This document shows positions 1 through 64,000 of a DNA stretch of 64,000 nt, one piece after another. Every line of letters starts with the position of its first letter. Positions within the stretch are counted from its first letter, which is position 1. Where the stretch lies: the IMG/VR virus record IMGVR_UViG_3300012988_000001, positions 62,001 through 126,000 of that record; one strand, 5' to 3'. Made by a program: the position numbers and the translations under genes. A model generated the notes under the pieces. It saw only the letters and a list, made by a program, of their open reading frames with translations. It made no database searches and was not told the DNA's origin.

Positions 1-1030
1 TTACATGCGTTGTTCACTAGTAGATACTAAAACTATTCGTAACATTGATTTTGCAACTTACGGATATGCAGTATCTGAAACTAAGATGGATGGTCAGTAC
101 TTAAACCATACAATCATCAATAACCAATTGACCTGTACTTCCCGTAATGGTAAAGTATATGACTTCCTCGGTGCTCGTGATGAGCTAATGGCAAACCTAG
201 CACAGTCCGTACAGAAGCGTGATAATCGTTTCGGTAGCGGCGTTGTGTTCAACGGTGAATGCCTAATGATGGACGAAAGTGGACGTATTCTACCTCGCGA
301 AACTGGTAATGGTATTATCCAGAAAGCGGGCAAAGGTACTATGACACCATTTGATTCTATGCGTGTGGTATTCGTTCTATGGGATGTTCTACCTTATGAT
401 GCATTCCAAGAAGGTATTTGGGAAGTATCCCGTAAAGAGCGTCGTGAGCTATTAGAATCGGCTATTCAAGATATCGACTCTGAGTTTATTCAGATGGTTG
501 AGTACCAAAAAGTACTAAACGTTACGGAAGCATTCGAGCATAACACACTTCTAATGGAACGTGGTGAAGAGGGTTCAGTACTAAAATGTGAAAGTGCTAT
601 TTGGAAGTCTCACACATCTCCTAAGCAGTTGAAGATGAAACTCAAGATGCAACTCGACCTACGTATTGTCGGTTTCAATGAAGGTGAGAAGAAGCGTACC
701 GGGATGCTTGGTTCATTGATTCTAGAATCTGAAGATGGTCAATTGACCACAAACTGCGGTACTGGTATCAAAGAGAAAGATGCTGAGTGGACATTCAAAA
801 GTATCTGGGAAAAACGCGATGAGCTAATGGGTAAAGTTGTTACTATTGAATGTAACGAACTAACCAAAGACAAGAACTCTCTAATTCCAAAAGTGTTCCT
901 ACCTGTATTCGTGGAATTCCGTTTTGACAAAGAAACCTGCGATACGTATGAACGTATTCTAGAAATCCGTGAAAGTGCAGTAGAAGTATTTGCTCAGACT
1001 ATTTCGGAGTCACTAAAAGGTAAAAAATAA
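1..1030 (+). CDS. ATP-dependent DNA ligase, 5'-truncated by the window edge
   Basis: Motif I SETKMDG (KxDG), FNGEC, VLWD, EGSVLK, C-terminal OB domain with CGTG and FLPVFVEFRFDK; frame is open to the window start. Confidence 0.95.
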   Translation, partial: YMRCSLVDTKTIRNIDFATYGYAVSETKMDGQYLNHTIINNQLTCTSRNGKVYDFLGARDELMANLAQSVQKRDNRFGSGVVFNGECLMMDESGRILPRETGNGIIQKAGKGTMTPFDSMRVVFVLWDVLPYDAFQEGIWEVSRKERRELLESAIQDIDSEFIQMVEYQKVLNVTEAFEHNTLLMERGEEGSVLKCESAIWKSHTSPKQLKMKLKMQLDLRIVGFNEGEKKRTGMLGSLILESEDGQLTTNCGTGIKEKDAEWTFKSIWEKRDELMGKVVTIECNELTKDKNSLIPKVFLPVFVEFRFDKETCDTYERILEIRESAVEVFAQTISESLKGKK

Positions 1031-1485
1031 TGCAAGTATTCACCGTGTATATTTTCAATGAACGATTGAGAAGTGATAAAAAGCAAGGGGATTTGGCAAT
1101 CGTCGTCCCCTTTGCCATGATTGATAAGTACTCTGTTCCAATTCCCGGTTATTCTAAAATGGCTGCAATGGCAGATGCTGTGTACGGGTATGATATTGAT
1201 AAAGGTCATTTCACTACGTATAAGAATCGTCAAATCGGTTCTGGTTACAATCATAACGTACCTTTTGAGTACTTAGTAAATTCTCGTAGTATCTGGTTCA
1301 TGAATGATTACATTGGTGAAGGAATGATGCTTAACCAATTGCTTGTGGGGCAACCAACGCCCCCACAAATGTATGGTAAAAAATATTGTGAAATATCACT
1401 TGCTGGGATGAGCCATATTGAGCTATACTTGTCAGCATTGAGTGGCTACTATGGAGAAGACGATGAAATTTGCAGTGATATCTGA
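1030..1485 (+). CDS. hypothetical protein
   Basis: 151-aa ORF coupled to the ligase stop (TAATG). Confidence 0.7.
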   Translation: MQVFTVYIFNERLRSDKKQGDLAIVVPFAMIDKYSVPIPGYSKMAAMADAVYGYDIDKGHFTTYKNRQIGSGYNHNVPFEYLVNSRSIWFMNDYIGEGMMLNQLLVGQPTPPQMYGKKYCEISLAGMSHIELYLSALSGYYGEDDEICSDI

Positions 1486-2251
1486 TATTCACGGCGGGGT
1501 GGACTATCTTCATAGCGGAGACTTCAGTGATGTAGTACTAATCATTGCTGGAGACTTCGATGAAGCAAAGCGTTCCCGTTATCGGACAGAAATTGAAAAG
1601 TTGTGTGCTGTATTCAAGAATGTAGTACTAGTTCCCGGTAACCACGAGTACTATGGATCTAACATTCATAAGACTCACAAAGTACTGGAGCGTATGGATA
1701 TCGAAATCGATAACTTTATTTTTCTACAAAATAACTTTGTGTGGATTGATGATGTACTGGTTGTTGGTTCCACATTGTGGACGGACTACAACAATGATCC
1801 ATTGGTGAAGTTTGATGCTCGTATGAAGATGAATGATTACAAGCATATCCGTCATGGTACAGAATCTGAACCGTGGAAGAAAAAGCTCACAGTCGATGAC
1901 GTTGAGTTTATGCATTATGTTTCTAAGAAATATATCAAAGAAACTATTGACAGCATACGGATTCGGGTGCATAATGATATCAAGGTTGTGGTCGTCACAC
2001 ACCATGCACCAAGTTTTCAGAGTGTATCACCGAAGTACAAAAATGATTCACTAAATGCGTGTTATTGTAGTAATATGGATCAGTACATCGAAGAACTAAA
2101 GCCGAATGTTTGGATTCACGGACATGTGCACAGTAACTTCGATTACACCATTGGTGATACACGTATCATTTGTAATCCACGTGGCTATGAGTCATTCAGT
2201 GGTGCAAGTGAGAATTTTGATTACAATCCTAAATTTATTTTTGAAGTATAA
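1463..2251 (+). CDS. calcineurin-like metallophosphoesterase
   Basis: SDIHG, AGD, PGNHEYY, THHAP, HGHVH motifs; start re-assigned to ATG 1463 behind GGAG. Confidence 0.92.
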   Translation: MKFAVISDIHGGVDYLHSGDFSDVVLIIAGDFDEAKRSRYRTEIEKLCAVFKNVVLVPGNHEYYGSNIHKTHKVLERMDIEIDNFIFLQNNFVWIDDVLVVGSTLWTDYNNDPLVKFDARMKMNDYKHIRHGTESEPWKKKLTVDDVEFMHYVSKKYIKETIDSIRIRVHNDIKVVVVTHHAPSFQSVSPKYKNDSLNACYCSNMDQYIEELKPNVWIHGHVHSNFDYTIGDTRIICNPRGYESFSGASENFDYNPKFIFEV

Positions 2252-2264
2252 ACGAGGAAAACAA

Positions 2265-2942
2265 ATGAATAATACAATCGTAACACAACCACAAGCTCTA
2301 TCTATTCCTATGGTTATTGAAACTTCCCCAAATGGTGAACGTGCGTATGACCTAGGCTCCCGTCTACTTCAAGACCGTGTTATTTTCCTTGATGCTGGGT
2401 TCGATGATAATATGGCACACATCATCAAACAGTCTTTGTACTACATGGATGCACAGAGTCGTGAGCCAATCACACTATACATTACGTCGCCGGGTGGTTC
2501 TGTTCACGCAGGTCTAGGCATTGCGGATATCGTATCTATGATGAAATCCCCAATCCACACTATTGTACTAGGTATTGCGGCATCTATGGGTTGCTACATG
2601 CAGTCTACTATGGGTTCAAAAGGTATGCGTCTAGCTGGTAAACGTGCACAGATTATGGCACACCAAGTATCTTCAGGAACTCAAGGGACTCTAGCAGACC
2701 AGAAAATCTCTCTAGCTCACAGCGAACTACTAGATGAAATGCTAGCACGTGAAATCGCTGAAGCAGTAGGTGTAACTTATGAACAATACAAACAAGATAC
2801 TATTCGTGATATGTGGATGACTGCTGAACAAGCACTAAACTACGGCGAGAAAGGTTTCATTGATGGTATTATTATTGGTGACCGCAACGAAGATGGTAAA
2901 CTACTCATCGAACGTCGCGGCGGTGTGCAGGAGTACATTTAA
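2265..2942 (+). CDS. clpP: ClpP-family serine protease subunit
   Basis: SRLLQDRVIFL, YITSPGGSVHAG, catalytic AASMG (Ser), MAHQ (His), RDMWMTAEQA (Asp); RBS GAGG before ATG 2265. Confidence 0.95.
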   Translation: MNNTIVTQPQALSIPMVIETSPNGERAYDLGSRLLQDRVIFLDAGFDDNMAHIIKQSLYYMDAQSREPITLYITSPGGSVHAGLGIADIVSMMKSPIHTIVLGIAASMGCYMQSTMGSKGMRLAGKRAQIMAHQVSSGTQGTLADQKISLAHSELLDEMLAREIAEAVGVTYEQYKQDTIRDMWMTAEQALNYGEKGFIDGIIIGDRNEDGKLLIERRGGVQEYI

Positions 2943-3238
2943 TGTCGGAAAAACTACTAGTACGGGGCTTAACCGCCCCAGTTGAAGCAGAAGTTGTTAG
3001 TACTTCAGAGTTTGAAACTCTAGCGTTTGATCAAATCTCTCAAATCGCACTAGACCTTTCATTCAGCAAAGAAGCTGGTGAAGTACTAGAAGGTATGAGC
3101 GATATGCTTGAACTAATGAAAGCGATTCTTGAAGCTAAGAACATCGCACCAATGAATCTATTCACCACAGCAGAGCGTCTTCGTACAGAAGAAGGGACAT
3201 TTGCTGATAAGAAAGCAGTAAGTCAGGAGCAGGAATAA
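2942..3238 (+). CDS. hypothetical protein
   Basis: 98-aa ORF, coupled start, CTA-rich phage codon usage. Confidence 0.75.
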   Translation: MSEKLLVRGLTAPVEAEVVSTSEFETLAFDQISQIALDLSFSKEAGEVLEGMSDMLELMKAILEAKNIAPMNLFTTAERLRTEEGTFADKKAVSQEQE

Positions 3239-3684
3239 TGAGCAATACAAACCAACAGTTCAACGAAGGTTATCAGTACTTCAAACAAAACGGTGCTATG
3301 GATATGGACCTACTAAAACAACGTAGTCCACTATTCCGTAATGGTTACCGTAACGCACAGGAAGAAGCAGCACGTAAGACTGTTGGACCATTCCCTACAA
3401 CTCTATACGACATTCCTCGTCGTCCAGAGAACTACAAACCAACGTGGAACGACATTATGGCAGCTTGCCGTCGCCCACGTATGATGAAACTACAACAAGA
3501 GCATCTACAACCACTACTCGTTGAAATTGTCCGGGCTGTGGAAAAGAATTGTTCAGATTGTCATCGTTACTCTGATGTACTTAAAAAGGTTGACACCGCG
3601 TTTGATATCATGCTACAGTATGGTTATGACGAAGGTATTCTTGATGAACGTGATCTAAAACAATACGATTACGTGCCAAAATAA
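3238..3684 (+). CDS. hypothetical protein
   Basis: 148-aa ORF, coupled start, followed by terminator. Confidence 0.75.
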   Translation: MSNTNQQFNEGYQYFKQNGAMDMDLLKQRSPLFRNGYRNAQEEAARKTVGPFPTTLYDIPRRPENYKPTWNDIMAACRRPRMMKLQQEHLQPLLVEIVRAVEKNCSDCHRYSDVLKKVDTAFDIMLQYGYDEGILDERDLKQYDYVPK

Positions 3685-3690
3685 TCAATA

Positions 3691-3716
3691 AGGCCGCTTC
3701 ATGCGGCCTATCTTTT
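3691..3716 (+). terminator. intrinsic terminator
   Basis: AGGCCGC-TTCAT-GCGGCCT then ATCTTTT. Confidence 0.75.
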
Positions 3717-3726
3717 CGAGGTGTAT

Positions 3727-4248
3727 ATGAAACTAAAAAAGTTTACACAAGTTGAAACAAATGAATTAATTGCCGACCTTAACCAGTACTGGAAACTATG
3801 TGCAGAAATTACTGCCATTGCTAAATTCCGCATTGAGGAAGCGTATGCAGGGCATATACGCGATTTCAAGTGGAGTTGGAAACACCCCTTCACCTATCGT
3901 ATTAAGTCCGTAGAAGACCTTACATACAAGATTTGCGGAGGTCAATTCCGTTCAGTGTATAATCAATTTATATTTGACAAAGGCTTCACTACTTTATTAT
4001 CATGCTGGTTTGGTGATTCTGATGCTGACTATGCTTTTGTACAGCAACATTACGAAGATATTACCGTAGCAGCGGCAAAGATTGGTTATTGGAAACATGA
4101 CCATATTGGTATTTTCCATGAGCTAGTGGAAAAGTATGCCGAACATCCTCTAGTACCGGACGCAGATGACATTGAACTAATCAAAGAAGTTCGCTCACGT
4201 CTAGAGACACTTCAAACTTATTTGGATTCCTATAACAATGCAATATAA
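3727..4248 (+). CDS. hypothetical protein (first of three similar-sized tandem ORFs)
   Basis: ATG 3727 behind GAGGTG. Confidence 0.75.
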   Translation: MKLKKFTQVETNELIADLNQYWKLCAEITAIAKFRIEEAYAGHIRDFKWSWKHPFTYRIKSVEDLTYKICGGQFRSVYNQFIFDKGFTTLLSCWFGDSDADYAFVQQHYEDITVAAAKIGYWKHDHIGIFHELVEKYAEHPLVPDADDIELIKEVRSRLETLQTYLDSYNNAI

Positions 4249-4765
4249 TCTAACTGAAGAACAAAGTACTAAATTTTATAACGATCTTAAAGATGCAGTA
4301 GCCCTAATTGATGAAGTTCAAGCAGCAGCAATTATTGCATTCGAAGGTTGGTATCAAGACTATCTAAACAACCATCATAGTATCTTTGGTTTCAAACCAA
4401 TGAGTATTGAAAAGTTTGGTAAGAAGATTACTCTTACTAAACGTATTCAGATTGTTACGGATCACAATGATAAACGCTATATTGAAAACCTAGATGGATG
4501 GAGTGCTAATTTACGCCCAAAAACTATTTGTAAACTAACTGGTAATGAATACCTAGATATTCTAGGTGAAGTAAATGTAGTAAGTGCTGCATGTACTGCT
4601 TCAATGATTCGTTATCGTGAGTACAATGAATGGTCTGAAATGATCAAAAAGATGGAAACGTACATGCAAGTACCTTATACTATTGATCAGGAATGGTTGG
4701 ATGTTCTAGAAGCACTACCACGTAATATTATGTACTATGAACTAGTCATGAGGAAGGTTAAATGA
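4238..4765 (+). CDS. hypothetical protein
   Basis: 175-aa ORF overlapping the upstream stop. Confidence 0.75.
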   Translation: MQYNLTEEQSTKFYNDLKDAVALIDEVQAAAIIAFEGWYQDYLNNHHSIFGFKPMSIEKFGKKITLTKRIQIVTDHNDKRYIENLDGWSANLRPKTICKLTGNEYLDILGEVNVVSAACTASMIRYREYNEWSEMIKKMETYMQVPYTIDQEWLDVLEALPRNIMYYELVMRKVK

Positions 4766-5262
4766 TTTTAGAAACACTAACACCAAAGCAAACGGCAGTT
4801 TGGATTAAGAATCTAAACAAAGTTATTGATTTGCGTTGTGCGGTTAAAACATATCATAATGATCACTACAAGCGGAATGAAAAACTATTCAATGACAGTT
4901 ACGGTTCTTTATATAAGTCATGGCATAGTATTTCAGATTTCGGTGACGTGGACATTTGTTGGGACGGACATTATCGGGTTCCCGGTTCTATTTGGTTTGG
5001 TGTTATTAAAAAGCTACCACCAATACCAGAACGACTTTTGAACTATAAATTATTCCTACGCTTCAAGTACAAGAACACTCGTGATACAGTACTAGCACGG
5101 TTGAAGCAGAAATGGGAGCGTTACGCAACTAAACCATTCCAAATCCAAGAGGGTGACTTAGAGATGTATCAAACCCTATTCGAATGGCACAGTGAATTGA
5201 AAGCTATCCTAGTAGAAGGAGGGGTATACGATGAAGCATTCGACTTGGATGAAGATCGCTAA
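4762..5262 (+). CDS. hypothetical protein
   Basis: 166-aa ORF, RBS GAGGAAGG. Confidence 0.75.
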   Translation: MILETLTPKQTAVWIKNLNKVIDLRCAVKTYHNDHYKRNEKLFNDSYGSLYKSWHSISDFGDVDICWDGHYRVPGSIWFGVIKKLPPIPERLLNYKLFLRFKYKNTRDTVLARLKQKWERYATKPFQIQEGDLEMYQTLFEWHSELKAILVEGGVYDEAFDLDEDR

Positions 5263-5701
5263 AGCGGTTGCTGATGAAAGTAAATGCATTTCACAACATG
5301 TAGGTGCTGTGATTGTCCAGAACGACCGTATTGTGAGTACTGGCTATAATGGAACACCAGAGAAGCAGCCTAACTGCTGTGACGTGAATAAGCACTTGGT
5401 GAACGGTGGGAAATTTCAGCAATGGAATACTGAGGAAGCAAAGCTAACTCATCACCACTGGAGTCAAATGCATGAGATTCATGCTGAGATGAACGCACTA
5501 TTGTACAGTGCACCTAAAGATCGTATTGGGGCAACACTTTATAGTACTCTTCAGCCCTGCTACACTTGTTCTCTATTGATTGCTGGAAGTGGAATTACAC
5601 GTGTAATTTATGAAAATGAATATCCTCGTACTCCTAAAGAAGCAATTGCAGTACTAAAGAATGCTGGGATTACTGTTAACAAACTATCTGATTTGGAGTA
5701 A
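5231..5701 (+). CDS. dCMP deaminase
   Basis: SKCISQHVGAVIV, STGYNGTP, HAEMNA and PCYTC zinc motifs. Confidence 0.93.
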   Translation: MKHSTWMKIAKAVADESKCISQHVGAVIVQNDRIVSTGYNGTPEKQPNCCDVNKHLVNGGKFQQWNTEEAKLTHHHWSQMHEIHAEMNALLYSAPKDRIGATLYSTLQPCYTCSLLIAGSGITRVIYENEYPRTPKEAIAVLKNAGITVNKLSDLE

Positions 5702-5704
5702 TCG

Positions 5705-5989
5705 ATGAATCCAATACTTCTTCTTATCATTACATTTTGTTTCATGGGTTGTTGTGGATTCTTAGTATTCATGATGAACCATTTCATTGAACGTGGTACA
5801 CGTATTGATTTAAACCGTGGCCGACAAAACTACAAAGTACGGTTCAATCCAAAAAATAACAAATACTATCTAGCCAATGCATCAAACTTTGGTGATATTG
5901 ATGTTGTACGCTTTGGATTATTCCGGGTGTATTATAAGAGTAAGATTGATGCCGATTTCGTTATGCAGAAACTAAACGATCCATCATAA
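5705..5989 (+). CDS. small membrane protein
   Basis: N-terminal hydrophobic segment; 94 aa. Confidence 0.65.
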   Translation: MNPILLLIITFCFMGCCGFLVFMMNHFIERGTRIDLNRGRQNYKVRFNPKNNKYYLANASNFGDIDVVRFGLFRVYYKSKIDADFVMQKLNDPS

Positions 5990-6017
5990 GAAAAGGGAGC
6001 CAATGGCTCCCTTTTTT
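5990..6017. terminator. bidirectional intrinsic terminator between convergent genes
   Basis: AAAAGGGAGCC-AAT-GGCTCCCTTTTTT. Confidence 0.9.
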
Positions 6018-6030
6018 GATTTAATTTAAA

Positions 6031-6705
6031 TTATGGTGCTGCTGTTACAGTAACTGCACAAGTAGCGGTATGAGAACCATCAGTTGTGGTTACAGTAATA
6101 GTTGCTGAACCTGCACCAACGAAAGTAACAAGACCAGTACTAGAAACTGTTGCTACACCGGAAGCACTAGTTGTCCAAGTTACTGATTTATCTGTTGCAT
6201 TTGCTGGTAACACAGTAGCCGCTAGTTGTTGTGCTGCATCACCAACCACTGCTGTAAGAGTAGTAGGTAGAACTGACACACTAGTAACATTAACTACTGG
6301 TGGAACTGGAACTGAAGTTTGTGCATTAAAATCAACTACATCAACTTCTTTACCATTGGAAAGAATGATTTTGTTAGGGAAGAATTTGTATGCATATCCA
6401 AGAACATCACCTGAATCTAGGTCATATACTTTAACTGCAAATTGATTCTTAGCTAAACCATCTTCAATTTCTGATTTAGTTGCATCAAGAGCAAGATCTT
6501 TAAAATCTTTATCTTTACTAACCATTTTCATGAAGTCGTAAACAGTACTGGTATCTTCGGTAACAAGATCGAAAACACGAGTAGAACGTTGACTGATGAT
6601 AAACAAATCATCAGCGATTGCTTGTGTATCGTTATCAACTGCGGCAAAAACACTAATACCACCAACATTAAATGGTAATTCTCCAAATTTAGCTATAGGC
6701 TTCAT
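6031..6705 (-). CDS. virion surface protein with C-terminal bacterial Ig-like (Big_2) domain
   Basis: C-terminal VTSVSV...LAATVLPANATDKSVTWTTS...ATVSSTGLVT...GSATITVTT is a typical Big_2 repeat; RBS AAGGAG and TAAATA upstream. Confidence 0.85.
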   Translation of the reverse strand: MKPIAKFGELPFNVGGISVFAAVDNDTQAIADDLFIISQRSTRVFDLVTEDTSTVYDFMKMVSKDKDFKDLALDATKSEIEDGLAKNQFAVKVYDLDSGDVLGYAYKFFPNKIILSNGKEVDVVDFNAQTSVPVPPVVNVTSVSVLPTTLTAVVGDAAQQLAATVLPANATDKSVTWTTSASGVATVSSTGLVTFVGAGSATITVTTTDGSHTATCAVTVTAAP

Positions 6706-6736
6706 TGGTTTCTCCTTTATAAAAAGTACTTTAGTA

Positions 6737-6742
6737 TATTTA
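6737..6742 (-). promoter_or_regulatory. putative late promoter TAAATA
   Basis: T4 late-promoter-like core about 30 nt upstream of the Ig-domain gene; the motif is short and AT-rich. Confidence 0.5.
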
Positions 6743-6747
6743 TTATA

Positions 6748-7782
6748 TTACAGGTAGGATGCATCCAACATAACTTTAAGTTCAGTAACATCACCAGTAA
6801 CTAAATGTCTTGCAACAATAGTTCCAACAAATAAACCAGTTGGAATTTCACCCGGTGGTGGAGAGATTTCTAAGTACTGATTAAAGAATTTATAACGTTC
6901 GATATTCTGAATAGCAGTGAAATTAGAATTAACAGCACTATCAGTTATATCACGACCAAATTTATAATCTTTGAATACGTACTTACCATTAATGAATTCC
7001 AATCTCCAAGAAATATTATTATCATTAATTATACCTTGGTTATTTCCATAATAAGTCATAGTGACACCATACAGATCGGTAATTTTACCAATGAATTCAG
7101 TGGATACAATACCAATACTAAATGGTAATGTATATTCTTGATTTTTTGTTTTATCCATTTTAATAGTATAAGTACTGTCAACTGGAGCAACCACTGGATT
7201 ATACGCACCTGTTCCGTTTGGTTGCCATAACCTTGCTGCCATTGCAACTTCAATAATTCCATCCGTCGCGGTGACCATGCTTAAATTTGAATTACCGGAA
7301 CCGATCATTAATTCGTTGGGTTTACCAACTTTATGGAATGCAACTTGTGCACCATCAGGCTCAAATGTAGGAGGAACTGGAACTGGCATTGGAACATAAA
7401 AGATGCTATAATCAGGAACGAAAAACGTTATGTCGTTAGAAAGGTGGATTAGATTTGATTGTAGTTTTATGCAGTACCCAACAGTTGCACTTGTATCATC
7501 AATTGCACGTATAAAGAAAGTTCCATTGGAAATAGAAGATAGTACTTCATCATCTGTTGCAGTATTGGAAAGTACTTGTCCAGAAGTTGACATACCAGTG
7601 ATGGTTAGTTTAATATGTAGTGTGTTGGTTGCAACATCTAGTAAATCAAAACGTTTGTTAGAACGCTGCTTCACTATACGCAAATCTTTGATTGTAGTTC
7701 CATCTGTCAGTTTTGCTCCAGCAACAACCATACCAGTAACACCGAATGGCAGTTGATAACTACCCGCAATAGGTTTACCCAT
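6748..7782 (-). CDS. putative virion protein; N-terminal domain paralogous to 6031-6705
   Basis: KPIA...LPF.V.G...I..QRS...FDL shared N-terminus; RBS AAGGAG and TAAATA upstream. Confidence 0.75.
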   Translation of the reverse strand: MGKPIAGSYQLPFGVTGMVVAGAKLTDGTTIKDLRIVKQRSNKRFDLLDVATNTLHIKLTITGMSTSGQVLSNTATDDEVLSSISNGTFFIRAIDDTSATVGYCIKLQSNLIHLSNDITFFVPDYSIFYVPMPVPVPPTFEPDGAQVAFHKVGKPNELMIGSGNSNLSMVTATDGIIEVAMAARLWQPNGTGAYNPVVAPVDSTYTIKMDKTKNQEYTLPFSIGIVSTEFIGKITDLYGVTMTYYGNNQGIINDNNISWRLEFINGKYVFKDYKFGRDITDSAVNSNFTAIQNIERYKFFNQYLEISPPPGEIPTGLFVGTIVARHLVTGDVTELKVMLDASYL

Positions 7783-7814
7783 AATTTTGTCTCCTTAAAA
7801 GAGTTATATAAAAA

Positions 7815-7820
7815 TATTTA
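7815..7820 (-). promoter_or_regulatory. putative late promoter TAAATA
   Basis: Same core about 30 nt upstream of 7782. Confidence 0.5.
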
Positions 7821-7840
7821 CTAAAAAATATTGATTTCTC

Positions 7841-7870
7841 TTGACATACGCCGGGGTAAAGATCTATAAT
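7841..7870 (+). promoter_or_regulatory. sigma70-type promoter
   Basis: TTGACA-18 nt-TATAAT. Confidence 0.75.
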
Positions 7871-7920
7871 TTCACACATCGCAGAAAACTGTGGTAAAAA
7901 ATATTGCATTCAAAAATGTT

Positions 7921-7948
7921 GGGACAAACGAAAAAAATGTGATATAAT
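7921..7948 (+). promoter_or_regulatory. GGGACA-class promoter (copy 1)
   Basis: TTGGGACAAAC...TGTGA-TATAAT, 16-nt spacer. Confidence 0.8.
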
Positions 7949-7957
7949 AATGATGTA

Positions 7958-7975
7958 GACAGCGATGTAGCTGTC
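7958..7975 (+). promoter_or_regulatory. GAUGUA-loop leader hairpin (copy 1)
   Basis: GACAGC-GATGTA-GCTGTC upstream of NadM-Nudix. Confidence 0.65.
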
Positions 7976-8006
7976 GGTAATGAAATAACTAAGGAGTACT
8001 TAGAAA

Positions 8007-9116
8007 ATGAAAGAAAAAGTCTATGTTTATATTGGTCGCTTCCAAATGGCACACGTTGGTCATGAAGCAGTAATTACACACGCAGCATCTAAAGCAGACC
8101 GTCTAGTTCTACTAGTAGGTTCCGCAGATCTTGCACGTGATCCAAAAAACCCGTTCACTTTTGAAGAACGCAAATCCGTGCTAGAAGCAATGGCACAACG
8201 TATTGTTACTGAGCAATGGTCACAAGGCCGTTCAGTGAAGGTTGATATTCTACCAGTTCACGACTATACGTATAACAATACTAAGTGGTTAAAAGAAGTA
8301 CAAAACCAAGTACGTTCAGTTACTAACAGTACTGATATTACTTTGGCAGGTTGCCGTAAAGATGGCGATACCAGTACTTTCTACCTTGACTTCTTCCCGC
8401 AGTGGAAACAAGATTTTATCAATGAAGTATCAGAAGTATCACTAACCAAAGTTAGTCGTTCTAGCGGTGAAAAAACCGATTTGGGTTCTGTTGCCATCAG
8501 CAGCACTAAACTTCGTAATCAATACTTCAGTACTAAACAGGTTCCATCAGATCTCCCACAAGAAACTGCTGAGTTCCTAGAAAAGTTCAAAGTTCGTTCT
8601 CCTGAGATTCTTGACAATCTCGTGAATGAGCATAACTTCGTAGTACGTTACAAAGAACAAATGAACACACAGCTTCCTTACAACAACATTCCATTCCTAA
8701 CGGGTGATGCTCTAGTTGTATGTGCTGGTCACGTTCTACTTGTGAAGCGTCGTACTTATCCGGGTAAAGGTCTATGGGCGTTACCGGGCGGTTTCTTCGA
8801 TGCATGGGTTGATCAAACTCAAGTTGATACGGCTCTACGTGAACTAAAAGAAGAAACTAAGATTCAAGTACCTTACAAAACTCTAAAAGGTTCTATTGTG
8901 AAGGTCGATGAATTCGGTGATTTCGAGCGTTCTCTACGCTGGCGTCTAATCACCAAGTGTGCTTACATCAAACTTGATGGTTCCACACTACCAAATGTAA
9001 AAGGCAGTGATGACGCAGAGAAAGCGTTCTGGGTTCCTCTATCTGAGATTACCAAGAATCGCCACATGTTCTTTGAAGATCACTACTCAATCATTGACAC
9101 TATGATTGGTTTATAA
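8007..9116 (+). CDS. nadM: bifunctional NMN adenylyltransferase / ADP-ribose pyrophosphatase (NadM-Nudix)
   Basis: YIGRFQMAHVGH (HxGH), NPFTFEER, SSTKLR; Nudix box GGFFD...TALRELKEET; GSDDAEKAFW; FFEDH. Confidence 0.95.
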   Translation: MKEKVYVYIGRFQMAHVGHEAVITHAASKADRLVLLVGSADLARDPKNPFTFEERKSVLEAMAQRIVTEQWSQGRSVKVDILPVHDYTYNNTKWLKEVQNQVRSVTNSTDITLAGCRKDGDTSTFYLDFFPQWKQDFINEVSEVSLTKVSRSSGEKTDLGSVAISSTKLRNQYFSTKQVPSDLPQETAEFLEKFKVRSPEILDNLVNEHNFVVRYKEQMNTQLPYNNIPFLTGDALVVCAGHVLLVKRRTYPGKGLWALPGGFFDAWVDQTQVDTALRELKEETKIQVPYKTLKGSIVKVDEFGDFERSLRWRLITKCAYIKLDGSTLPNVKGSDDAEKAFWVPLSEITKNRHMFFEDHYSIIDTMIGL

Positions 9117-9117
9117 T

Positions 9118-9663
9118 ATGCTATACTGTCTCTCACGTGATATATTTGACGATTTGATGGCAGTAAAGCATCATGAACATAGCAAGTACGATGGAACAAA
9201 TGCTTGTCATTTCGTACTTGACAATCAAGCAAAAGAGTGTAAACTAGTCAGTACTTTACCGATGATCTTAGCTGCTGCAAGGCAGTTAAGGGATAAGAGG
9301 GAATGGCAAAATGCATCTCTTATAGCACGAATGTGGGTATCAACAGTGTACCCATTCTCATCCGAGGTTATTGACTTGGACTTTAAACACCAAGACATTG
9401 ACGAAGGATACTGGGAGTACTGGTATGCTAGTTTAGGAGCTAAGAAGCTCTTTATTAGTAAAGGATACTTCTCAAACGCAATTAAAGTTAACGGTGGAGT
9501 TCCCCGCTACTGTATAGACGATGGGCTATCAGTTAAGGAATATACGTTATCTGAGATTGAACAAAGTAATCAGTATTTTAAACTGAGTGCTGTCTTCCCA
9601 GCAGAACCACGAATGTTCGCAGACGACAACGCGGAATATATGATTCCTTACAACATAATCTGA
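9118..9663 (+). CDS. hypothetical protein within the NAD operon
   Basis: ORF between the two NAD genes. Confidence 0.7.
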   Translation: MLYCLSRDIFDDLMAVKHHEHSKYDGTNACHFVLDNQAKECKLVSTLPMILAAARQLRDKREWQNASLIARMWVSTVYPFSSEVIDLDFKHQDIDEGYWEYWYASLGAKKLFISKGYFSNAIKVNGGVPRYCIDDGLSVKEYTLSEIEQSNQYFKLSAVFPAEPRMFADDNAEYMIPYNII

Positions 9664-9681
9664 AAGGCGATGTAGCTTTTC
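9662..9681 (+). promoter_or_regulatory. GAUGUA-loop leader hairpin (copy 2)
   Basis: GAAAGGC-GATGTA-GCTTTTC upstream of Nampt. Confidence 0.65.
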
Positions 9682-9710
9682 TTAACACTTTATCCGAAGA
9701 GGAAACAACC

Positions 9711-11189
9711 ATGAAAAATCTAAACGTAAACTTCATTCTAAACGTAGACAGCTACAAAACCGCTCACGGTATGATGATGAAAGAAGGTGTAGTTGCACTT
9801 GAATCAAACATCATTGCTCGTAAGCCTACTCCTTATGCTACACACGTAGTCATGATGGGTATCCAAATCTACCTACAAGAATATCTTGATATTACCATTA
9901 CAACTGCTGATATCGATGAAGCTGAAGAAGAAACCGCATCTCGCGGGGATTATTTCGACCGCCCATTCTGGGAACATATCGTAGAAGTACACAAAGGTCG
10001 TGTCCCTCTACATATCCGTGCTATTCCTGAAGGTACTGTTGTACCAGTAGGTATGCCACTAGTACGCTCTATGAGTACTGATCCAGCAGTATTAGTAATT
10101 GCTAGCTACATTGAAACTCAACTTCAACGTGCTATTCAGTTCCCAACAACTGTTGCTTCTAACGCTCGCAGCATCAAGTCCTTCTTGGCTGATACAATGG
10201 AACGTCACAGTGGTCAACGCTTCGTTGATTACCATCTACACAACTTTGGTGATCGCAGTGCATCTTGCTACGAAGCAGCATGGCTAGCAGGTGTTTCACA
10301 TGCTGTAGTGTTCAGTGGTTCTGATTGCCTAATGGCAAACCGTTACATTAAACACTACTATCACACTAAGAAAAACTATCTAAGCAGTGTGATGGCAACC
10401 GAGCATAGTGCTACCTGTTCTAACTCCGACGCAGACAAACGCGACGACTTCAATATGGCCCTAAAAATGGTTCGTATTTGGGAGAAAATGTGTGATGATT
10501 ATATTGCAAAAGGTTCCGTTGGTATTCCACCAATTGTATCAATTGTAATCGATACATATGATGCATATCGCTTTGTTCGTGAGTTTATCGGTACTCGTCT
10601 AAAAGCAACTATCCAAGAGATCGCTGCTAAATGTCCGGGTGCTAAACTTGTAATGCGTCCAGACAGTGGTGACCCAACAACTATGCCTATTGAAATCCTA
10701 GAGATTCTAGCAGACAAGTTCGGTACTACTCTAAATGCTAAAGGTATGCGTGTTCTACCATCTTACATTGGCGTAATCCAAGGTGATGGTATCGAAGAAG
10801 ACTCTATCCGTGCAATCGTTGCAAACCTTGACAAACACAATCTATCCCTAGAGAACATCGTGTTTGGTATGGGCGGTAAGCTAGTACATCCACCTAAAGG
10901 TCGCGATACATACTCATTCGCCATGAAAGGTTCTGCACAACAACTATCAGAAGGTACTTGGGAAGACCTATTCAAAGACCCAATCACTGACGTTGGTAAA
11001 CGTAGCCTACGTGGTCGTGTAACTACTTACAAGTGCAAACAAAGTGGTAAAATCATGGCTGAACGTGTAGAGCTAGCAGCAGTAAATCCATTCCTAGAAG
11101 ACATGATGGTTGATGTTTATAAGGATGGCGTAATTATGAACCTAAGCACTTTCGATGAAGTTCGCGAACGTGCAAACAAAGGTCTATAA
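9711..11189 (+). CDS. nadV: nicotinamide phosphoribosyltransferase (Nampt/NadV)
   Basis: DSYK, HNFGDRS, ATEHS, VIDTYD, MRPDSGDP, IQGDG, FGMGG, KDPITDVGKRS. Confidence 0.95.
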   Translation: MKNLNVNFILNVDSYKTAHGMMMKEGVVALESNIIARKPTPYATHVVMMGIQIYLQEYLDITITTADIDEAEEETASRGDYFDRPFWEHIVEVHKGRVPLHIRAIPEGTVVPVGMPLVRSMSTDPAVLVIASYIETQLQRAIQFPTTVASNARSIKSFLADTMERHSGQRFVDYHLHNFGDRSASCYEAAWLAGVSHAVVFSGSDCLMANRYIKHYYHTKKNYLSSVMATEHSATCSNSDADKRDDFNMALKMVRIWEKMCDDYIAKGSVGIPPIVSIVIDTYDAYRFVREFIGTRLKATIQEIAAKCPGAKLVMRPDSGDPTTMPIEILEILADKFGTTLNAKGMRVLPSYIGVIQGDGIEEDSIRAIVANLDKHNLSLENIVFGMGGKLVHPPKGRDTYSFAMKGSAQQLSEGTWEDLFKDPITDVGKRSLRGRVTTYKCKQSGKIMAERVELAAVNPFLEDMMVDVYKDGVIMNLSTFDEVRERANKGL

Positions 11190-11196
11190 TCTTTTA

Positions 11197-11223
11197 GGGG
11201 AGTCTAGTACTCCCCATTTTCTT
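11197..11223 (+). terminator. intrinsic terminator of the NAD operon
   Basis: GGGGAGT-CTAGT-ACTCCCC-ATTTTCTT. Confidence 0.8.
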
Positions 11224-11234
11224 AAGAGGTTTAT

Positions 11235-11459
11235 ATGTCAGTAGCTATAATTATTATTTGTACTATACTATCCATTGCAGCATGTGCTATAATCACTCCA
11301 GTACTTGCAATCTTAGCAATGGCAACTGTATCTGCAATGGGTGGGCCAAATGTCCCTCTAGTAGTACGAGTATGTCTTTCTGCTGGTATGATTGGTGTAG
11401 GTTTGCTATCATACATCGGTATCCCTAAATTAATATTTGCACTAGGAGAACTAATATGA
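11235..11459 (+). CDS. small membrane protein
   Basis: Hydrophobic 74-aa ORF, RBS GAGG. Confidence 0.7.
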   Translation: MSVAIIIICTILSIAACAIITPVLAILAMATVSAMGGPNVPLVVRVCLSAGMIGVGLLSYIGIPKLIFALGELI

Positions 11460-12127
11460 GTTGGTCTGAACTAAAAGCAAAACTAGATAGTTATGTCATC
11501 CCACTTCATGATATGAATTGGGTTAAAGAGGAAATTCGTAAAGGTGTAATTGAAATGTCTGATTACGACCTAAACGATCCGGTTGACAAAGAAGAATATG
11601 AAAATGATACACAGTATATTGAAACGTACACTGGTATCATCATAGGTCTTCGTGATCCAGAAGAATTTGAGGGCTTCCCGTTTGGTATGAAAACTGCCGA
11701 AGGTTGGCTTGACGACCAATCTGTTATAGAGTATATTACTCAGCGTCACTGGCAAGAACTATCAGATTTCGATGTGGTAGATTGGCGTTGTATGGAAAGT
11801 TATTCCCAAATCTCATACGAAGATTATTACCAAAAGACACCAGAATTATCTCAGGTACAGCGTAATAAAGAACTAGATGCATTCTTTAGTACTCTTCTAG
11901 GTAAGTCTCTTACTGCCCCGGATGCTGTTGATGTGAAAAGTACAGCAGATTGTAAGAAATTCATCGAAGCTAATTATGGCAAGAAGGTGAAGCGTACTAA
12001 AAAACAAAAATGGGGTAACATGGAATTCCGTTTATTCCAAGATGAAGATGGTGAATATGTTTCTATTGTCAGCTATGACAACAAACTAATTTCACATTAT
12101 GGTTTCCCTTATGGTGAGGAATATTAA
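11456..12127 (+). CDS. hypothetical acidic protein
   Basis: 223-aa ORF, RBS GGAG. Confidence 0.75.
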   Translation: MSWSELKAKLDSYVIPLHDMNWVKEEIRKGVIEMSDYDLNDPVDKEEYENDTQYIETYTGIIIGLRDPEEFEGFPFGMKTAEGWLDDQSVIEYITQRHWQELSDFDVVDWRCMESYSQISYEDYYQKTPELSQVQRNKELDAFFSTLLGKSLTAPDAVDVKSTADCKKFIEANYGKKVKRTKKQKWGNMEFRLFQDEDGEYVSIVSYDNKLISHYGFPYGEEY

Positions 12128-12128
12128 A

Positions 12129-12329
12129 ATGGCTTGGTTTATCGTAATAGTAATGTGGGTTGTAGCCTTTGTATCAACATGGGTATGTACAATGGCAACA
12201 ACAATGGGCTGGACTCGCAACGGTAAGATGGATTGGAAAGGATGGTTCATGGAGTTTAAGAGTTTCCTTATCCCTCTTTGGATTGCAGCGATCACAATCT
12301 TTGTACTAGCACCTTATTGCTTCTTGTAG
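12129..12329 (+). CDS. small membrane protein
   Basis: Two hydrophobic segments; ATG 12129 behind GAGG. Confidence 0.65.
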   Translation: MAWFIVIVMWVVAFVSTWVCTMATTMGWTRNGKMDWKGWFMEFKSFLIPLWIAAITIFVLAPYCFL

Positions 12330-12386
12330 TTGATAGGAAGATTATGGGGATGTATAATCCCCTATTAATTAATCAGGAGATACCTT

Positions 12387-12629
12387 ATGTTAGCAACAGC
12401 TTTATGTACTTTTGCAATGATAATCTGGTGGTTCGGTGTTGGTCCATTTCTGATGGTATTCAACGGAATAGCACACAGTGATACAAACTGCCTCATCTCA
12501 TGGGCTAAACATGAAGGTAATAGTACTTTTAAATTACGTGTATACCAAGTACTACATTGTATTGGATACGCAGTTTGGTTAGCTGGGTTAATCGTAATTC
12601 CAGTACTTTTCAAAATCTATATGAAATAA
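12387..12629 (+). CDS. small membrane protein
   Basis: Two hydrophobic segments, RBS AGGAG. Confidence 0.65.
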   Translation: MLATALCTFAMIIWWFGVGPFLMVFNGIAHSDTNCLISWAKHEGNSTFKLRVYQVLHCIGYAVWLAGLIVIPVLFKIYMK

Positions 12630-12638
12630 GGAACACAA

Positions 12639-13232
12639 ATGACTTGTATTATCGCTTATACTAATGGGGAATCATCTTTCATCGCTGGTGACAAACTAGG
12701 TTCCAATGGTTTCACTAAATCAGTAATGGTTGAACCAAAGATTTTCGAAAAGAAATTCATCAAAGAAGATGAGAACGGTATTAACCGCACAGAAGAAACT
12801 CTTGCAATGGGTGGTACAACCTCATTCCGTATGTTGCAACTACTAGACCATAATTTGGTCCTCCCAACTCAGGAGAAAGGTACAACCACTATTCAGTACC
12901 TAGTACATAAGGTTATCCCAGAAATCCGCAAACTATTCAAAGAAGAATGGGGTTCTCGTGATAATACACAAGAAGTTGGTGGTGGTCAGTTCATTATTCT
13001 TCACGACCATGTGATTTATGAAGTACAAGAAGACTTCTCGGTACTTCAGCCTAAGACTGACATTACTTCAGTTGGTAGCGGTACTTATCATGCAATTGCT
13101 TCTATGCAAGCATTTCTAATTGCAAATGAAAGTACTGGTAATGATCTAGTGGATCACGTTACTGATATTTTCAAAATTGTTAGTGATAATGTTACGAGTG
13201 TGTCAAGTGAATACGATATCTTCACCTACTAA
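12639..13232 (+). CDS. HslV/proteasome-like Ntn-hydrolase peptidase
   Basis: N-terminal M-T-C-I-I-A (Thr nucleophile after Met removal), AGD, conserved K in EPKIF, GG, SVGSG. Confidence 0.75.
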   Translation: MTCIIAYTNGESSFIAGDKLGSNGFTKSVMVEPKIFEKKFIKEDENGINRTEETLAMGGTTSFRMLQLLDHNLVLPTQEKGTTTIQYLVHKVIPEIRKLFKEEWGSRDNTQEVGGGQFIILHDHVIYEVQEDFSVLQPKTDITSVGSGTYHAIASMQAFLIANESTGNDLVDHVTDIFKIVSDNVTSVSSEYDIFTY

Positions 13233-13620
13233 GGGCGACATTGATTATGAGCGGCGTTTAGTCGTCGCTCGACTAATCAATGAATCAATTCGTAATATAG
13301 ATAATAAGCATATTCGTTCTTTTGAAGGTGCAGCTATCAATATACGTTTTGGTCTTATGAAACCTTACATTAGTTTTCGTGGTGTGTCCTTCAGTAATGG
13401 TACTTACTCAGGTGATGGTTGTGATTTTGAATTTGGTGCAGCACAGATGACGTTCAACGTAAGTACAGATTGTCGTGTTGAACATTTTACTGCTAGATGG
13501 ATAGATTTTATGTTCATTCATCACATTCCATTTTCACACTTAAAAGACTTGATTATCATCGCAGACAACAAGGTATTTTCATACCGGGCCTGCTCAATTG
13601 AAATCAAAGACTATGATTAA
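13177..13620 (+). CDS. hypothetical protein (start uncertain)
   Basis: ORF fills the gap; true start likely downstream of 13177. Confidence 0.55.
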   Translation: MLVIMLRVCQVNTISSPTKGDIDYERRLVVARLINESIRNIDNKHIRSFEGAAINIRFGLMKPYISFRGVSFSNGTYSGDGCDFEFGAAQMTFNVSTDCRVEHFTARWIDFMFIHHIPFSHLKDLIIIADNKVFSYRACSIEIKDYD

Positions 13621-13633
13621 ATAAGGGTATAGA

Positions 13634-13849
13634 ATGACAGGAATATTGTTTGTACTTGTAGTACTACTTTGGGGAATGGGGTGTATTGTTGCATACCGTG
13701 ACCACAAGCAGGAAAAGCATTTCTTCTTCCACGGGCGTGATACTAACAAGTTTGATCGTTTCATGTGGGGCTTGATGGGAGTACTTAAGGTCTTATTTTG
13801 CCTAGCTGTATTTGGTGGCATTCTAAGGTTATATTTCATAGTAGGATAG
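13634..13849 (+). CDS. small membrane protein
   Basis: Two hydrophobic segments. Confidence 0.65.
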   Translation: MTGILFVLVVLLWGMGCIVAYRDHKQEKHFFFHGRDTNKFDRFMWGLMGVLKVLFCLAVFGGILRLYFIVG

Positions 13850-13853
13850 ATAA

Positions 13854-14300
13854 ATGGCAGGAAACGGATTTGTCGCATTGAAGCTAGATGCGACACAAGG
13901 AAAAGAAATTAATAAAATATTTAAGACAGCAGGATTAAAATGCTTGACACCCTCAAAGTATCATGTTACTGTTATGTACGACGAGTCAGATCCAGAGATC
14001 GAATTGCTAAAGAATTCAAAATCGTACACAGCAACGATCACAGGTGTCGAGCGTTTGGGGAAGAAAGGGGCTAAGTATGAAGCCATTGCCCTCATCTTGA
14101 AGTCGCCAGAAATAGAAAAACGTCATAAAGAATTAAAGAATGCAGGATTTAAGCACAAGTACCCTGATATTAAAGTTCACATGAGTATTTTGTATCAACC
14201 AAAGGAAACCGATCAAGATATCATTGAACTTATATACAAGTTAGGAGTACTACCTAAAACTTTAAAATTTGGACAGGAATATATGGGAAAAACCAAGTGA
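13854..14300 (+). CDS. 2H phosphoesterase, T4 gp57B/Acb1-like anti-CBASS nuclease candidate
   Basis: YHVTVMY and VHMSILY (HxT/HxS) with GFVALKL, LILKSPEIEKRH and QEY positions matching the Acb1 layout as recalled. Confidence 0.8.
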   Translation: MAGNGFVALKLDATQGKEINKIFKTAGLKCLTPSKYHVTVMYDESDPEIELLKNSKSYTATITGVERLGKKGAKYEAIALILKSPEIEKRHKELKNAGFKHKYPDIKVHMSILYQPKETDQDIIELIYKLGVLPKTLKFGQEYMGKTK

Positions 14301-14309
14301 GGTGAAACA

Positions 14310-15071
14310 ATGGATTTACAAAAGTTTTTAGATAACAAAGGTAACCGTCGCATACTAGTAATTAGTGGTGCTGGTCTATCAGCAGAATCTGGTATCAGTA
14401 CTTTCAGATACGACGAAGATGCGTTATGGGAAAATACCAATGTAAACCATGTTTGTAATATCGCTAACCTTTCTACGCACTACTACAAAGTTCATTCCTT
14501 TTACAATACATTACGTGTGAACTTAGGAAGCAAAGAACCAAACGCTGCTCATTATGCTATATCAGAGCTAGAAGCAATTTATGGTGATGAGAAATTCTTA
14601 CATATTACGACGAACGTAGACGATCTATATGAACGTGCTGGCGGTACTGCTATGCACCTTCATGGTAATCTCCGTGAAATTGTAGAAGGATATTCTCTCG
14701 CTGATAATGCATACAATGTAATTGATGTTGGCTATACTCCTTATATCCCTAAAGAGGATGTATTTGCTAAACCTAATATTGTAATGTTCGGGGAGTCCGA
14801 ACGTTACGTTGATGGTAAACGTATTCCATTGTATGAAGATCGCAATAAAGTACTTGCATCCTTAACGGATCTAGATATGGTAATTGTGGTTGGAACTTCT
14901 GATTTAGTAGTCCGGTGGTCTGGAATGGTTGGAATGTCACCCGCTTATACATATCACGTCAACATTCGTAAGAATGAAAATGATTGGATGTTTACTGAGA
15001 AAGTGTACAAACCAGCTACCGAGGCCATACCAACAATAATTCAAGATATAAAGTTGAGGATGGAACTATGA
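14310..15071 (+). CDS. Sir2/CobB-family NAD-dependent deacylase
   Basis: SGAGLSAESGISTFR, EPNAAH, TTNVDDLYERAG, HLHG, KPNIVMFGE, VVGTS. Confidence 0.92.
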   Translation: MDLQKFLDNKGNRRILVISGAGLSAESGISTFRYDEDALWENTNVNHVCNIANLSTHYYKVHSFYNTLRVNLGSKEPNAAHYAISELEAIYGDEKFLHITTNVDDLYERAGGTAMHLHGNLREIVEGYSLADNAYNVIDVGYTPYIPKEDVFAKPNIVMFGESERYVDGKRIPLYEDRNKVLASLTDLDMVIVVGTSDLVVRWSGMVGMSPAYTYHVNIRKNENDWMFTEKVYKPATEAIPTIIQDIKLRMEL

Positions 15072-15436
15072 GTGTAGTTATCAGGACGTATATTCTATAC
15101 GGAGCTAAAGTAGATACAAGTAATTATGATAAAAATCGCTTTGAAGATGAACAGGACTTCATCGATTACATTTATGATGTAATCAACATTGATGACTGCC
15201 CGTACAAAGTAATCTATAATGAGATGGACAATTCTTATTACTACGGTTATATTATTGACGAAGCAAGTGATTCACATTGGGATACAAAGTACTTAAGTTC
15301 TCGTACTTTCGATGAGATCATTAGTGAAGTTAGTACAGAAGTGAAAGAATCCCTTGATTGGATGTTACATATTCACTTCAACATGCGTAGCGAGACTAGC
15401 GATATTAATTTCAGAATATTGACAGTTTATTGCTAA
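15068..15436 (+). CDS. hypothetical protein
   Basis: 122-aa coupled ORF. Confidence 0.7.
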   Translation: MSVVIRTYILYGAKVDTSNYDKNRFEDEQDFIDYIYDVINIDDCPYKVIYNEMDNSYYYGYIIDEASDSHWDTKYLSSRTFDEIISEVSTEVKESLDWMLHIHFNMRSETSDINFRILTVYC

Positions 15437-15445
15437 GAAGGTAAA

Positions 15446-16003
15446 ATGGGTTATGAACAAGTTCCATTCGGTACACGTAGCCAACAAGGTGATTGTGTAT
15501 TCGTTTGGATATATGCAAAAAACTGTACACCTTACCAAAACTATCCATACAATGACATTCCTAATGTAACTCTAGTACTATCAGAGTTACGTTGGGATGG
15601 CCTAATGGGTGCAGTTGGTGGGGCAGTAGAAACAGATGATGTTTCGTTAGAAGAGGCCGTTAAACGGGAAGCGTGGGAAGAGATTCACTATGATCTACCG
15701 ATTGACAGATTAGAACCACTACAAACGTTGAAGAACCGTTATGGATCTCACAACCATAGTTTCTCACTTGAAGTATCGTATGAGGAATTATTAGAGATTC
15801 GTAACCATGCTCATTTGGGCGAGCACTTTAGTGCTGAGAACGCTGGTGTAAACTTAATGCACATTTGCCGTTACCAGAAGCCTAATAAAGTTGAATGCGG
15901 ATATAATATCCTTTTGGAACAGTATTTCGTGGGTTCTTCACGTGAAGAGTTACAGTACTTAGTAGAGTCTAAGAACTTACTCGTAAATTACACGGACAAA
16001 TAA
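15446..16003 (+). CDS. Nudix hydrolase, NUDT16-like
   Basis: LRWDGLMGAVGGAVE...SLEEAVKREAWEE Nudix box plus YEELL, H..ENAG and LLEQYFVGSSREEL resembling NUDT16 RFDGRLGFPGG...LEELL...FLENSFIGSAREQL. Confidence 0.8.
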   Translation: MGYEQVPFGTRSQQGDCVFVWIYAKNCTPYQNYPYNDIPNVTLVLSELRWDGLMGAVGGAVETDDVSLEEAVKREAWEEIHYDLPIDRLEPLQTLKNRYGSHNHSFSLEVSYEELLEIRNHAHLGEHFSAENAGVNLMHICRYQKPNKVECGYNILLEQYFVGSSREELQYLVESKNLLVNYTDK

Positions 16004-16005
16004 TC

Positions 16006-16338
16006 ATGTATAAGATGTTCCTAGATGATTTGAGGGATGCTGAGAAGTACTACCCAAATCAGGGCTTCGTCACCATGAGAACGTATTATGACGCAGTTGA
16101 ATATGTCAAGGAACATGGTGTTCCCACCTTCATCTCGTTTGATCACGATCTTGCTGACGATGCTGAAAACGAAATGACCGGATACAGTTTTGCAAAATTT
16201 ATGATTGACTTCATCATCGATAATGAGTTAGAATGTATCTTCGATTATGTAGTGCACAGTGCCAACCCAGTGGGTAAGGCGAATATTGAGTGCTATTTGT
16301 ATAATGGTTTCAAATTCATTAGGAGCAATCATGATTAA
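16006..16338 (+). CDS. cyclic-phosphate-processing receiver-like (cREC) domain protein
   Basis: MFLDDLR, ISFDHDL, TGYSFAKF, HSANPVG. Confidence 0.8.
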   Translation: MYKMFLDDLRDAEKYYPNQGFVTMRTYYDAVEYVKEHGVPTFISFDHDLADDAENEMTGYSFAKFMIDFIIDNELECIFDYVVHSANPVGKANIECYLYNGFKFIRSNHD

Positions 16339-16639
16339 ATTTTTAGTAGCAGGTATTGTAACAGCAGGTATTTGTTTCCTTGTCTCATCTTGTGATGAAC
16401 AGATCGAGAACACACGTAAAAATAACATCTATTACAATACTGCAACAGTTGTAAGTATCGGTCAATGTCGTGACAGTAAATGTGCATATTCATATAAAAC
16501 CAGCGAAGGTAGTATTGAATACGGTACATCTGAAACTCCATTGACAACAGGGCAGATTGTCTATCAGCAATGCTGGACAGAGAAGGTTAAAGGCCCACAG
16601 TGTTATGTAAACTATGAACCTTCAAAACGCAACGATTAA
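16331..16639 (+). CDS. putative lipoprotein
   Basis: MIKFLVAGIVTAGICFLVSS-C signal with lipobox-like Cys; RBS AGGAG. Confidence 0.65.
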   Translation: MIKFLVAGIVTAGICFLVSSCDEQIENTRKNNIYYNTATVVSIGQCRDSKCAYSYKTSEGSIEYGTSETPLTTGQIVYQQCWTEKVKGPQCYVNYEPSKRND

Positions 16640-16692
16640 TCGTACCTAAATACGATTGAAGGGGCAAGGAAAGCCCCAATACATAGATAAGG

Positions 16693-18147
16693 ATGTTTAT
16701 GAAAAAATATGCTCTAGACACAAACGTTTTACTAAGCGACCCATCAGCTATTCAAGCATTTGATGCCGCTAATGTAATTCTACCATTCACAGTACTAGAA
16801 GAGTTGGATTCTATTAAGAGTCGCAATGTTGACGTGAGTCGTGATGCTCGTGTTGCAATCCGCAACATCTCCGATATTCTCGAAACTGCTTCTCATGAAG
16901 AAATCTCAGATACTGGAGTGGACGTTTCTAAGGTTCACAAACATATGAACCCAGCGAGCCGTCTATTCGTTATTACTGTCGAAGAAGCTGAAGCACTAAT
17001 TCGAACTACCCAGTTTGAAGAAGAACAATTTGCTAAAGTGCAAACTCTAATTAAGAGTACTGTACCTGATGACAAAATTATTCTAGTTGCTCTAGCTACT
17101 AGTTCAGTACTTGTAACTCGTGATATTAACATGCGTATTAAAGCACTAGCATATGGTGTTGAAGTACAAGATTATCGTCACGATGTAACAATCGAAGACT
17201 CAGACCTAATCCACACAGGCCACCATGAACTAGATTTCAATCTATGGGATACGGTTGGTGATTCTGTAGTATACAGTGCTACAGCAGGTCGTCGCACTTT
17301 CCAATATATTCCAGAAGACGCTATTAAACATCTTCTACCAGATAGCCTCTGCATCGGTGATTACCTCTACGATACCGCAGACGTATTATTTGTTTACGAT
17401 GGTTATGGTCGTCGCGAAGACGTTGATCCTACTGCGATTGACGACGATACTGATTACATGGTCTTCCAAGACGTGGGTCAAGCTCGTGCACTACGTGCTA
17501 AAGTATGGGATATCAAAGCCAAAAACATTCAACAAGCAATGGCGATTAACAGTATTCTAGATCCTGAAGTACACATTACTGTACTACTTGGTTCTGCTGG
17601 TACTGGTAAAACCTTAATCACTATTGCAACAGCACTAGAACTAACCCTAGAGAAGCGTTTATATGATCGTATTATCTTCTCTAAAACTCAAGACTCGCAG
17701 TTCGAAGAGATTGGTTTCTTACCGGGTACTGAAATGGAAAAAGTAATTCCATTCTGCGGTGCTGCAATTGATGCTCTAGAGTATCTACACAAAGATGATG
17801 CTAACCCACAAGGTAGTATCGAAGAGATCATGAAACGTAACGTCATGCAGTTTAAAGCATTGAACTTCATTCGTGGTCGTAGTTTCATCAACACGATTCT
17901 AATCGTTGATGAATTCCAAAACATTACTCCTGCACAGGCCAAAACAATCTTGACACGTGCTGGTGAAAACTGTAAAGTAATCATCATGGGTAACCTAAGT
18001 CAGATTGACTCCCGCTTCATCTCTCCAGTTAACAGTGGTCTAACCTACGTTACTGAAAAGTTCAAAGATTGGGAAGGTTGTCGCGTGATTGAGCTAGAAG
18101 GTGTTGTTCGTTCAGCCCTAGCAGCTTTCGCAGAAGAAAATCTATAA
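16693..18147 (+). CDS. phoH: PIN-PhoH (PhoH2/YlaK-like) protein
   Basis: N-terminal PIN LDTNVLL...EELD...DDKII...TRDINMRIKA; P-loop GSAGTGKT, RGRSF, DEFQN, GNLSQID, RSALA. Confidence 0.92.
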   Translation: MFMKKYALDTNVLLSDPSAIQAFDAANVILPFTVLEELDSIKSRNVDVSRDARVAIRNISDILETASHEEISDTGVDVSKVHKHMNPASRLFVITVEEAEALIRTTQFEEEQFAKVQTLIKSTVPDDKIILVALATSSVLVTRDINMRIKALAYGVEVQDYRHDVTIEDSDLIHTGHHELDFNLWDTVGDSVVYSATAGRRTFQYIPEDAIKHLLPDSLCIGDYLYDTADVLFVYDGYGRREDVDPTAIDDDTDYMVFQDVGQARALRAKVWDIKAKNIQQAMAINSILDPEVHITVLLGSAGTGKTLITIATALELTLEKRLYDRIIFSKTQDSQFEEIGFLPGTEMEKVIPFCGAAIDALEYLHKDDANPQGSIEEIMKRNVMQFKALNFIRGRSFINTILIVDEFQNITPAQAKTILTRAGENCKVIIMGNLSQIDSRFISPVNSGLTYVTEKFKDWEGCRVIELEGVVRSALAAFAEENL

Positions 18148-18153
18148 TTATTT

Positions 18154-18180
18154 GGGGGCAGCTATTGCCCCCTAGCTTTT
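18154..18180 (+). terminator. intrinsic terminator
   Basis: GGGGGCA-GCTAT-TGCCCCC-TAGCTTTT. Confidence 0.65.
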
Positions 18181-18193
18181 GAAGTGATATAAT

Positions 18194-18424
18194 ATGTCTC
18201 AAGAAGTGATAGTTTTCGGTTGTCCATGCTGTGGTTCAAAAGCCCACTGGACACCGGGAAATAAAGATGTTAAAATGAATGACAGAGTTCAATGTTACGA
18301 ATGCTTCCTTGAAATGGAAGGTGATTACGAACCTCAGTCAGCAGTGAAATCGTGGAATTTTCGAGTACTCGATAATTACATTCAAGATACGGTCTACGAC
18401 ATGGACGGAAATATTATCCGATAA
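18194..18424 (+). CDS. Lar-like zinc-ribbon protein
   Basis: CPCCGS...VQCYEC...AVKSWNFR, typical of the Lar restriction-alleviation family. Confidence 0.6.
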   Translation: MSQEVIVFGCPCCGSKAHWTPGNKDVKMNDRVQCYECFLEMEGDYEPQSAVKSWNFRVLDNYIQDTVYDMDGNIIR

Positions 18425-18429
18425 ATGTT

Positions 18430-18458
18430 GGGACAAACCCGAAATAATGTGATATAAT
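18430..18458 (+). promoter_or_regulatory. GGGACA-class promoter (copy 2)
   Basis: TTGGGACAAAC-...-TGTGA-TATAAT, 17-nt spacer. Confidence 0.8.
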
Positions 18459-18470
18459 AAGAGCATAACA

Positions 18471-18881
18471 ATGACTAAGATTGAAGAGTTATATGTCGAG
18501 ATGACCAATCCAGATGCGATTAAAAAATTCGAATCAGATTATGGTATGTGTTTTTTACAGGAATCTGCAAGAATCGTATCTCATGGGTTGACATTCGGAT
18601 TGAATCACACTCTAATGTTTATACACAACTCATATGATGAAGATATGAGTGATGAAGAGTATTTAGACTTTACCGACGATTATGTATACTTTGATGATTT
18701 TGGTAAAGGAATTGAAGGATTACCATTTGATTGTACTGAAGAAGAATTCAATGCAGTTAAATTAAACAACTCTCATATCGTTTACAGTGATATGAAAGTA
18801 CTTGAAACAATGTACAAGAACTTTGAAAAGTATCTTGACATGGATGCAGTAAAACGTTATTCAAATAAGAGGAAATTATAA
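18471..18881 (+). CDS. hypothetical acidic protein
   Basis: 136-aa ORF directly after the promoter. Confidence 0.7.
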   Translation: MTKIEELYVEMTNPDAIKKFESDYGMCFLQESARIVSHGLTFGLNHTLMFIHNSYDEDMSDEEYLDFTDDYVYFDDFGKGIEGLPFDCTEEEFNAVKLNNSHIVYSDMKVLETMYKNFEKYLDMDAVKRYSNKRKL

Positions 18882-19129
18882 TGGAACAGAACAAGAAAGA
18901 AGTACAGAACAACCGCCGTGCACAAATGGACAAAGCATCTGCACTAGAGGGCTTCAAGAAGCTACGTGCTGCTGGTATCCTAACCCGTCAGCAGTTCCGC
19001 ACCATTACCTTTGACAAAGGGCTACAAGGTAGCACCAAAGGTTCCCCTCTAATCACTACCTATGAAGTGGTGAAGCAAGGCAAGAAAAAAGTGCTAGAGG
19101 TTAAAACCCAGCAATGGACTCGCACTTAA
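18881..19129 (+). CDS. small basic protein
   Basis: 82 aa, K/R-rich, RBS GAGG. Confidence 0.75.
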   Translation: MEQNKKEVQNNRRAQMDKASALEGFKKLRAAGILTRQQFRTITFDKGLQGSTKGSPLITTYEVVKQGKKKVLEVKTQQWTRT

Positions 19130-19202
19130 TAGTGCCTGTTTACGACAGCATTGATAAATAATGTTATAATAATAATAACATTTTTGACTCCATGTTGTTT
19201 TG

Positions 19203-19232
19203 AGGCCACTACTTTAGTGGCCTTTTCTTTTT
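19203..19232 (+). terminator. intrinsic terminator
   Basis: AGGCCACTA-CTT-TAGTGGCCT-TTTCTTTTT. Confidence 0.85.
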
Positions 19233-19242
19233 GGAGAATACG

Positions 19243-19947
19243 ATGGACATATCAGAAATATCCCGACGCATTCATAATTACATGATAACAAACTTCAATA
19301 GTAATGAATACGTTATCTATGGTTCGTTCGCTGAATACAAAAGCGGTTACATTGTGGAACCACAAGATATTGATATAGTGATATCAGGTTCTATCATTCA
19401 ACTTCCTGAAAACTATTCAGTACAAGTTGATGGTATCCCAATCCCACTTCAGATAAACACAATGACTAAAAAAGAGTTATTTGCTGAAGTAGAGCGTCTA
19501 GAACCAAAGTACTTGGACGTTATCTATCCAGTGTCTGGGTACGCATTATATAGTGAGATTGAAGATATTCTTGACCGCAAAACTGCACCAGAGATTCGGA
19601 GTGCTATTAGTTCTATTAGTTCTAAAGCATTCAATAAAGGCAAGAAGAAACTTATAATGGCTGATGACTATGATGAGTACTTAGGTCTTAAAAACATTTA
19701 CCACGCATTCAAGTTCGTTCACAATGCAATGCGACAGTTTGAACGTTTGCCACATTCCGATACCCAGTTCGTGAAGGACAAGGATATTATGGAAATGTAT
19801 GATATCAAACGTTTAATATTTGACACGTACTCTGGTAGTACTGGAACACTAGAAGAACGTTGGAAAACCCTTGACACCATTATCAAACCTCTATATAATA
19901 CCTACATGACGCAATTTCGTAAGGTATTTCCAAAGGAGATTAAATAA
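19243..19947 (+). CDS. pol-beta superfamily nucleotidyltransferase
   Basis: YVIYGS...PQDIDIVI (GS/DxD) motif and helical C-terminus KNIYHAFK. Confidence 0.65.
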   Translation: MDISEISRRIHNYMITNFNSNEYVIYGSFAEYKSGYIVEPQDIDIVISGSIIQLPENYSVQVDGIPIPLQINTMTKKELFAEVERLEPKYLDVIYPVSGYALYSEIEDILDRKTAPEIRSAISSISSKAFNKGKKKLIMADDYDEYLGLKNIYHAFKFVHNAMRQFERLPHSDTQFVKDKDIMEMYDIKRLIFDTYSGSTGTLEERWKTLDTIIKPLYNTYMTQFRKVFPKEIK

Positions 19948-20084
19948 TGGCAGATACGATTGTGGGTTTTATTGTTTTCATATGTGAGCTACTAACAGCT
20001 AACAGGAAGACAGCCCCATATGCTTTAGTACTGATGGTATTAATACTAATCGGTGCAACTGTATTTTGTTTCATTGGAGCATAA
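19947..20084 (+). CDS. 45-aa membrane peptide (below the ORF-track cutoff)
   Basis: MADTIVGFIVFICELL...LVLMVLILIGATVFCFIGA; coupled TAATG start, RBS AAGGAG. Confidence 0.65.
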   Translation: MADTIVGFIVFICELLTANRKTAPYALVLMVLILIGATVFCFIGA

Positions 20085-20150
20085 ATGAAAAAGAATTATA
20101 AAGGACGCATGACTTTCCATTAAGGTACTTTAACTTAATAGGAGAAACAT

Positions 20151-20714
20151 ATGTTTTTTGACCAAACTTTCGTGATCTACCACGACTCAGGAAAAACTGA
20201 GATTGTAGATGATTTATACACTTACGTTTATACATCTGGTGGTATCCAGAATTTTCATAGTCGTATGAAATTCAACTTGGGTCCATACAAGAAAGCAGAT
20301 GACTCAATGTACGGTTACAGAAGCTGGTGGTATAGCCGTCCAATTTCTGACAATCACATCGGTTTCTACTTGTATACCGAAAGTGGTTTGATGATTTCAC
20401 CAGACTTACTATTCGCGGAGTACAACAAAAAGTACAATGAAGGTCGCAACTGGTACATCTACCGCAGCCGTTACTACTGGACTCGTCCAATGACTACTGC
20501 TGGTAACAAACATACCACTCGTCGCGATAAACGTCCATTAAACCAGCAAGCTCGCCGCATGGCAGCAGGTGTGGTAAAAGAGGATGGGGAACCACCATTC
20601 CGTGGTGCTCGCTCCCACAAGGAGCTACGTACACATTGGGATGATATTTCTGTAAGAAGAAGCTGTTCTTGGAAGAACTGCACTAAACGTAAAAAACAAT
20701 ACAAAGGGAGCTAA
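20151..20714 (+). CDS. hypothetical phage protein with basic C-terminus
   Basis: 187 aa, RBS AGGAG. Confidence 0.75.
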   Translation: MFFDQTFVIYHDSGKTEIVDDLYTYVYTSGGIQNFHSRMKFNLGPYKKADDSMYGYRSWWYSRPISDNHIGFYLYTESGLMISPDLLFAEYNKKYNEGRNWYIYRSRYYWTRPMTTAGNKHTTRRDKRPLNQQARRMAAGVVKEDGEPPFRGARSHKELRTHWDDISVRRSCSWKNCTKRKKQYKGS

Positions 20715-20731
20715 ATGCTCCCTATTTTTTT
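20705..20731 (+). terminator. intrinsic terminator
   Basis: AGGGAGC-TAAAT-GCTCCCT-ATTTTTTT. Confidence 0.8.
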
Positions 20732-20743
20732 GAGGGTATAAAA

Positions 20744-21091
20744 ATGACTAAACAAATTCGCCACCGTTCAGTATTGTCTCTGCAACTAGAAGATTGTACA
20801 CTGGATGAAATGCTAAAACACTTAAATGAATGTAAAGAGAAACACCCTGACGTAGAGCTACTCATTAGCTACGAAGGGGAGTACATGGAATATAATGGGC
20901 CTGATCAGATGCAGATTCACTACTACAGTGAAGAAACTGACGCAGAGTACAACACTCGTCTTGATTACGAAACTGCAAAGCAAACCGATAAAGAACTAAA
21001 AGAGATGGATCGCCTCTTGAGTTATAAGAAGTTAAATCCTAATAACCAACAACGACTAGACGAACTATTGGAGAAATATCACAATGGATAA
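20744..21091 (+). CDS. hypothetical protein
   Basis: 115 aa, RBS GAGGG. Confidence 0.7.
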   Translation: MTKQIRHRSVLSLQLEDCTLDEMLKHLNECKEKHPDVELLISYEGEYMEYNGPDQMQIHYYSEETDAEYNTRLDYETAKQTDKELKEMDRLLSYKKLNPNNQQRLDELLEKYHNG

Positions 21092-21929
21092 GGAAAAAAT
21101 TCTTTACCACGCTAAACATAATAATGGTTTCACTATCCGGGCGTGTGAGTATCAAGGTAAGTGGACTGAACATTTGGACTACCTAATTCATCATAAGATG
21201 CTTAATTGGGTAACTAGTGGACTATGGAGTGAGTACGAGTCATGTGGTCAAACCGATCTATATGACCAAGCTATTCATGAGTACAAGATTACTCCTGATG
21301 GTGAAGTACTACTATCATTGTATCGCCTTGCTTATGCACACAAGAATCATCTAAACGAAGAGAAACATCTTCGTCGTATTGATGAATTCTATCATTTACT
21401 TGAAGTCTGTGGAAAAGAATCACAGTTCTTTGAGAAACACCTAACAAAGAATCAAAAGAAAGCACTTGAGTACGCTCGTAATGTTCGTGAGTTGCCAAAA
21501 ATCGATGAATCTATCCAAGAACCAGTTCTAAGCCCATATAATATCGTTCCCCACGATGAATGGGTTAAAATGGAAAAACCAATGAGGATTGCCAAGATTG
21601 ATTTGGATGAGCCAGTACTAAAATCTATGTTCAATATGAGTGTAGGTCTAGGTTCAAAAAACTCTGATGAATACCGTACTGAGAACTATGTTTTACGTAA
21701 AACGAATGAAGAACTAGGAGAAATGACTTTAGAGATGAACATCGCTGATGGTCTATCCTATAAAGAAGCTGGTAAAGACGGGGTGAAGGGCGAAGCAGTT
21801 GACCTAGCAATTTGTGCTATGGATATGTTCGCATTACAATGTCCTATGATGACTCCTGAAGAGATAGAGCGTGAATTCCTTACGTACATGCTTGTTAAAC
21901 TTAACAAATGGCGTGATACTTTAAAATAA
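21084..21929 (+). CDS. protein with C-terminal MazG-like NTP pyrophosphohydrolase domain
   Basis: KTNEELGEM...GEAVDLAICAMD matches the EExxE...ExxD pattern. Confidence 0.65.
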   Translation: MDKEKILYHAKHNNGFTIRACEYQGKWTEHLDYLIHHKMLNWVTSGLWSEYESCGQTDLYDQAIHEYKITPDGEVLLSLYRLAYAHKNHLNEEKHLRRIDEFYHLLEVCGKESQFFEKHLTKNQKKALEYARNVRELPKIDESIQEPVLSPYNIVPHDEWVKMEKPMRIAKIDLDEPVLKSMFNMSVGLGSKNSDEYRTENYVLRKTNEELGEMTLEMNIADGLSYKEAGKDGVKGEAVDLAICAMDMFALQCPMMTPEEIEREFLTYMLVKLNKWRDTLK

Positions 21930-21932
21930 AAG

Positions 21933-21966
21933 TTGACAGGGGAGTGTAGATTTGCTATACTCCCTT
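21933..21966 (+). promoter_or_regulatory. sigma70 promoter interlocked with a hairpin
   Basis: TTGACA-17-TATACT; GGGAGTGTAG/CTATACTCCC stem overlaps the spacer and -10. Confidence 0.75.
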
Positions 21967-21991
21967 CATACCAAACAAACGGAGAAACAAC

Positions 21992-22489
21992 ATGAAAATT
22001 TTGCTCGCGGTAGACGCATCTGGTTCTTTCACTGACAACGATCAATGGCATCATCTTAAGAAGATTGTTAACGAAACGGTATATGCTCTGTCAAAGACAG
22101 CAGAAGTTCAGATCGTTAAAGTTACTACCAAACTACACTTCTGTTCTCTCGAAGAATTCAACGAAGGTTGGAACTGTGCAGTGGGGGATGGTGGTGGTTT
22201 GGTTGAAGACCTATTAAATGGTCTTGAGTACGACAAAGTACATTTCATCACTGACGGCTTTGTTAATCTCAAAGCATTCGATGATTATGTTTCAGTTATG
22301 ATTCTCGAAGACCCAGCATATGTTAAAGATCCGAACCCAATCGTGGACTTCAAATGTGCTGTATGTGGTAAAGAGCCTAATCTACATCAGGCACAAGATA
22401 AGTTCTGCCCGGAAGGTAAAGGGTACTTCCACAGTACTAACAAATTCCGTCCAGATCCTAATCAACCAATTCGTCGCTTCACTATCTAA
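21992..22489 (+). CDS. small vWA-like protein with C-terminal CxxC
   Basis: LLAVDASGSF (DxSxS MIDAS), FITDG, CAVCG. Confidence 0.65.
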   Translation: MKILLAVDASGSFTDNDQWHHLKKIVNETVYALSKTAEVQIVKVTTKLHFCSLEEFNEGWNCAVGDGGGLVEDLLNGLEYDKVHFITDGFVNLKAFDDYVSVMILEDPAYVKDPNPIVDFKCAVCGKEPNLHQAQDKFCPEGKGYFHSTNKFRPDPNQPIRRFTI

Positions 22490-22498
22490 GGGTAATAT

Positions 22499-23608
22499 AT
22501 GTCTAAATTAGTAAATGCAAGTCCAGAAGAAATTCGCGAGTACTTTAAAGGTCATGGTGTTCGCTGGGTTGAAACGTTCAATAACAATAACGTTCCTGAT
22601 GAAATCATTATGGAATTCAAAGATCGCATCTTCCGTGGTGATAGTTTTTCTCGTGCAGATGCAATCATTAATATGATGGTTGCAAACAATCGTCAGATGC
22701 CAAAAGAACTATTTGATATCATTGATGCGAAGTTTGGCAGTATTCGCTTCTATCACATTGATAAGGTGTACGATTTCGTTGGGTATCTAATGGGTTTACC
22801 TGTTGAACAGGTAGCTCGCCAAAGCTATCATGCGTGTACTACACTAGAACGTGTACCAAACGTACCACTAGAGTTTGTTGAAATGGTTCTTGGGCTTGAA
22901 TCTGATTCGCGTATGAAGCATGATGCAGTAGATAAGATGTTATCCAAACCAGAACATCCTATTCTACCAGAAGTCTATGATTATCTCGTTGAGTACTTAA
23001 AAACTCATTACCATCCGTATTACCTAAATGCACGGTCATACGAAGCTGGTAACATTGAAGTGCAATTGTTTACAGTTGAAGAATACATTTCACTTGTATC
23101 ACCACATCGTATCATTTCATTCTTTGATTATGGTCACGTATTATTTGATAGTGAGAGTATTTTAAAATCAGCATATAACACACCAACTGTTATTCAACTA
23201 GTGGTTGATAAAATAAACGAAATGATTGATGATGGTAAAGCTCGTCCACTATCTAACAGTGACTGGGTTATTACCAAAACATTGATTAAAGATCATCCAG
23301 ATTTTGAAAAAATTCGTGATGCGTTTACTTCACAACGTGAATTGTATTCGCGTAATGAACTAGTTTGGGATGATGTTGACAAACATATCGAATCTGGTAA
23401 AATGGAATCTGAAGTACTAGAAGCTGTACTTCTACGCCTAGATGCACCTTTGTGGTTCACTGATAAGTATCAAAGTAAAATTCTACAAATTATGACTCGT
23501 TTCCAAATGGAAAATAATGTTCATAATAATGTTCTTGAATCATTTGGTCGTGCGTTCAATCATCTTCATGAACCACTAGATCCGTGGAATGTAATCCGTC
23601 CCTACTAA
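22499..23608 (+). CDS. hypothetical helical protein
   Basis: 369-aa ORF, RBS AAGGG. Confidence 0.8.
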   Translation: MSKLVNASPEEIREYFKGHGVRWVETFNNNNVPDEIIMEFKDRIFRGDSFSRADAIINMMVANNRQMPKELFDIIDAKFGSIRFYHIDKVYDFVGYLMGLPVEQVARQSYHACTTLERVPNVPLEFVEMVLGLESDSRMKHDAVDKMLSKPEHPILPEVYDYLVEYLKTHYHPYYLNARSYEAGNIEVQLFTVEEYISLVSPHRIISFFDYGHVLFDSESILKSAYNTPTVIQLVVDKINEMIDDGKARPLSNSDWVITKTLIKDHPDFEKIRDAFTSQRELYSRNELVWDDVDKHIESGKMESEVLEAVLLRLDAPLWFTDKYQSKILQIMTRFQMENNVHNNVLESFGRAFNHLHEPLDPWNVIRPY

Positions 23609-23746
23609 AAAATACGAAAAGTACTAAGCCGTGCTTCTGGCAAAATCCAGTATAAGTCCGTACCGCACAGCGAATTTGTTGATATCCCTACTCAAGCGAT
23701 ACTACCAATCAACAGGCGAAGTACTTTTCCCTTTAAGGATAAATTT
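23609..23746 (+). other. structured, in-frame open intergenic spacer
   Basis: GAAAAGTACT 23616-23625 pairs AGTACTTTTC 23720-23729; inner helices; 46 sense codons in frame with both flanking genes. Confidence 0.5.
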
Positions 23747-23965
23747 ATGAAAGCAAAAGAATTAGCCAAGTTTCTAATGGAACATCCAGAAGCAGAAGTT
23801 GTGATGGATGAGTATGCAGGTCTACATTTCACAGTTGATGTAAACGTTGCAGTACTACACACTAAAGGTACACACCTCCCGGATTTTCACAATTCTGGAA
23901 CAAACTCTATTCAAGACAATGGCAAATGCAAAGTAGATGTTGTACACTTAGGGAGGACAGGTTGA
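23747..23965 (+). CDS. hypothetical protein, MKAxxLA...P.AEV family
   Basis: 72 aa, RBS AAGGA. Confidence 0.7.
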   Translation: MKAKELAKFLMEHPEAEVVMDEYAGLHFTVDVNVAVLHTKGTHLPDFHNSGTNSIQDNGKCKVDVVHLGRTG

Positions 23966-24594
23966 ACGCATGTGACAAGTACTATTGGATTATCGATCAT
24001 CCAGCTTTCATCAATAAAGGTTTCGTAAAAGTAGAACTCGATGTTGATCCACATATGGTATGTCCAACAACCAACCGTATCGAAGATTTCTCCCGTCTAA
24101 ACACCAAGCACCGTCTATGGGTAGAGTTAATGGTTCCATATTTCGATACGGACATAAATGAATGGCGGCACTCGCATGATTACACGTGTGACACTGGTGG
24201 TGACACATGGGAAGAGATGATCGAGAGTCTCTATTCTTTAGTTCTGAACAAATACGGTTCATACACCGACGATGATGTTGCTAAGAAAAACTTCGAAGTA
24301 CATGGTATTCGTATACACAGGCAGACTGTAAAATCGAAGACTCGAAGACTAAATGTTCGCTGGAATTTAAATCAACCCAAATGGAGTGATGACATTCTCA
24401 AAGAACATTACATCGAAACCATTCAGGAAGAGGTGAAAGAAGTTCAAGGTACGATTTTAGCCTTGACAGAATATCGGAAGACGTGTAATATATCCGAATA
24501 CGCAGACGTGGATGCCGAAATGGAAAAAATGCAATTCATTCTATTCGAACAGCAACTATCACTTCAAACAGGAATCGACTTGGTGAGGAAATGA
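23962..24594 (+). CDS. hypothetical protein
   Basis: TTG start behind GGGAGG. Confidence 0.7.
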   Translation: MNACDKYYWIIDHPAFINKGFVKVELDVDPHMVCPTTNRIEDFSRLNTKHRLWVELMVPYFDTDINEWRHSHDYTCDTGGDTWEEMIESLYSLVLNKYGSYTDDDVAKKNFEVHGIRIHRQTVKSKTRRLNVRWNLNQPKWSDDILKEHYIETIQEEVKEVQGTILALTEYRKTCNISEYADVDAEMEKMQFILFEQQLSLQTGIDLVRK

Positions 24595-24965
24595 CAGATA
24601 TTCAGAAATTAGTACAAGTACTGAACAATATGCCTAAACTGGAGCAGGATGGAGATCGTCGTCGTTTTCGCGTCATCGCACGTGCTCTGGATAAAAAAGG
24701 ACGTGTATTAGCTACTCGTACTAATTCCTATACCATGTCACATCCAGTACAGAAACACTTCGCTGTTCTGGCTGGGCGTCCTGAAGCAATCTTTGTACAC
24801 GCTGAAATCGCCACTCTAATCGCTTGTAAGGCTGCAAATAAAAATGTGCACACTTTGTTGATTGCACGTGTTAATACCGCTGGTGAGCCGATTAAGGCCG
24901 CTCCTTGCGAGATTTGCAGCATAGCTATCCAGAAGTTTGGCGTTAAAGAAATCATTCATACATAA
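24591..24965 (+). CDS. zinc-dependent deaminase (CDA/dCMP/TadA superfamily)
   Basis: HAEIA and APCEIC zinc motifs. Confidence 0.85.
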   Translation: MTDIQKLVQVLNNMPKLEQDGDRRRFRVIARALDKKGRVLATRTNSYTMSHPVQKHFAVLAGRPEAIFVHAEIATLIACKAANKNVHTLLIARVNTAGEPIKAAPCEICSIAIQKFGVKEIIHT

Positions 24966-24975
24966 GGAATCTACA

Positions 24976-26214
24976 ATGAATAATGCACTAGCAGAACTAA
25001 TCAATCGTGGTTTAATCAAACAGAGTACAGATATTGCTGTACTGGACAAGATGATGAATGAGAACAAAGCTATCTATTGTGGCTTCGATCCTACTGCTGA
25101 TTCCCTACACGTTGGCTCTCTTCTGCCTCTTACAGTGATGAAGGTTCTACGTAAGCATGGTGTCCGGGTAATCGCCCTTGTTGGTGGTGCAACTGGTCGT
25201 ATTGGCGATCCTAGCTTCAAAGCTCAGGAACGTAACATGCTGGATGAAAGTACAGTTGAACGTAATATTGAAGGTATTACTAAGGTAATCCATCAAGTAC
25301 TCGGTGACGATGTTAAAGTAGTGAACAACTACAACTGGGTCAAGGATATCTCTATGCTTGAGTTCCTACGTGTGTACGGCAAGTGCTTTACTGTGAATAA
25401 CATGGTAAACAAAGAGTCAGTACGCCAACGTATCGAACGTCCAGATCAGGGTATCTCTTTCACTGAATTCTCTTACCCAATCCTACAGGGTCTTGATTTT
25501 GAACATCTGTTCGAAATGCACGACTGTACCATGCAAATGGGCGGTTCTGACCAATGGGGCAATATGGTAGCTGGTATGGAAGTAATTCATAAGCTACAGG
25601 GTAATGACAAAGAATGTGGTGTCTTTACTCTTCCATTACTAACCAAAGACGATGGAACCAAGTTTGGTAAGTCTGAAAGTGGTGCAGTATGGTTGAGTGC
25701 TGATAAGACTTCCCCATTCGAAATGTTCCAGTTCTGGAAGAATCTTACTGACGCAGAGACTGTTAAAATGTTCCAGTACTTCAAACCTCTTGGTGGCTCA
25801 GTTGAAGACTTTGAAGTACGTATGAATAACAATCCAACTAAAGTGAAGACTATGTTTGCTTTGAGTATGGTCGAGTTGATTCATGGTGAACGTACCGCTT
25901 GTGACGTAATGGATCTCGCATACGCACTATTTGAAGGTAAGTTTAGCTTTGAAACTGATGAACTAGAAAAATTCATCGGTGCTGGGCTTGAAGAGTGTGA
26001 ATGGACTACTAACCTAGTTGAAACGCTAGTTAGTTCTGGTCTAGCTACTTCACGTAAGATGGCACGTGAGTTCATCAAAAACAATGCAGTAAAAGTAAAT
26101 GGCGAAGTCGTTGGTGAAGATTTCGATGTAGAGTCTATCTTGGCTATTCCATCTGAACTATTCCTACTCCAGCGTGGTCGCAAGAATTTTGTGGTAATCC
26201 GCATAGGAGAGTAA
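24976..26214 (+). CDS. tyrS: tyrosyl-tRNA synthetase
   Basis: YCGFDPTADSLHVGS (HIGH), GRIGDPS, QMGGSDQWGN, KFGKS (KMSKS), C-terminal S4 domain SRKMAREFIKNNAVKVNG. Confidence 0.97.
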   Translation: MNNALAELINRGLIKQSTDIAVLDKMMNENKAIYCGFDPTADSLHVGSLLPLTVMKVLRKHGVRVIALVGGATGRIGDPSFKAQERNMLDESTVERNIEGITKVIHQVLGDDVKVVNNYNWVKDISMLEFLRVYGKCFTVNNMVNKESVRQRIERPDQGISFTEFSYPILQGLDFEHLFEMHDCTMQMGGSDQWGNMVAGMEVIHKLQGNDKECGVFTLPLLTKDDGTKFGKSESGAVWLSADKTSPFEMFQFWKNLTDAETVKMFQYFKPLGGSVEDFEVRMNNNPTKVKTMFALSMVELIHGERTACDVMDLAYALFEGKFSFETDELEKFIGAGLEECEWTTNLVETLVSSGLATSRKMAREFIKNNAVKVNGEVVGEDFDVESILAIPSELFLLQRGRKNFVVIRIGE

Positions 26215-27267
26215 ATGTTATTAGCAGATCTACTAAAAGAAGTAAAGTACGGAAATAGTAAGAAAGGTGTCAAGTACGCAGAAGAAATTGCTACTGATGT
26301 TCAAAATTTCATTGATGTTAGTACAGCGTTACTTGACACTTCCAAAGCACTAGGAAGTACTAAACGTTCAGAACTATCATCTGTTATTTCAGAACTAACT
26401 GATAAGTTCAATGAAAAACTAAGTGCTAAAGATAAAGATGTTAACTATTTGGAATTCAAACCAGTTGATGTTATCAATAAAGTTGAATACAGTACGTATG
26501 GTTCCAGCTTTTCCAAATATGCAAATGACAGTAAAGTATTGAAATCTGCACGTACTGATGTTAAAGGAATTCTCGACGTGGCTGAAAAGCTAGGTCTACT
26601 TGTAATTCCACATCAGTACGTAAAGTTTGAATTAGTGAAGAATGAAACAATTTATACAGAAAAATATGGACGGTGTAATGTACACCACGCATACACCAAT
26701 TTCATCAAACAATGTGAAAAGAACAATCTTAATGCATGGTTGGTATGTCCGATTCAGTACTACGATATTGAACGTCATGCTAAAGACCTATCATATGATT
26801 TCTTCATTCCTTCAGCTATCAGCCAAGCCTTTACTTCAATTAAAATCATTCTACCTATGCTAATTGGTATGATTGACCAGATTGAATCACTAAAGAATAA
26901 GGTAGATAATATCGGCAGTCAACTGGAGAACATGAGAAGTACTTTGAAAGCTCAACAGCAACAAATTGACCGTCTAGAAGCTGAATTAGTCAAAGAACGT
27001 CAACGCCGTGTTGAAGAAGCTATTCGGGTGCGGGAATTAGAAGCTAAGGTTGCTGAACAACGTGCACAGATTCAATGGTCTACATTTGATCCAATTCAAA
27101 TTGCAATCCCATCTTCAGTGAAGGATATCAATTCATATGACGGTAACGCAGTTTTGGGCGTTGCATGGGGTCCAGAAGTTGATGATGTACTTGTCGAGTT
27201 ACTAGGTATGTCTCGTCAAGAAACACGTAAAGATTTCGTCAGTAATCAATTTACGAGGTTCTACTAA
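26215..27267 (+). CDS. hypothetical protein with coiled coil
   Basis: 350 aa; heptad-rich segment near the C-terminus. Confidence 0.8.
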   Translation: MLLADLLKEVKYGNSKKGVKYAEEIATDVQNFIDVSTALLDTSKALGSTKRSELSSVISELTDKFNEKLSAKDKDVNYLEFKPVDVINKVEYSTYGSSFSKYANDSKVLKSARTDVKGILDVAEKLGLLVIPHQYVKFELVKNETIYTEKYGRCNVHHAYTNFIKQCEKNNLNAWLVCPIQYYDIERHAKDLSYDFFIPSAISQAFTSIKIILPMLIGMIDQIESLKNKVDNIGSQLENMRSTLKAQQQQIDRLEAELVKERQRRVEEAIRVRELEAKVAEQRAQIQWSTFDPIQIAIPSSVKDINSYDGNAVLGVAWGPEVDDVLVELLGMSRQETRKDFVSNQFTRFY

Positions 27268-27268
27268 T

Positions 27269-27712
27269 ATGAAACTTGATTTGAATGATATAGTTGGTAG
27301 TTACAAGTATGTAGGTCAAAAGATCTGGATTTGTGACTACCGCAAAGAATTAGATAAGAAAGCTATTCGCAACGTAAAACCAACTGAAGTGTATGTTGCT
27401 GGTCCAAAAGATTTTGAAGCTCAAGGTCTTGAACCACGCATTTATTACAGCCAAGTTGGTTTTGCAAAGCTCAATAAGAAGGGTGAACCTCTCCTTAAAC
27501 AGCTAATTCCACCATTTGACACTACGGGTCACCGTTGGTACACTGGTGTTGGTGTTGAAGCATATGACAACGAAAATGAATGTATTGATGCTTACAATGC
27601 TCAAGTACAGGTAGTCGTTGCAAAGTACGAAGCACGTATTCAAGTTGCTATGCAACATCTAGTTCAAGAGATGCAAGAGATTAAAAACCTCACAGTTGCA
27701 CGTAAGGAGTAA
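27269..27712 (+). CDS. hypothetical protein, paralog of 27717-28085
   Basis: NVKPTEV and AYDNENECIDAYN. Confidence 0.75.
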   Translation: MKLDLNDIVGSYKYVGQKIWICDYRKELDKKAIRNVKPTEVYVAGPKDFEAQGLEPRIYYSQVGFAKLNKKGEPLLKQLIPPFDTTGHRWYTGVGVEAYDNENECIDAYNAQVQVVVAKYEARIQVAMQHLVQEMQEIKNLTVARKE

Positions 27713-27716
27713 TTCA

Positions 27717-28085
27717 GTGGAACACGGTCCATTATTGAATTTCATCATGAAAGAAGTGGGTGAAGGTACTGAATTCTGGGTTAGTGGTTATGCTAACCCA
27801 ATGTTACGGAACACCCCAAAAACAAACGTTAAACCAACAAAAGTTACGATGACTCGTAATCCAAAAGAAAGACCTTACCGGGTAGGAGTTTATAACTCTG
27901 ACAAAAAGTGTGAGTTCTTTTTAGCGGAAGATGCTAAAGGGAAAATCATATCTGCTAATCCTGACGTTTATGTGTATGATACCGAAGAAGAGGCAATTAC
28001 AGGATATAATGACGGTATTGAACTAATCATCCATAGTTACAATATGCGTATCATGAAAGTAATGGGGAACAAAATTGCAAACTAA
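27717..28085 (+). CDS. hypothetical protein, paralog of 27269-27712
   Basis: NVKPTKV and VYDTEEEAITGYN; GTG start behind AAGGAG. Confidence 0.75.
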   Translation: MEHGPLLNFIMKEVGEGTEFWVSGYANPMLRNTPKTNVKPTKVTMTRNPKERPYRVGVYNSDKKCEFFLAEDAKGKIISANPDVYVYDTEEEAITGYNDGIELIIHSYNMRIMKVMGNKIAN

Positions 28086-28629
28086 AATTATCAATTTAGT
28101 CGGCGGTCCTTGCTGTGGTAAAAGTACTACAGCAGCAGGTCTATTCGCCGCCATGAAACTAAAAACAGAGCAAAAAGTAGAGATTGTTACCGAAGTAATC
28201 AAAGATTATGTCTATGATGAAAACAAAGGGGCAATGCACGACCAGATCCTAATTACTGCTCAACAAAACCACAGACTACGCCGTTTGAATGGGAAAGTGG
28301 ATTTCGTTATTAGTGATGCTTCCCTACTAAATGCTGTGATTTATAACGAATTCTACAAGGATTCTAATAATCTCAGTACTCGATTGTCAATTGATCTCTA
28401 TAACGAGTACGATGACAATTTAGTATTCTTGCTACCTCGCAAGCCACAATATGACCAATATGGTCGTACTCAAACTCTAGAAGAAGCACAAGAGCTAGAT
28501 CGTCTATTTGTTGACAAATTGATTGATTTAGACGTGGATTACTTCGATATGCGACAGTATACACATGAAGTAATGCCAGAGAAAATTCTTCAGATTCTCA
28601 GTAATGTTTACGGATTTGGGATCAAATAA
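28075..28629 (+). CDS. NadR-kinase-like/AAA_28 P-loop nucleotide kinase
   Basis: INLVGGPCCGKST, ISDASLL, YDQYGRTQ. Confidence 0.75.
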   Translation: MQTKIINLVGGPCCGKSTTAAGLFAAMKLKTEQKVEIVTEVIKDYVYDENKGAMHDQILITAQQNHRLRRLNGKVDFVISDASLLNAVIYNEFYKDSNNLSTRLSIDLYNEYDDNLVFLLPRKPQYDQYGRTQTLEEAQELDRLFVDKLIDLDVDYFDMRQYTHEVMPEKILQILSNVYGFGIK

Positions 28630-28630
28630 T

Positions 28631-28813
28631 ATGAAAACTACATTCCACAAAGAATATGATGGCGAAAGTATTTGCGATGTGGCTCGCGACATAATGGAGT
28701 CATTCGACGACCGTTTTAACCCGGAAGTGAAAGATATTCCAGTTGATGAGAATTTTATTCAAGAAGGGCGTTTCATCGTTACGGTACAGTGGACTCCTTA
28801 CGAGGACGAATAA
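28631..28813 (+). CDS. hypothetical protein
   Basis: 60-aa ORF. Confidence 0.6.
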   Translation: MKTTFHKEYDGESICDVARDIMESFDDRFNPEVKDIPVDENFIQEGRFIVTVQWTPYEDE

Positions 28814-29259
28814 TGTTACAACAAGAATGCAATAACATAAAAGTTAATCCATTCTACATGGATCGCAACGCAAGCGACTTTTTAGGGTTTTTGCCAGTAC
28901 TTGACCATGAAGAGAACAGTTATTACACTGTTGAAAATATTCATCCAGAAAAGAACTACGAACGTGTTTCACCAGTATTTGGTGAGTACAACACCGATGT
29001 TAGAACTGAGAAGGAATGGTGGTACGAACAGGAACAATTACCCAAAGGAAGCCGGGAAGTGCACGTTTTAGACCATGAATTCTATCGTGGTGAGGTGTTG
29101 GAGCGTATTGCTCGTTGCCCTTACTGCGTGTGGTTTGTGGGCTGTGATGACGGTGACAAGTTCATGCGGTTCGAGAGTAAAGAAGCAGCCCTAGAGTTCT
29201 TCAAATACATCGATTTCTACGACGAAATTGATGCACATCCCCTTTGCCAGTACTGGTAA
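28813..29259 (+). CDS. hypothetical protein
   Basis: Coupled TAATG start, followed by terminator. Confidence 0.7.
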   Translation: MLQQECNNIKVNPFYMDRNASDFLGFLPVLDHEENSYYTVENIHPEKNYERVSPVFGEYNTDVRTEKEWWYEQEQLPKGSREVHVLDHEFYRGEVLERIARCPYCVWFVGCDDGDKFMRFESKEAALEFFKYIDFYDEIDAHPLCQYW

Positions 29260-29260
29260 T

Positions 29261-29285
29261 AAAAGCACCCATCGGGTGCTTTTTG
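29261..29285 (+). terminator. intrinsic terminator
   Basis: AAAAGCACCC-ATC-GGGTGCTTTTT. Confidence 0.88.
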
Positions 29286-29318
29286 TGTTTCTAATGCATT
29301 GAAATATGTGACATTTTA

Positions 29319-29332
29319 TTGATCTAGGTCAA
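29319..29332. promoter_or_regulatory. FNR box upstream of nrdDG
   Basis: TTGAT-CTAG-GTCAA, 9/10 to TTGAT-N4-ATCAA, abutting the -35 element. Confidence 0.7.
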
Positions 29333-29361
29333 GGGACAAAACGGGTTTTGGGTGATATAAT
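29333..29361 (+). promoter_or_regulatory. GGGACA-class promoter (copy 3), nrdDG
   Basis: GGGACA-17-TATAAT with TG extension. Confidence 0.8.
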
Positions 29362-29408
29362 AATGGGGTACTATCTAAATAAATCACCACAATGACACGG
29401 AGAGTCTA

Positions 29409-31217
29409 ATGAAAAAAGATAATTTATACAATGACGTAACTAGTTTTTTAAATCAAAGCAACCAAGATTTGCTAAATGAAAACGCCAATAAAGATGCAAA
29501 GATAGTCAACACACACCGAGATTTATTAGCTGGTATCCTTTCCAAACACTATGCTGAAGAAGTTATTGCAGAAGATTTAATGCAATGGCATAATGATGGA
29601 TATGGACATATTCATGATCTAGATTACTATATTAGTCCATTAACCAACTGCTGTTTAGTTAATTATGAAGATATGTTAGCTAACGGTTTTAAAATTGGTA
29701 ACGCACAAGTTGGTTCCCCAAATAGTATTGGCGTGGCAAGTACAATACTAACACAAATAGTACTAGCAGTTTCAGCATCACAATACGGTGGTCAATCCCT
29801 ACCACACATTGATCGTGGTTTGGAACCATATGTAGAGAAATCCTATCAAAAACTATTACAACAACAAAAAGAATTTAATCTTAGCGATGAGTATGTTGAG
29901 TATGCATTACGTAAAGAAGTTTATGATGCAATGCAAGCGTTGTTGTATCAAGTGAATACAATCACATCAAGTAATGGGCAAACACCATTCGTCACTATTA
30001 GCTTAGGATTGAGTACTTCTAAGTTCGGTAAAATGATTACTGAATCATACTTGGATGTTCATGAAAAAGGATTAGGAATAGACGGTGCTACACCCGTATT
30101 TCCTAAAGTTGTGTTCTTCCTTCAGGAAGGTATCAATATGAGTACTGAAGATTGTAACTACGATTTAAAACAAAAAGCACTACAATGTGCAGCTAAACGT
30201 ATATATCCCGACTTTGTTTCAGTTCCATTAAACTTGAAAGTAACCAAGAGTACTTCAGAAGCTGTTACTCCTATGGGTTGCCGATCCTTCCTATCCAACT
30301 GGGTTGATGAGAATGGTTCGGAACGTTACAACGGACGCTTTAACTTAGGAGTGGTGAGTATCAATCTTCCATTATTAGCCCTTGAATCGACCTCTGACGG
30401 AGATTTCTTTGCTAAGGTAGACCAGCATATGCAAATGGCATATCGTGCTCAGATGAACCGTGTAGAGCGTTTAAAGAGCATGAAAGCGAAGCAGAACCCT
30501 ATTCTTTTCACTGAAGGAGTTCTTGCACGTTTAGACCCAGAAGATACTATAGAACAGCTATTTTACGATGGGTATGCAAGTATTAGTATTGGATTTGTAG
30601 GTTTAGCAGAATGTTCAGAAATACTCAAAGGTAATGTTGATAAAACGTTCTGTAAGTCTATTCTATCATATATGAAATCTAAGTGTGAAGATTTCAGAGT
30701 GAAGAGTAGATTATCCTTTAGTTTATATGGAACACCAGCAGAGAGTCTTTGCTACAAGTTTGCACGTTCAATTGAGAAGAAATACCCTTCAGTACTAAAA
30801 CGTGATTATATCACTAACTCATTCCACCAGCCAGTATGGATTGAAAGTTCTCCACTAGAGAAATGGAATTATGAAGAAGGTTTTGCATTCTTGAGTAATG
30901 GTGGAAATATTAGTTATGTTGAGACACCAAACCTTAAAAATAATATAGCAGCCTTAGAAGCATTGGTCAATTATGCATATGAACGTGTACCGTACTTTGG
31001 TATTAACCAACCAGTAGATAAATGTTATGAATGTAATTTCGAAGGTGAGTTTGCTGTAGATCGTGATGGTTTCCATTGCCCTAACTGCAATAATAGAAAT
31101 GATAAATCAATGTCGGTTATCCGTAGAGTATCTGGTTATCTTGGAAACCCAACTTCCAGAGGATTTAACAAGGGCAAACAACAAGAATGTGTTGAAAGGA
31201 CAAAACATACAAAATGA
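29409..31217 (+). CDS. nrdD: anaerobic (class III) ribonucleotide reductase, no N-terminal ATP cone
   Basis: HIHDLDY, TNCCL, GQTPF, FPKVVF, TPMGCRS, NLGVVSINL, YGTPAESL, CYEC/CPNC, RRVSGYL glycyl-radical motif. Confidence 0.97.
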   Translation: MKKDNLYNDVTSFLNQSNQDLLNENANKDAKIVNTHRDLLAGILSKHYAEEVIAEDLMQWHNDGYGHIHDLDYYISPLTNCCLVNYEDMLANGFKIGNAQVGSPNSIGVASTILTQIVLAVSASQYGGQSLPHIDRGLEPYVEKSYQKLLQQQKEFNLSDEYVEYALRKEVYDAMQALLYQVNTITSSNGQTPFVTISLGLSTSKFGKMITESYLDVHEKGLGIDGATPVFPKVVFFLQEGINMSTEDCNYDLKQKALQCAAKRIYPDFVSVPLNLKVTKSTSEAVTPMGCRSFLSNWVDENGSERYNGRFNLGVVSINLPLLALESTSDGDFFAKVDQHMQMAYRAQMNRVERLKSMKAKQNPILFTEGVLARLDPEDTIEQLFYDGYASISIGFVGLAECSEILKGNVDKTFCKSILSYMKSKCEDFRVKSRLSFSLYGTPAESLCYKFARSIEKKYPSVLKRDYITNSFHQPVWIESSPLEKWNYEEGFAFLSNGGNISYVETPNLKNNIAALEALVNYAYERVPYFGINQPVDKCYECNFEGEFAVDRDGFHCPNCNNRNDKSMSVIRRVSGYLGNPTSRGFNKGKQQECVERTKHTK

Positions 31218-31684
31218 ATTACCAAACAATAATTAAAGATGATTTAGTTAACGGGGAGGGCATACGTTGCTCTCTTTTTGTTTCTGGTTGTAGTCACGGT
31301 TGCGTTGGATGTTTCAATGAAAGTGCATGGGACTATAGATCAGGTTCAGAATATACCAAAGAAACTGAACAAATAATTCTAAATGAATTAAACAAGAAGT
31401 ACGTAAGTGGATTAACTTTATTAGGTGGAGATCCACTAATGAAGAAAAATATAGATGTAGTACTTAACCTTTGTAGAACAGTTAAAGAAAAATATCCAGA
31501 TAAGAATATTTGGTGTTGGACCGGATACACATTAGACGAAGTTCAATCAAATCATGCGAAAGACATATTGAAATACGTTGATGTATTAGTGGATGGGAAA
31601 TTTGAAGAGTCCCAAAAAGATTTAACATTACCGCATCGTGGTTCCCGAAACCAGAGAGTACTCAAACGTGGAATAGACTACTAA
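31214..31684 (+). CDS. nrdG: anaerobic RNR activating enzyme
   Basis: NGEGIRCSLFVSGCSHGCVGC (CxxxCxxC), LGGDPL, VLVDGKF, RGSRNQR. Confidence 0.97.
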   Translation: MNYQTIIKDDLVNGEGIRCSLFVSGCSHGCVGCFNESAWDYRSGSEYTKETEQIILNELNKKYVSGLTLLGGDPLMKKNIDVVLNLCRTVKEKYPDKNIWCWTGYTLDEVQSNHAKDILKYVDVLVDGKFEESQKDLTLPHRGSRNQRVLKRGIDY

Positions 31685-31705
31685 GCACCCTATGGGTGCT
31701 TTTTT
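31683..31705 (+). terminator. intrinsic terminator of nrdDG
   Basis: AAGCACCC-TAT-GGGTGCTTTTTT. Confidence 0.88.
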
Positions 31706-31715
31706 CGTTTATGAA

Positions 31716-31721
31716 TAAATA
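31716..31721 (+). promoter_or_regulatory. putative late promoter TAAATA
   Basis: About 30 nt upstream of the tail-gene trio, right after a terminator. Confidence 0.55.
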
Positions 31722-31752
31722 TAACAAGGATACCTTTAACTAAGGATATAAA

Positions 31753-34458
31753 ATGACTAAAAAGATATATGGCGGGATGGATGTTAAAAACAATCTAACC
31801 GCACAGGGTAACCGTACAGTACAAAGTATTGACGGAACAGCACTATTCGATAGTAATGGTAATATGTTACTTGATGGTTACACTCAACAAGAAATTAATG
31901 AAATCGTGGGGGTTCTCCCACTATCACACTATGGTACACATAACTATCTCCCTGCTGGTGTAAGTGGTGATTTCGTTGGTGCATCAGAAAACCCAAATTA
32001 CAGAAGAGTAAAAAACTTCATTGAAGATGATGGTACTTTTGTAGCATTACGTTCTGGGTCTAATGGTTCTACTATTGGACTATATTATTCGTACTTAACT
32101 GATATATTGAATAAAACCAATATTAGTACAACATCTGTCAATACAAATAAACAATATGCACCCGGATTTATCCCATCAGGAAGAAAAGTAGTTTCATGTG
32201 TTAGTACTGATGACAAAGTTTTATGCGGTCGAGTTACACTAGCAAACTCAGAAACTGTAGATAATTCTTTATTTTACACTTCCATGATGAATGGTACATT
32301 GGATGATTCACAACATACTGGTTTTATGATCAATGCAAGCACTGTACTTCCTGATGGTGGAGAACTAATTTATTGTATGCGTTTAAATGATGGCTCAATA
32401 TTGTATTTTGGATTGATTTCAGATGCAACACATTTTGATCTATCATTAGTTCAAGTAGTTTTCAATCAAAGTGCTGGTACATTTACGTCATCAAGAATAA
32501 CTGGTTTTAACGGATCGGTTTTCTATCCAATGACAAATACGAATAATATTAAAATTGCAGGTACTCGTTTAAGCTCGACCACTGCCGCACAACCATACCT
32601 TCTAACGGACCCGGCATTAGTTTCTGCTGAACCATTTATGGTTACGTATGATGTATTTGCAGTACAAGATACATCTGGTTCAATTCGTGTTCGTATAAAC
32701 GGAGACTGTTATGTTGCAACAACAACAGATAACATACGTCCACAACATGGATTTAGTTTTGTATTCAATCCAACTTCTAAAGTTGTTGCTTTGGATTCTG
32801 GATATGCACCAAGTGGGGCAGCACCAATGGTGTGTACTGTAACTTCAGGTGTACCTACGGTTACTGGAAATGTAATAACAACGGATGCATTTTATATTCA
32901 CCAAAGTACTGGTAATATCGGATGTGCATATTATTATACCAACTTGAATACCGCAATTTGCGTATATACTCGTAATTTACAATTACCACCAATTATTCAA
33001 ATTTGTAGATATAATACAAATATAACACCGTATCAAATGCAAAACTTTAAGCAATACACTGCCAATATTGAATCTGTCCAGACTGGCCTTTTAATTCAAT
33101 CTTTTGGGTCTATTATTGGTTCATATATTACCGGTACTGAATTGTTAACAAATACTAGTACTAAACAACTTTCAACTCAGGCCGATGGTAATATTGCAAA
33201 TAGTTATGCAATACATGGTTCTGCACCAACATTCTCATTCAAATCGGTAGATTTAGGAACAGTAAATGGATATCAACCAACAGTTCAACGTGCAGAGATA
33301 CCAAATAATAATTCATACAAAATGTTTATGACAACTGTTGATGGTTCAACTGTAACAGCAAATGGTGGCATTTTCGTTCAAGGTGTGCGTGAAAGTACTG
33401 CATTAACTTACAATGCTCAAGGTGGTGGAACTGGAACTATTACAGTTGATTCAACAGCATTGTTGAATTTCAAAAATTCCGAAGTTGCAAAGATGACATT
33501 TACAACTATATCACCAACAGCAAGTAAAGATTGTACATTATACGTACCTAGACAAAGTGACATGCCAGCGTTTGCTATCATAAGTACAGTAAACACCTCA
33601 TTACAATACGTTTATCGTTTAGTTGAAGTTAGTGTTAACACTAGAACTGGCAACATTACTACTATTACGTTTAATAGATTAGTACAGGAAGATGTTCGAA
33701 ATGCTAATCACTATGCTAATGTTCAGGCTAGTATTAGAAATTCTAGTACAGGTGTTACAATTTATAATGGTGGAACATTCTATTTTGTTGCTGGTGCAGA
33801 TCCAATGGTACGCCAAACAATCGGTAATGATTTAGGATTTTATTTCCGAGGTATTGTTAACAAAACCACTTCACAGTTTACACGTCTAGATGTTGATTAT
33901 ACATATACATCATATTCATCATCGTTGCAGCCGTTTGCATTACCGGGACAAGGTTTCGGAATATTACAGCAACAGGATTTAGCATGTAAGATGGTTTTCC
34001 GTTCGTATGGTACTACGATTGCTGATTATGATGCATGGACGGCGGTTGGTTCTCCAATCAACTTAGTATCTCAAGATGTTGCTGAAGGATTCATTGTTTA
34101 TTTCACAGAACCAACTCCAGTTATGTTAAGTGGTAAATCATTTACATTACCAGTTACTAGTATAGATTTAACAACTGTCACTGCATCCCCAGCTAATAAA
34201 ACATTTTATGTTTATGTACAAATGGTACAAGGTATTGCACGTTATACTATTAGTGAATCTGTAATTGCTGAAACTGGGACAACTGCATATAATCTATTCT
34301 GGATTGGAACAATACAAACCAATGCAACACAGATTACAAATATTAATGTACTAAAACGTTCAAGACTTGATATATTTGGTGAATCGTTAACTGCTGCGGG
34401 ATCATCATTCCCAGTAAGTTATGGAACACCAGCAGGTACTGGAACAATTAGTTGGTAA
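31753..34458 (+). CDS. putative tail fibre/baseplate structural protein (901 aa)
   Basis: T/S/N/G-rich beta-strand composition; N- and C-termini paralogous to the next two genes. Confidence 0.75.
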   Translation: MTKKIYGGMDVKNNLTAQGNRTVQSIDGTALFDSNGNMLLDGYTQQEINEIVGVLPLSHYGTHNYLPAGVSGDFVGASENPNYRRVKNFIEDDGTFVALRSGSNGSTIGLYYSYLTDILNKTNISTTSVNTNKQYAPGFIPSGRKVVSCVSTDDKVLCGRVTLANSETVDNSLFYTSMMNGTLDDSQHTGFMINASTVLPDGGELIYCMRLNDGSILYFGLISDATHFDLSLVQVVFNQSAGTFTSSRITGFNGSVFYPMTNTNNIKIAGTRLSSTTAAQPYLLTDPALVSAEPFMVTYDVFAVQDTSGSIRVRINGDCYVATTTDNIRPQHGFSFVFNPTSKVVALDSGYAPSGAAPMVCTVTSGVPTVTGNVITTDAFYIHQSTGNIGCAYYYTNLNTAICVYTRNLQLPPIIQICRYNTNITPYQMQNFKQYTANIESVQTGLLIQSFGSIIGSYITGTELLTNTSTKQLSTQADGNIANSYAIHGSAPTFSFKSVDLGTVNGYQPTVQRAEIPNNNSYKMFMTTVDGSTVTANGGIFVQGVRESTALTYNAQGGGTGTITVDSTALLNFKNSEVAKMTFTTISPTASKDCTLYVPRQSDMPAFAIISTVNTSLQYVYRLVEVSVNTRTGNITTITFNRLVQEDVRNANHYANVQASIRNSSTGVTIYNGGTFYFVAGADPMVRQTIGNDLGFYFRGIVNKTTSQFTRLDVDYTYTSYSSSLQPFALPGQGFGILQQQDLACKMVFRSYGTTIADYDAWTAVGSPINLVSQDVAEGFIVYFTEPTPVMLSGKSFTLPVTSIDLTTVTASPANKTFYVYVQMVQGIARYTISESVIAETGTTAYNLFWIGTIQTNATQITNINVLKRSRLDIFGESLTAAGSSFPVSYGTPAGTGTISW

Positions 34459-34467
34459 GGATAAAAC

Positions 34468-35040
34468 ATGTCATATAAAATTTATGCTGATGTAAATGCA
34501 GCAAGAAATATTGTTGTTCAAGGAAAGAACACAGGTGTTTCAATTACTCAATCAGATGGTACAGTATATAATACGAACAGTGCAGGGGCCATAACGGTCC
34601 CTCTAGCTGATGAGGATTTTACTAATGCGATCATAAAAGATTTTCCACTTTCACAGTACGGAAACCCTTATAGTCCTGCGTTAAATATAACAGTGTCTGG
34701 ATTGAACTTAGTGTTTAACTCAAGTATTCCTCTTTTCATGGGTGGATTATATCTTATGGTTCCAACACAAACATTAACATTGGGTGCTAATAGTACATAT
34801 AATATATACGTACAAACTATTCAAGGTGTCCCATCATATAAATTTAGCCTAAGTGAAGAACCTGAAACTAGTGTTAATATGTTTATTGGGAAAGCAGTTA
34901 CAAACGCATCAACAATAACATCTAATACAATTACTATTGTTTCTCGTTTTAGTATGTATCGTGCTAGTACTACACAAAGGGGTGGTTCATTCCCTGTAAG
35001 TACTGGTCACCCTTCACAAACAGGTTCAATAGGCTGGTAA
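34468..35040 (+). CDS. short paralog of the flanking tail proteins (190 aa)
   Basis: Contains only the shared N-terminal (PLSQYG) and C-terminal (GGSFPVSTGHPSQTG) modules. Confidence 0.75.
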   Translation: MSYKIYADVNAARNIVVQGKNTGVSITQSDGTVYNTNSAGAITVPLADEDFTNAIIKDFPLSQYGNPYSPALNITVSGLNLVFNSSIPLFMGGLYLMVPTQTLTLGANSTYNIYVQTIQGVPSYKFSLSEEPETSVNMFIGKAVTNASTITSNTITIVSRFSMYRASTTQRGGSFPVSTGHPSQTGSIGW

Positions 35041-35049
35041 GGATAAAAC

Positions 35050-37785
35050 ATGTCAAAGAAAATATTTGGTTCTGCTGAAATTAAAGGGAACCTTCAAATT
35101 AATGGAAAGTACGCTATGCGTACCTTCAACGGTATTGCACCAGATGCAAATACTGGCGATGTAAATTATCCCTTCTATCGAAAAGCAGAAGTTGATACAA
35201 TTTTGGGAATGCTACCTGTATCTCGTATCGGGACTATGGACTACTTACCTATAAACGTAAGTGGTTCATTTATTGGTGCATCAAACTATTCATATGTAAA
35301 ATATGTTCAACCTATCATCGTAGAAGATGATGGAACGGCTGTGTATCTTCGTTCTGGTACAAATGGTAGTACATATGGCTATTATTACACTTATGTGAGA
35401 AATATCAGATCTGTATCCAGTTTACAACAAAGTGACGTTGTTACAACCAACACTGAATATAGACCTGCATTTTTTACTGCTAATCAATTAATAAGCCAAT
35501 TCTATGCATCTAATGCATATGAAGTATTATTCTATCAAACAACTGGTGGTACATCGGGTGATACTTATGTACTTGCAATGACAAATAGTACATTGAACCA
35601 AGTATCACATCAATCTGCACAATTTGCATTGAGTACATTTACGAATTTCGATCCAATAAATGCATCAGTTGTTGGTTCGAATATATTCATATGGGGTAAA
35701 GATACAACTGTTACTGATAACGCATATGCGTTAGTACTATACACTGTCCCGGTTGCAAGTATTCGTGCAGGTAATATAAATTCAATGACTAGAGTTACTG
35801 GATATAATGGAAAAACAGTGCGTAATACTACATATACTAATAGTACAAATATTAGAATATGGGATATGTTCAGCAGCTATAGTTCATCCGATCCAGCACT
35901 TTATACAATAAACAATAATGTTAATTATGTTGAAAACTGGCAAAATTTAGAAAAGTACAATATATATTGCGTACCTAATAGTAATAATACATTAGTTCGC
36001 GTTGCAATGTGGTTTAGTACACGTGCTTTGACTAATACTAGTGTTACTAACATGTTAGGTAGTGGATTTAGTTTTACATATAATATCAGTACTAAAACTA
36101 TAACTTACGACCAAACCGTAGGGAATACGATTTCCATTTCTGCTGATGCTGGTGGTACTAATTTTACACGTGTAGATCCATATCAAATAGATACTGTTAA
36201 CATAACAGGTTATGGTTTATCGTTGGGTAACACAGGTAGTGTATGTCAAACTGAAGATGGATTTTTGGTTAGTAATAAATCAAGATGGTCATCATCTCCA
36301 TCATATGGTTTATCTATCGCAAGAGTTACCCCAACCAATACTTATGATTCATGGAATTTGGTTAATAGAACTGCTTCACGACAATCAGCCAATATCGATC
36401 CAGTGTTCGGTTCTGCAATTGGTGAAAACTTATTAGGTGTTAGATTCTTAACTAAAACCAAATTGGTTCTAGCATGTGCAGGTACTGAATCAGGATCTAC
36501 ATCATCATATAATTCATATAGTACAACTACACTAGGAAGTACTAGAACTTACACATATAATTCACTACAGCATGGAACATTAACTGGTTATGCACCACAA
36601 ACTAGGTCAATCTTAGGCGATGGAGCAAATACAGATCAATACACAGCTATGATTTCATTAATAGAAGCAAATGGAGATGTTAGTTCTTATGCGTCATCAT
36701 TCGTAGAAGGTTACGACAAACCAGTACAAGGAAAATACAATACCAGTACTGGTGTATTTGACGGAACGTATACGATGACTGATACTGTTATGCAAAATAT
36801 AAAAAATGCTATCATATCTAGTGCTGGTTTAACCGGATTAACTAAAAGTTTAATAACGATATTTTATGTTCCTGATTCTACATTTGGTAATTCCATTGCA
36901 GTTGTTAAATCACAAAGTAATTCAAACGTCGGTTCAATAGTAACTGCTGAAGTATCTTTGACGTTGAGTTCCAATGCAATTACTGGCGGTAGTGTTATTA
37001 GTACAAATATAAGTACTGGATATAATAATGTTACAGGTGTTGACTCTGGTAGAACTGCACGTAGATTTAATGGGTTAACAATTGCTAAATTTAGTGGTTT
37101 TAACTACATTGGAGTTAGTAGTATTCATTGCTTCAATGTTCCAGCTAATACAACATGGTATTGTTTTATTGGTAAAATAAAAAGTGGTACTATCCAAAGT
37201 GGTCGCACATTACAACAATCATATGTTCAAAGTGGGGCTTTCGAACCGGGTGTGCTTCCGGGAGTTGGTTTTGGAATTTATGATCATACATGGAGTGATG
37301 TTGCAACCAAATCCGTATTTGGATTGTATGGCACATCTGAAGCACAAATGGATGGTTTGATTGCAAATACAGGTTCTGTTATCGATAGAATTGTAGTGGC
37401 ATCACAAGAGGTTCCACAAGGATTTAACGTGTATATAACACAAGAAGTCCCAGTGTTTTTAGGTGGAATATTTGACAAAATAGCCCCAGTGTCGTATAAT
37501 CTAACATCAATACAGGCAAACCCAGCAAACACTACATTTTATCTGTATGTTCAGATGGACAGGGCTACAAGAACAGCATCTTATGTTATTTCTACTAGCC
37601 TCATCACGGAGTCCTTGACGACTTGTTATATTGGTAGTATAGTTACTGGAGCAACCAGCATTGATACGATCACAACAGAAAAGGTGACTCGTTTCCAAAC
37701 ATTCAGACCAAGTGTTACTAAACGTGGTTCTGCGATACCTGCTAGTACTGGTGTCCCTTCAGGAACTGGTACACGCTGGCATTAA
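35050..37785 (+). CDS. putative tail fibre/baseplate structural protein (911 aa)
   Basis: Colinear with 31753-34458 (EDDGT..LRSG.NGS..G.YY.Y; SQ.V..GF.VY.T). Confidence 0.75.
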   Translation: MSKKIFGSAEIKGNLQINGKYAMRTFNGIAPDANTGDVNYPFYRKAEVDTILGMLPVSRIGTMDYLPINVSGSFIGASNYSYVKYVQPIIVEDDGTAVYLRSGTNGSTYGYYYTYVRNIRSVSSLQQSDVVTTNTEYRPAFFTANQLISQFYASNAYEVLFYQTTGGTSGDTYVLAMTNSTLNQVSHQSAQFALSTFTNFDPINASVVGSNIFIWGKDTTVTDNAYALVLYTVPVASIRAGNINSMTRVTGYNGKTVRNTTYTNSTNIRIWDMFSSYSSSDPALYTINNNVNYVENWQNLEKYNIYCVPNSNNTLVRVAMWFSTRALTNTSVTNMLGSGFSFTYNISTKTITYDQTVGNTISISADAGGTNFTRVDPYQIDTVNITGYGLSLGNTGSVCQTEDGFLVSNKSRWSSSPSYGLSIARVTPTNTYDSWNLVNRTASRQSANIDPVFGSAIGENLLGVRFLTKTKLVLACAGTESGSTSSYNSYSTTTLGSTRTYTYNSLQHGTLTGYAPQTRSILGDGANTDQYTAMISLIEANGDVSSYASSFVEGYDKPVQGKYNTSTGVFDGTYTMTDTVMQNIKNAIISSAGLTGLTKSLITIFYVPDSTFGNSIAVVKSQSNSNVGSIVTAEVSLTLSSNAITGGSVISTNISTGYNNVTGVDSGRTARRFNGLTIAKFSGFNYIGVSSIHCFNVPANTTWYCFIGKIKSGTIQSGRTLQQSYVQSGAFEPGVLPGVGFGIYDHTWSDVATKSVFGLYGTSEAQMDGLIANTGSVIDRIVVASQEVPQGFNVYITQEVPVFLGGIFDKIAPVSYNLTSIQANPANTTFYLYVQMDRATRTASYVISTSLITESLTTCYIGSIVTGATSIDTITTEKVTRFQTFRPSVTKRGSAIPASTGVPSGTGTRWH

Positions 37786-37792
37786 AATAATT

Positions 37793-37823
37793 TGAGGTTG
37801 TCTATTGACAGCCTCATTTTTTT
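37793..37823 (+). terminator. intrinsic terminator of the tail operon
   Basis: TGAGGTTGTC-TATT-GACAGCCTCA-TTTTTTT. Confidence 0.88.
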
Positions 37824-37833
37824 CGTCTATAAT
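37805..37833 (+). promoter_or_regulatory. sigma70 promoter embedded in the terminator
   Basis: TTGACA-17-TATAAT. Confidence 0.85.
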
Positions 37834-37853
37834 TTCGGAAAAAGGAGGACACT

Positions 37854-38417
37854 ATGGGTCTAAACAGATTTAAAGCATTGGCGAAGAAGCCACCAATTGA
37901 AACCATTCCTGAAGATGAAGAGTGTCAACTATACACATTAATGTGTGTAAAAAGTGCATCTATGCTACACAAATTCGTCAAGAAGTACGGAGATGATGGA
38001 CGTAGGGTTCTTTTAGAAGTTAAGTACAAACTAAGTAATTGTCCACTTACCTATGGTATGATTCGTGACATTGTTCAAGATTCAAGTAATTGGGTAGTTG
38101 AAAAACCAGCCGGATTTAGTAGCGTTCATTACCGTATAGAAGACAAGCGTAACCATACGGGATTTACTCTTTTCAATCATAGTAAGGGTATAGATCGCGG
38201 TTCGATATACGATAAAGAACGTAAGATATACTCTAAGTTCGAAACTGAACGCATTAAATTGTACTATCGCTCAGAACACGAATTGTTCTGCGATAATGAA
38301 AAGGTTATAGTAGCGAAGGTTCTCTGGACATACACTGAAATGTTAAAGAATCTAGAAGAACTAAAACGTCAACAGAAAATCATGAAAGATTCTGATAAAC
38401 TACGGGGATTATATTAA
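37854..38417 (+). CDS. hypothetical protein (tandem family, 1 of 3)
   Basis: RBS AGGAGG. Confidence 0.75.
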   Translation: MGLNRFKALAKKPPIETIPEDEECQLYTLMCVKSASMLHKFVKKYGDDGRRVLLEVKYKLSNCPLTYGMIRDIVQDSSNWVVEKPAGFSSVHYRIEDKRNHTGFTLFNHSKGIDRGSIYDKERKIYSKFETERIKLYYRSEHELFCDNEKVIVAKVLWTYTEMLKNLEELKRQQKIMKDSDKLRGLY

Positions 38418-39073
38418 TGTCATCATTGTTTGTTATTCCAAATTTGATTTATTCTGGTAATCCATTCCTACTGAAACGTCTTCATGAAGTTGTTGGTGAA
38501 CAAAACAAAGATTTAGCTCGCAAGACTGTTATGAACGTTAAGTACTGGTACGCTTCTATGCCAGATGAATGCAAAAAGGTTCTACACACTCTAATCGACA
38601 ATAATACCTTTACCATTCGTCAAGGTACGTTCCTTCGTGTTTCCCCATCAGAAGCATACAAGCGTGGGTTACACGCACAGCGTTCTTACGATGTTACTGA
38701 TGTTCGTGGTGTTGGTGGGATTCGTCGGGCTGGTGGTATAATTGGTGTTAAATCAAACGAAGCTCGTAGCTACTCCGAAGCTATGGAACGTGCTGACTTA
38801 TTTTCTGTTTCCTGTGGTGATGGTGATGAGTTCTCATTGATTGACACGAAGAATGATTTCGTATTCCGTGTTACTACTAAAACGATTGCATTGATCGATA
38901 AGGTTGGTAATGACATTGTAGTACTAAATGATAACGACAAACACGCTCTAATCATTTATGGTGCTATCCGTGGAATCCAGAAAGTAAAAGAGAATATGGA
39001 TGCATGGGAGAAACTACGGTTCCAAGAATCCCTCAAAGATAAAATCTTAGAGGTGTACAATGATAAAGAATAG
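38417..39073 (+). CDS. hypothetical protein (tandem family, 2 of 3)
   Basis: Coupled start. Confidence 0.75.
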   Translation: MSSLFVIPNLIYSGNPFLLKRLHEVVGEQNKDLARKTVMNVKYWYASMPDECKKVLHTLIDNNTFTIRQGTFLRVSPSEAYKRGLHAQRSYDVTDVRGVGGIRRAGGIIGVKSNEARSYSEAMERADLFSVSCGDGDEFSLIDTKNDFVFRVTTKTIALIDKVGNDIVVLNDNDKHALIIYGAIRGIQKVKENMDAWEKLRFQESLKDKILEVYNDKE

Positions 39074-39566
39074 GAAGCGTCACGAGTACGATGATTATTT
39101 TTACGGTCTAGTACTTGCAAAGAGTAAAGCATTAGTTCGCTTTGTGAATGAACACACGGCTGGTAGTGATTATGCTCGCAAACAGATTCTTCTTGCGAAG
39201 TATGAACTCAGTAAGCTACATCCGGTTTTACGTGGTTTCTTCATTCGTGCTCTGCACACACCTAATTCGTTCAAATTGAGTGAGAATACTTATCTAACAA
39301 GTTCTCGTGATATTGGTGTTATGTGGGAGATTGAAGACCACAAATCTCCCTATGGGAGTCTTCAGTACAAAATCCAAGACAAGAAAATTATGATGGAATA
39401 TGGACGCTTTAGCTTGACAAGCGAACCACAAGACGTTATGATATACAAAAGTGTGTTCAAGGCATTGAAGGTAAAGAAACAGAATGCAGATGCAATCGAC
39501 TTCAACATCCAGAAACGCCAACAAATTGCAGAATACATGAAGAATTACGGAAATGAATATCCATGA
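39060..39566 (+). CDS. hypothetical protein (tandem family, 3 of 3)
   Basis: RBS GAGGTG. Confidence 0.75.
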   Translation: MIKNRKRHEYDDYFYGLVLAKSKALVRFVNEHTAGSDYARKQILLAKYELSKLHPVLRGFFIRALHTPNSFKLSENTYLTSSRDIGVMWEIEDHKSPYGSLQYKIQDKKIMMEYGRFSLTSEPQDVMIYKSVFKALKVKKQNADAIDFNIQKRQQIAEYMKNYGNEYP

Positions 39567-39871
39567 AATACATAACCCCAGTACTCGTCAATCGTCACAA
39601 AGGCGAGTTTGATATCTATATCGGACGGGGTTCCAAATGGGGCAACCCATTCCCTGAAGATAAAGCAAAGGGGCATACAAGACAGATTGTAGTAGAGATG
39701 TATAGAGACTACCTATACACCGGATTAGAGAATGGGACATTTGAAATAGATGATTTCCTTGAACTATCCGGTTTACGCATAGGTTGTTCTTGTGCACCTT
39801 TAGTATGCCACGGTGACGTAATAATTGAAGTTTTCAATACAATAGTTGAGATGCTAAATGACGCAGAATGA
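39563..39871 (+). CDS. DUF4326-family protein
   Basis: VNRH...DIYIGRGSKWGNPF...LGC.CAP..CHGD pattern. Confidence 0.85.
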   Translation: MKYITPVLVNRHKGEFDIYIGRGSKWGNPFPEDKAKGHTRQIVVEMYRDYLYTGLENGTFEIDDFLELSGLRIGCSCAPLVCHGDVIIEVFNTIVEMLNDAE

Positions 39872-40247
39872 TGTGTATAAACTAATTCGTAGTATGAAGA
39901 CCTGTAATAAGGTCTACGAAGAAGATACATTTTATTCCATCAATGACAAGCACATCTTACAATTTGAATACTGTGTGACAGATGATAGTTGTATTAACTT
40001 TGTCTGTCCTAAAGATGAAAATGGTGATTTCATACTAATTGAGATCACTGAAAGCGGAATTGACTTTACTAAGGTAGGTAAAGGAGGTTCGTCATATTCC
40101 GTTGTGGATTTAAGTACTGAAGATAATTTCTTCCAAACTAGTACAGTCATGGACTTAGGATTTACCTACGATGAACTATATGAGATTCGGATGAACTTTT
40201 TAAAGTACTACAACGGTCTACTTGGTGGAATGACTATTTTTATATAA
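39858..40247 (+). CDS. hypothetical protein, FFQxSTV family
   Basis: C-terminal EDNFFQTSTVMD. Confidence 0.7.
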   Translation: MTQNDVYKLIRSMKTCNKVYEEDTFYSINDKHILQFEYCVTDDSCINFVCPKDENGDFILIEITESGIDFTKVGKGGSSYSVVDLSTEDNFFQTSTVMDLGFTYDELYEIRMNFLKYYNGLLGGMTIFI

Positions 40248-40256
40248 GGAGTTACA

Positions 40257-41504
40257 ATGAGTGATGATCACTTAAAAGGCCAGATCGTAAAACACTACGC
40301 TGGTTCCCACGCTTACGGTACGAGTACTCCAGAAAGTGATGTTGACTTTCGAGGTATTTTCCTTGCCGAAAAGAAATTTGTCCTTACCCCGTTCTTTAAC
40401 GTTAGAGAAGTAAATGACCCAAATGAAGAAGATACCAAATTCTTCGAACTAAGTCATTTTATGGAACTATGCGTTGACGCTAACCCAAACATCCTAGAAA
40501 CTCTATGGGTAGATGAACAAGATATCGTCCAACGAAATGAAATGTATGACCATTTACGTTCATACCGGGACGACCTATTGAGTACTAAGATTGCTTATAC
40601 TTACACTGGTTATGCACACAACCAAGCTACTCGTATGAAAAACCATCATGGGTGGATGGCGAAAGAGCAGGTTGCGGAACGCAGACTACGTGAAATCTAT
40701 GAAAAATATCCGTGCAAACAAGTAATTGATTGGATGTATTCTTACTTCCCTCATTACGTTGTTGACCGCATTGATACTTCTGCTGGTCAGAATGTATATG
40801 TAAAAGGTCTAATTGACTTCGATAAGTTCCTTCGCGATAGCTCACTTCAGCTTATCAGTACTACCTCGTTATCACAGCACCACTTCGTGCGTTTAGTGCA
40901 TAACTACTTACCACAGAAAGTACTTGATCGTGATTTCAACCTATTGAATTACAACCACGGCTATGAACTAATTCACTACGGTGATAACATCTTTGCTATT
41001 ATCCAAAACGAAGATACTAAGACTATTGGTGGTCATGGTGAAATTGTTTGGGATAGTAAGAAAGAGCGTACACCTGAAGAATTAAAAGTAATTCCTTCTC
41101 TAATTGTCAAATTCAACAAGAAAGAGTTTGAAGAACTAAACGAAAATCGCAAGCATTACCACGAATGGAAGAAGAACCGTAACACTAAACGTTCGGAACT
41201 AGAATCCCTAAATGGTTATGATACAAAACACGCTATGCATGTAGTTCGTCTACTACGCACTGCCGAAGAAGCATTAGAAACTGGTGTAGTTAATGTACGC
41301 CGTCCTGATGCAAAAGAACTTCTTGAGATCCGTAATGGTGCATGGAGTTATGATGAGATGTTGGCGTACTTCGAAGCGAAGGACAAATACATCAAAGAAG
41401 TAGCGGTGAAAAATTCATCCCTCCGCAAACGTGCTGACATTAAAGTAGCCGCAAAAGTGATGGAAGAGTTATATGAAATGTATTGGTATAAAGGTAATAA
41501 GTAA
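40257..41504 (+). CDS. RlaP/NrdC.11-type pol-beta nucleotidyltransferase
   Basis: AGSHAYGTSTPESDVDFRGIF, ANPNILETLW, KHAMHVVRLL, ELLEIRNGAW. Confidence 0.88.
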   Translation: MSDDHLKGQIVKHYAGSHAYGTSTPESDVDFRGIFLAEKKFVLTPFFNVREVNDPNEEDTKFFELSHFMELCVDANPNILETLWVDEQDIVQRNEMYDHLRSYRDDLLSTKIAYTYTGYAHNQATRMKNHHGWMAKEQVAERRLREIYEKYPCKQVIDWMYSYFPHYVVDRIDTSAGQNVYVKGLIDFDKFLRDSSLQLISTTSLSQHHFVRLVHNYLPQKVLDRDFNLLNYNHGYELIHYGDNIFAIIQNEDTKTIGGHGEIVWDSKKERTPEELKVIPSLIVKFNKKEFEELNENRKHYHEWKKNRNTKRSELESLNGYDTKHAMHVVRLLRTAEEALETGVVNVRRPDAKELLEIRNGAWSYDEMLAYFEAKDKYIKEVAVKNSSLRKRADIKVAAKVMEELYEMYWYKGNK

Positions 41505-41959
41505 TGAACAAGTTTGAAGAATATAAAATGCATCTAGAAGCTATTAAATCTCTAGTCAAATCTGATGGGGAAGCAATGGTTAAAGGTTTCTTTGAAACCC
41601 TATTTGCAGAGAACAAAGACCTTGATATGGTACTTGTGTATGGTTATACACCGGGCTTTAATGACGGTGAACCATGTACACATAGTCAATACTCAAATTT
41701 TGATGGTGAAGAGATTAATGGCACTGTTGATCTATGGGATATTGTGGATATCGATGAAGATGAAGATGATTGGGAAGAAGCATTAGAGAATATCAATAGT
41801 AAATTATCCCGTGATAATATGCAGAAGATTGAATATGCAATTGATAAGATTGATGATCTTCTAGAGCGTGTTTATGACACAAATTTCTATATCTTGGCTC
41901 GACGTATAGAAGATGGTACTATTGTTCTAACTGTTGGAGAATATGATTGTGGCTACTAA
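41504..41959 (+). CDS. hypothetical acidic protein, paralog of the next gene
   Basis: GYTPGFNDGEPCTH...YDCGY. Confidence 0.75.
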   Translation: MNKFEEYKMHLEAIKSLVKSDGEAMVKGFFETLFAENKDLDMVLVYGYTPGFNDGEPCTHSQYSNFDGEEINGTVDLWDIVDIDEDEDDWEEALENINSKLSRDNMQKIEYAIDKIDDLLERVYDTNFYILARRIEDGTIVLTVGEYDCGY

Positions 41960-42419
41960 TTTCGCAAAACTACTAAAAGATATTGGTTCTAAACGTGATA
42001 CCCAAATTGAACTACTACACGAGGGTGCACGTGAACACGCAGTACAACTCCTAGAGCAGTTCTTTGCTGATCTATTCTCCGAGAACCCAAAACTAACTCA
42101 CGTATTCTGTACTGGCTTTACTCCTTCGTGGAATGATGGCGAAGAATGTTTCCATGACACTCGTACTTATATCCACAATGATCTACAAGGTTGGAGTGAA
42201 ATGGCTGAGTTCCTAGAGTGCAATCTAGGATGGGATGTTGATTACGACGATCCAAGCGAAGAACTACTAGCAGTTAACGCTGATCTATCAGCTAGTGAAT
42301 GTCGTGATATCGATGACCTAATCCCTATTGATGCCATGTCCGAAGCATTAGGTACTGATTGGCTAATCATCGCAACACGTGATGGTGTTGAACTACAGAA
42401 GTACGAGTGTGGATACTAA
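41934..42419 (+). CDS. hypothetical acidic protein, paralog of the previous gene (start approximate)
   Basis: GFTPSWNDGEECFH...YECGY. Confidence 0.75.
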   Translation: MENMIVATNFAKLLKDIGSKRDTQIELLHEGAREHAVQLLEQFFADLFSENPKLTHVFCTGFTPSWNDGEECFHDTRTYIHNDLQGWSEMAEFLECNLGWDVDYDDPSEELLAVNADLSASECRDIDDLIPIDAMSEALGTDWLIIATRDGVELQKYECGY

Positions 42420-42444
42420 TCTAAATCCAAAGGGAAGTATACAA

Positions 42445-42966
42445 ATGTGTGTGTTTCATCATGAAGCACCACAACATAGAATCCCGGATTTAGTACTAAA
42501 ATATGAAAAACCTTCTAAAGTACTAGAACAGTGCGATGAATCTCTTAAACCACTAATCGAAAAGATGCTAAAAGTAATGGTGCATGTTGACGATAGAGAG
42601 TGTGTGATTGATTACAAAGTACGTACTTTAAAAGCTGGTGATACTGGTAGTGGGATTTACGGGTATCACCTTGATTGCTGTAATGATATATGGGATGATT
42701 TTGAGCCTGAAACACATCTCATTTACAGCACAGTTGTTGGTACTAAATTTTTGCTTGACCCAATCGACATAACTGGGTATAATTCTGTTCAAGAAGTATT
42801 AGCTAATACTGAATCGATGGAATACAATGCTCCAGTAGAATGGGTCCATCAGTACACAAGTAAGGTTCTTCACAGTTGTCCAATTGTAGAAGAAGATTGT
42901 CAACGTATATTAATCCGCGTAACTGCGGGTTTCAAAGATAGGATAAAACATGCAAAGCGTAAATGA
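42445..42966 (+). CDS. 2OG-Fe(II) oxygenase-like protein
   Basis: YHLD (HxD) ... LHSC (distal His) ... RILIRV (Arg) spacing typical of the double-stranded beta-helix oxygenases. Confidence 0.55.
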   Translation: MCVFHHEAPQHRIPDLVLKYEKPSKVLEQCDESLKPLIEKMLKVMVHVDDRECVIDYKVRTLKAGDTGSGIYGYHLDCCNDIWDDFEPETHLIYSTVVGTKFLLDPIDITGYNSVQEVLANTESMEYNAPVEWVHQYTSKVLHSCPIVEEDCQRILIRVTAGFKDRIKHAKRK

Positions 42967-43375
42967 TCTAATTGAAGCACTAATGGAAATCTATTTTGAC
43001 GAAGAAAACACAGCAGAACGCTATAAAATCTTTGCAGAAGTTGAAAAAGCGATGAATGAAGCTCGTGCTGTTACTGTTGAGCAGATCGAAAATCTAGAAG
43101 AGTTTCGTGCTCAATTTTCATTTCCATCAATTGAAGAAAAAGACGCTAAAGTACTAGCTAAAATGTCGGTTGCAGTTGCAGAAGCTGCTTTACTTGATGA
43201 AGTGATTTTGACTCGTGAAACTACGATCCAAGATATTTCAGAGATGGGAGATATTGATTCTCTCGACATGGTAGAACTTACAATGATGTTTGAAGAAATC
43301 CTAAACATTGATATTGAACAAGCCCCACCGGAGCCTGAAACAACTATCGGTGATCTACTTGACATGCGTAGTTAA
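42950..43375 (+). CDS. acyl carrier protein-like protein with N-terminal extension
   Basis: GDIDSLDMVELTMMFEE...TTIGDLLD matches ACP GADSLDTVELVMALEE...TTV; phosphopantetheine Ser intact. Confidence 0.85.
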   Translation: MQSVNDLIEALMEIYFDEENTAERYKIFAEVEKAMNEARAVTVEQIENLEEFRAQFSFPSIEEKDAKVLAKMSVAVAEAALLDEVILTRETTIQDISEMGDIDSLDMVELTMMFEEILNIDIEQAPPEPETTIGDLLDMRS

Positions 43376-43381
43376 AAAATT

Positions 43382-43406
43382 AACCCAGCCTTGTGCTGGG
43401 TTTTTT
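43382..43406 (+). terminator. intrinsic terminator
   Basis: AACCCAGC-CTTGT-GCTGGGTTTTTT. Confidence 0.88.
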
Positions 43407-43417
43407 CATATCCATCC

Positions 43418-43423
43418 TAAATA
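43418..43423 (+). promoter_or_regulatory. putative late promoter TAAATA for the spanins
   Basis: Immediately after a terminator and about 28 nt before the i-spanin start. Confidence 0.55.
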
Positions 43424-43450
43424 ATTATACGTAAACTAATGGAGGGAAAT

Positions 43451-43804
43451 ATGAATTTCGAGTTTATTAGAAAATTCTGGAAACCAATAGCAGTACTTAT
43501 TATTGTTATTTGTTCATTCTTTGGTGGTATTAAAACTCATATTGTATATGAGGGATATAAAGAAAACCTAGAAGCCAGAATAGAGAAAAAGTTCGATAAG
43601 GGAATTGCCGAAATGCAAGCACAAGGTGCTAAGAATTTGGTAGATTCACAAGAACTACTTAAGAAAAATAAGGCTGAAATCATTGAGAAAGAAGTCCCAG
43701 TAATTGTTGAGAAAAAGGTATATAAAAACCCATCTCTCGATCAAGACGGTGTGGATGTTCTTAAAAAACTCAAAGAAGAATCAGCCAAAAAGAGGACTAA
43801 CTAA
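43451..43804 (+). CDS. i-spanin (Rz-like)
   Basis: N-terminal TM segment then charged helical periplasmic domain; adjacent to a lipoprotein gene. Confidence 0.8.
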   Translation: MNFEFIRKFWKPIAVLIIVICSFFGGIKTHIVYEGYKENLEARIEKKFDKGIAEMQAQGAKNLVDSQELLKKNKAEIIEKEVPVIVEKKVYKNPSLDQDGVDVLKKLKEESAKKRTN

Positions 43805-44136
43805 TGCGTAAAATTATGCTTGCAATCGTAGCAGGTTTCATGTTATTATTCACTCTTACTGGTTGTGCTCCTAAAGTTGAAGTAAAACCTATCATAGTAC
43901 AAGAAGTCCTTCTCAAGAAATGTACCTCTGACACTCCAGTGCCAGAAATCCCAGCACGTGATGCTGATGGTAAAATAATGCTTGACGAAGAAGGTAAACA
44001 GTTGTATGATGGTAAGGAAACGATGAGAGTACTCATTAAGTGGGATGATATCTACACTGATTGTGCAATGACACATGATGCATTAGTAGATGTTATAAGA
44101 AAACTTCAAGAAGCGAATAAAATCGAAACCAAATAG
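43804..44136 (+). CDS. o-spanin (Rz1-like lipoprotein)
   Basis: Signal peptide with lipobox LTG-C, Pro-rich mature part, late Cys and H..L motif. Confidence 0.82.
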   Translation: MRKIMLAIVAGFMLLFTLTGCAPKVEVKPIIVQEVLLKKCTSDTPVPEIPARDADGKIMLDEEGKQLYDGKETMRVLIKWDDIYTDCAMTHDALVDVIRKLQEANKIETK

Positions 44137-44145
44137 AGGTGATTT

Positions 44146-44790
44146 ATGCTGGGTTATAAAGTAAAGACTGCGTTACCATTAGATGTTATGAAAACTCTTA
44201 AAACTTCTGGTCCTATGACCAGTGCTGAAATTGACGGTGTTAAGTTTAACTATTTCCCAGAAAAAGTTGCTACTTTTTTAAAGAATACTAAATGCATTTG
44301 TTGTGGTATTGAAGCACACGAAGTACGTTTGGAGGAAGGTAAAGGTACTCATGCTATCTTTGGTATGATGCACCTGAACGTATACGCAAGGGCTGAAACA
44401 ACATGGGGTGAGTACTGGGAACTTATGACAGTTGACCATAACATTCTCAAATCACTAGGTGGGCCAGATGTTGAATCAAACTTCAACACCATGTGCCGTA
44501 AGTGTAACCAGCTTCGTGGTTCTCGTTACCCGAATCTTGAAGACTTCCTAGCTCGTTACAAAGAGCATGGTCAGTCCTTGATCACAAGTCGTGCAACGTC
44601 CCTACACCATTACCGTTTGCGTAAGCGTGAAGAGGGTTCAGAAGAGTATCAGGCAATCGTGAAGCATCGCAATGAGATGCGTGAAGCCAAGGTTGCAGAT
44701 TATCTCAGCGGCCTATGTGCGAGCCATGTAGGGGCTTATAACCGTCATAACAAGGCGTTGAAAAAAGCCTTGACAGCCGAAACAAAATAA
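44146..44790 (+). CDS. HNH endonuclease
   Basis: CICCG ... TVDHNILKSLGG...NFNTMCRKCNQLRG. Confidence 0.85.
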   Translation: MLGYKVKTALPLDVMKTLKTSGPMTSAEIDGVKFNYFPEKVATFLKNTKCICCGIEAHEVRLEEGKGTHAIFGMMHLNVYARAETTWGEYWELMTVDHNILKSLGGPDVESNFNTMCRKCNQLRGSRYPNLEDFLARYKEHGQSLITSRATSLHHYRLRKREEGSEEYQAIVKHRNEMREAKVADYLSGLCASHVGAYNRHNKALKKALTAETK

Positions 44791-44798
44791 CCTACACT
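44770..44798 (+). promoter_or_regulatory. sigma70 promoter in the 3' end of the HNH gene
   Basis: TTGACA-17-TACACT. Confidence 0.7.
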
Positions 44799-44800
44799 GA

Positions 44801-44827
44801 AGGAGTCCAACTTGGACTCCTTTTTTT
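44801..44827 (+). terminator. intrinsic terminator
   Basis: AGGAGTCCAA-C-TTGGACTCCTTTTTTT. Confidence 0.88.
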
Positions 44828-44840
44828 ATTGGAAAAAAAC

Positions 44841-45221
44841 ATGAAATGGCTTAGAAAAATATTTGGAGAAAAGAACGTGAGTACTAAATGGTTTTCACAA
44901 GATATAATGAAGCAATTGGCTTATAGTTATGGTACAGTTACTGATTACGGTGAGTGGAATGAAAAGACAGAAGAGTTTGCCCCGGATACCGTTCTAGAAG
45001 TGATTCACAATGAGCAATGCGATTCGACCCGATGGAATAGCGTTCACGATCTAGTTTTTGTTGACAAGTCTACTGGTGTGACGTATCATACACGGTATGA
45101 ACAGGGTCTTACCGAATCACAAATGCTCGAACCTTTTTATTATGATAAAGAGGGTGTTGAATGTGATATTGTTGAGACATGGGAAGAACAAATTACAGTA
45201 CTTAGGTGGAAACAGAAATAA
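44841..45221 (+). CDS. hypothetical protein
   Basis: ATG 44841. Confidence 0.7.
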   Translation: MKWLRKIFGEKNVSTKWFSQDIMKQLAYSYGTVTDYGEWNEKTEEFAPDTVLEVIHNEQCDSTRWNSVHDLVFVDKSTGVTYHTRYEQGLTESQMLEPFYYDKEGVECDIVETWEEQITVLRWKQK

Positions 45222-45610
45222 TGATTAAAGATATCGATTTTTCAGGACTTGAATTTGTTAGTGCAGTAAAGAACATTACTGACATGTACGATGAAAAGAG
45301 TGTGATGTGTACTATTACTTTTTTAAAAGAAGAAGATAGTATTGCTGATAAAACTGGAATTGAAGAATTGGTAGCTCGCCTCGCACTGGAAGAGAATAAA
45401 AAGTACATTAAATTGTCGTATACTTATACTATGGTAGAAAATGAGATTGATACGGAACGCCCTGTGAAGGTACTTTTCTCAGGTATAAATAAACCATACA
45501 GAAAAACCTCCCGGTGCACCGAGGACAGTACTGATCTGTTAGAGGACATTAAATTCATCGATATGATGTTTGAACGTTCCCCTAAAGAGTTGAAACGTAC
45601 CTATCTCTAA
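45221..45610 (+). CDS. hypothetical protein
   Basis: Coupled TAATG start. Confidence 0.7.
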   Translation: MIKDIDFSGLEFVSAVKNITDMYDEKSVMCTITFLKEEDSIADKTGIEELVARLALEENKKYIKLSYTYTMVENEIDTERPVKVLFSGINKPYRKTSRCTEDSTDLLEDIKFIDMMFERSPKELKRTYL

Positions 45611-45614
45611 ACTT

Positions 45615-45643
45615 GGGACAAACGGGTTTTTTTGTGATATAAT
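45615..45643 (+). promoter_or_regulatory. GGGACA-class promoter (copy 4) driving the ncRNA
   Basis: TTGGGACAAACGGG...TGTGA-TATAAT, 17-nt spacer. Confidence 0.82.
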
Positions 45644-45649
45644 ATAGTT

Positions 45650-46135
45650 GAGGAATATCCTCAGTGTATAACCAATCCTGAATGACATGCGAAAGCGTGA
45701 GATTTTGAACCTGATCCTATCGAAAAGTAGATGGCAGTTGAGTAGTTCATTCAGTACGATGTGCAAAAGAAACCCGTCAGAAATAAAGCGTAAGTGTTTG
45801 TCAAATCCAACGAGACAGTAAATCACACGCATCACGGCAATGCGGCACAATAAATGCAGTCATCAGACTTGAACTGCACTAGATAGACATATGAGGCATA
45901 CTCACCCAGTCAAAGGGAGTCTCTTTACGGAGAGACAACAGTATTTGTTGCTGAATTAGCGAGTACTGTATGCGTGTGAGGAACACGACCGTTGTATGCG
46001 ACTGTAGTAGATGGAAACCGGACAACCCGCCATCGTTACTTTTATTTCAAATGGATACCTGTATCCAAAATTTGAGTAAATCTACAAATTCAGATTGGTT
46101 ATACTACCAGTGTCAGGTTTATCCTGATTTTTTTT
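45650..46135 (+). ncRNA. putative large structured non-coding RNA (~480 nt), family unassigned
   Basis: No plausible ORF; own promoter and terminator; 17-bp helix 45666-45683/46088-46104; GAAA and UACG tetraloop hairpins; 10-bp helix 45823-45832/45970-45979; many further stems. Confidence 0.8.
46113..46135 (+). terminator. intrinsic terminator of the ncRNA
   Basis: TCAGG-TTTAT-CCTGA-T8. Confidence 0.7.
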
Positions 46136-46308
46136 CGTCCCTCCCTTGTGGGGGGATGGAATTGGATCTCAAACCGTGTCAAATTTAATTAAAGTCAAAA
46201 CAAACAGTAGTTTGAATTAGTACGATTCATAACGAACGATAGTGAGTTATAGAAGAGTACTAATTCTTAGACAATCGAAGATTGGCTAATCACAAATAAG
46301 GAATTATC

Positions 46309-46899
46309 ATGAAGTCACATGACCTAGCTAGAAAATTATTATCTTTACCAGATTTGGAGGTTTATACTGAATTACAGTATCTAGGAAATCCAAATTGGGA
46401 GTTTAAAACAGAAAAACTCGAAGGTGATATCAAAATCACTCCTACTGGATTATTCCTAGAAACAGGAAAGTTCTATGTAAAAGGGCATTCAGATAAAAGC
46501 CCAAATGACGAACCAGTTATTGGGAGTTACTTAGTGTTCTTCAATGACGGAGTGATACTTAAGGATAGATCAGATGAGCGTCGAGTAGTGACACCAACAG
46601 TTAAATCCCTAAGTACTGGTGAAAGTCGTACTCATGAGTATGGTTCCTATAATATGGAAATCCATGACAACTATAAAGTATTCCATCGTTCACATGATGC
46701 AAATGTAGTACTGGTTACTAATAAAGAAACTTATGAAGCTAACCCACTATACAAAAACGATGATCCTAATTTTGAACATCGTTATGTGGATGACATTGAT
46801 TATGTCAAAGTACTTGTTGCGTATGACCCTGATACTTGGTATCCTACCTATCAACACATGACCTATTGGGATGCAGTGAACTATGGAAAAAGTTTATGA
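46309..46899 (+). CDS. hypothetical protein, paralog of 48335-48871
   Basis: MKSHDLARKLL..PDLEVY; DYVKVLV; RBS AAGGA. Confidence 0.75.
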   Translation: MKSHDLARKLLSLPDLEVYTELQYLGNPNWEFKTEKLEGDIKITPTGLFLETGKFYVKGHSDKSPNDEPVIGSYLVFFNDGVILKDRSDERRVVTPTVKSLSTGESRTHEYGSYNMEIHDNYKVFHRSHDANVVLVTNKETYEANPLYKNDDPNFEHRYVDDIDYVKVLVAYDPDTWYPTYQHMTYWDAVNYGKSL

Positions 46900-47281
46900 T
46901 TTAACAGATGAGAGTGATTACTTTTATAAGCTATTGAATCTTTATACTGAATTCCTTTACTCAAATAATAATAATTCATTTGTAACATCATCAATGGTTT
47001 TGCAGTGTAATGAAGTACTTAATTTTTGTACTAAGATCGCAGAGAGTGGAGTGAATGTTTATATTATAGGATTCCCACGCCAAGTACAAGTACTTCGCCG
47101 CCCTGATACTCTTTTCTTCTTGGAACGATGGTCGGATTTTTTGGATATTAGTGATTTAGAACATGCCTTAGCTATTACAGTAGTTAATAGAAACGAATAT
47201 GATCATCATAAGATAAATGATACTTTCACTCATATACAAAAAAATTTTGAATCATTTTGTTCTATACTCATTCATAACTAA
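46883..47281 (+). CDS. hypothetical protein
   Basis: 132-aa ORF. Confidence 0.65.
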   Translation: MEKVYDLTDESDYFYKLLNLYTEFLYSNNNNSFVTSSMVLQCNEVLNFCTKIAESGVNVYIIGFPRQVQVLRRPDTLFFLERWSDFLDISDLEHALAITVVNRNEYDHHKINDTFTHIQKNFESFCSILIHN

Positions 47282-47314
47282 ATACCACTAGAATAACTCT
47301 ATGAGGATTTAATT

Positions 47315-47755
47315 ATGGACGAATATGAAGATATGCGTAGCATGATGGACTATGTAGATAGTACTGAACAAACTGATGATTCTGATATTGCGTTACTAAC
47401 GTTTGTAGACAACAGTTTATTTTTACCATCACTAGGGCATCATTGGCACTTACAATGTCGCTACTATTCAAAGCACATGGAACTTGACGAGTTCTATAAA
47501 GAATTACCAGAATTTGTTGATACTTTCGTTGAAGGTTTAATGAATTCCAGAGGCCCACTACCAATTGGTATGGACACAGACTATTGCTTCCTTCCATTGG
47601 ATAAAGCAGTAGAAACACTTGAGTCATATGTGGCTCAAGCCAAATATATCCACCAGCTATTAGAATCACAAGAAGATTATGGTTCAGTTAATAGCTTAGA
47701 AGATATCATATCGTTTGTAGAAGGGACACTCTATAAACTTAAGTACTTACAATAA
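47315..47755 (+). CDS. Dps/ferritin-like four-helix protein
   Basis: HHWHL...SKHMELDEFY..L.E..D...E ferroxidase-like pattern; TLYKLKYL C-terminus; TAAATA at 47279-47284 upstream. Confidence 0.7.
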   Translation: MDEYEDMRSMMDYVDSTEQTDDSDIALLTFVDNSLFLPSLGHHWHLQCRYYSKHMELDEFYKELPEFVDTFVEGLMNSRGPLPIGMDTDYCFLPLDKAVETLESYVAQAKYIHQLLESQEDYGSVNSLEDIISFVEGTLYKLKYLQ

Positions 47756-47758
47756 TAC

Positions 47759-47786
47759 AGGGACGCTTTTTGCGTCCTTTTCTTTT
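47759..47786 (+). terminator. intrinsic terminator
   Basis: GGACGC-TTTTT-GCGTCC-TTTTCTTTT. Confidence 0.75.
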
Positions 47787-47796
47787 GGGGGTTAAA

Positions 47797-47991
47797 ATGA
47801 CGTTTGAAGATTTATATTCAGTAGTAGAAGAAGTTGAGTTAGAACAGAAGTACATTTTCATTGTTTATAACTATAAGCAAATTGGTATCGATGTACTTGA
47901 TTATGAAACCGAAGAAACTATTGATGGTCAGATGTTTGATACAATCGAAGAGGCCATTGAATTTGTTAAAGAACATGAGGGTAGTTTATGA
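47797..47991 (+). CDS. hypothetical acidic protein
   Basis: 64-aa ORF. Confidence 0.65.
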   Translation: MTFEDLYSVVEEVELEQKYIFIVYNYKQIGIDVLDYETEETIDGQMFDTIEEAIEFVKEHEGSL

Positions 47992-48335
47992 GTGAACAAA
48001 GAGTAACATACGGTTTAGCAGCAATTATTGAAGAAGGTTGTCATTACGATAGTGATGCACGTGAAGATATGTATGATGATCTAGAAGAAGATCACATGCG
48101 TCTAAATTACGATGGTGATCTAGTGTATCTAGAAGCATTTGATGGTGATCCGTGGGATGCAGAAGTTATCTGGGGAATCGGGGAATTTGGCTCTAAAGAC
48201 AAGTTCGTTGCATTGTGCCAGAAGCATGGCGTTCAGATTGAAGAAGACACCATTGACGTGTTCTACGCGAACTGGTATGATGGTTGTGATCCACCAATGT
48301 CAGTATTGACAGCAAAAGAATGGAGAGATCGTTAA
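47988..48335 (+). CDS. hypothetical acidic protein
   Basis: 115 aa, RBS GAGGG. Confidence 0.7.
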   Translation: MSEQRVTYGLAAIIEEGCHYDSDAREDMYDDLEEDHMRLNYDGDLVYLEAFDGDPWDAEVIWGIGEFGSKDKFVALCQKHGVQIEEDTIDVFYANWYDGCDPPMSVLTAKEWRDR

Positions 48336-48871
48336 TGAAAGCAAAAGATTTAGCAGCTTTGCTGCTACAAACCCCGGACGCAGAAGTGTATATTGAAGAC
48401 TACCATTGTCCTGATTTTGACGATGGTTACCATTACACAAATGGAACTACTGGTATTACTCGTACCCCGGACGGTGTTTTTATCGATATTTGTAGTATTG
48501 ATAAGTATCCTAAAGCACCATCAGATAAACCACGCATCGGAACTATCGCTATTATGATGAAAGATGGAAAGTGGTTTAAACTTCGTATGGATGAACACGA
48601 TATTTCAGTACTTGCACAATATGCGGATAGTGGTTATATCTGTAACTACATCAGTTGGCATGATGATTATTATGTCCTTTGTCCAACTGATTTTGAAGAT
48701 GGATGGGTACAAGAAACTATCGCCAAAACTGGCAGTACTCACTATACCCCGGATGAAGTTGATTACGTTAAAATCCTAGTTGGTTTAAACGATGCTGATT
48801 GGAGTCCAATTTATATTCAACTATCATTTGATGAAGCTATCAAATATGCATTGGAGAAACAAAATGGCTAA
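48335..48871 (+). CDS. hypothetical protein, paralog of 46309-46899
   Basis: MKAKDLAALLL..PDAEVY; DYVKILV. Confidence 0.75.
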   Translation: MKAKDLAALLLQTPDAEVYIEDYHCPDFDDGYHYTNGTTGITRTPDGVFIDICSIDKYPKAPSDKPRIGTIAIMMKDGKWFKLRMDEHDISVLAQYADSGYICNYISWHDDYYVLCPTDFEDGWVQETIAKTGSTHYTPDEVDYVKILVGLNDADWSPIYIQLSFDEAIKYALEKQNG

Positions 48872-49226
48872 GTGTCCAGCAGCAAAAATCGTAGTAGGAT
48901 TAGTGGTATCGGATTGGGTCAATATTGACCTATCCAAATACCTTGAGGATTGGGAAGATAGCGATTGTGGTTGGAGTCCAGAAGAACCAGTATGGCAAAT
49001 GTACGAACTCCACGAAGTGAAGTTAGGTCTTGCAATTCTAAACCCACCGGAGTATGATGGATTTGAAGATGACGTAGTTATTGGTGTGGAAGTACTAGAG
49101 GTTTATAGTCAACCTGCTGAACTAGATATCCCAGAACTACTTGTAAAAATTGATGAAGCCAAAGCTAAGTTTAAAGAGTTCTTTGGTTTTGATGGAAAAG
49201 TTTATTGGGCGGGAGATTATTACTAA
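48864..49226 (+). CDS. hypothetical acidic protein
   Basis: RBS GGAG. Confidence 0.7.
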   Translation: MAKCPAAKIVVGLVVSDWVNIDLSKYLEDWEDSDCGWSPEEPVWQMYELHEVKLGLAILNPPEYDGFEDDVVIGVEVLEVYSQPAELDIPELLVKIDEAKAKFKEFFGFDGKVYWAGDYY

Positions 49227-49504
49227 TGCCAAAAGTTATTATCGCAGCAATCCTAGAAAATTTCAGTACTGCATCAGATTTCGTTATTGATGATACTACC
49301 GTAGTAGAAAGTATTGATGAAATGAATACCTATATTCGTGACAATCGTGATGAATCAATGGGCGTAGTATTTGAATTCTTTTTCACCACTGATCCAGAAA
49401 TTAATTATGGTAGTGGCATTGAAGCACAAATGGATGCAATGGTGGATGCAACACCGATATCTTATCAAACTGCTCTATTGACTTTATGCAGTACTGGTGT
49501 ATAA
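49226..49504 (+). CDS. hypothetical acidic protein
   Basis: Coupled start. Confidence 0.65.
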   Translation: MPKVIIAAILENFSTASDFVIDDTTVVESIDEMNTYIRDNRDESMGVVFEFFFTTDPEINYGSGIEAQMDAMVDATPISYQTALLTLCSTGV

Positions 49505-49506
49505 AA

Positions 49507-49986
49507 ATGTATACAGTAATCTTTTTACGGGAACGCTCACAGGAACAGTATAATGGTGCTATCCATGTTGAGTGTTTCGAAACTGAGAAAGAAGTTCGCA
49601 ATTTCATTCGATTCAAAACCTTCTCACAAGAACGTTCTGATAGTGATGCGAACCGATATTTTGGGGACCGTCACTACTACGGCGACTACGGCTTTTTAGT
49701 ACTAAAGGACGGAGAGACTGTTTACAATTCCAACTTTGATTGTTCGATGGATGAAGTAGAGGTTCCAGTATGGTCAGATAACAGAATTGATTGTTATGAA
49801 GACCGTGCAGCGGGTGTAAATCAGAATGCTCGGTTGAATGGAATATTCCATGCATTAGAGAAAGTAGAAAAAGAATACAATGAATCTCTTCAGTCATATC
49901 GCGAAGAGGTTAAAAAACAAGCAGAAATTGCTAAAGAAAAAGCCTTACTTAAGACTCTTCTTGAAAAGTATCCTGATATGAAATAA
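49507..49986 (+). CDS. hypothetical protein
   Basis: C-terminal coiled coil. Confidence 0.7.
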   Translation: MYTVIFLRERSQEQYNGAIHVECFETEKEVRNFIRFKTFSQERSDSDANRYFGDRHYYGDYGFLVLKDGETVYNSNFDCSMDEVEVPVWSDNRIDCYEDRAAGVNQNARLNGIFHALEKVEKEYNESLQSYREEVKKQAEIAKEKALLKTLLEKYPDMK

Positions 49987-50002
49987 TGAGGTAAATACAC
50001 AT

Positions 50003-50374
50003 ATGGCTAGGGGTTATTGGAGTAAACGGGGTCACACTCTTAATGGGTTGAATCCGAATACACGAATTACTAAAACCGATAAAGATGGAAATCTTATTGA
50101 CCTACCGAGTATGTCTCTTACGCAGTATTGGGAGATAAGAAAATTACCTTTTGGTTCTGTACGGAGACAAGCGATTGTCCAGTTGTTACAGACTGGATAT
50201 TTAATTCCTGTAAATGGTATTGGGTGCATTCAATTGAATGCTGACAAAGACTTACAGAAATTGCTTAAAGAAAATAAAATTGAAATCTACAATGAGAGAA
50301 GTAGTAGTCATTTCAAAAGAACTATAGTAAGGTATAAGCATGGAAGCGAAAGACGTAAGCGGAAAAGAAATTAA
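50003..50374 (+). CDS. hypothetical basic protein
   Basis: RBS GAGGT. Confidence 0.7.
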   Translation: MARGYWSKRGHTLNGLNPNTRITKTDKDGNLIDLPSMSLTQYWEIRKLPFGSVRRQAIVQLLQTGYLIPVNGIGCIQLNADKDLQKLLKENKIEIYNERSSSHFKRTIVRYKHGSERRKRKRN

Positions 50375-50540
50375 AATTGATGATATCGTGGCATTTGGTC
50401 ATGACAACGGTAGCACACTAATGAGGGGTAAAATCTACAAAGTTACCCAGAAAAAAGTGTGGATGCACCCTATTATTAAGGGCGTTGTCGGAGACACTAC
50501 TTATTGCCGCGATCATGATCGCGTCAGTAAGGTCGATTAA
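50340..50540 (+). CDS. small hypothetical protein (SH3-like beta pattern)
   Basis: D.SGKEIKIDDIVAF...GKIYKVT.KKV. Confidence 0.6.
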   Translation: MEAKDVSGKEIKIDDIVAFGHDNGSTLMRGKIYKVTQKKVWMHPIIKGVVGDTTYCRDHDRVSKVD

Positions 50541-50725
50541 TGTCTGAAGATGAAATAAAAGAACTAATCAAGAAAGAAATTCTTGAGAACATGTGTGTTT
50601 CTGTTAGTATAACAGCAGAACCATACTCAAATAACGAGTACTTCAACGTAAACGTAGATATCGAATACGATGGAGAAAAACTCAATAGTTACGGTGATAG
50701 TATTCGTATCCCGGACAACAACTAA
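50540..50725 (+). CDS. hypothetical protein
   Basis: 61 aa, coupled. Confidence 0.6.
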   Translation: MSEDEIKELIKKEILENMCVSVSITAEPYSNNEYFNVNVDIEYDGEKLNSYGDSIRIPDNN

Positions 50726-50737
50726 TAGGAGTCAATT

Positions 50738-50962
50738 ATGACTGATATTATTACAAAAATTGCACGTGATGTTGCAAACACTGTTTGGACAGGTGTACAA
50801 GACGTGTTTAGTAGTGCTGGTGGTGCGTTAGTTGCCATCGTCGTTGCTATCATTCTTAGTATCTTCCCAGTGTGGATTCTTTGTGTCGCTGCTGTAGCAC
50901 TTTTTGTTGGAATTCTTTACACCCAATACAAAGAAACGCTTGACACCGAATCCGAAGAATGA
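50738..50962 (+). CDS. small membrane protein
   Basis: Long hydrophobic core, RBS AGGAG. Confidence 0.7.
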   Translation: MTDIITKIARDVANTVWTGVQDVFSSAGGALVAIVVAIILSIFPVWILCVAAVALFVGILYTQYKETLDTESEE

Positions 50963-50968
50963 GATAAT
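50940..50968 (+). promoter_or_regulatory. sigma70 promoter abutting a terminator
   Basis: TTGACA-17-GATAAT with TG extension. Confidence 0.65.
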
Positions 50969-50998
50969 AAGCCCCTACGTAACACTAGGGGCTTTTTT
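50969..50998 (+). terminator. intrinsic terminator
   Basis: AAGCCCCTA...TAGGGGCTTTTTT. Confidence 0.88.
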
Positions 50999-51012
50999 AT
51001 TGGAGAAAAATC

Positions 51013-51453
51013 ATGCTTACTATTATGAACATTATTTCGTTAGCAATATTCTTGGTTCCGGCAGCATATTACGATTGGTTGGGTGAAACTATCCAATATA
51101 AGCTAGTAAACTTTGGTGAAGTGAATGATCAGTATGATCGTGAACTACTACTTGCAATTGCATTAGTACAGGCAGGTAAAGGTCAAGCTGAATTTAGTAC
51201 TGAAGGATTTATTCGTATTAGTACCGAAGATTCTAGTTTTACCATCTATGCACAAGATTACCGTAATGAAATGTTTGGTGTATGTTATCGTTATCAGAAA
51301 AATAACTACAGTCAACGTCGTGAAGGTATTCTATCGTTGAATACTCGTAAGTACTTACGTGAGTTCAAGGAACAACATTTGGGTATTCGTGATCCAAGTA
51401 GTATCCAAAAATCATTATTCAATTTCAAGAAAGAAAAGGTAACAATTCAATGA
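51013..51453 (+). CDS. hypothetical protein with N-terminal membrane anchor
   Basis: RBS GGAG. Confidence 0.7.
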   Translation: MLTIMNIISLAIFLVPAAYYDWLGETIQYKLVNFGEVNDQYDRELLLAIALVQAGKGQAEFSTEGFIRISTEDSSFTIYAQDYRNEMFGVCYRYQKNNYSQRREGILSLNTRKYLREFKEQHLGIRDPSSIQKSLFNFKKEKVTIQ

Positions 51454-51788
51454 GTTTTGTACAAGTAAACGAAGTAGAAACATTTTACGCTAACATTCAC
51501 GTGGCTGGCGATTACGATGTAGCACGTGCTGCGTGTCGTGAAATTGCGTATGGATTTGGCTTCTGCTTCCAGTTACATAAAGTAGATTACATCTACACTG
51601 GTGGTGAGGAAACTGGTCTATTGATTCGTGTAATTAACTATCCACGTTTCCCTCGCAGTCCAGAAGAGATCACGCGGCCAACAGTAGAGTTTGCTAAAAT
51701 TATCGCTGATAAATTATGCCAAAAGAGCTTTACAGTCGAAACGAAGACTGATACAATGTACTTCGAAAGCGACAAGCATACCAAATAA
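51450..51788 (+). CDS. conserved phage hypothetical protein
   Basis: YIYTGGEETG...INYPRFP. Confidence 0.7.
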   Translation: MSFVQVNEVETFYANIHVAGDYDVARAACREIAYGFGFCFQLHKVDYIYTGGEETGLLIRVINYPRFPRSPEEITRPTVEFAKIIADKLCQKSFTVETKTDTMYFESDKHTK

Positions 51789-51796
51789 GGGGTAAT

Positions 51797-52399
51797 ATGT
51801 TAATCACGATTGCATCATATGTTGCGACCGCAGTTCTACCATTCGCAACATACATTGGATATAAACACTATATCAATCGCAATATACCAAAAGTACTTGC
51901 GAAGCCACCAGAACCTTCTGAGGCTGAAGTGGTAGAACTACCAACATCTGGTTTATCGGTGATTGAATACAATATCCCGGAAGAGACAGAAGAAGAGTAC
52001 TTGAAACGCCTGAAGTTCATTCATAGTGAAGCATGGCAGGAGTACCAAAATTACTATAAATCTCGTAAACTACTTGAAGCCCCAGATCGTTTCGTAAACT
52101 TGCTTCTTTTGAAGCTACGCAATGGTGAAGTATCTATGGAGTGTCGCCAGCATACAATGAATTTCTCTGATGGTACTGAAATTTGGATTGCAAACAAGTA
52201 CTACGGTTATGGAAACGTATATGAATGTAAACGTCCCGGCATCAAATTTGATTCCAGTGATGGTCGCCTATCTCCATATACTTTCATGACGATTGTGGAC
52301 TTGAATATGGAACGCACTAACTTCGCAGAGTGGAAACAACACCATGACGATTACTCTCGCCGCCGGGTAAAGGGCATTAAAGCCCTATTGAGAAAGTAA
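51797..52399 (+). CDS. hypothetical protein with N-terminal membrane anchor
   Basis: 200 aa. Confidence 0.7.
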   Translation: MLITIASYVATAVLPFATYIGYKHYINRNIPKVLAKPPEPSEAEVVELPTSGLSVIEYNIPEETEEEYLKRLKFIHSEAWQEYQNYYKSRKLLEAPDRFVNLLLLKLRNGEVSMECRQHTMNFSDGTEIWIANKYYGYGNVYECKRPGIKFDSSDGRLSPYTFMTIVDLNMERTNFAEWKQHHDDYSRRRVKGIKALLRK

Positions 52400-52926
52400 T
52401 GGATAAGTCATTATATTATAAAATAATTGAAGTACTGTACCAGTTCATGGATCTTGAAGTTCAAAACAACTTAATTTGGGGACATCCAAAAGAGTACAGT
52501 ACTCAATTATTCAAAGAATGTGGTTATGAGATTACGGATTGGTCGTGGTACGATGGGCCAATTGTAACTCTAAAATGTACTGAACATCCCCAACTAAGTG
52601 TTAATTACGCAGCATGTGCAAATTCCTATTGCATTGTGAGTGAAGAACCGGTAGAATATATAAATGTTCAGGTTGAGGAAGTTCCTAAACTTGCTTCGGA
52701 ACAAAAACGTTCTGAGTATGATTTCAGGAATATTCAAGTCAAGCAACAATTGGCTGAATCTAAAAATGGTGAATATGACAAACTTGTTGATTTTGTCGGA
52801 TCATATGAATTTGATTGTTTTGTACTAAAATTGCATGAATGGAAAAATTCATTTGACAAGTCAAAAGATTACGATTATGCTATTACTATCTACTTAGGAA
52901 AGGAGGTTGATCTTGGACAAGTTTAA
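52399..52926 (+). CDS. hypothetical protein
   Basis: 175 aa, coupled. Confidence 0.7.
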   Translation: MDKSLYYKIIEVLYQFMDLEVQNNLIWGHPKEYSTQLFKECGYEITDWSWYDGPIVTLKCTEHPQLSVNYAACANSYCIVSEEPVEYINVQVEEVPKLASEQKRSEYDFRNIQVKQQLAESKNGEYDKLVDFVGSYEFDCFVLKLHEWKNSFDKSKDYDYAITIYLGKEVDLGQV

Positions 52927-53074
52927 AGATGTACCGAAGTACATGTTTGCAGCAATTCTTGCTGGTGTTGGTGCTTACGGTTTTATTAACAGTCTTGAGA
53001 ACTGGCAGATATGGTTAATTATTTCAGTACTATACCTTGGAATATCTAAGGGTTGGGAAACGGTGATGAATTAA
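52913..53074 (+). CDS. 53-aa membrane peptide (below the ORF-track cutoff)
   Basis: TTG start behind AGGAGG; MDKFKDVPKYMFAAILAGVGAYG...WLIISVLYLGISKGWETVMN. Confidence 0.65.
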   Translation: MDKFKDVPKYMFAAILAGVGAYGFINSLENWQIWLIISVLYLGISKGWETVMN

Positions 53075-53463
53075 TGGCAACTTCTAAACGTTCACGTAAA
53101 CGTAAAGTAGCTACTTACTTTACAAAATTTGTCGGTGCTGGAACATTTGGTCGTCAATGGTTTTACTTACGCTTAATTCACAAAAATGACTTAAATGGTT
53201 TATTTGAGCGTGAGTTGAGGACGAAACGTATGCGTAACAAATGTATTGAATACCTTGACTTTGAGGCAATTTCACCAATGTTACACCGCTGGTCTGTACC
53301 AGTTGTACATACGAATCCATGTAAGAAAAGTCGTATCAAAAAGCATTGTGATTCTTACCGGATGATGAAAGCTGAAGAAATACCATCACCAGATGGAAAA
53401 TATTCTTATACTGAAGATGAATTGATGAATCTATACCTTTCTAACGGTGGCGAGGATGAATAG
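53074..53463 (+). CDS. hypothetical basic protein
   Basis: Coupled TAATG start MATSKRSRKRK. Confidence 0.7.
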   Translation: MATSKRSRKRKVATYFTKFVGAGTFGRQWFYLRLIHKNDLNGLFERELRTKRMRNKCIEYLDFEAISPMLHRWSVPVVHTNPCKKSRIKKHCDSYRMMKAEEIPSPDGKYSYTEDELMNLYLSNGGEDE

Positions 53464-53710
53464 AGTACATCAAACTAGATTGAAGTGCTTTTTGAATCCT
53501 AAACTCAGGGCAATTCAATTCTGGACTGATGAACCATATGTAGTCGCTTCACGATTTGATAACGGTGTGTTCATAACTTACGTAATAACTCGTGTGAAGT
53601 ATGATAAGAAAACCATTTACAATAACGATTTAGTACTAACTAAAATTGAAGTACATAAACCGTTCTATAAAACTATTAAACACATTTGGAGAAAATTATG
53701 GCAGAACTAG
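53456..53710 (+). CDS. hypothetical protein
   Basis: 84 aa. Confidence 0.6.
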   Translation: MNRVHQTRLKCFLNPKLRAIQFWTDEPYVVASRFDNGVFITYVITRVKYDKKTIYNNDLVLTKIEVHKPFYKTIKHIWRKLWQN

Positions 53711-54954
53711 TAACTGAAGGTCGTAAACTTGTAACTATCCGTAAAATCAATGCGATTGATGCGATTGAGGGTGCTGACCTGATCGTAAAAGCAACCGTAG
53801 ATGGTTGGGAAGTAATCGTGAAAAAAGGTGAATTCGAAGTTGGTGATTTCTGTGTATTCTTCGAAATCGATTCCTTCCTACCAGTACAGACACAACAATT
53901 CGCATTCCTAGCTGGCAGCGGTACTAAACTCGATGAGAAAGAAGTAGAGCGTTTCCGTCTACGTACCAAGAAACTACGCGGTGTTGTCTCTCAGGGTCTA
54001 GCACTACCTGTATCTATGTTCGAAGCAGAACTAGAAGCAATTGATGAAGCTGCGGGTAATCACCCTGATTCTTATAGCCTAGCTATTCGTGATCAGCTAC
54101 TAGCACAGCTAGAAGATTCTCGTGAGGGTATTGAACAATTCCTACACGTAACTAAGTACGAACGTCCTGATGAGCGTAATGGCGGTACTGGTCTAGGTAA
54201 ATGTAAAGCGGCTGGTAACTTCCCTATCGTTATTCCTAAGACTGACGAAGACCGTATCCAGAACGTAATGGGTAAGTACATCCAGACTATGAAGGGTGTT
54301 GGTTTCCGTAAGTCTCTAAAACTAGATGGCTCTAGCCAAACTATTGCTTTCATGAGCAACCCAGATTACTACGTTGAGAAGGTTGATGATGAAGTACGTG
54401 CATGGAACGAAGAAACTCAAGAACTAGAAATCGTTGAAGTTAAACCGTATCCATTCCAGTGGGAAGATGGTCAGATTTCTATCTGCTCTCGTAACCTAGC
54501 ACTAAAATTCGATCCCGAATCTCACTTCTGGAAAGCAGCACTAAAAGATGATATCCCAGCACGTCTAAAAGAGTACTGTGTAGCTCATGATCGCCAGCTA
54601 GCTATCCAAGGTGAAGTAATGGGTCCGGGCATTCAGGGTAACCGTGAAGAACTAGAAGATTACCAGTTCTACGCATTCCGTATCTGGGACATTGACAACC
54701 GTTGCTTCCTTGATGACGGCGATTTCTTAACTCTTTGTGCACTACTAGGAGTAACTACAGTACCACAAGGTGATATTGTATACTTCTTCGATGAATATAC
54801 TTCTATCAAAGAAGCGGTAGAATCTGCTGACCATGCATCTATCAAACACAAGATCGCAGAAGGTGATGTATACAAGAGTGTTACTAAAGTGAATGGCGTA
54901 ACTGTGCACTTTAAAGTGATTAACAATAAATTCTTGCTAAAATGTGAGGACTAA
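53698..54954 (+). CDS. RNA ligase, DRB0094/Rnl5 family
   Basis: N-terminal OB module RKLVTIRKI..I..I.GAD...VDGW..IVKKGEF...VFFEIDS; motif I KLDGSS, QGEVMGPGIQGN, FYAFRIWD, EGDVYK, FKVINNKFLLK. Confidence 0.92.
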   Translation: MAELVTEGRKLVTIRKINAIDAIEGADLIVKATVDGWEVIVKKGEFEVGDFCVFFEIDSFLPVQTQQFAFLAGSGTKLDEKEVERFRLRTKKLRGVVSQGLALPVSMFEAELEAIDEAAGNHPDSYSLAIRDQLLAQLEDSREGIEQFLHVTKYERPDERNGGTGLGKCKAAGNFPIVIPKTDEDRIQNVMGKYIQTMKGVGFRKSLKLDGSSQTIAFMSNPDYYVEKVDDEVRAWNEETQELEIVEVKPYPFQWEDGQISICSRNLALKFDPESHFWKAALKDDIPARLKEYCVAHDRQLAIQGEVMGPGIQGNREELEDYQFYAFRIWDIDNRCFLDDGDFLTLCALLGVTTVPQGDIVYFFDEYTSIKEAVESADHASIKHKIAEGDVYKSVTKVNGVTVHFKVINNKFLLKCED

Positions 54955-54955
54955 T

Positions 54956-55453
54956 ATGCAATACACGTTGAAATCTTACTTTTGTAAGTACAAGATTAAT
55001 GCTCAGGAATTTACTGATATTGAGCTTGAAGCTATTTTGAGTTTGTGTAATAGTTCTGGTATTGAAAATAGTTTTTATACGGCCCAATCATTCCGTAATG
55101 CAGAATTTCATTATTTGACAGCCGTCGATCATGGTGATAAAGTTGCAAAATGTTCACAACATAATACTAAACGTGTAAATGTATCACGTGAGCAAGTGAT
55201 TGATGATTTAAAACTTTATGAAAAAAGTTCGGTTTTTATCAAACAGTCAACGACGGAAACTGATTCTCTAGTAGTATCTGTTTATAGTAGTGGTCACCCA
55301 CACTATTTTACTTATGCTTTTGACTTCAACACAAAAGTAACATACTGTTTAGTAGGAAATCAGTTCTGGGTACGTGCATCACAGAATTTCACTGAAAAGG
55401 AAATATTTAATATGCTTACGATTCAACAAGATGTTGAAATCGTTGTAAACTAA
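54956..55453 (+). CDS. hypothetical protein
   Basis: 165 aa. Confidence 0.65.
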   Translation: MQYTLKSYFCKYKINAQEFTDIELEAILSLCNSSGIENSFYTAQSFRNAEFHYLTAVDHGDKVAKCSQHNTKRVNVSREQVIDDLKLYEKSSVFIKQSTTETDSLVVSVYSSGHPHYFTYAFDFNTKVTYCLVGNQFWVRASQNFTEKEIFNMLTIQQDVEIVVN

Positions 55454-55460
55454 AAAATAT

Positions 55461-55499
55461 GCAGTTTGTTTCAAAAACTTGGGACAAACTGCTTTTTTT
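55461..55499 (+). terminator. intrinsic terminator containing the -35 of the next promoter
   Basis: GCAGTTTGTTTCAA-AAAC-TTGGGACAAACTGC-TTTTTTT. Confidence 0.8.
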
Positions 55500-55509
55500 G
55501 TGCTATAAT
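55481..55509 (+). promoter_or_regulatory. GGGACA-class promoter (copy 5)
   Basis: GGGACA-17-TATAAT, TGTGC before the -10. Confidence 0.8.
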
Positions 55510-55571
55510 TAAGTTATTAAGAAATGAGTCAACACTCAAACCAAATTATCCATTTCTGAGAGGTAGAAAAT

Positions 55572-57106
55572 ATATGTCATTCAAACAAGCAGTTATCAAC
55601 GAAACCACCGCAGCAACCGACAACGTAGCTTTCACGGCTAACGGTGCAGTCTCAAACGCAAGCTCCCTCAACTTCCTAGTTGATCTATTTGCGATTCTAG
55701 GTGCAGTTCGTGGTAAAGATTTCTCTACCTTTGAGAATCTATTCGAACAAGCATATTCCATGAACCGTAAGCTAACGCTTCAAATGGTTCTATGGGTACG
55801 TGATGTTCGCGGTGGTGCAGGTGAGCGTGAAACCACACGTCAAATCCTTCGTCACCTAGAAGCAAACCATCAACAGGATCTAGTAGAACTAATCCCAGTA
55901 CTCGCAGAGTATGGTCGTTGGGATGATCTTCTAATTTTCACTAACGATAATGTGAAGAACTTTGCTTATGCAACTATTTCTGCTAATCTAAAAGCTGGTA
56001 ACGCACTATGTGCTAAATGGATGCCTCGCGTCTATAAGCTCAAAAAAGGTGCTGATGGTACAGTGAACAAAGAATCGGTTGCAAACCAGAACCGTATTGC
56101 GAACAATCAAATTGCTCGTGAGCTAATGCAAGTGATGGGTCTAAACGAACGTCAGTACCGCAAACTACTAGCTTCTCTAAGCACTACGGTTGAACAAAAC
56201 ATGTGTGCTAAAGATTGGTCTAGTATTGAGTACTCTCATGTTCCATCTGTAGCAATGAACCGCTACCGTGCTGCTTTCATGCGTAACGACGAAACTCGTT
56301 TCACTGAATTCGGTAACAAGGTAGAAGCTGGTGAAGTTAAGGTTAATGCTTCGGCACTATTCCCTTACGATGTAACCACTAAGTTCAAGTACGGTCAATC
56401 CGACAAGGTTTTTGTTGGTCAGTGGGATGCTCTACCAGACTACTTAAACGGTGCTTCAATCCTACCAATGTGTGATACCAGTGGTTCGATGGAATGTCCA
56501 GCAGGTGCATCAGGCTCCCTAACTTGTATGGATGTAGCGGTTTCTCTAAGCCTCTATATTTCTGACAAGCAGAAAGGTGCGTTCAAGGACGTGTTCTTGA
56601 ACTTCAGCGAGTCTCCCAACTTGTTCGTACTTAAGGGTAAGAACATCGAAGAGAAGTATCGCGACCTCTGCAAGTACAAGGGTGGTGCGTACTGGGGTGG
56701 TTCTACTGATATCGGTAAGGCTTTCCACCACATCCTAAAAACTGCTGTGAAGCAGAACGTGCAACAACAGGATATGCCTGAATATCTACTAATCTTTAGC
56801 GATATGGAGTTCGACTCTACATATGCTTGGGGTGGTGTAGAGAACAACGGTAACTGGGATGTAACTGCTTATGAGTATGCTAAACAGCTATACGCTCAGA
56901 ACGGTTATGAACTACCTAAAGTTATCTTCTGGAACCTAAATGGTCGTCCGGGTAACAACCCTGTCACGATCCACGATACTGGCACTGCTATGGTATCTGG
57001 TTTCAGTCCAGCAATCCTAACTGCAATCCTAGCTGGTGAGCAAGTAGATCCTGTATCTATCATGCTAGCAGCAATTGATAAGCCTCGCTATCAAGTGATT
57101 GCATAA
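55572..57106 (+). CDS. Ro60/TROVE-like HEAT-repeat plus vWA protein (DUF2828 type)
   Basis: RDVRGGAGER, YGRWDDLL, CAKWMPR, IEYSHVPSVAM, MIDAS CDTSGSM, IFSDMEFD, FWNL; ATG 55572 behind GAGGT. Confidence 0.82.
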
Positions 57107-57113
57107 GATTACC

Positions 57114-57141
57114 GCCCCACACTTAGTGGGGCTTCTCATTT
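57114..57141 (+). terminator. intrinsic terminator
   Basis: GCCCCAC-ACTTA-GTGGGGC-TTCTCATTT. Confidence 0.7.
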
Positions 57142-57153
57142 CAAGGACTAAAT

Positions 57154-57294
57154 ATGAAACAAGTACGCAATTTCCTCTTTGCCTCTTATTTGAACTTTCG
57201 AGTATCTACGGCAATCAATCCTGTACTAACTACTTTACTCGCTGCTGTGAGTGTGGTATTCTTATATTCTGTGTTGAAAATATTCGGACTATAA
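57154..57294 (+). CDS. 46-aa membrane peptide (below the ORF-track cutoff)
   Basis: RBS AAGGA; MKQVRNFLF...VLTTLLAAVSVVFLYSVLKIFGL. Confidence 0.6.
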   Translation: MKQVRNFLFASYLNFRVSTAINPVLTTLLAAVSVVFLYSVLKIFGL

Positions 57295-57297
57295 GAG

Positions 57298-57714
57298 ATG
57301 AAAGAATACATTGAGATCGAAGGTATCATACGATACGACCCTCCCAGACATGGGATGAAACGGAACACGAACTACTGGTGTATTCTAGAATTACCTGAAG
57401 ATTTAGTTAAGTACTACCAGTACTTCGTAAAGACTGATTTACATATTCCCATCGCAGACCCTTCTTGGGGAGCACACGTCAGTATTGTACGTGGTGAGAC
57501 ACCACCTAATCCTGAAGTGTGGAAAAAGTACGATGGAAAGAAAGTAAAGATAAAATACTATCCTTACATTCATGTGAAGAAAGATCCGAAGAAAGAAGGA
57601 TTGTACTGTTTTATTGATTTTGAAGTCCCGTTCTTTCGTCAGATACGAAAAGAGCTAGGACTAGAATGTAAATATACTTTCCATTTTACTATTGGAAGAA
57701 CGCACTATGATTAG
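57298..57714 (+). CDS. 2H phosphoesterase (second copy)
   Basis: AHVSIV and FHFTIG (HxS/HxT). Confidence 0.75.
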   Translation: MKEYIEIEGIIRYDPPRHGMKRNTNYWCILELPEDLVKYYQYFVKTDLHIPIADPSWGAHVSIVRGETPPNPEVWKKYDGKKVKIKYYPYIHVKKDPKKEGLYCFIDFEVPFFRQIRKELGLECKYTFHFTIGRTHYD

Positions 57715-58297
57715 TAAAGACGTATTTTGTATTTTATATCATGGGATGCCAATTGAAGGATTCTCTTCTGCGTCCGGGCATCCCATTTTTACCAGTAATG
57801 ATAAGTTCATCCCAAATTACTCATTCAGTAGCTACGAAAGTGCTAGAGATAGTTTAACTTATATGATACAATCATTACTTGACCAGAATCATGACAGTAC
57901 TGACATGAGCTTAGTCAGCATCGGAAATATCCGAATGGAATGTAGAGAATTTACTCACATTTCTGCGTATGATGAAGCCTTGATGAACATCATGAAAAAC
58001 CAGTATAATAATCCTGCGATGATTGATCGTTATGTAGGAAAGATTATACATTTGTGTGTACGTAAGGGATTCAAAAAAACTCTCCCCCAAATGCACCAAC
58101 AATTACTCAATGACCCACAATTTGTAGAGTTACTTGATAAACATGTTCCTTTCTTTGTTCGACAGAATATTGAAAGATTCATGGATGTAGGAATTAGTGC
58201 TTGCAATGAAGAAGAGATTGCTGCTATAATTCTTACAACAGACGATGAGCTATTAAAAGTGATTCGTATAGATTCATTAAACAATGTTTCGAATTAA
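57707..58297 (+). CDS. hypothetical protein
   Basis: 196 aa. Confidence 0.65.
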   Translation: MISKDVFCILYHGMPIEGFSSASGHPIFTSNDKFIPNYSFSSYESARDSLTYMIQSLLDQNHDSTDMSLVSIGNIRMECREFTHISAYDEALMNIMKNQYNNPAMIDRYVGKIIHLCVRKGFKKTLPQMHQQLLNDPQFVELLDKHVPFFVRQNIERFMDVGISACNEEEIAAIILTTDDELLKVIRIDSLNNVSN

Positions 58298-58396
58298 CTC
58301 TTAGAGTTAAAGTAGAAAGTCCAACGAGGCTTTGTGCAAACACGGCCTCACTGTAGTCCCGTTTGTCAAGGTTTCCAAAACAAAAAGGAGAAATCA

Positions 58397-59317
58397 GTGA
58401 AAGCGATCCAAAAACTGAAAACTTTACTTTTAGTAGGTTTTCTGTTAGCGGTAGCTGCTATTGGATTTATTGGTTATAAACACAATGATCGTACACCGTC
58501 ATCAAATTTAGGTGTACAACAAGTTATTCAAATTCAAAAGCAACCGCCCGTAACGTCATTGCCAGTTCAATTAGCAACTGTCAAAGGAACTAAGACGGAA
58601 AGCAGAAAGCAGTATGTTGTCCAGAAGGGTGACACATTTTGGGTCATAGCCCAAAAAACTAAACCAATGAATGTTGAGATGTATCCGTACATTGATGTAT
58701 TCAAACAAATCAATGGTAGTATTAAAGTACTAAACGTTGATAAGCCTGTACACTTACCAAATGAGAATGATTTGAAGTCTGTTATTCTTCCAGATGTAAC
58801 ACTACATTTCGATCATCTTGACGACGAACTGATAGAGTTCATCAAACAGTCTGAAGGTTCTAAAGAACTTCAATCTGTTTTAAAAAGAAAATTACTTGGT
58901 GGAAAAGTCGGTCCATCATATAAAAATTCAAAGTTCTATCCATATAAAGATATGAAAGGTAACTATACTATTGGTTATGGTCATTATCTAGGAAAGAAAG
59001 AATCCGACGCAAATAAGTACAAAAATGGTATTACTGAGTATCAAGCGAAGAAAATACTAAAAGCTGATATGAAGCGTACTTATGATGACTTCACGTTACT
59101 ACTGCAACGTAAAAACGCAGTAAACCTTACGAAAGACCAGCAACGTATTTTATACGATATGGCTTATTCAATGGGTGTTGACAAACTTGATAAGTTTACA
59201 CGTCTATGGAAAGCTGTACAGCATGGTAATGATCGTAAATTCAAAAAAGAAATTGAAGGTTCTTTATGGTTCAAGCAAGTTGGGAACCGTGCTGAAATCC
59301 TTCTAAGTTCCCTATAA
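58397..59317 (+). CDS. membrane-anchored LysM plus T4-type lysozyme
   Basis: GTG start behind AAGGAG; N-terminal hydrophobic helix; LysM YVVQKGDTFWVIA; lysozyme SEG...YKD.KG.YTIGYGH...MAYSMG...SLWFKQVGNRA. Confidence 0.85.
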   Translation: MKAIQKLKTLLLVGFLLAVAAIGFIGYKHNDRTPSSNLGVQQVIQIQKQPPVTSLPVQLATVKGTKTESRKQYVVQKGDTFWVIAQKTKPMNVEMYPYIDVFKQINGSIKVLNVDKPVHLPNENDLKSVILPDVTLHFDHLDDELIEFIKQSEGSKELQSVLKRKLLGGKVGPSYKNSKFYPYKDMKGNYTIGYGHYLGKKESDANKYKNGITEYQAKKILKADMKRTYDDFTLLLQRKNAVNLTKDQQRILYDMAYSMGVDKLDKFTRLWKAVQHGNDRKFKKEIEGSLWFKQVGNRAEILLSSL

Positions 59318-59327
59318 GGAGTTGTGT

Positions 59328-59648
59328 ATGATTACTATTCAAGGTATCAATGTAGAAGTAACCGATGCTATTAAAGAGCACATTGAACATAATGTAGGTA
59401 AACTTTCTAAGTACAACACTAAAAACGATCTCAACATCAAAGTAAATTTGAAGGTTGAAACTAAAGATACTTTTGACGTAGATGTTATTGTTGAAGGTAA
59501 AAACATTTCTGGTGGTGCTGTTAGTGATGACATGTACACTGCTATTACCATGTCATTTGAAAATGTGGAAACTATTCTAGCTCGTCGTAAGGGCAAAGAA
59601 CTTTCCAAACGTCATGAAAAAATTCAGTTGACAGACGCAGAAGAATAA
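59328..59648 (+). CDS. hpf: ribosome hibernation promoting factor (HPF/RaiA family)
   Basis: ITIQGINVEVTDAIKEHI...KL.KY...SDDMYTAI......L.RRKGK. Confidence 0.85.
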   Translation: MITIQGINVEVTDAIKEHIEHNVGKLSKYNTKNDLNIKVNLKVETKDTFDVDVIVEGKNISGGAVSDDMYTAITMSFENVETILARRKGKELSKRHEKIQLTDAEE

Positions 59649-59657
59649 TGATATACT
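59628..59657 (+). promoter_or_regulatory. sigma70 promoter abutting a terminator
   Basis: TTGACA-18-TATACT with TG extension. Confidence 0.65.
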
Positions 59658-59685
59658 AAGGACATTCCACGGAGTGTCCTTTTTT
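59658..59685 (+). terminator. intrinsic terminator
   Basis: AAGGACATTCC-AC-GGAGTGTCCTTTTTT. Confidence 0.85.
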
Positions 59686-59699
59686 ATTTGGAGGGGAAC

Positions 59700-60107
59700 A
59701 TGGCAGTAGAAAGAATTAGAAAATTATTTGCAATTGACGAAATACCAGTAATTAATGGTTGGATATTAATTGCAGAACGTGAACAATATCGCGTTGATAC
59801 AAAAAGTCGTAATATCTATCATGAATTGTACTATTCTGATGCCGATATACTTAACATTCGTTATAGTGATACTGGTATTACTATTACTTCGTATAATTTT
59901 CGTGAAAATCTTACAACCATGAAGTTTGAATGGAAACTGCACGAAATGATGGACGAGGCAGAATATTTCCAGCTTTGTACGGTTGACGACACCTTTGGTA
60001 TAGAGTATACTGATTACCTTGAAATGTTAAAACAGTACTCCAGAATCATGACATGGGTACGAGAAAACATGGTTTCGAAAGAACCACCACGCCCATTCAT
60101 ATTCTAA
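59700..60107 (+). CDS. hypothetical protein, FFQxSTV family
   Basis: EAEYFQLCTVDD. Confidence 0.7.
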   Translation: MAVERIRKLFAIDEIPVINGWILIAEREQYRVDTKSRNIYHELYYSDADILNIRYSDTGITITSYNFRENLTTMKFEWKLHEMMDEAEYFQLCTVDDTFGIEYTDYLEMLKQYSRIMTWVRENMVSKEPPRPFIF

Positions 60108-60116
60108 GGAGAACGA

Positions 60117-60521
60117 ATGATCGACGAATTAGTTAAAGTACTGGATAATGTGACCAATAATGGGTTGGCAACACTCATCAGTGCAGAATCTGAGTGGTTA
60201 AAACTTTCTGAAATGACTGAACTCAACTACAATACAAATTCATGCCGTTTGGTAGCTAATATCATTACATCTGACGATCATGCAAATGCAGTGACATTAT
60301 GCCTTTACAAAGATATGTTTCGTATGGTCCGTTACACTGGCATCGATCCAGCTAATAATACATGTAAAGATTTGAAGAATACTAAAATTCGAATAGACAT
60401 TGGTTCTGAGGAAGAATTCTTTCAAGAATCAACAGTTGAAGATTTTAACGGATTAGTGTATGATGAATATCATGTAATACAACAAATCATAAGTGTAATG
60501 ACAAAATATCTATGGAGCTAA
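60117..60521 (+). CDS. hypothetical protein, FFQxSTV family
   Basis: EEEFFQESTVED. Confidence 0.7.
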   Translation: MIDELVKVLDNVTNNGLATLISAESEWLKLSEMTELNYNTNSCRLVANIITSDDHANAVTLCLYKDMFRMVRYTGIDPANNTCKDLKNTKIRIDIGSEEEFFQESTVEDFNGLVYDEYHVIQQIISVMTKYLWS

Positions 60522-60522
60522 T

Positions 60523-60699
60523 ATGATAGCAGTCTTAGAAGAAGATTGGGGTGTGAGTGACAGTGATTGCTACCCTCCACGTGACAAATACGGCTGGCGT
60601 GATTATGGTGTAGATAATGACGAAGCGGAAGAACAAGCAAAACTAGATCAAGAGAACAAAGAGAAACGCTCTTGGTGGGAAAAATTCTGGGGGTCATAA
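60523..60699 (+). CDS. 58-aa acidic protein ending WWEKFWGS (below the ORF-track cutoff)
   Basis: ATG 60523 behind GGAG; stop coupled to the next start. Confidence 0.7.
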   Translation: MIAVLEEDWGVSDSDCYPPRDKYGWRDYGVDNDEAEEQAKLDQENKEKRSWWEKFWGS

Positions 60700-60926
60700 T
60701 GGCATCTTTCGATTCAGCTATGGAAATGATGAAAGAAGTAGAAAAAATGCGGAGTGAGTTGGGTGTTGCACCACATTCATTGGCAGATGACGTTGTGACC
60801 ACTTTTTGTAAAGAAAAACGTGAACAAAGTAATGAAGTCACCGTAAGAGAAATTGTAAATGCTTACGTGAATGAACAAAAAACCCGTCCAACTAATCCCG
60901 CATGGGATAAATTCTGGGAGTCATAA
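60699..60926 (+). CDS. small protein ending AWDKFWES
   Basis: Coupled TAATG start. Confidence 0.7.
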   Translation: MASFDSAMEMMKEVEKMRSELGVAPHSLADDVVTTFCKEKREQSNEVTVREIVNAYVNEQKTRPTNPAWDKFWES

Positions 60927-60930
60927 AAAA

Positions 60931-61107
60931 ATGTCTATATCATTTGATGAATTACTTGACCTCATGGATGATGTTGAAGAATTAAACAATGAGGGTCGTT
61001 TACCGACCCATTTGGAAACACACGATTCAGTTGCTGAATTGTTTATTAAGCATTATGGATCAAAGAAATTAGACCGTTCCGAATGGAACTATTTTTGGGA
61101 GAACTAA
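60931..61107 (+). CDS. small acidic protein ending EWNYFWEN
   Basis: ATG 60931 behind GGGAG. Confidence 0.7.
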   Translation: MSISFDELLDLMDDVEELNNEGRLPTHLETHDSVAELFIKHYGSKKLDRSEWNYFWEN

Positions 61108-61108
61108 G

Positions 61109-62233
61109 ATGAAAAAATATATCGTCGGTGGTTTTGTACGTGATAAACTACTTGGCCTAAAACCAAAAGACAAAGACTACGTACTTGTAGGAGCCAAACA
61201 GCGTGATATTGATTATCTAACGTCCCAAGGCTACAAACAAGTAGGTGCTGACTTCCCTGTATACTTATCTCCAGCAGGTGATGAGTATGCTCTTGCACGT
61301 GTTGAGCGTAAGACGGGTAACGGATATAAAGGTTTTACTGTAGATACCGAAGGTGTAACTCTTGAACAAGATCTATTCCGTCGAGATCTCACTATCAACG
61401 CCATTGCCTACGATCCAGTATTCCAAAAACATATCGACCCATATGGTGGTAAGTCCGATCTACAGAATAAAGTACTACGTCATGTTAGTCCTCACTTTGC
61501 TGAAGACCCACTACGTATCCTACGTCTAGCTCGCTTTGCTGCTCGTTATAGCGATTTCACTATTCATAGCAGTACTGAAGAACTAGTACTCAACATGGTA
61601 AAAGAAGGTATGATTGACCATCTTACCCCGGAACGTGTATATGTAGAATTCGAAAAAGCTCTATCCGAGAATAATCCAAGTATTTTCTTCAAGAACCTAC
61701 GTAAATGGGGTGCTCTAGAACGCCTCCTACCGGGTTTGGAAGCCTTTAATAAGGCAGATGGGGAAATGCTCGATAAAATCACACAGACCAGCACAGAGGC
61801 TTACACGAACGATTTTCAGTGGTCTTTCCTACTATCCATGAGTCGTGGTGTAGTATCTAAAGATTATGCTATTGGTCAATTGAAACTACCTGCACAAGCA
61901 GTGAAGTTCTTCAAGTTTGTTACTGCTAACTTTGAAGAGATCAAGCTATTCAGGAAGAAAACACCTGAACAGATGGTTGAAATGCTAACTAAACTAAATA
62001 TCCACAACAACGGTGGTGAGGAATTCTTGTACAAAGTACTTGAGTACTTCAACATTCAGCGTGATACGGATGGTGAGCTAGAAGACCTAATTGTGAAAGT
62101 GTACGATAAATTTGAAGGCACTGTGATTGGTGATATTGACCAGATGTTGAAAGACGGAACTTTAGAGCCTAAAGAAATCCGTGCATATGTGTCGAATCTT
62201 CGCACAACTGAAGTTGCGAAAATGTTCTCATAA
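61109..62233 (+). CDS. cca: class II tRNA nucleotidyltransferase (CCA-adding), no HD domain
   Basis: YIVGGFVRD.LLG...KDKDY, EYALAR.E.K, DLFRRDLTINA, F.EDPLRILR.ARF, LTPERV..E. Confidence 0.93.
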   Translation: MKKYIVGGFVRDKLLGLKPKDKDYVLVGAKQRDIDYLTSQGYKQVGADFPVYLSPAGDEYALARVERKTGNGYKGFTVDTEGVTLEQDLFRRDLTINAIAYDPVFQKHIDPYGGKSDLQNKVLRHVSPHFAEDPLRILRLARFAARYSDFTIHSSTEELVLNMVKEGMIDHLTPERVYVEFEKALSENNPSIFFKNLRKWGALERLLPGLEAFNKADGEMLDKITQTSTEAYTNDFQWSFLLSMSRGVVSKDYAIGQLKLPAQAVKFFKFVTANFEEIKLFRKKTPEQMVEMLTKLNIHNNGGEEFLYKVLEYFNIQRDTDGELEDLIVKVYDKFEGTVIGDIDQMLKDGTLEPKEIRAYVSNLRTTEVAKMFS

Positions 62234-62237
62234 ATTT

Positions 62238-62266
62238 GGGACAAAAAAGTAAAAATGTGATATACT
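62238..62266 (+). promoter_or_regulatory. GGGACA-class promoter (copy 6)
   Basis: TTGGGACAAA-...-TGTGA-TATACT, 17-nt spacer. Confidence 0.78.
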
Positions 62267-62297
62267 ATAGGTATCTGATGATTATTGAGATGAAATT

Positions 62298-62741
62298 ATG
62301 CGATATACTTGCGGAATAATATTTTATCGTGATGGTCAGATACTTATAGGACATACAACCGGACAAGATCATTGGGACTTACCTAAAGGTAAAACTGAAG
62401 GTGAAGAAACATATAAAGAAGCGGCTGTTCGGGAGTGTTATGAAGAAACTGGTTTTGAGATATCCGAGAAGGATTTACTTTTTATTGGTGATGTATCATA
62501 CCGAAAAGGAAAAAGACTTATATTGTTTTTCTATACCGCTAGATATAAGCCTGAACCTAGTGAATTGAAATGTATCAGTACTTACACTAATAAGTACGGA
62601 CAGACTAAACCAGAATTGGATAAGTTTAGATACATTGATGTTGAGGACTGTGAATTGTATTTGACTAAACGAATGTGTAGCAGTATTGTCAAAGCTGTTA
62701 AACAATTCCAGAAAAATAAAGGAAAAGAGAATGGAAGTTAA
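62298..62741 (+). CDS. Nudix hydrolase
   Basis: WDLPKG..EG.ET..EAAVRECYEETG. Confidence 0.9.
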   Translation: MRYTCGIIFYRDGQILIGHTTGQDHWDLPKGKTEGEETYKEAAVRECYEETGFEISEKDLLFIGDVSYRKGKRLILFFYTARYKPEPSELKCISTYTNKYGQTKPELDKFRYIDVEDCELYLTKRMCSSIVKAVKQFQKNKGKENGS

Positions 62742-63003
62742 AATCTACGGACGCCTAACTGGTTGCCCTTATTGCACAAATGCGAAAGCAGTTTGTGAAC
62801 AAAATAAATTCGATATGGAATTCATTGATATGGTTTCCACTGGTATGACTAAAGATGATCTATGTGAAATCGTAGGTAAGCCAGTAAGCACTGTTCCACA
62901 AATCTTTGTTGATGGTGAATATGTTGGTGGTTACACTGAATTCGTTGCTCACCTCCGCTCTCTAAACGAGAAGAAAAAAGAAGATGACACAGACGATCAA
63001 TGA
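62731..63003 (+). CDS. glutaredoxin
   Basis: CPYC, TVPQIFVDGEYVGG. Confidence 0.93.
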   Translation: MEVKIYGRLTGCPYCTNAKAVCEQNKFDMEFIDMVSTGMTKDDLCEIVGKPVSTVPQIFVDGEYVGGYTEFVAHLRSLNEKKKEDDTDDQ

Positions 63004-63232
63004 TTTTCATGCACAGTGTAAAGCACGTGCTGAAGAGTTAGCCAAACGATTGGGGGTAGATTTTCAACCTCTAGATGTAAACTCTATTGAAACTGCTGCA
63101 CGGAAACGTATGGCAGCACTCATGAAATATCGTGAGCGAAAAGAAGAGTATGATTCTCTTCTTGAAACAGTTTTCAAAGTACTAAGTCCAACGGAAGTGG
63201 TTGAAATTCTACGAAATACCCGTAATAAATAA
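62984..63232 (+). CDS. hypothetical protein
   Basis: 82 aa. Confidence 0.65.
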   Translation: MTQTINDFHAQCKARAEELAKRLGVDFQPLDVNSIETAARKRMAALMKYRERKEEYDSLLETVFKVLSPTEVVEILRNTRNK

Positions 63233-63279
63233 TTATGAAGGAACAATCCTTCATGTTATAAAATTTTGGGAGAAATACT

Positions 63280-63522
63280 ATGATTAGTTTTCGTGATAAA
63301 TTAGCTCAAGGCATTTTCGAATGCAAACCAACAGTTGCTGACATTCCAAAGAAATCAGCATTTTTAGGAACAATTACAGAAGATGGTTTCTGTGATTATG
63401 ATGTACCTGAAGATACTTGGTATCTAAGTAAATCAACTGAACGTAGCAATCGCCTCCACAAAAGTACAATAGCCAGAAAACACCGCAAGGAAATGAAACG
63501 AATTCGTTTTGGTTCCGAATAA
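63280..63522 (+). CDS. hypothetical protein
   Basis: 80 aa, RBS GGGAG. Confidence 0.65.
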   Translation: MISFRDKLAQGIFECKPTVADIPKKSAFLGTITEDGFCDYDVPEDTWYLSKSTERSNRLHKSTIARKHRKEMKRIRFGSE

Positions 63523-63528
63523 TAATTT

Positions 63529-63556
63529 AAAGGACTCTATATAAGAGTCCTTTTTT
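63529..63556 (+). terminator. intrinsic terminator
   Basis: AAAGGACTCT-ATATA-AGAGTCCTTTTTT. Confidence 0.88.
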
Positions 63557-63570
63557 CATCCGAGGTAACA

Positions 63571-64000
63571 ATGGGCGTAATAGAACATATTGGTAATCTT
63601 TTTGAAAGATACAGTGATGGTTTTTCTCCTGACCATCTTCATATCATTGTACATGGGTGCAATGCACAAGGTCGTATGGGTTCAGGGTTTGCGAAAGAAT
63701 TACGCGAACGTTACCCGGATGCATACACAACTTACAACGATGCCTACAAGTTCGCCGGACTTAAGCTAGGCTCTACGATTTACCACATAGTCGATGATAA
63801 TTTAGTGATTGCAAACGCTATCACACAGGAGTATTATGGCTATGACGGTGAGAAATATGTTAGCTATGATGCTATCGATACCGTCTTTAAAGACATGAAT
63901 GAGTTTATAGCTCAAACTGGACGGATGACGCACCTCCACTTCCCCCGCCTTGGGGCAGATCTTGGTGGTGGTAATTGGACAGTGATAAAGAATATCATTG
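63571..64000 (+). CDS. macrodomain (ADP-ribose processing) protein, 3'-truncated by the window edge
   Basis: GNLF...IVHGCNAQGRMGSGFAKEL...ANAITQ...YD.I...FPRLGADLGGGNW; absent from the ORF track because it lacks a stop. Confidence 0.9.
   Translation, partial: MGVIEHIGNLFERYSDGFSPDHLHIIVHGCNAQGRMGSGFAKELRERYPDAYTTYNDAYKFAGLKLGSTIYHIVDDNLVIANAITQEYYGYDGEKYVSYDAIDTVFKDMNEFIAQTGRMTHLHFPRLGADLGGGNWTVIKNII

What the first reader, a model, noticed from the sequence alone, without database searches (positions are those of the whole stretch)
15446..16003. Phage Nudix enzyme resembling metazoan NUDT16 next to a sirtuin
Seen: similarity extends beyond the Nudix box: ELRWDGLMGAVGG, HSFSLEVSYEELL, H..AENAG and LLEQYFVGSSREEL line up with human NUDT16 segments as I recall them (MRFDGRLGFPGG, HFYAKRLTLEELL, HGLEVLG, FLENSFIGSAREQL). 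Established: NUDT16 decaps RNA, hydrolyses IDP and trims ADP-ribose from proteins. Inference: removes ADP-ribosylation or NAD caps generated by host defence.
Basis: partly seen in the sequence, partly recalled or inferred. Interest (0 to 1): 0.6.

Follow-up and report, generated by a model that had tools for sequence, protein, structure and literature searches.

The report
NUDT16-like Nudix in phage sirtuin operon
A giant phage of enterobacteria carries an apparently active pyrophosphatase that truly belongs to the same subfamily as the animal enzyme NUDT16, and it sits in a known operon with a sirtuin and a cyclic-phosphate enzyme, where it most likely breaks down ADP-ribose-type products; the relationship is real but its function is untested.

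Summary
ORF 15446-16003 (+, 185 aa) is a Nudix hydrolase whose similarity to NUDT16 covers the whole protein. It passes the Pfam Nudt16-like cut-off. Human NUDT16 and Xenopus X29 are the top PDB hits by sequence (E 2.6e-9; profile 1.2e-11) and by fold (Foldseek E 1e-12; VIA Z 20.2 against 14.4 for the best generic Nudix; Atlas TM 0.83). The catalytic and metal-binding residues are intact.

It is not a recent animal import. Phage and bacterial (Campylobacterota) homologues form their own clade (support 97/96), sister to eukaryotic NUDT16. They carry Phe for His24, Glu/Asp for Gln170 and a shared insertion.

The gene lies in a tight operon: 2H/Acb1, CobB-like sirtuin, orf122, Nudix, cREC, lipoprotein, PIN-PhoH. 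The Sir2-Nudix-cREC core is syntenic across Rak2/121Q-like jumbo phages, and Nudix and cREC are fused in many of them. NARP2 NAD+ salvage genes lie upstream. Iyer et al. 2022 already described this neighbourhood and proposed RNA repair, without noting the NUDT16 link.

Best reading: it cleaves ADP-ribose-type products of the sirtuin/cREC module. A role in undoing host-defence ADP-ribosylation is possible but unsupported. Verdict: new member of a known kind, moderate interest, no biochemistry available.

The parts
15446..16003 (+). Nudt16-like Nudix hydrolase gene (185 aa), the finding itself
   Evidence: ORF. Pfam PF22327 3.8e-14 over the full model. PHROG 9999 4.6e-82. PDB NUDT16 2.6e-9. AF2 model pLDDT 90.8. 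Foldseek NUDT16 1.4e-12. VIA X29 Z 20.2.
15617..15688 (+). Nudix box (residues G58-H81: GGAVETDDVSLEEAVKREAWEEIH) with catalytic R74, E75, E78, E79
   Evidence: Aligned to NUDT16 G59-G82 with E76/E79/E80. Invariant in 20 phage homologues and in all Nudt16-like rows.
15437..15441 (+). Shine-Dalgarno-like GAAGG, 4 nt before the ATG
   Evidence: Read directly from the sequence.
14310..15071 (+). CobB-like sirtuin (SIR2 family) that lacks the Zn-ribbon cysteines
   Evidence: Pfam SIR2 1e-22. PDB CobB-type deacylases 8e-27. NCBIfam CobB models hit but far below cut-off. One Cys only, with the HLHG, GAGxS and TTNVD motifs kept.
15068..15436 (+). orf122, unknown function; overlaps the sirtuin stop by 4 nt
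   Evidence: No significant Pfam or PHROG hit. Phage-only clusters in the Atlas. Present in Munch, absent at this position in 121Q and BF.
16006..16338 (+). cREC (cyclic-phosphate processing receiver-like) domain protein; starts 2 nt after the Nudix stop and is fused to the Nudix in many relatives
   Evidence: Pfam PF20274 2.6e-22. Fusion proteins of about 300 aa carrying PF22327+PF20274. Only cREC in the genome.
16331..16639 (+). Small lipoprotein-like ORF (102 aa, LVSSC lipobox) overlapping the cREC stop by 8 nt
   Evidence: Annotated 'membrane protein' at the same position in 121Q and BF.
16693..18147 (+). PIN + PhoH (PhoH2-like RNase/helicase) protein, last gene of the unit
   Evidence: Pfam PIN_4 3.4e-22 and PhoH 3.2e-43. 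NCBIfam 'RNA 5'-3' helicase PhoH2' 7.5e-46, below cut-off.
13854..14300 (+). 2H phosphoesterase of the Acb1 family
   Evidence: Pfam Acb1 1.6e-16 (above cut-off) and 2_5_RNA_ligase2 5.8e-5. PHROG 755.
12346..12362 (+). Terminator-like hairpin upstream of the unit
18154..18172 (+). Strong terminator-like hairpin (8 bp, 6 GC, T-run) 7 nt after the PIN-PhoH stop; marks the 3' end of the unit
8007..9116 (+). NadM-like NMN adenylyltransferase fused to a generic Nudix (half of the NARP2-type NAD+ salvage pair)
9711..11189 (+). Nicotinamide phosphoribosyltransferase (NAMPT/NadV), the other half of the salvage pair
   Evidence: Pfam NAMPT_N + NAPRTase. In phage BF it directly abuts the sirtuin block.

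Best explanation
The gene encodes an active, Mg2+-dependent Nudix pyrophosphatase of the NUDT16-like subfamily. It is the pyrophosphate-cleaving step of a phage operon built around a CobB-like sirtuin and a cREC phosphoesterase. Proposed sequence of events: the sirtuin uses NAD+ and releases an ADP-ribose-linked product. Iyer et al. propose ADP-ribose 1''-2'' cyclic phosphate, made while removing a 2'-phosphate from cleaved RNA, the job Tpt1/KptA does elsewhere. Plain ADPr or O-acyl-ADPr are alternatives. cREC and/or the 2H enzyme then open or remove the phosphate. The Nudix splits the adenosine-diphosphate-ribose moiety into AMP plus a phosphoribose product, which clears the by-product and recycles the nucleotide. 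The NAMPT/NMNAT pair upstream resupplies NAD+. Shown by computation: family membership, an intact catalytic site, operon structure, conserved synteny and the Nudix-cREC fusion. Inferred: the substrate, the order of steps and the sirtuin's chemistry.
For: Family and fold. Active-site residues equivalent to NUDT16 R50, D52, G59, E76, E79, E80 and E136 are invariant in all phage homologues (residue roles from PMC4485890 and PMC6459841). The protein is therefore unlike the inactive paralogue TIRR/Syndesmos. Operon: spacers of -8 to +13 nt from orf147 to the lipoprotein gene, bracketed by terminator-like hairpins. Synteny of Sir2-Nudix-cREC holds in Munch, PHA46, 121Q, UB, PBECO4, BF, GAP32, CBB, fHe-Yen9-04 and RaK2-like phages (coordinates; annotations). 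Nudix-cREC fusions occur in about half of the homologue clusters. The phage has no Tpt1/KptA and no Macro domain, but it does have an RNA ligase and a CCA-adding enzyme. NAD+ salvage genes lie upstream, and directly adjacent in BF. In independent lineages a Nudt16-like gene sits with NAMPT and PIN-PhoH (L008) or overlaps a CCA-adding/HD enzyme (L010). This neighbourhood and the RNA-repair/ADPr>P proposal are published (PMC9503650, section 3.7.3). Human NUDT16 acts on ADPr, on protein-linked ADPr and on the ADPr that the Tpt1 homologue TRPT1 puts on RNA ends (PMC6459841, PMC6582358).
Against: No enzyme of this module has been assayed. The sirtuin's Tpt1-like activity and cREC's cyclic-phosphodiesterase activity are predictions only. 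The sirtuin occurs in about 1,000 phage records, against 76 for this Nudix, so the sirtuin does not need this Nudix. Aeromonas T4-like phages and Sulfuricurvum carry the Nudix without Sir2 or cREC nearby. The RNA ligase lies 38 kb away, and there are no tRNA genes in the window. The base-contacting residues differ from NUDT16 (Phe for His24, Glu for Gln170), so substrate preference cannot be carried over. The 2H protein falls in the Acb1 anti-CBASS family, which fits a counter-defence reading equally well.
Confidence: 0.45

Rival explanations
1. RNA 5'-end decapping enzyme. This would either destabilise host RNAs or prepare RNA ends for repair, working with the PIN-PhoH RNase/helicase.
For: NUDT16 and X29 are its closest structural relatives over the full length, including the non-core decorations. 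NUDT16 cleaves NAD, FAD and dpCoA caps (PMC7337524, abstract listed) and TRPT1-made ADPr on RNA ends (PMC6582358). It shares an operon with a PhoH2-like RNA helicase/PIN nuclease. A distant homologue overlaps a CCA-adding enzyme gene.
Against: There is no evidence of RNA binding, and electrostatics and dimer formation were not tested. The fusion partner cREC points to a small phospho-ester substrate. Bacteria already decap NAD-RNA with NudC, and this phage has three other Nudix genes.
Confidence: 0.2
2. Counter-defence enzyme. It destroys ADP-ribose-derived immune signals (Thoeris cyclic ADPr isomers, His-ADPR and similar) by cutting their pyrophosphate. It would act together with the Acb1-like 2H enzyme (cyclic oligonucleotides), cREC and the NARP2 NAD+ salvage genes as an anti-defence island.
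For: The 2H neighbour passes the Pfam Acb1 (anti-CBASS) cut-off. NARP2-type genes lie just upstream. Iyer et al. suggest that phage Nudix, Macro and NADAR domains mainly counter low-molecular-weight ADPr signals (PMC9503650, section 3.7.4). Enzymatic degradation of ADPR-based signals by other phage proteins has been reported (PMC13232231, abstract).
Against: A phage-encoded NAD+-consuming sirtuin at the centre of the operon is not explained by this reading. 121Q-like phages keep Sir2-Nudix-cREC but lack the 2H gene. No published anti-defence Nudix of this clade turned up in the paper searches.
Confidence: 0.15
3. One reading: it trims ADP-ribose from proteins or DNA that host defence systems have ADP-ribosylated.
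For: NUDT16 processes protein-linked mono- and poly-ADPr (PMC6459841). The residue aligned to the 'mouth' residue Phe61 is small in this phage (Ala60), which could admit bulky conjugates.
Against: Nudix cleavage leaves a phosphoribose tag, so the target is not restored (PMC6582358). The phage has no Macro or other glycohydrolase to finish the job. The context genes are phage-encoded NAD/RNA enzymes, not defence-linked. Position 60 is variable in both the phage and the eukaryotic clades.
Confidence: 0.1
4. Nucleotide-pool house-cleaning: hydrolysis of (deoxy)inosine di- and triphosphates, as shown for human NUDT16, to protect replication of the large phage genome.
For: IDP/dIDP is the best-characterised small substrate of NUDT16 (PMC4485890). 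A dCMP deaminase gene lies in the same region.
Against: The residues that read the hypoxanthine base differ (Gln170 to Glu, His24 to Phe). Conserved linkage and fusion to cREC and the sirtuin are not explained by this reading.
Confidence: 0.05

Closest known systems
Human NUDT16 / Xenopus X29 (U8 snoRNA-decapping enzyme; Pfam PF22327 Nudt16-like)
   Same: Same subfamily by full-length HMM, by PDB sequence search and by fold (TM 0.76-0.83, Z 20.2 over 172 residues). It keeps the Nudix box glutamates, the RFDG-type Arg/Asp pair, the third metal ligand (E131 = E136) and the C-terminal F-[IV]-G-[ST]-x-[RK]-x-E/Q-L helix.
   Different: Only 23-25% identical. It lies in a separate phage/bacterial clade (97/96 support). 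Phe replaces the base-stacking His24, Glu replaces Gln170 and His replaces Asp132. It has an extra ~9-residue 'C-x-P-Y' insertion after strand 1 and lacks the eukaryotic N- and C-terminal extensions. Dimerisation and all activities are untested.
Sirtuin + 2H + Nudix + cREC + PIN neighbourhood of jumbo phages (Iyer, Burroughs, Anantharaman, Aravind 2022, Viruses 14:1977, section 3.7.3; exemplar Serratia phage BF)
   Same: This window holds that same neighbourhood, gene for gene. BF has the homologous genes in the same order, with Nudix and cREC fused.
   Different: The paper does not assign the Nudix to the NUDT16 subfamily and says most phage Nudix domains fall into NudE-like or NadM-like clades. 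Here the Nudix is neither. This phage also has an extra 122-aa ORF between the sirtuin and the Nudix, and its Nudix and cREC are separate genes.
Phage T4 NudE.1 (FAD, Ap3A, ADP-ribose hydrolase)
   Same: It is a phage Nudix that acts on adenosine-diphosphate-X compounds. Some homologues of the present protein (Aeromonas phage PX29) are annotated 'NudE'.
   Different: T4 NudE.1 matches only the generic NUDIX model. Its BLASTP similarity to the present protein is confined to the Nudix box (E 4e-4), and it falls outside the Nudt16-like group in the tree (99/98). A NudE-type Nudix is encoded elsewhere in this same phage (62298-62741).
TIRR / Syndesmos (NUDT16L1)
   Same: Same fold family (Foldseek 2e-11, profile 2.5e-6).
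   Different: TIRR is a catalytically inactive vertebrate paralogue (PMC2566886). The phage protein keeps every catalytic residue.
Yeast/plant tRNA-splicing by-product pathway (Tpt1, then Cpd1 2H phosphodiesterase, then Poa1 macro, then Ysa1 Nudix)
   Same: It has the same logical set of activities: an NAD+-dependent transferase, a cyclic phosphodiesterase and an ADPr pyrophosphatase (own knowledge of the pathway; the analogy was drawn in PMC9503650).
   Different: Here a sirtuin would replace Tpt1, and cREC would replace or add to the 2H/macro steps. None of this has been tested.

Membership tests
Nudt16-like subfamily (Pfam PF22327; NUDT16/X29) | Full-length match to the family HMM above the curated cut-off | tested here: met
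   53.4 bits against cut-off 27, residues 17-179 on model positions 2-161 of 161. It is the only match in the 366-kb genome. Caveat: the model rings weakly in 6 of 14 control genomes and passes the cut-off in 1, so this test alone is not fully specific.
Nudt16-like subfamily (Pfam PF22327; NUDT16/X29) | Closest solved structures are NUDT16/X29, clearly separated from generic Nudix enzymes | tested here: met
   Foldseek ranks 1-39 are all NUDT16/X29/TIRR (1.4e-12 to 5e-9, TM 0.69-0.76), and the next hit is 3.5e-7 at TM 0.56. VIA-align gives X29 Z 20.2 over 172 aa against 14.4 over 128 aa. The Atlas gives chordate NUDT16 TM 0.83.
Nudt16-like subfamily (Pfam PF22327; NUDT16/X29) | Nudix box catalytic residues (E76, E79, E80) plus R50, D52 and the distal metal ligand E136 | tested here: met
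   R49, D51, E75, E78, E79 and E131 align to these residues and are invariant in phage, bacterial and eukaryotic members.
Nudt16-like subfamily (Pfam PF22327; NUDT16/X29) | Base-recognition residues His24 (stacking) and Gln170 (H-bond), described as highly conserved in NUDT16 homologues | tested here: not met
   Phe19 aligns with His24 and Glu168 with Gln170. All phage and bacterial members have Phe and Glu/Asp/Gln, while all well-aligned eukaryotic rows have His and Gln/Asn (residue roles from PMC4485890). This separates a sister subgroup. It does not exclude family membership, but it forbids carrying over substrate specificity.
Nudt16-like subfamily (Pfam PF22327; NUDT16/X29) | Homodimer that forms the substrate 'mouth' | not tested
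Nudt16-like subfamily (Pfam PF22327; NUDT16/X29) | Hydrolysis of capped RNA, IDP or ADPr | not testable with these tools
   Needs biochemistry.
Metazoan NUDT16 orthologue group (Taylor & Peculis 2008) | Branches within the eukaryotic NUDT16 clade | tested here: not met
   The 14 phage and bacterial rows form one side of a branch with 97/96 support and length 2.2, against 10 eukaryotic rows.
Jumbo-phage sirtuin-2H-Nudix-cREC-PIN module (Iyer et al. 2022) | Co-directional neighbourhood of sirtuin, 2H, Nudix, cREC and PIN-domain genes | tested here: met
   All five are present at 13854-18147 with spacers of -8 to +53 nt. The order is the same in Serratia phage BF, the paper's exemplar.
T4 NudE.1-type phage Nudix | Specific similarity to T4 NudE.1 beyond the Nudix box | tested here: not met
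   BLASTP E 4e-4 over 49 residues of the Nudix box only. T4 NudE.1 does not match PF22327. The two are separated in the tree at 99/98.
NadM-type ADPr pyrophosphatase (NMNAT-Nudix fusion) | Fusion to an NMN adenylyltransferase domain | tested here: not met
   The protein is a standalone 185 aa. The NadM-type protein is a different gene at 8007-9116.
Known anti-phage defence components (PADLOC 2.0) | Match to any defence-system model | tested here: not met
   No hit for the Nudix, sirtuin, cREC, 2H or orf122.

The most novel reading that the evidence does not exclude
NUDT16, described in the literature as a metazoan protein, has a prokaryotic/viral sister family. In jumbo phages that family would be the ADPr-pyrophosphatase arm of a Tpt1-independent RNA-repair chemistry: a zinc-less CobB-like sirtuin transfers an RNA 2'-phosphate to NAD+, and the resulting ADP-ribose cyclic phosphate is dismantled by a (often fused) cREC-Nudix pair. 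This would be a new enzymatic route for RNA end-healing and a hint at the ancestral function of NUDT16.
Probability: 0.2. Interest if true: 0.7.

Novelty: new member of a known kind. Interest (0 to 1): 0.4.

Why it matters
NUDT16 is studied as an RNA-decapping, IDP-cleaning and ADP-ribose-trimming enzyme of animals, and the founding survey found orthologues only in metazoans (PMC2566886). This phage protein is a true, probably active member of a phage/bacterial sister clade. That gives a simple, tractable system (one operon, with natural Nudix-cREC fusions) in which to ask what this subfamily originally did. It also sharpens a published but untested prediction about a sirtuin-centred NAD+/RNA-repair module that is widespread in large phages of Enterobacteriaceae, several of which are being considered for therapy. 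The practical gain is a short, specific substrate panel for testing. The finding does not reveal a new kind of system: both the family assignment (Pfam and automatic UniProt names) and the neighbourhood (Iyer et al. 2022) are already on record.

Tried and rejected
1. Megablast of the module DNA against the phage collection found no match. The phage is only protein-level related to Munch, PHA46 and similar phages.

2. Two pattern scans of bacterial genome contigs found no relatives. The back-translated patterns were specific to the jumbo-phage clade. This says nothing about absence in bacteria, and a Sulfuricurvum homologue was later found through the protein word search.

4. Complex prediction on Nudix + cREC returned 'no answer' (score 0.00, controls not run). 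It is evidence neither for nor against binding.

5. The viral-contig scan with the distant clade mostly returned generic Nudix genes that match only the Nudix box. A local HMM kept only L011-L014 and L018 as full-length members. L018 showed no module genes within 11 kb.

6. A promoter-like site at 15419-15447 (11 of 12 matches) ends on the Nudix start codon. It was rejected as probably chance, because promoter-like sites in the region are no more frequent than in shuffles (53 against 44 +/- 7).

7. The idea that the protein is a T4 NudE.1 orthologue, as some relatives are annotated, was rejected.

8. A recent transfer from animals was rejected by the tree.

9. Specific kinship with ASFV g5R or poxvirus-type viral decapping enzymes was not supported: g5R scores Z 12.1, the same as generic Nudix enzymes.

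10. The exhaustive HMMER search of 1.84 billion representatives was not run. The operators flagged it as costly, and no claim here rests on the absence of relatives.

11. The read-mapping tools were not used.
Full report
**What is in the sequence.** The window is part of a complete 366,160-bp phage record with direct terminal repeats. At protein level it is related to Rak2/121Q-like jumbo phages of Enterobacteriaceae. The Nudix protein is 84% identical to those of Salmonella phages Munch, PHA46 and SE_PL, 75% to GAP32 and CBB, 70% to Serratia phage BF, 54% to RaK2 and 49% to 121Q. There is no DNA-level match. ORF 15446-16003 (+) encodes 185 aa, is preceded by a GAAGG ribosome-binding site, and starts 9 nt after the stop of the upstream gene.

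**Check of the observation.** The match runs over residues 33-179 at E 2.6e-9. TIRR/Syndesmos score 0.06, and every other Nudix scores about 1 or worse. A profile of 20 phage homologues raises this to 1.2e-11 for X29 and NUDT16 and 2.5e-6 for TIRR, with the next Nudix at 0.005. Pfam places the protein in Nudt16-like (PF22327) at 53.4 bits against a cut-off of 27, covering the whole model. The generic NUDIX model scores only 32 bits.

The phage has four Nudix genes, and only this one matches the Nudt16-like model. An AlphaFold model built from the alignment is confident (pLDDT 90.8, pTM 0.88). By Foldseek its 39 best PDB matches are all NUDT16, X29 or TIRR (E 1.4e-12 to 5e-9, TM 0.69-0.76), followed by a gap of two to five orders of magnitude to generic Nudix enzymes. 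An independent aligner run against 48,161 representative chains gives X29 Z 20.2 over 172 residues, against Z 14.4 over 128 residues for the best generic Nudix. ASFV g5R scores 12.1. In the ESM Atlas the best structural match is chordate NUDT16 at TM 0.83 over 176 residues.

**Active site.** I mapped residues using the alignments, and took residue roles from the NUDT16 structure papers (PMC4485890, PMC6459841). The following NUDT16 residues are kept:
- the phosphate-binding R50 (here R49) and its partner D52 (D51)
- G59 (G58)
- the Nudix glutamates E76/E79/E80 (E75/E78/E79)
- the distal metal ligand E136 (E131)
- I164 and S166 on the C-terminal helix (V162, S164)

All are invariant or conservatively replaced in 20 phage homologues. 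The protein is therefore predicted to be an active hydrolase, unlike the inactive paralogue TIRR.

Three positions differ systematically. Phe19 replaces the base-stacking His24. Glu168 replaces Gln170, which reads the purine edge. His127 replaces Asp132. The 'mouth' residue Phe61 is Ala60 here, but that position varies in both clades. Substrate preference cannot be transferred from NUDT16.

**Evolutionary placement.** Word-indexed searches found about 55 clusters of close homologues, all carrying PF22327. They also found a clade in Aeromonas T4-like phages, where the protein is mis-annotated NudE or automatically named 'U8 snoRNA-decapping enzyme'. Further hits were unnamed phage-like contigs (P0054, P0055) and chromosomal genes of Sulfuricurvum (Campylobacterota), which lie next to recQ with no phage context. 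The Atlas lists a Campylobacterota cluster of 87 members, 99% of which carry PF22327.

I obtained eukaryotic orthologues from sponges, cnidarians, insects, fish and birds through a bridging sequence. In a maximum-likelihood tree of 26 sequences, the Nudt16-like proteins separate from T4 NudE.1-type Nudix at 99/98. The 14 phage and bacterial sequences form one side of a branch at 97/96 (length 2.2) against the 10 eukaryotic ones. The jumbo-phage clade is supported at 100/97. The phage and bacterial proteins also share a ~9-residue insertion after strand 1 and the Phe/His/Glu substitutions listed above.

So this is a sister subfamily, not a recent acquisition from animals. The direction of any ancient transfer cannot be read from an essentially unrooted tree. 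The founding survey of Nudt16 reported orthologues only in metazoans and does not mention prokaryotes or phages (PMC2566886). I found no paper that links phage Nudix proteins to NUDT16.

**Genomic context.** The gene lies in a co-directional block bounded by terminator-like hairpins at 12346-12362 and 18154-18172. The block contains, in order:
- HslV-like peptidase (12639-13232)
- two small ORFs
- a 2H phosphoesterase that passes the Pfam Acb1 cut-off (13854-14300)
- a SIR2-family protein (14310-15071)
- orf122 (15068-15436)
- the Nudix (15446-16003)
- a cREC domain protein (16006-16338)
- a lipoprotein-like ORF (16331-16639)
- a PIN + PhoH protein (16693-18147)

Spacers from orf147 to the lipoprotein gene are -8 to +13 nt.

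The Sir2-Nudix-cREC order is kept in every genus sampled (coordinates; annotations). The 121Q-like phages lack the 2H gene and orf122, so the conserved core is Sir2-Nudix-cREC-membrane protein-PIN/PhoH. In GAP32, CBB, BF, fHe-Yen9-04 and many metagenomic relatives, Nudix and cREC are a single ~300-aa polypeptide. This is strong evidence that the two act on the same pathway.

Upstream lie a NadM-like NMNAT-Nudix fusion (8007-9116) and NAMPT (9711-11189), which together form the NARP2-type NAD+ salvage pair. In BF they abut the block directly.

The sirtuin is closest to CobB-type deacylases (E. coli CobB 1e-26) but scores far below the NCBIfam equivalog cut-offs. It keeps the GAGxS, TTNVD and HLHG motifs but has a single cysteine, so the Zn ribbon of canonical sirtuins is missing. 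The same holds in Munch and BF. This sirtuin clade occurs in about 1,000 phage records, including T5, rV5-like and KVP40-like phages. The Nudix occurs in 76.

The phage has no Tpt1/KptA and no Macro domain. It has one cREC, an RNA ligase at 53686-54954 and a CCA-adding enzyme at 61109-62233. None of the module proteins matches a PADLOC defence model, apart from weak P-loop hits of PhoH.

Two independent lineages give further context. One Nudt16-like gene (31% identical) sits between a NAMPT gene (49% identical to this phage's) and a PIN-PhoH gene (41% identical), without Sir2 or cREC (L008). Another overlaps the end of a CCA-adding enzyme with an HD domain (L010).

[quoted passage not shown] They propose that the sirtuin acts like KptA/Tpt1 to remove RNA 2'-phosphates, and that 2H, cREC and Nudix resolve cyclic phosphates or process the ADPr>P by-product. 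The cREC domain was defined in their jumbo-phage survey (PMC7824862). [quoted passage not shown] The present analysis shows that the sirtuin-linked Nudix is a third clade, the NUDT16-like one. At database level the assignment already exists, through the Pfam family and automatic UniProt names.

**Mechanism.** The best-supported reading is that the protein is the pyrophosphatase of this NAD+/ADPr module. It would cleave an adenosine-diphosphate-ribose-type product generated by the sirtuin and trimmed by cREC/2H into AMP plus a phosphoribose derivative. The supporting evidence is:
- the intact catalytic site
- the operon structure and the fusion with cREC
- the absence of Tpt1 and Macro, which would otherwise do these jobs
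- the adjacent NAD+ salvage genes
- the known ability of NUDT16 to accept ADPr whose distal ribose carries a large substituent, including ADPr placed on RNA ends by the Tpt1 homologue TRPT1 (PMC6459841; PMC6582358)

The substrate, the order of steps and the sirtuin's chemistry are inferences.

The rivals are listed with their tests in the report sections.

**Verdict.** The finding is real and correctly read at the family level. It is a new member of a known kind: a known Pfam subfamily inside a published phage gene neighbourhood. Two modest additions come from this work. First, the sirtuin-linked phage Nudix belongs to a phage/bacterial sister clade of NUDT16 with diagnostic substitutions. Second, that clade recurs with NAD+ salvage, PIN-PhoH and CCA-adding genes in independent lineages. 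Function remains untested.

**Limits.** The trees rest on about 190 columns and a small taxon sample. The bacterial distribution was not surveyed exhaustively. The complex prediction gave no verdict and is not used as evidence.

Noticed in passing
window 8007-9116 and 9711-11189: A NARP2-type NAD+ salvage pair lies just upstream of the module: a NadM-like NMN adenylyltransferase fused to a generic Nudix, and NAMPT. In Serratia phage BF these genes abut the sirtuin block directly.
   Followed up: partly
window 13854-14300: The 2H phosphoesterase that Iyer et al. treat as an RNA-repair enzyme passes the Pfam Acb1 (anti-CBASS nuclease) cut-off. PHROG and RefSeq call it 'RNA ligase', which is a misnomer for a 2H/LigT-type protein.
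   Followed up: partly
window 14310-15071: The CobB-like sirtuin keeps its NAD-binding motifs and catalytic His but has only one cysteine, so the Zn-ribbon cysteines of canonical sirtuins are missing. The same is true in Munch and BF. This hints at a function other than deacylase. The clade is present in about 1,000 phage records, including T5.
   Followed up: partly
window 15068-15436: A 122-aa acidic ORF of unknown function is inserted between the sirtuin and the Nudix and overlaps the sirtuin stop by 4 nt. It is present in Munch but not at this position in 121Q or BF. It has only phage relatives and no recognisable fold match.
   Followed up: partly
window 61109-62233 and 62298-62741; also L010:2786-4631: A CCA-adding tRNA nucleotidyltransferase sits directly upstream of a second, NudE-type Nudix in this phage. 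In an unrelated metagenomic contig a CCA-adding/HD enzyme overlaps a Nudt16-like gene. This recurrent Nudix-CCA pairing is unexplained.
   Followed up: partly
window 53686-54954 and 55466-57106: An RNA ligase (PHA02142 OB fold + RNA_ligase domain) is followed by a DUF2828/DUF7788 protein. This may be a separate RNA-repair cassette, 38 kb from the sirtuin module.
   Followed up: no
window 16331-16639: A small cysteine-rich ORF with a lipoprotein-type signal (…LVSSC) overlaps the cREC stop by 8 nt. It is conserved as a 'membrane protein' at the same position in 121Q and BF. Its role in a nucleotide-processing operon is unclear.
   Followed up: no
L004:1474-2034 (Aeromonas phage PX29): The gene annotated nudE in PX29 and related Aeromonas T4-like phages is a Nudt16-like protein, not an orthologue of T4 NudE.1. 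It lies between rIIB and ndd in the early region.
   Followed up: yes
L006:6001-6573 (Sulfuricurvum MAG contig): A bacterial chromosomal Nudt16-like gene sits divergently next to recQ, with no phage, Sir2 or cREC genes nearby. The Atlas lists a Campylobacterota cluster of 87 such proteins.
   Followed up: partly
L008:2871-9948: A divergent phage-like contig keeps the order NAMPT … Nudt16-like … PIN-PhoH. Between them it has a radical-SAM-like gene instead of the sirtuin and cREC.
   Followed up: partly
window 5231-5701: A dCMP deaminase gene lies a few kb upstream, in the same position relative to the module as in phage 121Q.
   Followed up: no

What the first reader, a model, noticed from the sequence alone, without database searches (positions are those of the whole stretch)
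29300..29408. Host FNR box in class II position over the phage nrdDG promoter
Seen: TTGATCTAGGTCAA (29319-29332) matches the FNR consensus TTGAT-N4-ATCAA at 9 of 10 positions and directly abuts the -35 hexamer; its centre lies about 42 nt upstream of the predicted start site, the class II activation position (-41.5). Established: enterobacterial nrdDG is FNR-activated. Inference: the phage wires its anaerobic dNTP supply to the host oxygen sensor. A TGTGA half-site at 29307 may add CRP/FNR input.
Basis: partly seen in the sequence, partly recalled or inferred. Interest (0 to 1): 0.62.

Follow-up and report, generated by a model that had tools for sequence, protein, structure and literature searches.

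The report
Host FNR site before phage nrdDG
A 366-kb jumbo phage of enterobacteria carries, just upstream of its oxygen-sensitive (anaerobic) ribonucleotide reductase genes, a near-perfect binding site for the host oxygen sensor FNR that is kept in every relative examined, so the phage very probably lets the host's own sensor switch on its anaerobic DNA-precursor supply.

Summary
TTGATCTAGGTCAA lies at 29319-29332 and directly abuts a GGGACA/17 nt/TGaTATAAT promoter, 77 nt before nrdD (29409) and nrdG. A 9-of-10 match alone is not beyond chance: the window has 11 such sites against 6.4 expected. Two things make it significant.

- **Context:** it is the only such site in a promoter context in the whole 366-kb phage.
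- **Conservation:** it is present, mostly as a perfect TTGAT-N4-ATCAA, before nrdD in all 20 Rak2/121Q/Munch-like jumbo phages compared. The half-sites are invariant, the N4 spacer varies, and the flanks are scrambled.

The phage encodes no Crp/FNR-family protein, so host FNR is the likely binder. The geometry fits class II (centre -41.5/-42.5) for the sigma70-type promoter. The box also lies exactly 43 nt from a conserved T4-late-like TAAATA promoter motif in all 20 phages, which is a class I-like geometry (about -62).

It is not a copy of the E. coli nrdDG promoter, because it has no second FNR site and no NrdR boxes. The TGTGA/CRP idea is not supported. No transcript or binding data exist. 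I found no published description of this site.

The parts
29261..29283 (+). Rho-independent terminator that closes the upstream operon and insulates nrdDG
   Evidence: 10-bp stem, 5 G-C pairs, T-run. A terminator sits at the same place in relatives.
29307..29311 (+).
   Evidence: One search confirms its presence. There is no TCACA partner 6 nt away. It is not conserved in Munch, fENko-Kae01, L022 or L031.
29319..29332 (.). FNR-type palindrome TTGATCTAGGTCAA (9 of 10 to TTGAT-N4-ATCAA)
   Evidence: It is conserved in 20 of 20 jumbo relatives. Half-site information content is 1.92 bits against 0.74-0.84 bits in the flanks. N4 varies: CTAG, ATAG, TTAG, TTAA, CCAG, TTAT.
29333..29338 (+). -35-type hexamer GGGACA of the phage's recurrent promoter class
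   Evidence: About 25 promoters in the genome share cTT-GGGACA-aa/17 nt/TGTGATATAAT. At nrdD the usual A-tract plus cTT is replaced by the box.
29353..29361 (+). Extended -10 TGaTATAAT of promoter P1; predicted +1 at G29367/G29368
   Evidence: A TATAAT sits 22 or 23 nt after the box in the window group, the 121Q group, the RaK2 group, Hallingskeid and EJP2.
29375..29384 (+). CTAAATAAAT: T4-late-like promoter motif (P2), 34 nt before the ATG; TAAATA is 29376-29381
   Evidence: [ACT]TAAATA occurs 60 times upstream of ORFs against 8 expected, peaking 30-40 nt before starts. A gp55-like late sigma is encoded at G000:C1:183251-184087. The motif lies exactly 43 nt after the box in 20 of 20 relatives.
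29399..29404 (+). Ribosome-binding site GGAGAG
   Evidence: It lies 4 nt before the ATG and is conserved as GGAGAG/GGAGCG/GGAGTG in most relatives.
29409..31217 (+). nrdD, class III (anaerobic) ribonucleotide reductase, 602 aa
   Evidence: PF13597 E 1e-163 and Gly_radical E 7e-23. It is 89% identical to the fENko-Kae01 NrdD.
31214..31684 (+). nrdG, radical-SAM activase, 156 aa; its start overlaps the nrdD stop
   Evidence: Fer4_12 E 2e-54 and Radical_SAM.
31683..31701 (+). Terminator closing the nrdDG unit, with the same AAGCACCC...GGGTGCTT stem as the upstream one

Best explanation
The palindrome is a binding site for the host's FNR. nrdDG is an insulated two-gene unit between two terminators.

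In anoxic host cells, dimeric [4Fe-4S]-FNR binds TTGATCTAGGTCAA and helps host RNA polymerase start transcription of nrdDG. In oxic cells FNR is monomeric and absent from the site, and the oxygen-labile enzyme is made less.

In this window the box abuts the -35-type hexamer of a sigma70-type, extended -10 promoter (P1). The centre is at -41.5/-42.5, which is class II geometry. The same box lies about 62 bp upstream of the start expected from a T4-late-like TAAATA promoter (P2), which is class I-like geometry. It may therefore serve both promoters.

Shown: the sequence, the context, clade-wide conservation of box and spacing, uniqueness in the genome, and absence of a phage Crp/FNR protein. Inferred: FNR binding, activation, both start sites, and oxygen dependence.
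For: 1. The box and promoter elements are at the stated coordinates.
2. All 20 jumbo relatives carry the box before nrdD. They include Asterius-, Alcyoneus-, Mimas- and Eneladusvirus, Munch-like phages, Hallingskeid, EJP2 and IMG/VR contigs. TTGAT is invariant on the left and [AG]TCAA on the right, and there are six different N4 spacers. This is the pattern expected for FNR recognition. Flanks are only 26-49% identical between major lineages.
3. A -10 hexamer sits 22-23 nt after the box: a perfect TATAAT in five lineage groups, TATTAT/TATTTT in most Mimas/Eneladus phages.
4. It is the only convincing FNR-type site in a promoter context in 366 kb.
5. No Crp/FNR-family gene was found in the phage (PF13545 and PF00027 gave no match at E <= 1, and the controls were positive).
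6. Host nrdDG is FNR-activated.
7. phAPEC8-like coliphages, whose NrdD is the nearest outside the jumbo clade, have a terminator, a 9-of-10 box, then a -10 at 21-22 nt.
8. The aerobic nrdAB operon of the same phage has only a terminator plus CTAAATAC and no box.
9. The related phage PA5oct depends on host RNA polymerase throughout infection.
Against: - There are no binding, start-site or expression data. No RNA reads were found.
- P1 has a consensus extended -10 and the same -35-type element as about 25 other phage promoters. It may therefore fire without FNR, so the FNR effect could be small in this lineage.
- With the usual 7-nt distance from the -10, the centre is -42.5, 1 bp off the classical -41.5.
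- In Yen9-03 and L030 no usable -10 exists at 22-23 nt although the box is perfect. Class II therefore cannot be the whole story.
- The GGGACA promoter class might need a phage factor, since a sigma70-like phage sigma is reported for CBB.
- One relative, XbC2, is recorded on Xanthomonas, whose use of an FNR of this specificity was not examined.
Confidence: 0.75

Rival explanations
1. FNR binds the box, but its conserved target is the TAAATA (gp55-type, late-like) promoter P2. FNR sits at about -62 and recruits polymerase through the alpha C-terminal domain, as a class I activator. The sigma70-type P1 is a lineage-specific addition.
For: - The distance from box to TAAATA is exactly 43 nt in 20 of 20 phages. 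The filler is near-random between lineages, and TAAATA-to-ATG varies from 25 to 40 nt with nine lengths.
- The -10 of P1 shifts between 22 and 23 nt and is lost in Yen9-03 and L030, yet box and TAAATA stay.
- In E. coli nrdDG the necessary and sufficient FNR site is upstream at -64.5, and it lies 44 nt from the hexamer TAAAAT that I take as its -10.
- TAAATA motifs behave as promoters genome-wide, and a gp55-like sigma is present.
- The nrdD copy of the motif never has the preferred A before TAAATA.
Against: - The distance from terminator to box is also nearly constant (39-41 nt, but 29 in Hallingskeid). The region is therefore generally poor in indels.
- No activator of class I type is known for gp55-type promoters.
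- The start site of TAAATA promoters in this clade is unmapped.
- Five lineage groups keep a perfect TATAAT at the class II distance.
Confidence: 0.3
2. The palindrome is the operator of another protein, either an unrecognised phage-encoded regulator or another host factor. Its likeness to the FNR consensus is coincidental.
For: - Most genes of the phage have no assigned function. For example, five of the nine neighbouring ORFs scanned have no Pfam match.
- A transcriptional regulator and extra sigma factors are reported in relatives.
Against: - The consensus is matched 10 of 10 in most lineages, with variation confined to N4. It has TTGA/TCAA rather than CRP's GTGA/TCAC.
- It occurs once per genome, and before the one operon whose host counterpart is FNR-controlled.
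- No Crp/FNR-family protein is encoded.
Confidence: 0.08
3. FNR binds but does not activate. P1 is constitutive, and the bound FNR is neutral or damps transcription, or the box is a relic of the cassette's origin.
For: - P1 has consensus extended -10 elements, like about 25 apparently unregulated phage promoters.
- In the Vibrio phages pVp-1 and Thalassa a perfect box overlaps the -35 and spacer of a promoter upstream of nrdD. That is a repression-type position.
Against: - A relic would not stay perfect while the flanks scramble.
- Repressing an anaerobic enzyme in anoxia makes no physiological sense.
- The position matches activating geometries for both promoters.
Confidence: 0.07
4. It is a chance match without function.
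For: Matches of 9 of 10 are common: 11 in the window against 6.4 expected, and 48 in the genome.
Against: The position and half-sites are conserved in 13 lineages with diverged flanks.
Confidence: 0.02

Closest known systems
E. coli / Salmonella nrdDG promoter (FNR sites at -64.5 and -33.5, two NrdR boxes)
   Same: The same operon type (class III RNR plus activase) is placed under an FNR palindrome. In E. coli the essential upstream site TTGAGCTACATCAA lies 44 nt from the hexamer TAAAAT that I take as the -10; in the phage the box lies 43 nt from TAAATA.
   Different: The phage has a single consensus-grade site. There is no second FNR site 31 bp downstream. No NrdR box scores above background (best 0.7 bits against 13-18 for real boxes). 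The flanks are unrelated, and a sigma70-type promoter sits at the class II distance. It is not a copied host promoter.
Canonical class II FNR-dependent promoters (site centred at -41.5)
   Same: The palindrome overlaps or abuts the -35 region and lies 22-23 nt before a -10 hexamer. That a centre near -41.5 is the standard class II position is from my own knowledge.
   Different: The start site is only predicted. In this lineage the centre may be -42.5. The core promoter has an extended -10 plus a conserved phage-specific -35-type element, so dependence on the activator is uncertain.
Host-regulator boxes before auxiliary metabolic genes of lytic phages (cyanophage pho boxes before pstS)
   Same: A virulent phage places a host global regulator's site before a host-like metabolic gene, so expression follows host physiology (PMC10976474, found; otherwise my own knowledge).
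   Different: The signal is oxygen, the regulator is FNR, and the gene is nrdDG. The hosts are Enterobacterales. I found no description of this in the searched literature.
nrdD of T4-like, T5-like, rV5-like and FelixO1-like coliphages
   Same: They carry homologous NrdD/NrdG (31-62% identity).
   Different: In those phages nrdD sits inside operons without its own intergenic promoter or FNR box. The best upstream matches have at least 2 mismatches and lie in coding DNA. phAPEC8-like phages are the exception, with 9-of-10 boxes.
T4 late promoters (TATAAATA, gp55)
   Same: A [AC]TAAATA motif is enriched 30-40 nt before gene starts, and a gp55-like sigma is encoded. Similar motifs have been predicted for CBB and GAP32.
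   Different: Here one such motif sits at a fixed distance from a host activator site. No gp33 or gp45 homologues are reported for the clade.

Membership tests
FNR (Crp/FNR-family) DNA site | Inverted repeat TTGAT-N4-ATCAA | tested here: met
   The window matches 9 of 10. Fourteen of the 20 relatives match 10 of 10, and the rest have only A-to-G at position 10.
FNR (Crp/FNR-family) DNA site | TTGA/TCAA core rather than CRP's GTGA/TCAC, with a 4-nt rather than 6-nt gap between the pentamers | tested here: met
   TTGA and TCAA are invariant in all 20 sequences.
FNR (Crp/FNR-family) DNA site | Contact positions conserved, spacer free to vary | tested here: met
   Half-sites carry 1.92 bits, the spacer 1.40 bits with six variants, and the flanks 0.74-0.84 bits.
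FNR (Crp/FNR-family) DNA site | Bound by holo-FNR; expression depends on fnr and anoxia | not testable with these tools
   No binding or expression data exist, and no RNA reads were found.
Class II activator-dependent promoter | Site centred near -41.5 relative to a mapped start | tested here: inconclusive
   The centre is -41.5/-42.5 relative to the predicted +1 at 29367/29368. The -10 is 23 nt after the box here and 22 nt in four other lineage groups. The start is not mapped.
Class II activator-dependent promoter | Core promoter too weak to work alone | tested here: not met
   The core is TGaTATAAT plus GGGACA at 17 nt, the same elements as about 25 other phage promoters. What is missing is the usual upstream A-tract and cTT. 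In the 121Q, EJP2 and Mimas lineages the -35 is poor.
Host nrdDG promoter architecture | Tandem FNR sites 31 bp apart | tested here: not met
   The 14-mer centred 31 bp downstream (29350-29363) matches only 4 of 10 (read). The E. coli layout is given.
Host nrdDG promoter architecture | Pair of 16-bp NrdR boxes with a 15-bp linker | tested here: not met
   A matrix built from six E. coli boxes (oligos in PMC12176259) gives a best score of 0.7 bits in 29261-29408. Real boxes score 13.4-17.8.
CRP site | TGTGA-N6-TCACA | tested here: not met
   Only the left pentamer is present (29307-29311). The partner position reads ATTGA. The pentamer is not conserved.
T4-type late promoter | TATAAATA-like -10 element used with a gp55-family sigma | tested here: inconclusive
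   CTAAATAA lies 34 nt before the ATG. The motif is 7-fold enriched upstream of genes, and a gp55-like sigma is encoded (phrog_12791, E 7e-148). Starts are not mapped.

The most novel reading that the evidence does not exclude
The host regulator FNR acts as a class I-type activator of a phage late-type (gp55-sigma, TAAATA) promoter. The box is held exactly 43 nt from TAAATA in every lineage so that FNR at about -62 recruits gp55-loaded host polymerase through its alpha subunit. This would be an oxygen-conditional late promoter in a clade that lacks the T4 clamp and co-activator system.
Probability: 0.25. Interest if true: 0.8.

Novelty: new member of a known kind. Interest (0 to 1): 0.6.

Why it matters
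It would be a clear case of a virulent enterobacterial phage reading the host's oxygen status through the host's own sensor, to decide when to make an oxygen-labile enzyme. The wiring is conserved across a whole clade of roughly 350-kb phages that infect Salmonella, Klebsiella, E. coli, Erwinia, Serratia, Yersinia, Pectobacterium and Cronobacter.

It gives a simple, testable handle on how jumbo phages adapt dNTP supply to gut, soil or plant-tissue anoxia. That is relevant to phage therapy and biocontrol under low oxygen.

It also shows that host-regulator boxes before phage metabolic genes are not confined to cyanophages. The fixed spacing to a late-type promoter motif raises the further question of whether host activators can work on phage-sigma holoenzymes.

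Tried and rejected
- **CRP/TGTGA input.** Rejected: there is no second half-site and the pentamer is not conserved.
- **NrdR co-regulation, as in host nrdDG.** No NrdR-like box was found in the window promoter. The ACCCC-N7-GGGGT palindrome of Mimas/Eneladus phages scores only 8.2 bits and has no partner box.
- **Phage-encoded Crp/FNR protein.** None was found.
- **Copy of the E. coli promoter.** Rejected.
- **Minus-strand promoter using TTGACC of the box.** The match is 9 of 12 with CATATT, and no leftward gene exists. Rejected as chance.
- **Transcript evidence.** One search for sequencing runs and one laying of reads were used (2,901 letters, within the operators' limit). Two raw poly-A RNA runs gave 0 reads. 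The two metagenome runs are contigs and cannot show starts. Close variants show no change between 29274 and 29860.
- **IMG/VR pattern scan for box-N43-TAAATA.** Only 1 of 115 loci carried nrdD, and that one was already known. Uninformative.
- **Other FNR-controlled promoters in the phage.** None was convincing at up to 2 mismatches.
- **Literature.** Four searches found no description of an FNR site at a phage nrdD. No transcriptome of an enterobacterial Rak2-like phage was found.
- **Not used or not met.** The costly protein searches, folds and complex prediction were not needed.

Full report
**What the window is.**
The window is bases 62001-126000 of a 366,160-bp virus record with direct terminal repeats. 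Its nearest named relatives, at about 81-86% nucleotide identity around the site, are the roughly 350-kb jumbo myoviruses Salmonella phage Munch, 7t3, SE_PL and PHA46, and Klebsiella phage fENko-Kae01. More distant relatives are the 121Q/PBECO4, RaK2/K64-1, GAP32/CBB and BF/Yen9-04 groups. The same DNA occurs in soil, plant and wastewater data sets.

**Check of the observation.**
- TTGATCTAGGTCAA lies at 29319-29332 and matches TTGAT-N4-ATCAA at 9 of 10 positions.
- It is followed directly by GGGACA (29333-29338), 17 nt, and TGATATAAT (29353-29361). This is the best sigma70-type match in the region.
- A terminator (29261-29283) lies 36 nt upstream.
- nrdD (29409-31217; PF13597, E 1e-163) and nrdG (31214-31684; Fer4_12/Radical SAM) follow. 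A second terminator with the same stem closes the unit at 31683-31701.
- With +1 at G29367 or G29368 the box centre is at -41.5 or -42.5.

The coordinates and the stated geometry are therefore correct. The match alone is not beyond chance: the window has 11 sites with at most 1 mismatch against 6.4 +/- 2.7 expected, and the genome has 48 against 31 for a reversed control. Of the 48, only this one lies in a real intergenic promoter context. Scans that require a -10 or a TAAATA motif at the right distance find nothing else at 1 mismatch and nothing convincing at 2.

**Comparative evidence.**
I compared the nrdD upstream region of 20 jumbo phages in about 13 lineages: 15 from GenBank records and 5 from IMG/VR contigs. 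Every one carries the palindrome 81-96 nt before the ATG.
- Fourteen of the 20 relatives match perfectly.
- The left half is always TTGAT and the right half always ATCAA or GTCAA.
- The four spacer bases take six forms: CTAG, ATAG, TTAG, TTAA, CCAG and TTAT.
- Anchored on the box, the half-sites carry 1.92 bits per position. The 35 nt upstream carry 0.74 bits and the 22 nt downstream 0.84 bits.
- Between major lineages the 43 nt after the box are only 26-49% identical.

Invariant contact bases with a free spacer are what recognition by a Crp/FNR-type dimer predicts. TTGA/TCAA is the FNR rather than the CRP core. The phage has no detectable Crp/FNR-family gene, so host FNR is the obvious binder. 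Host nrdDG is FNR-activated, with sites at -64.5 and -33.5, the upstream one being necessary and sufficient (Roca et al. 2008 as summarised in PMC10425943 and PMC2892513).

**Two promoters, two geometries.**

*P1.* The GGGACA/17 nt/TGaTATAAT promoter is one of about 25 near-identical promoters in this genome, of the form aaaa-cTT-GGGACA-aa ... aTGTGATATAAT. At nrdD, the usual A-rich tract and cTT just upstream of GGGACA are replaced by the box. A perfect TATAAT lies 23 nt after the box in the window group. It lies 22 nt after the box in the 121Q group, the RaK2 group, Hallingskeid and EJP2. Mimas/Eneladus phages have TATTAT or TATTTT at 23 nt, but Yen9-03 (TTGAAT) and L030 (TTTTTT) have nothing usable. 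This fits class II FNR activation. However, the strong extended -10 here argues that P1 need not depend on an activator, and class II cannot explain the lineages that lack a -10.

*P2.* The most enriched words upstream of genes in this phage are CTAAATAA, ATAAATAA and TATAAATA. [ACT]TAAATA occurs 60 times in the 100 nt before ORFs against 8 expected, with a peak 30-40 nt before the start. This resembles the T4 late promoter, as already predicted for CBB and GAP32 (PMC5259590). The phage encodes a gp55-like late sigma. nrdD has CTAAATAAAT at 29375-29384, 34 nt before the ATG. The aerobic nrdAB operon of the same phage has a terminator plus CTAAATAC and no box.

The distance from the end of the box to TAAATA is exactly 43 nt in all 20 phages. 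In contrast, TAAATA-to-ATG takes nine different lengths, from 25 to 40 nt. If TAAATA occupies the -10 position (PMC7892883), the box centre lies at about -62 +/- 1, which is a class I geometry. This is close to the host arrangement, where the -64.5 site lies 44 nt before the hexamer TAAAAT that I take as the -10. The weight of this observation is tempered because the terminator-to-box distance is also nearly constant, at 39-41 nt and 29 nt in Hallingskeid. I therefore regard FNR control as well supported, and the choice of promoter (P1, P2 or both) as open.

**What it is not.**
- It is not a copy of the E. coli nrdDG promoter. No second FNR site lies 31 bp away. A matrix built from the six E. 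coli NrdR boxes (oligos in PMC12176259) scores at most 0.7 bits in the window promoter, against 13-18 for true boxes.
- The TGTGA pentamer has no partner and is not conserved, so the CRP idea is dropped.

**Spread among phages.**
- rV5-like (PVP-SE1, JES2013), T4-like (moskry, RB49), T5-like (SA001) and FelixO1-like (ESh19) coliphages have nrdD inside operons without a box.
- Of 80 IMG/VR nrdD loci fetched with a profile, all 12 jumbo loci have the box.
- phAPEC8-like coliphages, the nearest NrdD relatives outside the clade, have a terminator, a 9-of-10 box, then a -10 at 21-22 nt.
- Vibrio phages pVp-1 and Thalassa have a perfect box overlapping the -35 of an upstream promoter.
- Two further contigs with perfect boxes (L211, L215) have an nrdD closest to chromosomal Salmonella nrdD and may be host DNA.

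**Limits.**
No transcript, start-site or binding evidence could be obtained. Two raw RNA runs gave no reads, and the other runs are contigs. The searches found no paper describing an FNR site before a phage nrdD, and no transcriptome of an enterobacterial Rak2-like phage. The related PA5oct depends on host polymerase throughout infection, which makes control by host activators plausible.

**Verdict.**
The FNR reading is strongly supported by comparative evidence (confidence 0.75). The class II assignment is plausible but is one of two geometries, and the CRP side idea is rejected. By kind, this is a new member of a known class: host global-regulator boxes before phage auxiliary metabolic genes, such as cyanophage pho boxes (PMC10976474). 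The fixed spacing to a late-type promoter is the unusual part.

Noticed in passing
window 7940, 18450, 29353, 45635 and about 20 more in G000: The phage has about 25 near-identical promoters of the form aaaa-cTT-GGGACA-aa/17 nt/aTGTGATATAAT. A few canonical TTGAC[AT]-17-TATAAT promoters, embedded in hairpins, lie near the genome ends. The conserved cTTGGGACA suggests a phage-specific recognition element.
   Followed up: partly
genome-wide; window examples at 34-38 nt before the ORF starts at 29409, 31753 and 47315, and 22 nt before 43439: A T4-late-like [AC]TAAATA motif occurs 60 times upstream of ORFs against 8 expected, mostly 30-40 nt before the start codon. It also precedes the aerobic nrdA. 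A gp55-like sigma is encoded at G000:C1:183251-184087.
   Followed up: partly
window 29261-29283 and 31683-31701: The nrdDG unit is bracketed by two terminators with the same stem (AAGCACCC ... GGGTGCTT), as if it were a mobile cassette.
   Followed up: no
L015-L019, L021, L026, L029, L030, between box and -10: Mimas/Eneladus relatives keep a palindrome ACCCC-N7-GGGGT 8 nt after the box. In CBB it reads CCCCTGTATATGGGGT, which is 13 of 16 identical to E. coli nrdAB NrdR box 1. It scores about 8 bits on an NrdR matrix and has no partner box.
   Followed up: partly
L015-L019, L021, L026, L029, 13-30 nt upstream of the box: A second conserved element, AAACGTT[AG]A[CT]C-AAGT, lies upstream of the box in the Mimas/Eneladus lineages. 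Its function is unknown.
   Followed up: no
L003, L010, L012-L014, about 25-35 nt upstream of the box: A palindrome TTTGT[AG]CAAA follows the terminator in the 121Q and RaK2 lineages. The window has GTGTTTCTAA there instead.
   Followed up: no
window 24937-26214: The phage encodes a tyrosyl-tRNA synthetase-like protein (tRNA-synt_1b E 1e-65, plus the SYY C-terminal and S4 domains).
   Followed up: no
G000:C1:236216-236229 (inside nrdB): A 9-of-10 FNR-like site, ATGATCTAGATCAA, lies within the coding region of the aerobic nrdB. It is probably chance. Conservation was not checked.
   Followed up: no
G000:C1:237600-237615: The best NrdR-matrix hit in the genome (ATCCTATATGTTGTAT, 15.4 bits, as high as real E. 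coli boxes) lies about 730 nt downstream of nrdB, inside an ORF. It is a single box.
   Followed up: no
L200 (Vibrio phage pVp-1) and L205 (Thalassa-like), about 366-372 nt before nrdD: Perfect FNR palindromes (TTGATATAGATCAA, TTGATCTGGATCAA) have a left half that doubles as the -35 (TTGATA/TTGATC) of a TATAAT promoter. The centre is about -28.5, a repression-type position.
   Followed up: partly
L172 (phiWec179-like) and L243 (phAPEC8): phAPEC8-like coliphages have a terminator, then a 9-of-10 FNR-like box (TTGATCCTGAACAA, TTGATTTTCCTCAA), then a -10 (TAAAAT, TAGAAT) 21-22 nt later, before nrdD.
   Followed up: partly
window 29326-29329 in run X8: Two wastewater contigs end at 29326 and 29329, inside the box. 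This may reflect a polymorphism or the palindrome breaking the assembly. In the same variants the terminator loop differs (29271-29273, ATC to GAT).
   Followed up: no
window 31753-34458: The 901-aa ORF after nrdG has no Pfam match. It has its own ATAAATAT motif 38 nt before the start.
   Followed up: no

What the first reader, a model, noticed from the sequence alone, without database searches (positions are those of the whole stretch)
45615..46135. Stand-alone ~480-nt highly structured ncRNA gene with its own promoter and terminator
Seen: the largest ORF-free stretch in an otherwise wall-to-wall coding window. It starts just after a GGGACA/TG-TATAAT promoter (45615-45643) and ends at a hairpin plus T8 (46113-46135). 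GTATAACCAATC(C)TGAAT (45666-45683) pairs with ATTCAGATTGGTTATAC (46088-46104) in 17 Watson-Crick pairs with one bulged C, closing about 440 nt. Inside: CATGC-GAAA-GCGTG (GNRA loop, 45686-45699), TCACACGCAT/ATGCGTGTGA (45823-45832/45970-45979), TGCAGT/ACTGCA (45855-45878), GTCTCTT-TACG-GAGAGAC (UNCG loop, 45919-45936), CAACA/TGTTG, GATGG/CCATC, TCAAAT-GGATAC/GTATCC-ATTTGA (46047-46075). The 3' strand of the closing helix is followed by TACCA (46105-46109), a tRNA-like end. Established: phages carry large ornate RNAs of unknown function (ROOL, GOLLD classes). Inference: this is a new or divergent member of that kind, possibly the partner of the Ro/TROVE-like protein or a substrate of the CCA enzyme and RNA ligase encoded 8-15 kb downstream.
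Basis: partly seen in the sequence, partly recalled or inferred. Interest (0 to 1): 0.92.

Follow-up and report, generated by a model that had tools for sequence, protein, structure and literature searches.

The report
New structured RNA family in jumbo phages
This is a real, stand-alone gene for a roughly 490-nucleotide, intricately folded non-coding RNA that occurs in two to four diverged copies in each genome of one group of giant enterobacterial phages, matches no catalogued RNA family, and has no known function.

Summary
The locus is a genuine non-coding RNA gene on the + strand. It runs from a phage-type promoter (45614-45643) through a transcript of about 486 nt (45650-46135) to a hairpin plus T8.

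Homologues occur in 62 jumbo phage records and in many metagenomic contigs. Complete genomes hold two to four paralogous copies (three in most), about 80 kb apart on one strand. The window's source genome has three, one of them in the window.

Covariation is strong: 41 of 54 tested base pairs show compensatory changes, and none of 500 shuffles reached that. It supports a fold with an H-type pseudoknot near the 5' end.

- The 17-bp closing helix is clade-specific, and its inner part competes with the conserved pseudoknot.
- Two other proposed helices conflict with covarying hairpins.
- The "tRNA-like ACCA" is not conserved.
- The Ro-like protein occurs in 710 phage records, most outside this phage group, so it is not a specific partner.

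Rfam 15 and ARAGORN find nothing, so this is neither ROOL nor GOLLD.

A 12-nt segment at the RNA's 3' end is repeated about 55 nt downstream, and the two copies change together across lineages. This is unexplained. Function is unknown; my best guess is a folded RNP or ribozyme core.

The parts
45614..45643 (+). Promoter P1: TGGGACA element, 17-nt spacer, TG-n-TATAAT
   Evidence: Found by the consensus scan. The TGnTATAAT box is conserved upstream of nearly all full-length copies. It is one of four promoters of this class in the window (7920, 18429, 45614, 55480). It corresponds to the 'divergent RpoD-like promoter, -35 TGAAACG' described for phages CBB and GAP32 (PMC5259590).
45650..46135 (+). 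Primary transcript of the ncRNA, about 486 nt. The start is inferred from the -10 box and the end from the terminator.
   Evidence: Fold z = -5.55. It is the most conserved segment of the locus: 88.5% identity to phage Munch, against 59-83% for the flanking genes. No coding signal. No Rfam, tRNA or tmRNA hit.
45649..45664 (+). 5'-terminal hairpin P0 (variable in the family, absent in some paralogues)
   Evidence: Present in both the MFE and centroid folds. A hairpin of different sequence occupies the same place in the BF, CBB and GAP32 copies.
45666..45677 (+). 5' strand of the clade-specific closing helix; pairs with 46093-46104
   Evidence: 12 bp in the window. The window, Munch and Hallingskeid carry three different complementary versions. 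It is not conserved family-wide.
45678..45685 (+). P1 5' strand (CUGAAUGA); pairs with 45747-45754
   Evidence: 33-38 of 38-39 sequences pair, with compensatory changes in seven of the eight pairs. Entirely different complementary sequences occur in the 121Q copies.
45686..45699 (+).
   Evidence: A hairpin of unrelated sequence sits at this position in every paralogue group.
45711..45737 (+). Hairpin Pb: 45711-13:45735-37 and 45716-21:45730-34, with a bulged U at 45718 and a conserved GAAAAGUA loop
   Evidence: The inner pairs show 5-20 sequences with both sides changed.
45742..45757 (+). P1.1 (GUA 45742-44 : UAC 45755-57). It encloses the P1 3' strand 45747-54, giving an H-type pseudoknot. 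It is flanked by invariant AUGAG and CGA.
   Evidence: 40 of 40 sequences pair. The variants are GUA/UAC, GCA/UGC, GCU/AGC, GAA/UUC and GCAUG/CAUGC.
45760..45849 (+). P2 (45760-64:45845-49), enclosing P3 (45774-77:45834-37) and a variable insert
   Evidence: P2 pairs in every sequence that has both bases, with GUGC/GCAC changing to GAGC/GCUC. The P3 insert ranges from a UUCG tetraloop to about 55 nt.
45855..45878 (+).
   Evidence: All five pairs covary, with 3-5 pair types each.
45879..45919 (+). Conserved junction: CUNGAUAGAC, small helix P5 (45892-95:45901-04), invariant AAGGGA
   Evidence: Invariant columns in 40 sequences. P5 is moderately supported.
45919..45936 (+). In the C paralogues this site carries a large insert.
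   Evidence: Six of its seven pairs have compensatory changes. In the C paralogues the ACAAUAUAGAUCCGUC-type hairpin sits here instead of in P11.
45939..45968 (+). Hairpin P7 (11 bp) with a conserved loop, UUG-N-U-N-G-A/U-AU-AG
   Evidence: Up to 26 of 40 sequences have both sides changed at a single pair.
45973..45987 (+). Hairpin P8, directly before the invariant GACCGUUG
   Evidence: Forms in 18 of 18 representatives from different sequences. Helix 1 is 98.3% paired, with four of five pairs changed on both sides.
45986..46086 (+). 3' domain, a three-way junction: P9 (46003-07:46082-86), P10 (46010-14:46030-34, loop holding invariant GAAA and CAACCCGC), and P11 (46036-41:46075-79, with the variable hairpin 46047-46075)
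   Evidence: P9 and P10 pair in 40 of 40 sequences, with 5-20 double changes per pair in all but one invariant pair in each helix. The covariance model of this domain gives one hit in the window, 139.9 bits, E = 3.6e-23. In the official count, 95.3% of cells pair and the covariation score is 0.622, against 0.262 for shuffles.
46093..46104 (+). 3' strand of the clade-specific closing helix
   Evidence: See 45666-45677.
46104..46116 (+). DR1: the last conserved segment of the RNA body (CUACCAGUGUCAG).
   Evidence: It changes together with DR2 across lineages. No complementary partner exists in cis.
46112..46135 (+). Intrinsic terminator: 6-bp hairpin plus U8
   Evidence: A hairpin plus T-run is present in most copies, but there is no T-run in the divergent metagenomic copies L073 and L083.
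46139..46162 (+). GC hairpin (CCCUCCC-UUGU-GGGGGG) followed by AUGGAAU
   Evidence: GGGGGAUG is conserved in 46 of 47 full-length copies, including those with no T-run terminator. The motif is unique in the window.
46171..46189 (+). DR2 (AAACCGUGUCAA), abutting an AT-rich -10-like box (TTTAAT here, TATAAT in most copies)
   Evidence: Covaries with DR1. It is not a general promoter motif in the window: 19 loose matches against 21 expected by chance.
46215..46285 (+). Conserved downstream elements: UGAAUU-type motif, a variable hairpin, AAUUCUU-GAC, and a 5-bp hairpin with a G-N-A triloop (46272-46284)
   Evidence: Conserved after most copies of all paralogue groups, including BF copy C, which has no downstream gene on that strand. 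The stem covaries: CAAUC/GAUUG, CAUUC/GAAUG, CUAAC/GUUAG.

Best explanation
Shown: 45650-46135 (+) is a stand-alone gene for a non-coding RNA of about 486 nt. It is driven by a phage-specific sigma-70-type promoter and ends at an intrinsic terminator. It is one copy (paralogue A) of an undescribed family of large structured RNAs. The family is confined to a clade of 340-380 kb T4-like jumbo phages of enterobacteria and Xanthomonas (Asteriusvirus, Eneladusvirus, Mimasvirus and unclassified relatives). Complete genomes carry two to four diverged copies, three in most.

The conserved fold has three parts:
- a 5' domain built on an H-type pseudoknot (P1/P1.1, with hairpins Pa and Pb);
- a central set of hairpins (P2-P8);
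- a 3' three-way junction (P9-P11).

Long invariant single-stranded stretches (AUGAG, CGGCAAU, GAUAG, AAGGGA, GACCGUUG, GAAA, CAACCCGC) lie in junctions and loops.

Inferred: the RNA works as a folded particle, not as a message or a leader. Most likely it is the conserved core of a ribonucleoprotein, or a ribozyme, made during infection and acting in trans. The invariant junction nucleotides would form the binding or active site. The variable hairpins would be peripheral struts. One of these (the ACAAUAUAGAUCCGUC hairpin) sits at P11 in the A and B copies and at P6 in the C copies.

The partner or substrate is unknown. Identity as a new structured RNA gene family: about 0.95. The trans-acting RNP or ribozyme mechanism: the value given below.
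For: Transcription signals. Strand-specific fold stability.

Homologues in 62 of 50,697 phage records, all jumbo phages. 26 IMG/VR loci and 41 metagenome loci. Only one hit among 185,579 bacterial and archaeal species genomes, on a 212-kb contig of a metagenome-assembled genome, probably a phage contig binned with it (not checked).

Copy positions of two to four per genome.

Covariation:
- RNAalifold predicts 73 pairs, 46 with compensatory changes.
- My 54-pair model including the pseudoknot is 94.5% canonical, with 41 pairs changed on both sides. None of 500 shuffles reached this, and slid controls gave 34-46%.
- The official count on the 3' domain gives a covariation score of 0.622, against 0.262 for shuffles (0 of 500) and at most 0.10 for slid controls.

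The RNA is more conserved than all neighbouring genes. There is no coding signal.

The copies are stand-alone. BF copy C and the metagenomic copy L060 have no downstream gene on their strand. Most copies have a terminator.

A peripheral hairpin occupies alternative sites in different paralogues. This is typical of RNAs with a defined three-dimensional architecture; that point rests on my own knowledge of RNase P and group I introns.
Against: No partner protein, substrate or activity is identified. No transcript data exist for any phage of this group; none were found in the literature.

A purely trans-acting RNA does not explain why about 150 nt after the terminator travels with every copy: the GC hairpin, DR2 plus its -10-like box, and the leader hairpins. 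It also does not explain why DR1 and DR2 change together.

Two divergent copies lack a T-run terminator, so the true 3' end may lie further downstream.

Many invariant columns cannot be assigned to pairs. Part of their invariance reflects how the copies were found: the search patterns required GACCGTTG and CAACCCGC.
Confidence: 0.42

Rival explanations
1. Locus-tethered RNA that makes an R-loop or primer. The folded RNA stays at, or returns to, its own locus. Its 3' segment DR1 has the same sequence as the non-template strand at DR2, so it can pair with the template strand there. That would form a persistent RNA-DNA hybrid next to the AT-rich box. The hybrid would then either prime leading-strand synthesis (a replication origin, like ColE1 RNA II or T4 oriF/oriG) or open the downstream promoter.
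For: DR1 and DR2 covary as direct repeats through at least five independent changes: CCGUCAG, GUGUCA, ACGUCAA, CGUCAAG, CUUCAAG and ACGAAG, plus ACC versus AUC. No complementary partner exists in cis. DR2 is not a general motif.

An invariant G5-6 run lies between the repeats. The downstream elements are kept even where no gene follows.

In the complete genomes with three copies, these lie on one strand about 80-84 kb apart.

The promoter replaces the -35 box with a phage-specific element, as T4 middle promoters do. T4 oriF and oriG consist of such a promoter plus an AT-rich unwinding element and act through R-loops, and oriE carries 12-nt direct repeats (PMC3016281).

ColE1 RNA II is about 550 nt and needs an upstream G-rich RNA segment to pair with downstream template DNA. 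This last point is from my own knowledge (Masukata and Tomizawa 1990) and was not checked here.
Against: The region after DR2 is only 70-73% AT, against 62% genome-wide, and no richer than the regions after other promoters. GC skew shows no inflection at the locus.

A terminator stands between DR1 and DR2 in most copies. DR1 is partly base-paired within the RNA.

Known origin transcripts are not nearly this intricately or deeply conserved. The regular spacing is inherited through synteny and may mean nothing.
Confidence: 0.22
2. Self-assembling architectural RNA of the ROOL/GOLLD type. The RNA, or the three paralogues together, would form an RNA-only multimeric particle.
For: It matches in size, ornateness, phage origin and unknown function. 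Several paralogues persist per genome. ROOL, GOLLD and OLE form homo-oligomers, as seen by cryo-EM (bioRxiv 10.1101/2024.12.08.627333, listed).
Against: There is no homology to those families. I found no consistently palindromic loop that could mediate kissing contacts: by my inspection, the P7 loop holds a 4-6-nt palindrome in some paralogues only (loops). No tRNA genes lie nearby.
Confidence: 0.12
3. Non-coding mobile or recombination cassette. The whole module of about 750 bp (promoter, RNA, terminator, GC hairpin, second promoter) would be a selfish or regulatory cassette. It would spread or shuffle like the promoter-early stem-loop (PeSL) cassettes of T4-type phages, with DR1 and DR2 as recombination handles.
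For: It is multi-copy. It is an island of high identity: between EJP2 and the Salmonella phages the RNA is 89% identical, while no flanking DNA matches at megablast level. A terminator-plus-promoter unit follows each copy. HNH endonuclease genes lie nearby in the window, Munch and XaC1.
Against: The copies sit at syntenic positions in all genomes, and the paralogues are old (about 60% identity). Compensatory changes show selection on RNA structure, which a DNA cassette does not need. No empty site or target-site duplication flanking the whole module was found.
Confidence: 0.08
4. One reading: a Y-RNA-like partner of the Ro/TROVE-like protein, or a tRNA-like substrate of the CCA-adding enzyme and RNA ligase encoded 8-15 kb downstream.
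For: The window does encode an RNA ligase (53686-54954), a Ro-like DUF2828/DUF7788 protein (55466-57106) and a CCA-adding-type nucleotidyltransferase (61109-62233). The Ro-like gene has the same promoter type. The window copy carries ACCA just before the terminator.
Against: The Ro-like protein is found in 710 phage records of many families, most outside the phage group that carries this RNA. ACCA is not conserved among the paralogues. There are no Y RNA, tRNA or tmRNA hits. The RNA is four to five times longer than known Y RNAs (own knowledge). The other copies lie 80-160 kb from that cluster.
Confidence: 0.04
5. A cis-regulatory leader (riboswitch or attenuator) of the downstream gene 46309-46899.
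For: It lies upstream of a gene on the same strand and contains a terminator.
Against: The downstream genes differ among the three paralogues. BF copy C and L060 have no downstream gene on their strand. A separate promoter-like box follows the terminator. At 450+ nt, the size far exceeds known leaders.
Confidence: 0.03

Closest known systems
ROOL and GOLLD RNAs (large ornate RNAs, often phage- or prophage-borne; the function of the particles is unknown)
   Same: A large (about 0.5 kb), intricately folded, phage-encoded stand-alone RNA. It has many conserved unpaired nucleotides and no known function.
   Different: There is no sequence or structure homology: no Rfam hit at the gathering score or at E<=10. 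It is not next to tRNA genes. It occurs as two to four old paralogues per genome. It carries a conserved post-terminator module with co-varying direct repeats. It is restricted to virulent T4-like jumbo phages of Gram-negative hosts.
ColE1 RNA II pre-primer and the T4 oriF/oriG origin transcripts
   Same: A promoter-driven, structured non-coding transcript of about 0.5 kb. An upstream RNA segment (DR1) could pair with downstream template DNA (DR2), and a conserved G-run lies nearby. The promoter carries a phage-specific -35 substitute, as T4 middle promoters do. There are several copies per genome, as with T4's five origins.
   Different: The fold is far more elaborate and far more deeply conserved. 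A terminator lies between the RNA body and the putative hybrid site. There is no clear AT-rich unwinding element. Origin activity is untested.
omega-RNA/HEARO and other guide-scaffold RNAs
   Same: A large conserved pseudoknotted scaffold, multi-copy in a genome, with a short terminal segment that matches nearby DNA.
   Different: No TnpB, IscB or other nuclease or recombinase gene is adjacent in any of the three contexts. The matching segment is only about 12 nt, and a terminator hairpin follows it.
phi29 pRNA
   Same: A phage-encoded structured RNA with its own promoter that acts as a folded particle.
   Different: There is no homology. This RNA is about three times larger and has several paralogues. 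T4-type packaging motors are not known to use RNA (own knowledge).

Membership tests
ROOL / GOLLD (Rfam families) | Match to the family covariance model | tested here: not met
   cmscan against Rfam 15 gave 0 hits at the gathering score in the 64 kb window. At E<=10 on 45500-46400 it returned only noise, with scores of 20 bits or less. Nothing was found within the RNA of five paralogous loci.
ROOL / GOLLD (Rfam families) | Frequent placement beside tRNA genes in phages or prophages (own knowledge of the family descriptions) | tested here: not met
   ARAGORN finds no tRNA in the whole window.
tmRNA / tRNA-like RNA | An acceptor-like helix formed by the 5' and 3' ends with a conserved 3' CCA, a T-arm and a tag reading frame | tested here: not met
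   ARAGORN finds no tmRNA and Rfam finds none. ACCA is replaced by AUCA in other copies. The closing helix is clade-specific. No conserved ORF exists.
Y RNA / YrlA (Ro partner) | An RNA of about 100 nt with a Ro-binding bulged stem, co-occurring with the Ro gene and usually adjacent to it | tested here: not met
   No Rfam hit. The RNA is about 486 nt and lies 9.3 kb from the Ro-like gene. The Ro-like protein is in 710 phage records, against 62 for the RNA.
Group I / group II introns, RNase P RNA | Match to the covariance model. For introns, also insertion within a host gene. | tested here: not met
   No Rfam hit. The element has its own promoter and terminator and lies between complete genes.
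Origin pre-primer RNA (ColE1 RNA II, T4 oriF/oriG type) | A promoter-driven transcript running into the initiation site | tested here: met
   Promoter P1 is conserved in nearly all copies. Whether transcripts read through the terminator is unknown.
Origin pre-primer RNA (ColE1 RNA II, T4 oriF/oriG type) | An RNA segment able to form a persistent hybrid with downstream template DNA | tested here: inconclusive
   DR1 equals DR2, and the two covary. This is what such pairing predicts, but hybrid formation itself cannot be tested here.
Origin pre-primer RNA (ColE1 RNA II, T4 oriF/oriG type) | An A+T-rich DNA unwinding element at the hybrid site | tested here: inconclusive
   70-73% AT after DR2, against 62% genome-wide. 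This is similar to the regions after other promoters.
Origin pre-primer RNA (ColE1 RNA II, T4 oriF/oriG type) | Replication initiates at the locus | not testable with these tools
   GC skew is uninformative, with no inflection at the locus.
Riboswitch / leader | Always lies upstream of a regulated gene on the same strand | tested here: not met
   BF copy C lies between minus-strand genes. L060 lies between genes on the opposite strand.
Protein-coding gene or pseudogene | A conserved reading frame, codon periodicity and indels in multiples of three | tested here: not met
   Variable columns fall 130/131/134 by position mod 3. Only 19% of indel runs are multiples of three. Annotators call different tiny ORFs on different strands.

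The most novel reading that the evidence does not exclude
The RNA is the active part of a new kind of phage replication or transcription initiation module. A ribozyme-like folded RNA would recognise its own locus by pairing its 3' segment (DR1) with the template strand at DR2. That would create an R-loop that primes or licenses DNA synthesis. Three or so such RNA-defined origins would exist per jumbo phage genome. Alternatively, and equally novel, it is a new class of large ribozyme.
Probability: 0.25. Interest if true: 0.9.

Novelty: new member of a known kind. Interest (0 to 1): 0.78.

Why it matters
Large RNAs with complex folds backed by strong covariation are rare, and most that are understood have turned out to be ribozymes, RNP cores or guide scaffolds. 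This one is backed by dozens of compensatory base changes and includes a pseudoknot. It is maintained in two to four old paralogues per genome and is the best-conserved DNA segment of its neighbourhood. It occurs in culturable, lab-tractable phages of E. coli, Salmonella, Serratia, Erwinia and Cronobacter, so its function can be tested directly. In most records examined it is unannotated or covered by spurious mini-ORFs. The co-varying direct repeats give a concrete, falsifiable handle: does the RNA talk to its own DNA? If it does, this would be a new way for a T4-like phage to mark origins or promoters.

Tried and rejected
1. Rfam 15 at the gathering score and at E<=10, on the window and on paralogous loci: nothing.

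2. ARAGORN: no tRNA or tmRNA.

3. PA5oct ncRNA002, a 451-nt RNA-seq-defined ncRNA of a related jumbo phage (PMC7318152). It shares none of the invariant motifs by eye, and the covariance model of the 3' domain does not hit it. It is not a detectable homologue.

4. Pairing of AUGAGUAG with the 3' CUACCA, proposed by one RNAalifold run. Rejected because GUA (45742-44) covaries perfectly with the local UAC (45755-57), while the 3' partner does not follow.

5. The inner CGG/CCG helix inside the P10 loop: not kept in the B and C paralogues.

6. A genome-wide column-pair covariation scan: swamped by the split between paralogue A and the rest, so not usable on its own.

7. A search for a sequence complementary to DR1/DR2 within each module: none found.

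8. DR2 as a general promoter element: chance-level matches only.

9. GC skew and AT content as origin signatures: uninformative.

10. Co-distribution with the Ro-like protein: fails.

11. Hammerhead-like reading of CAGAUGAG...CGA, and RNase-P-P4-like reading of ACAGAGCAACCCGCUU. These are resemblances from memory only. The defining nucleotides do not fit, and the Rfam models do not hit.

12. A palindromic kissing loop in P7: not consistent across paralogues.

13. mafft-qinsi structural alignment was not available.

14. An empty-site comparison between EJP2 and 121Q: the flanks are too diverged.

15. Literature searches for any description of this RNA: none found.
Full report
**1. The observation**

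I read 45300-46500.

- The promoter GGGACA-17 nt-TATAAT with an upstream TG (45615-45643) is one of the two best promoter-like sites on either strand of the 1.8 kb scanned. The hairpin 46112-46128 plus T8 (46128-46135) is called as a terminator. The scan found 4 terminator-like sites against 0.8 expected.
- As RNA, the + strand of 45645-46135 folds to -140.6 kcal/mol, with z = -5.55 against dinucleotide shuffles (0 of 100 as good). The - strand gives z = -2.54.
- The stretch is not literally ORF-free: it contains mechanical ORFs of 44-103 aa. Across 40 homologues, however, variable columns show no codon periodicity (130/131/134 by position mod 3), and only 19% of indel runs are multiples of three.
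- Annotators of related genomes either leave the gap empty or call different 30-40-aa ORFs on different strands.

**2. Where it occurs**

The window is 100% identical to IMG/VR UViG_3300012988_000001 = Ga0164306_10000001, a 366,160-bp contig.

blastn finds the region in 62 of 50,697 phage records. All those listed are 337-378 kb jumbo phages:
- Escherichia (Asteriusvirus: 121Q, PBECO4, EJP2);
- Serratia, Erwinia and Yersinia (Eneladusvirus: BF, fHe-Yen9-04);
- Cronobacter, Pectobacterium and Xanthomonas (Mimasvirus: GAP32, CBB, XbC2);
- unclassified Salmonella and Klebsiella phages (Munch, 7t3, fENko-Kae01). These are the closest relatives, at 86.6% identity.

A pattern built from the most conserved core found 26 loci in IMG/VR and 41 in metagenomes. 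The metagenomic set includes clearly more distant lineages (L047, L060, L071, L073, L080, L083).

In one representative genome from each of 185,579 bacterial and archaeal species there is a single hit. It lies on a 212-kb contig of an Enterobacteriaceae metagenome-assembled genome, which is probably a phage contig binned with it (not checked). The element therefore belongs to this phage group, not to cells.

**3. It is a multi-copy family**

Complete genomes carry two to four copies, and most carry three.

| Genome | Copy positions (kb) | Source |
|---|---|---|
| Serratia phage BF | 93, 175, 259 (all + strand) | |
| Window's source genome | about 107.9 (the window copy), 188.2, 269.5 | |
| AGFT01054919 | 61, 143, 223 | |
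| One 355-kb contig | four copies | |

- In most genomes the spacing is about 80-84 kb. The positions are syntenic, so the spacing is inherited.
- Only one copy lies in the window.
- The paralogues are old, about 60-65% identical to each other within a genome. Each has orthologues across genera. I collected 47 distinct full-length copies, which fall into 17 clusters at 80% identity.

Their neighbourhoods differ:
- Copy A sits after a DUF7325 gene and before small genes and a Dps-like gene.
- Copy B sits before an ADP-ribosylglycohydrolase gene.
- Copy C sits between the endonuclease VII and baseplate-hub genes, both on the opposite strand.

Copy C and the metagenomic copy L060 have no downstream gene on their own strand. 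This rules out a leader or riboswitch.

**4. Conservation**

The RNA is the best-conserved DNA of its neighbourhood.
- Against phage Munch it is 88.5% identical, while the flanking genes are 59-83%.
- Against the BF group it is 73% over about 446 nt, while the neighbours are 59-68% or undetectable.
- Between EJP2 and the Salmonella phages the RNA is the only part of a 3.5-kb locus that matches at megablast level, at 89%.

**5. Structure**

On 40 sequences, RNAalifold predicts 73 pairs, 46 of them with compensatory changes.

Combining this with hand analysis of 30-47 copies, the family-wide helices in window coordinates are:

| Helix | Coordinates | Note |
|---|---|---|
| P1 | 45678-85 : 45747-54 | |
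| Pa | 45686-99 | hairpin |
| Pb | 45711-21 : 45730-37 | |
| P1.1 | 45742-44 : 45755-57 | |
| P2 | 45760-64 : 45845-49 | |
| P3 | 45774-77 : 45834-37 | insert ranges from a UUCG loop to 55 nt |
| P4 | 45855-59 : 45874-78 | |
| P5 | 45892-95 : 45901-04 | weaker support |
| P6 | 45919-25 : 45930-36 | |
| P7 | 45939-49 : 45958-68 | |
| P8 | 45973-77 : 45983-87 | |
| P9 | 46003-07 : 46082-86 | |
| P10 | 46010-14 : 46030-34 | |
| P11 | 46036-41 : 46075-79 | plus a variable hairpin |

P1.1 encloses the 3' strand of P1, so the two form an H-type pseudoknot. Both are independently supported:
- P1 appears as CUGAAUGA/UCAUUCAG, CUGAUUGA/UCAAUCAG, CUGUUGAA/UUCAACAG, ACAACGG/CCGUUGU and UGUGG/CCACA.
- P1.1 appears as GUA/UAC, GCA/UGC, GCU/AGC, GAA/UUC and GCAUG/CAUGC.

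The loop geometry fits a classical pseudoknot. One or two nucleotides cross the deep groove of P1, and P1 and P1.1 share a continuous strand. This is inference.

The statistics are as follows:
- For 54 pairs including the pseudoknot, 94.5% of cells are canonical, and 41 pairs carry changes on both sides.
- None of 500 column shuffles reach the canonical percentage, the number of doubly changed pairs or the number of doubly changed cells. The count of extra pair types was reached by 2 of 500.
- Sliding the partner by 1-3 columns drops pairing to 34-46%.
- Reading the complementary strand drops it to 90.3%, which favours the + strand.

For the official pair count I used a covariance model of the 3' domain (R1). 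It hits the window once (45969-46117, 139.9 bits, E = 3.6e-23) and each homologous locus once. The count on those matches gives 95.3% paired and a covariation score of 0.622. Shuffles give 0.262 (0 of 500 reach the observed value) and slid controls at most 0.10.

Long invariant unpaired stretches lie in junctions and loops: AUGAG, CGGCAAU, GAUAG, AAGGGA, GACCGUUG, GAAA and CAACCCGC. Part of that invariance is an ascertainment effect, because my search patterns required two of these motifs.

A peripheral hairpin of the ACAAUAUAGAUCCGUC type sits in P11 in the A and B copies but in the P6 position in the C copies. This is the behaviour of a tertiary-contact module.

**6.

- The 17-bp closing helix exists in the window and its nearest relatives. 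Its distal 12 bp (45666-77:46093-104) even show compensatory differences between the window, Munch and Hallingskeid.
- That helix is not a family feature. Its inner UGAAU/AUUCA part competes with P1.
- The 10-bp 45823-32/45970-79 helix competes with P8, which forms in 18 of 18 representatives, and with a local hairpin in the P3 insert.
- CAACA/TGTTG competes with P7.
- ACCA is not conserved: CUAUCA, CCAUCA and CCACCA occur instead. In the B and C copies, by my reading of the alignment, it lies in the loop of a GACGA/UCGUC hairpin.

**7. What it is not**

- Rfam 15 gives nothing at the gathering score across the whole window, and only noise at E<=10 on the region and on paralogous loci.
- ARAGORN finds no tRNA or tmRNA.
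- It is therefore not ROOL, GOLLD, tmRNA, RNase P, a group I or II intron, a Y RNA or any other curated family.
- PA5oct ncRNA002 is a 451-nt RNA seen by RNA-seq in a related jumbo phage (PMC7318152). It shares none of the invariant motifs, and model R1 does not hit it.
- I found no paper describing this RNA.

The promoter type has been noticed before. The CBB paper describes a "divergent RpoD-like" promoter with TGAAACG in place of the -35 box, enriched before DNA-synthesis genes (PMC5259590). The window has four of these, including the one in front of the Ro-like gene.

**8.

- an RNA ligase (53686-54954; PHA02142 OB fold plus RNA_ligase);
- a CCA-adding-type nucleotidyltransferase (61109-62233).

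The Ro-like protein has full-length homologues in 710 phage records, among them Felixounavirus, mycobacteriophages, and Listeria, Staphylococcus, Campylobacter and Vibrio phages. Most lie outside the 62-record phage group that carries the RNA. There is no specific association.

**9. Beyond the terminator**

Conservation does not stop at 46135. Nearly every copy, in every paralogue group, continues with:
- a GC hairpin and GGGGGGAUGRAAAU (46139-46162; this motif is unique in the window);
- a motif next to an AT-rich -10-like box (46171-46189);
- in most copies, a variable hairpin, AAUUCUU-GAC, and a small covarying hairpin with a G-N-A triloop (46272-46284).

Two divergent copies (L073, L083) have no T-run terminator, but they keep the GC hairpin and the motif.

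The most curious point is a pair of direct repeats. The last roughly 12 nt of the RNA body (DR1, 46104-46116) and the motif before the -10-like box (DR2, 46171-46182) have the same sequence, and they change together:
- GUGUCA in the window clade;
- CCGUCAG in the BF, CBB and GAP32 copy A;
- ACGUCAA in XaC1;
- CGUCAAG in 121Q;
- AUC-UCGUCAG in the B and C copies;
- CUUCAAG in L047;
- ACGAAG in L060, L071, L073 and L083.

Different paralogues within one genome differ at these positions, while DR1 and DR2 within one module agree. So the match is kept module by module.

I found no complementary sequence in cis. DR2 is not a general promoter motif.

Sequence identity between an RNA segment and a downstream DNA site is what one expects if the RNA must pair with the template strand there. 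Examples are an R-loop anchor or primer, as in ColE1 RNA II (own knowledge), or the R-loop origins oriF and oriG of T4, which consist of a middle-type promoter plus an unwinding element (PMC3016281).

Against this, the DNA after DR2 is only modestly AT-rich (70-73% against 62%, no more than after other promoters). GC skew is featureless. A terminator intervenes in most copies.

**10. Verdict on mechanism**

- That this is a new family of structured RNA genes is about as certain as sequence analysis allows.
- How it works is not known.
- On base rates and on the architecture (pseudoknotted core, invariant junctions, swappable peripheral hairpin, discrete gene with promoter and terminator), I favour a folded RNA that acts as the core of an RNP or as a ribozyme, in trans, at about 0.4.
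- The locus-tethered R-loop or primer model is the main rival, at about 0.2. It is the only one that explains the co-varying repeats and the conserved post-terminator module.
- The models are separable with ordinary experiments in laboratory strains. These are listed under the next steps.

Noticed in passing
window 53686-62233: An RNA-repair-type gene set: RNA ligase (PHA02142 OB fold plus RNA_ligase, 53686-54954), a Ro-like DUF2828/DUF7788 protein (55466-57106) and a CCA-adding/poly(A)-polymerase-family enzyme (61109-62233). A lysozyme with a weak, sub-threshold LysM match (58334-59317) lies in between.
   Followed up: partly
window 46104-46116 and 46171-46182 (and all related loci): Direct repeats DR1 and DR2 flank the terminator and GC hairpin. 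They change together across lineages and paralogues, and no complementary partner exists in cis. Unexplained.
   Followed up: yes
window 46215-46285; L039, L040: A conserved downstream leader-like element follows most RNA copies. It includes a 5-bp hairpin with a G-N-A triloop whose stem covaries. In BF copy A the loop holds the Shine-Dalgarno sequence of the next gene. At BF copy C no gene follows; only a 4-codon mini-ORF and a bidirectional terminator.
   Followed up: partly
window 7920-7948, 18429-18458, 55480-55509: Three further promoters of the TGGGACAAAC...TGTGATATAAT class, all on the + strand. The one at 55480 precedes the Ro-like gene. The class matches the 'divergent RpoD-like promoter' reported for CBB and GAP32.
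   Followed up: partly
window 44146-44790: A free-standing HNH homing endonuclease gene lies two genes upstream of the RNA. In Xanthomonas phage XaC1 an HNH endonuclease gene directly abuts the RNA locus.
   Followed up: no
window 45206-45610: The gene immediately upstream of the RNA encodes a DUF7325 protein (E = 1.6e-47). No DUF7325 gene is annotated beside BF copies B and C.
   Followed up: no
whole genomes: BF, Ga0164306_10000001, AGFT01054919, UViG_3300031414: The RNA copies lie about 80-84 kb apart on the same strand in the complete genomes with three copies. One 355-kb contig (Ga0308169_10000037) has four copies, at about 70, 150, 166 and 246 kb.
   Followed up: partly
whole window: No tRNA gene and no Rfam family at the gathering score anywhere in the 64 kb. 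The window corresponds to roughly 62-126 kb of contig Ga0164306_10000001.
   Followed up: yes
L041 (Pseudomonas phage PA5oct 21951-22401): The annotated 'putative lncRNA' ncRNA002 of PA5oct is similar in size (451 nt) and highly expressed according to PMC7318152. It shows no detectable relation to this family.
   Followed up: yes
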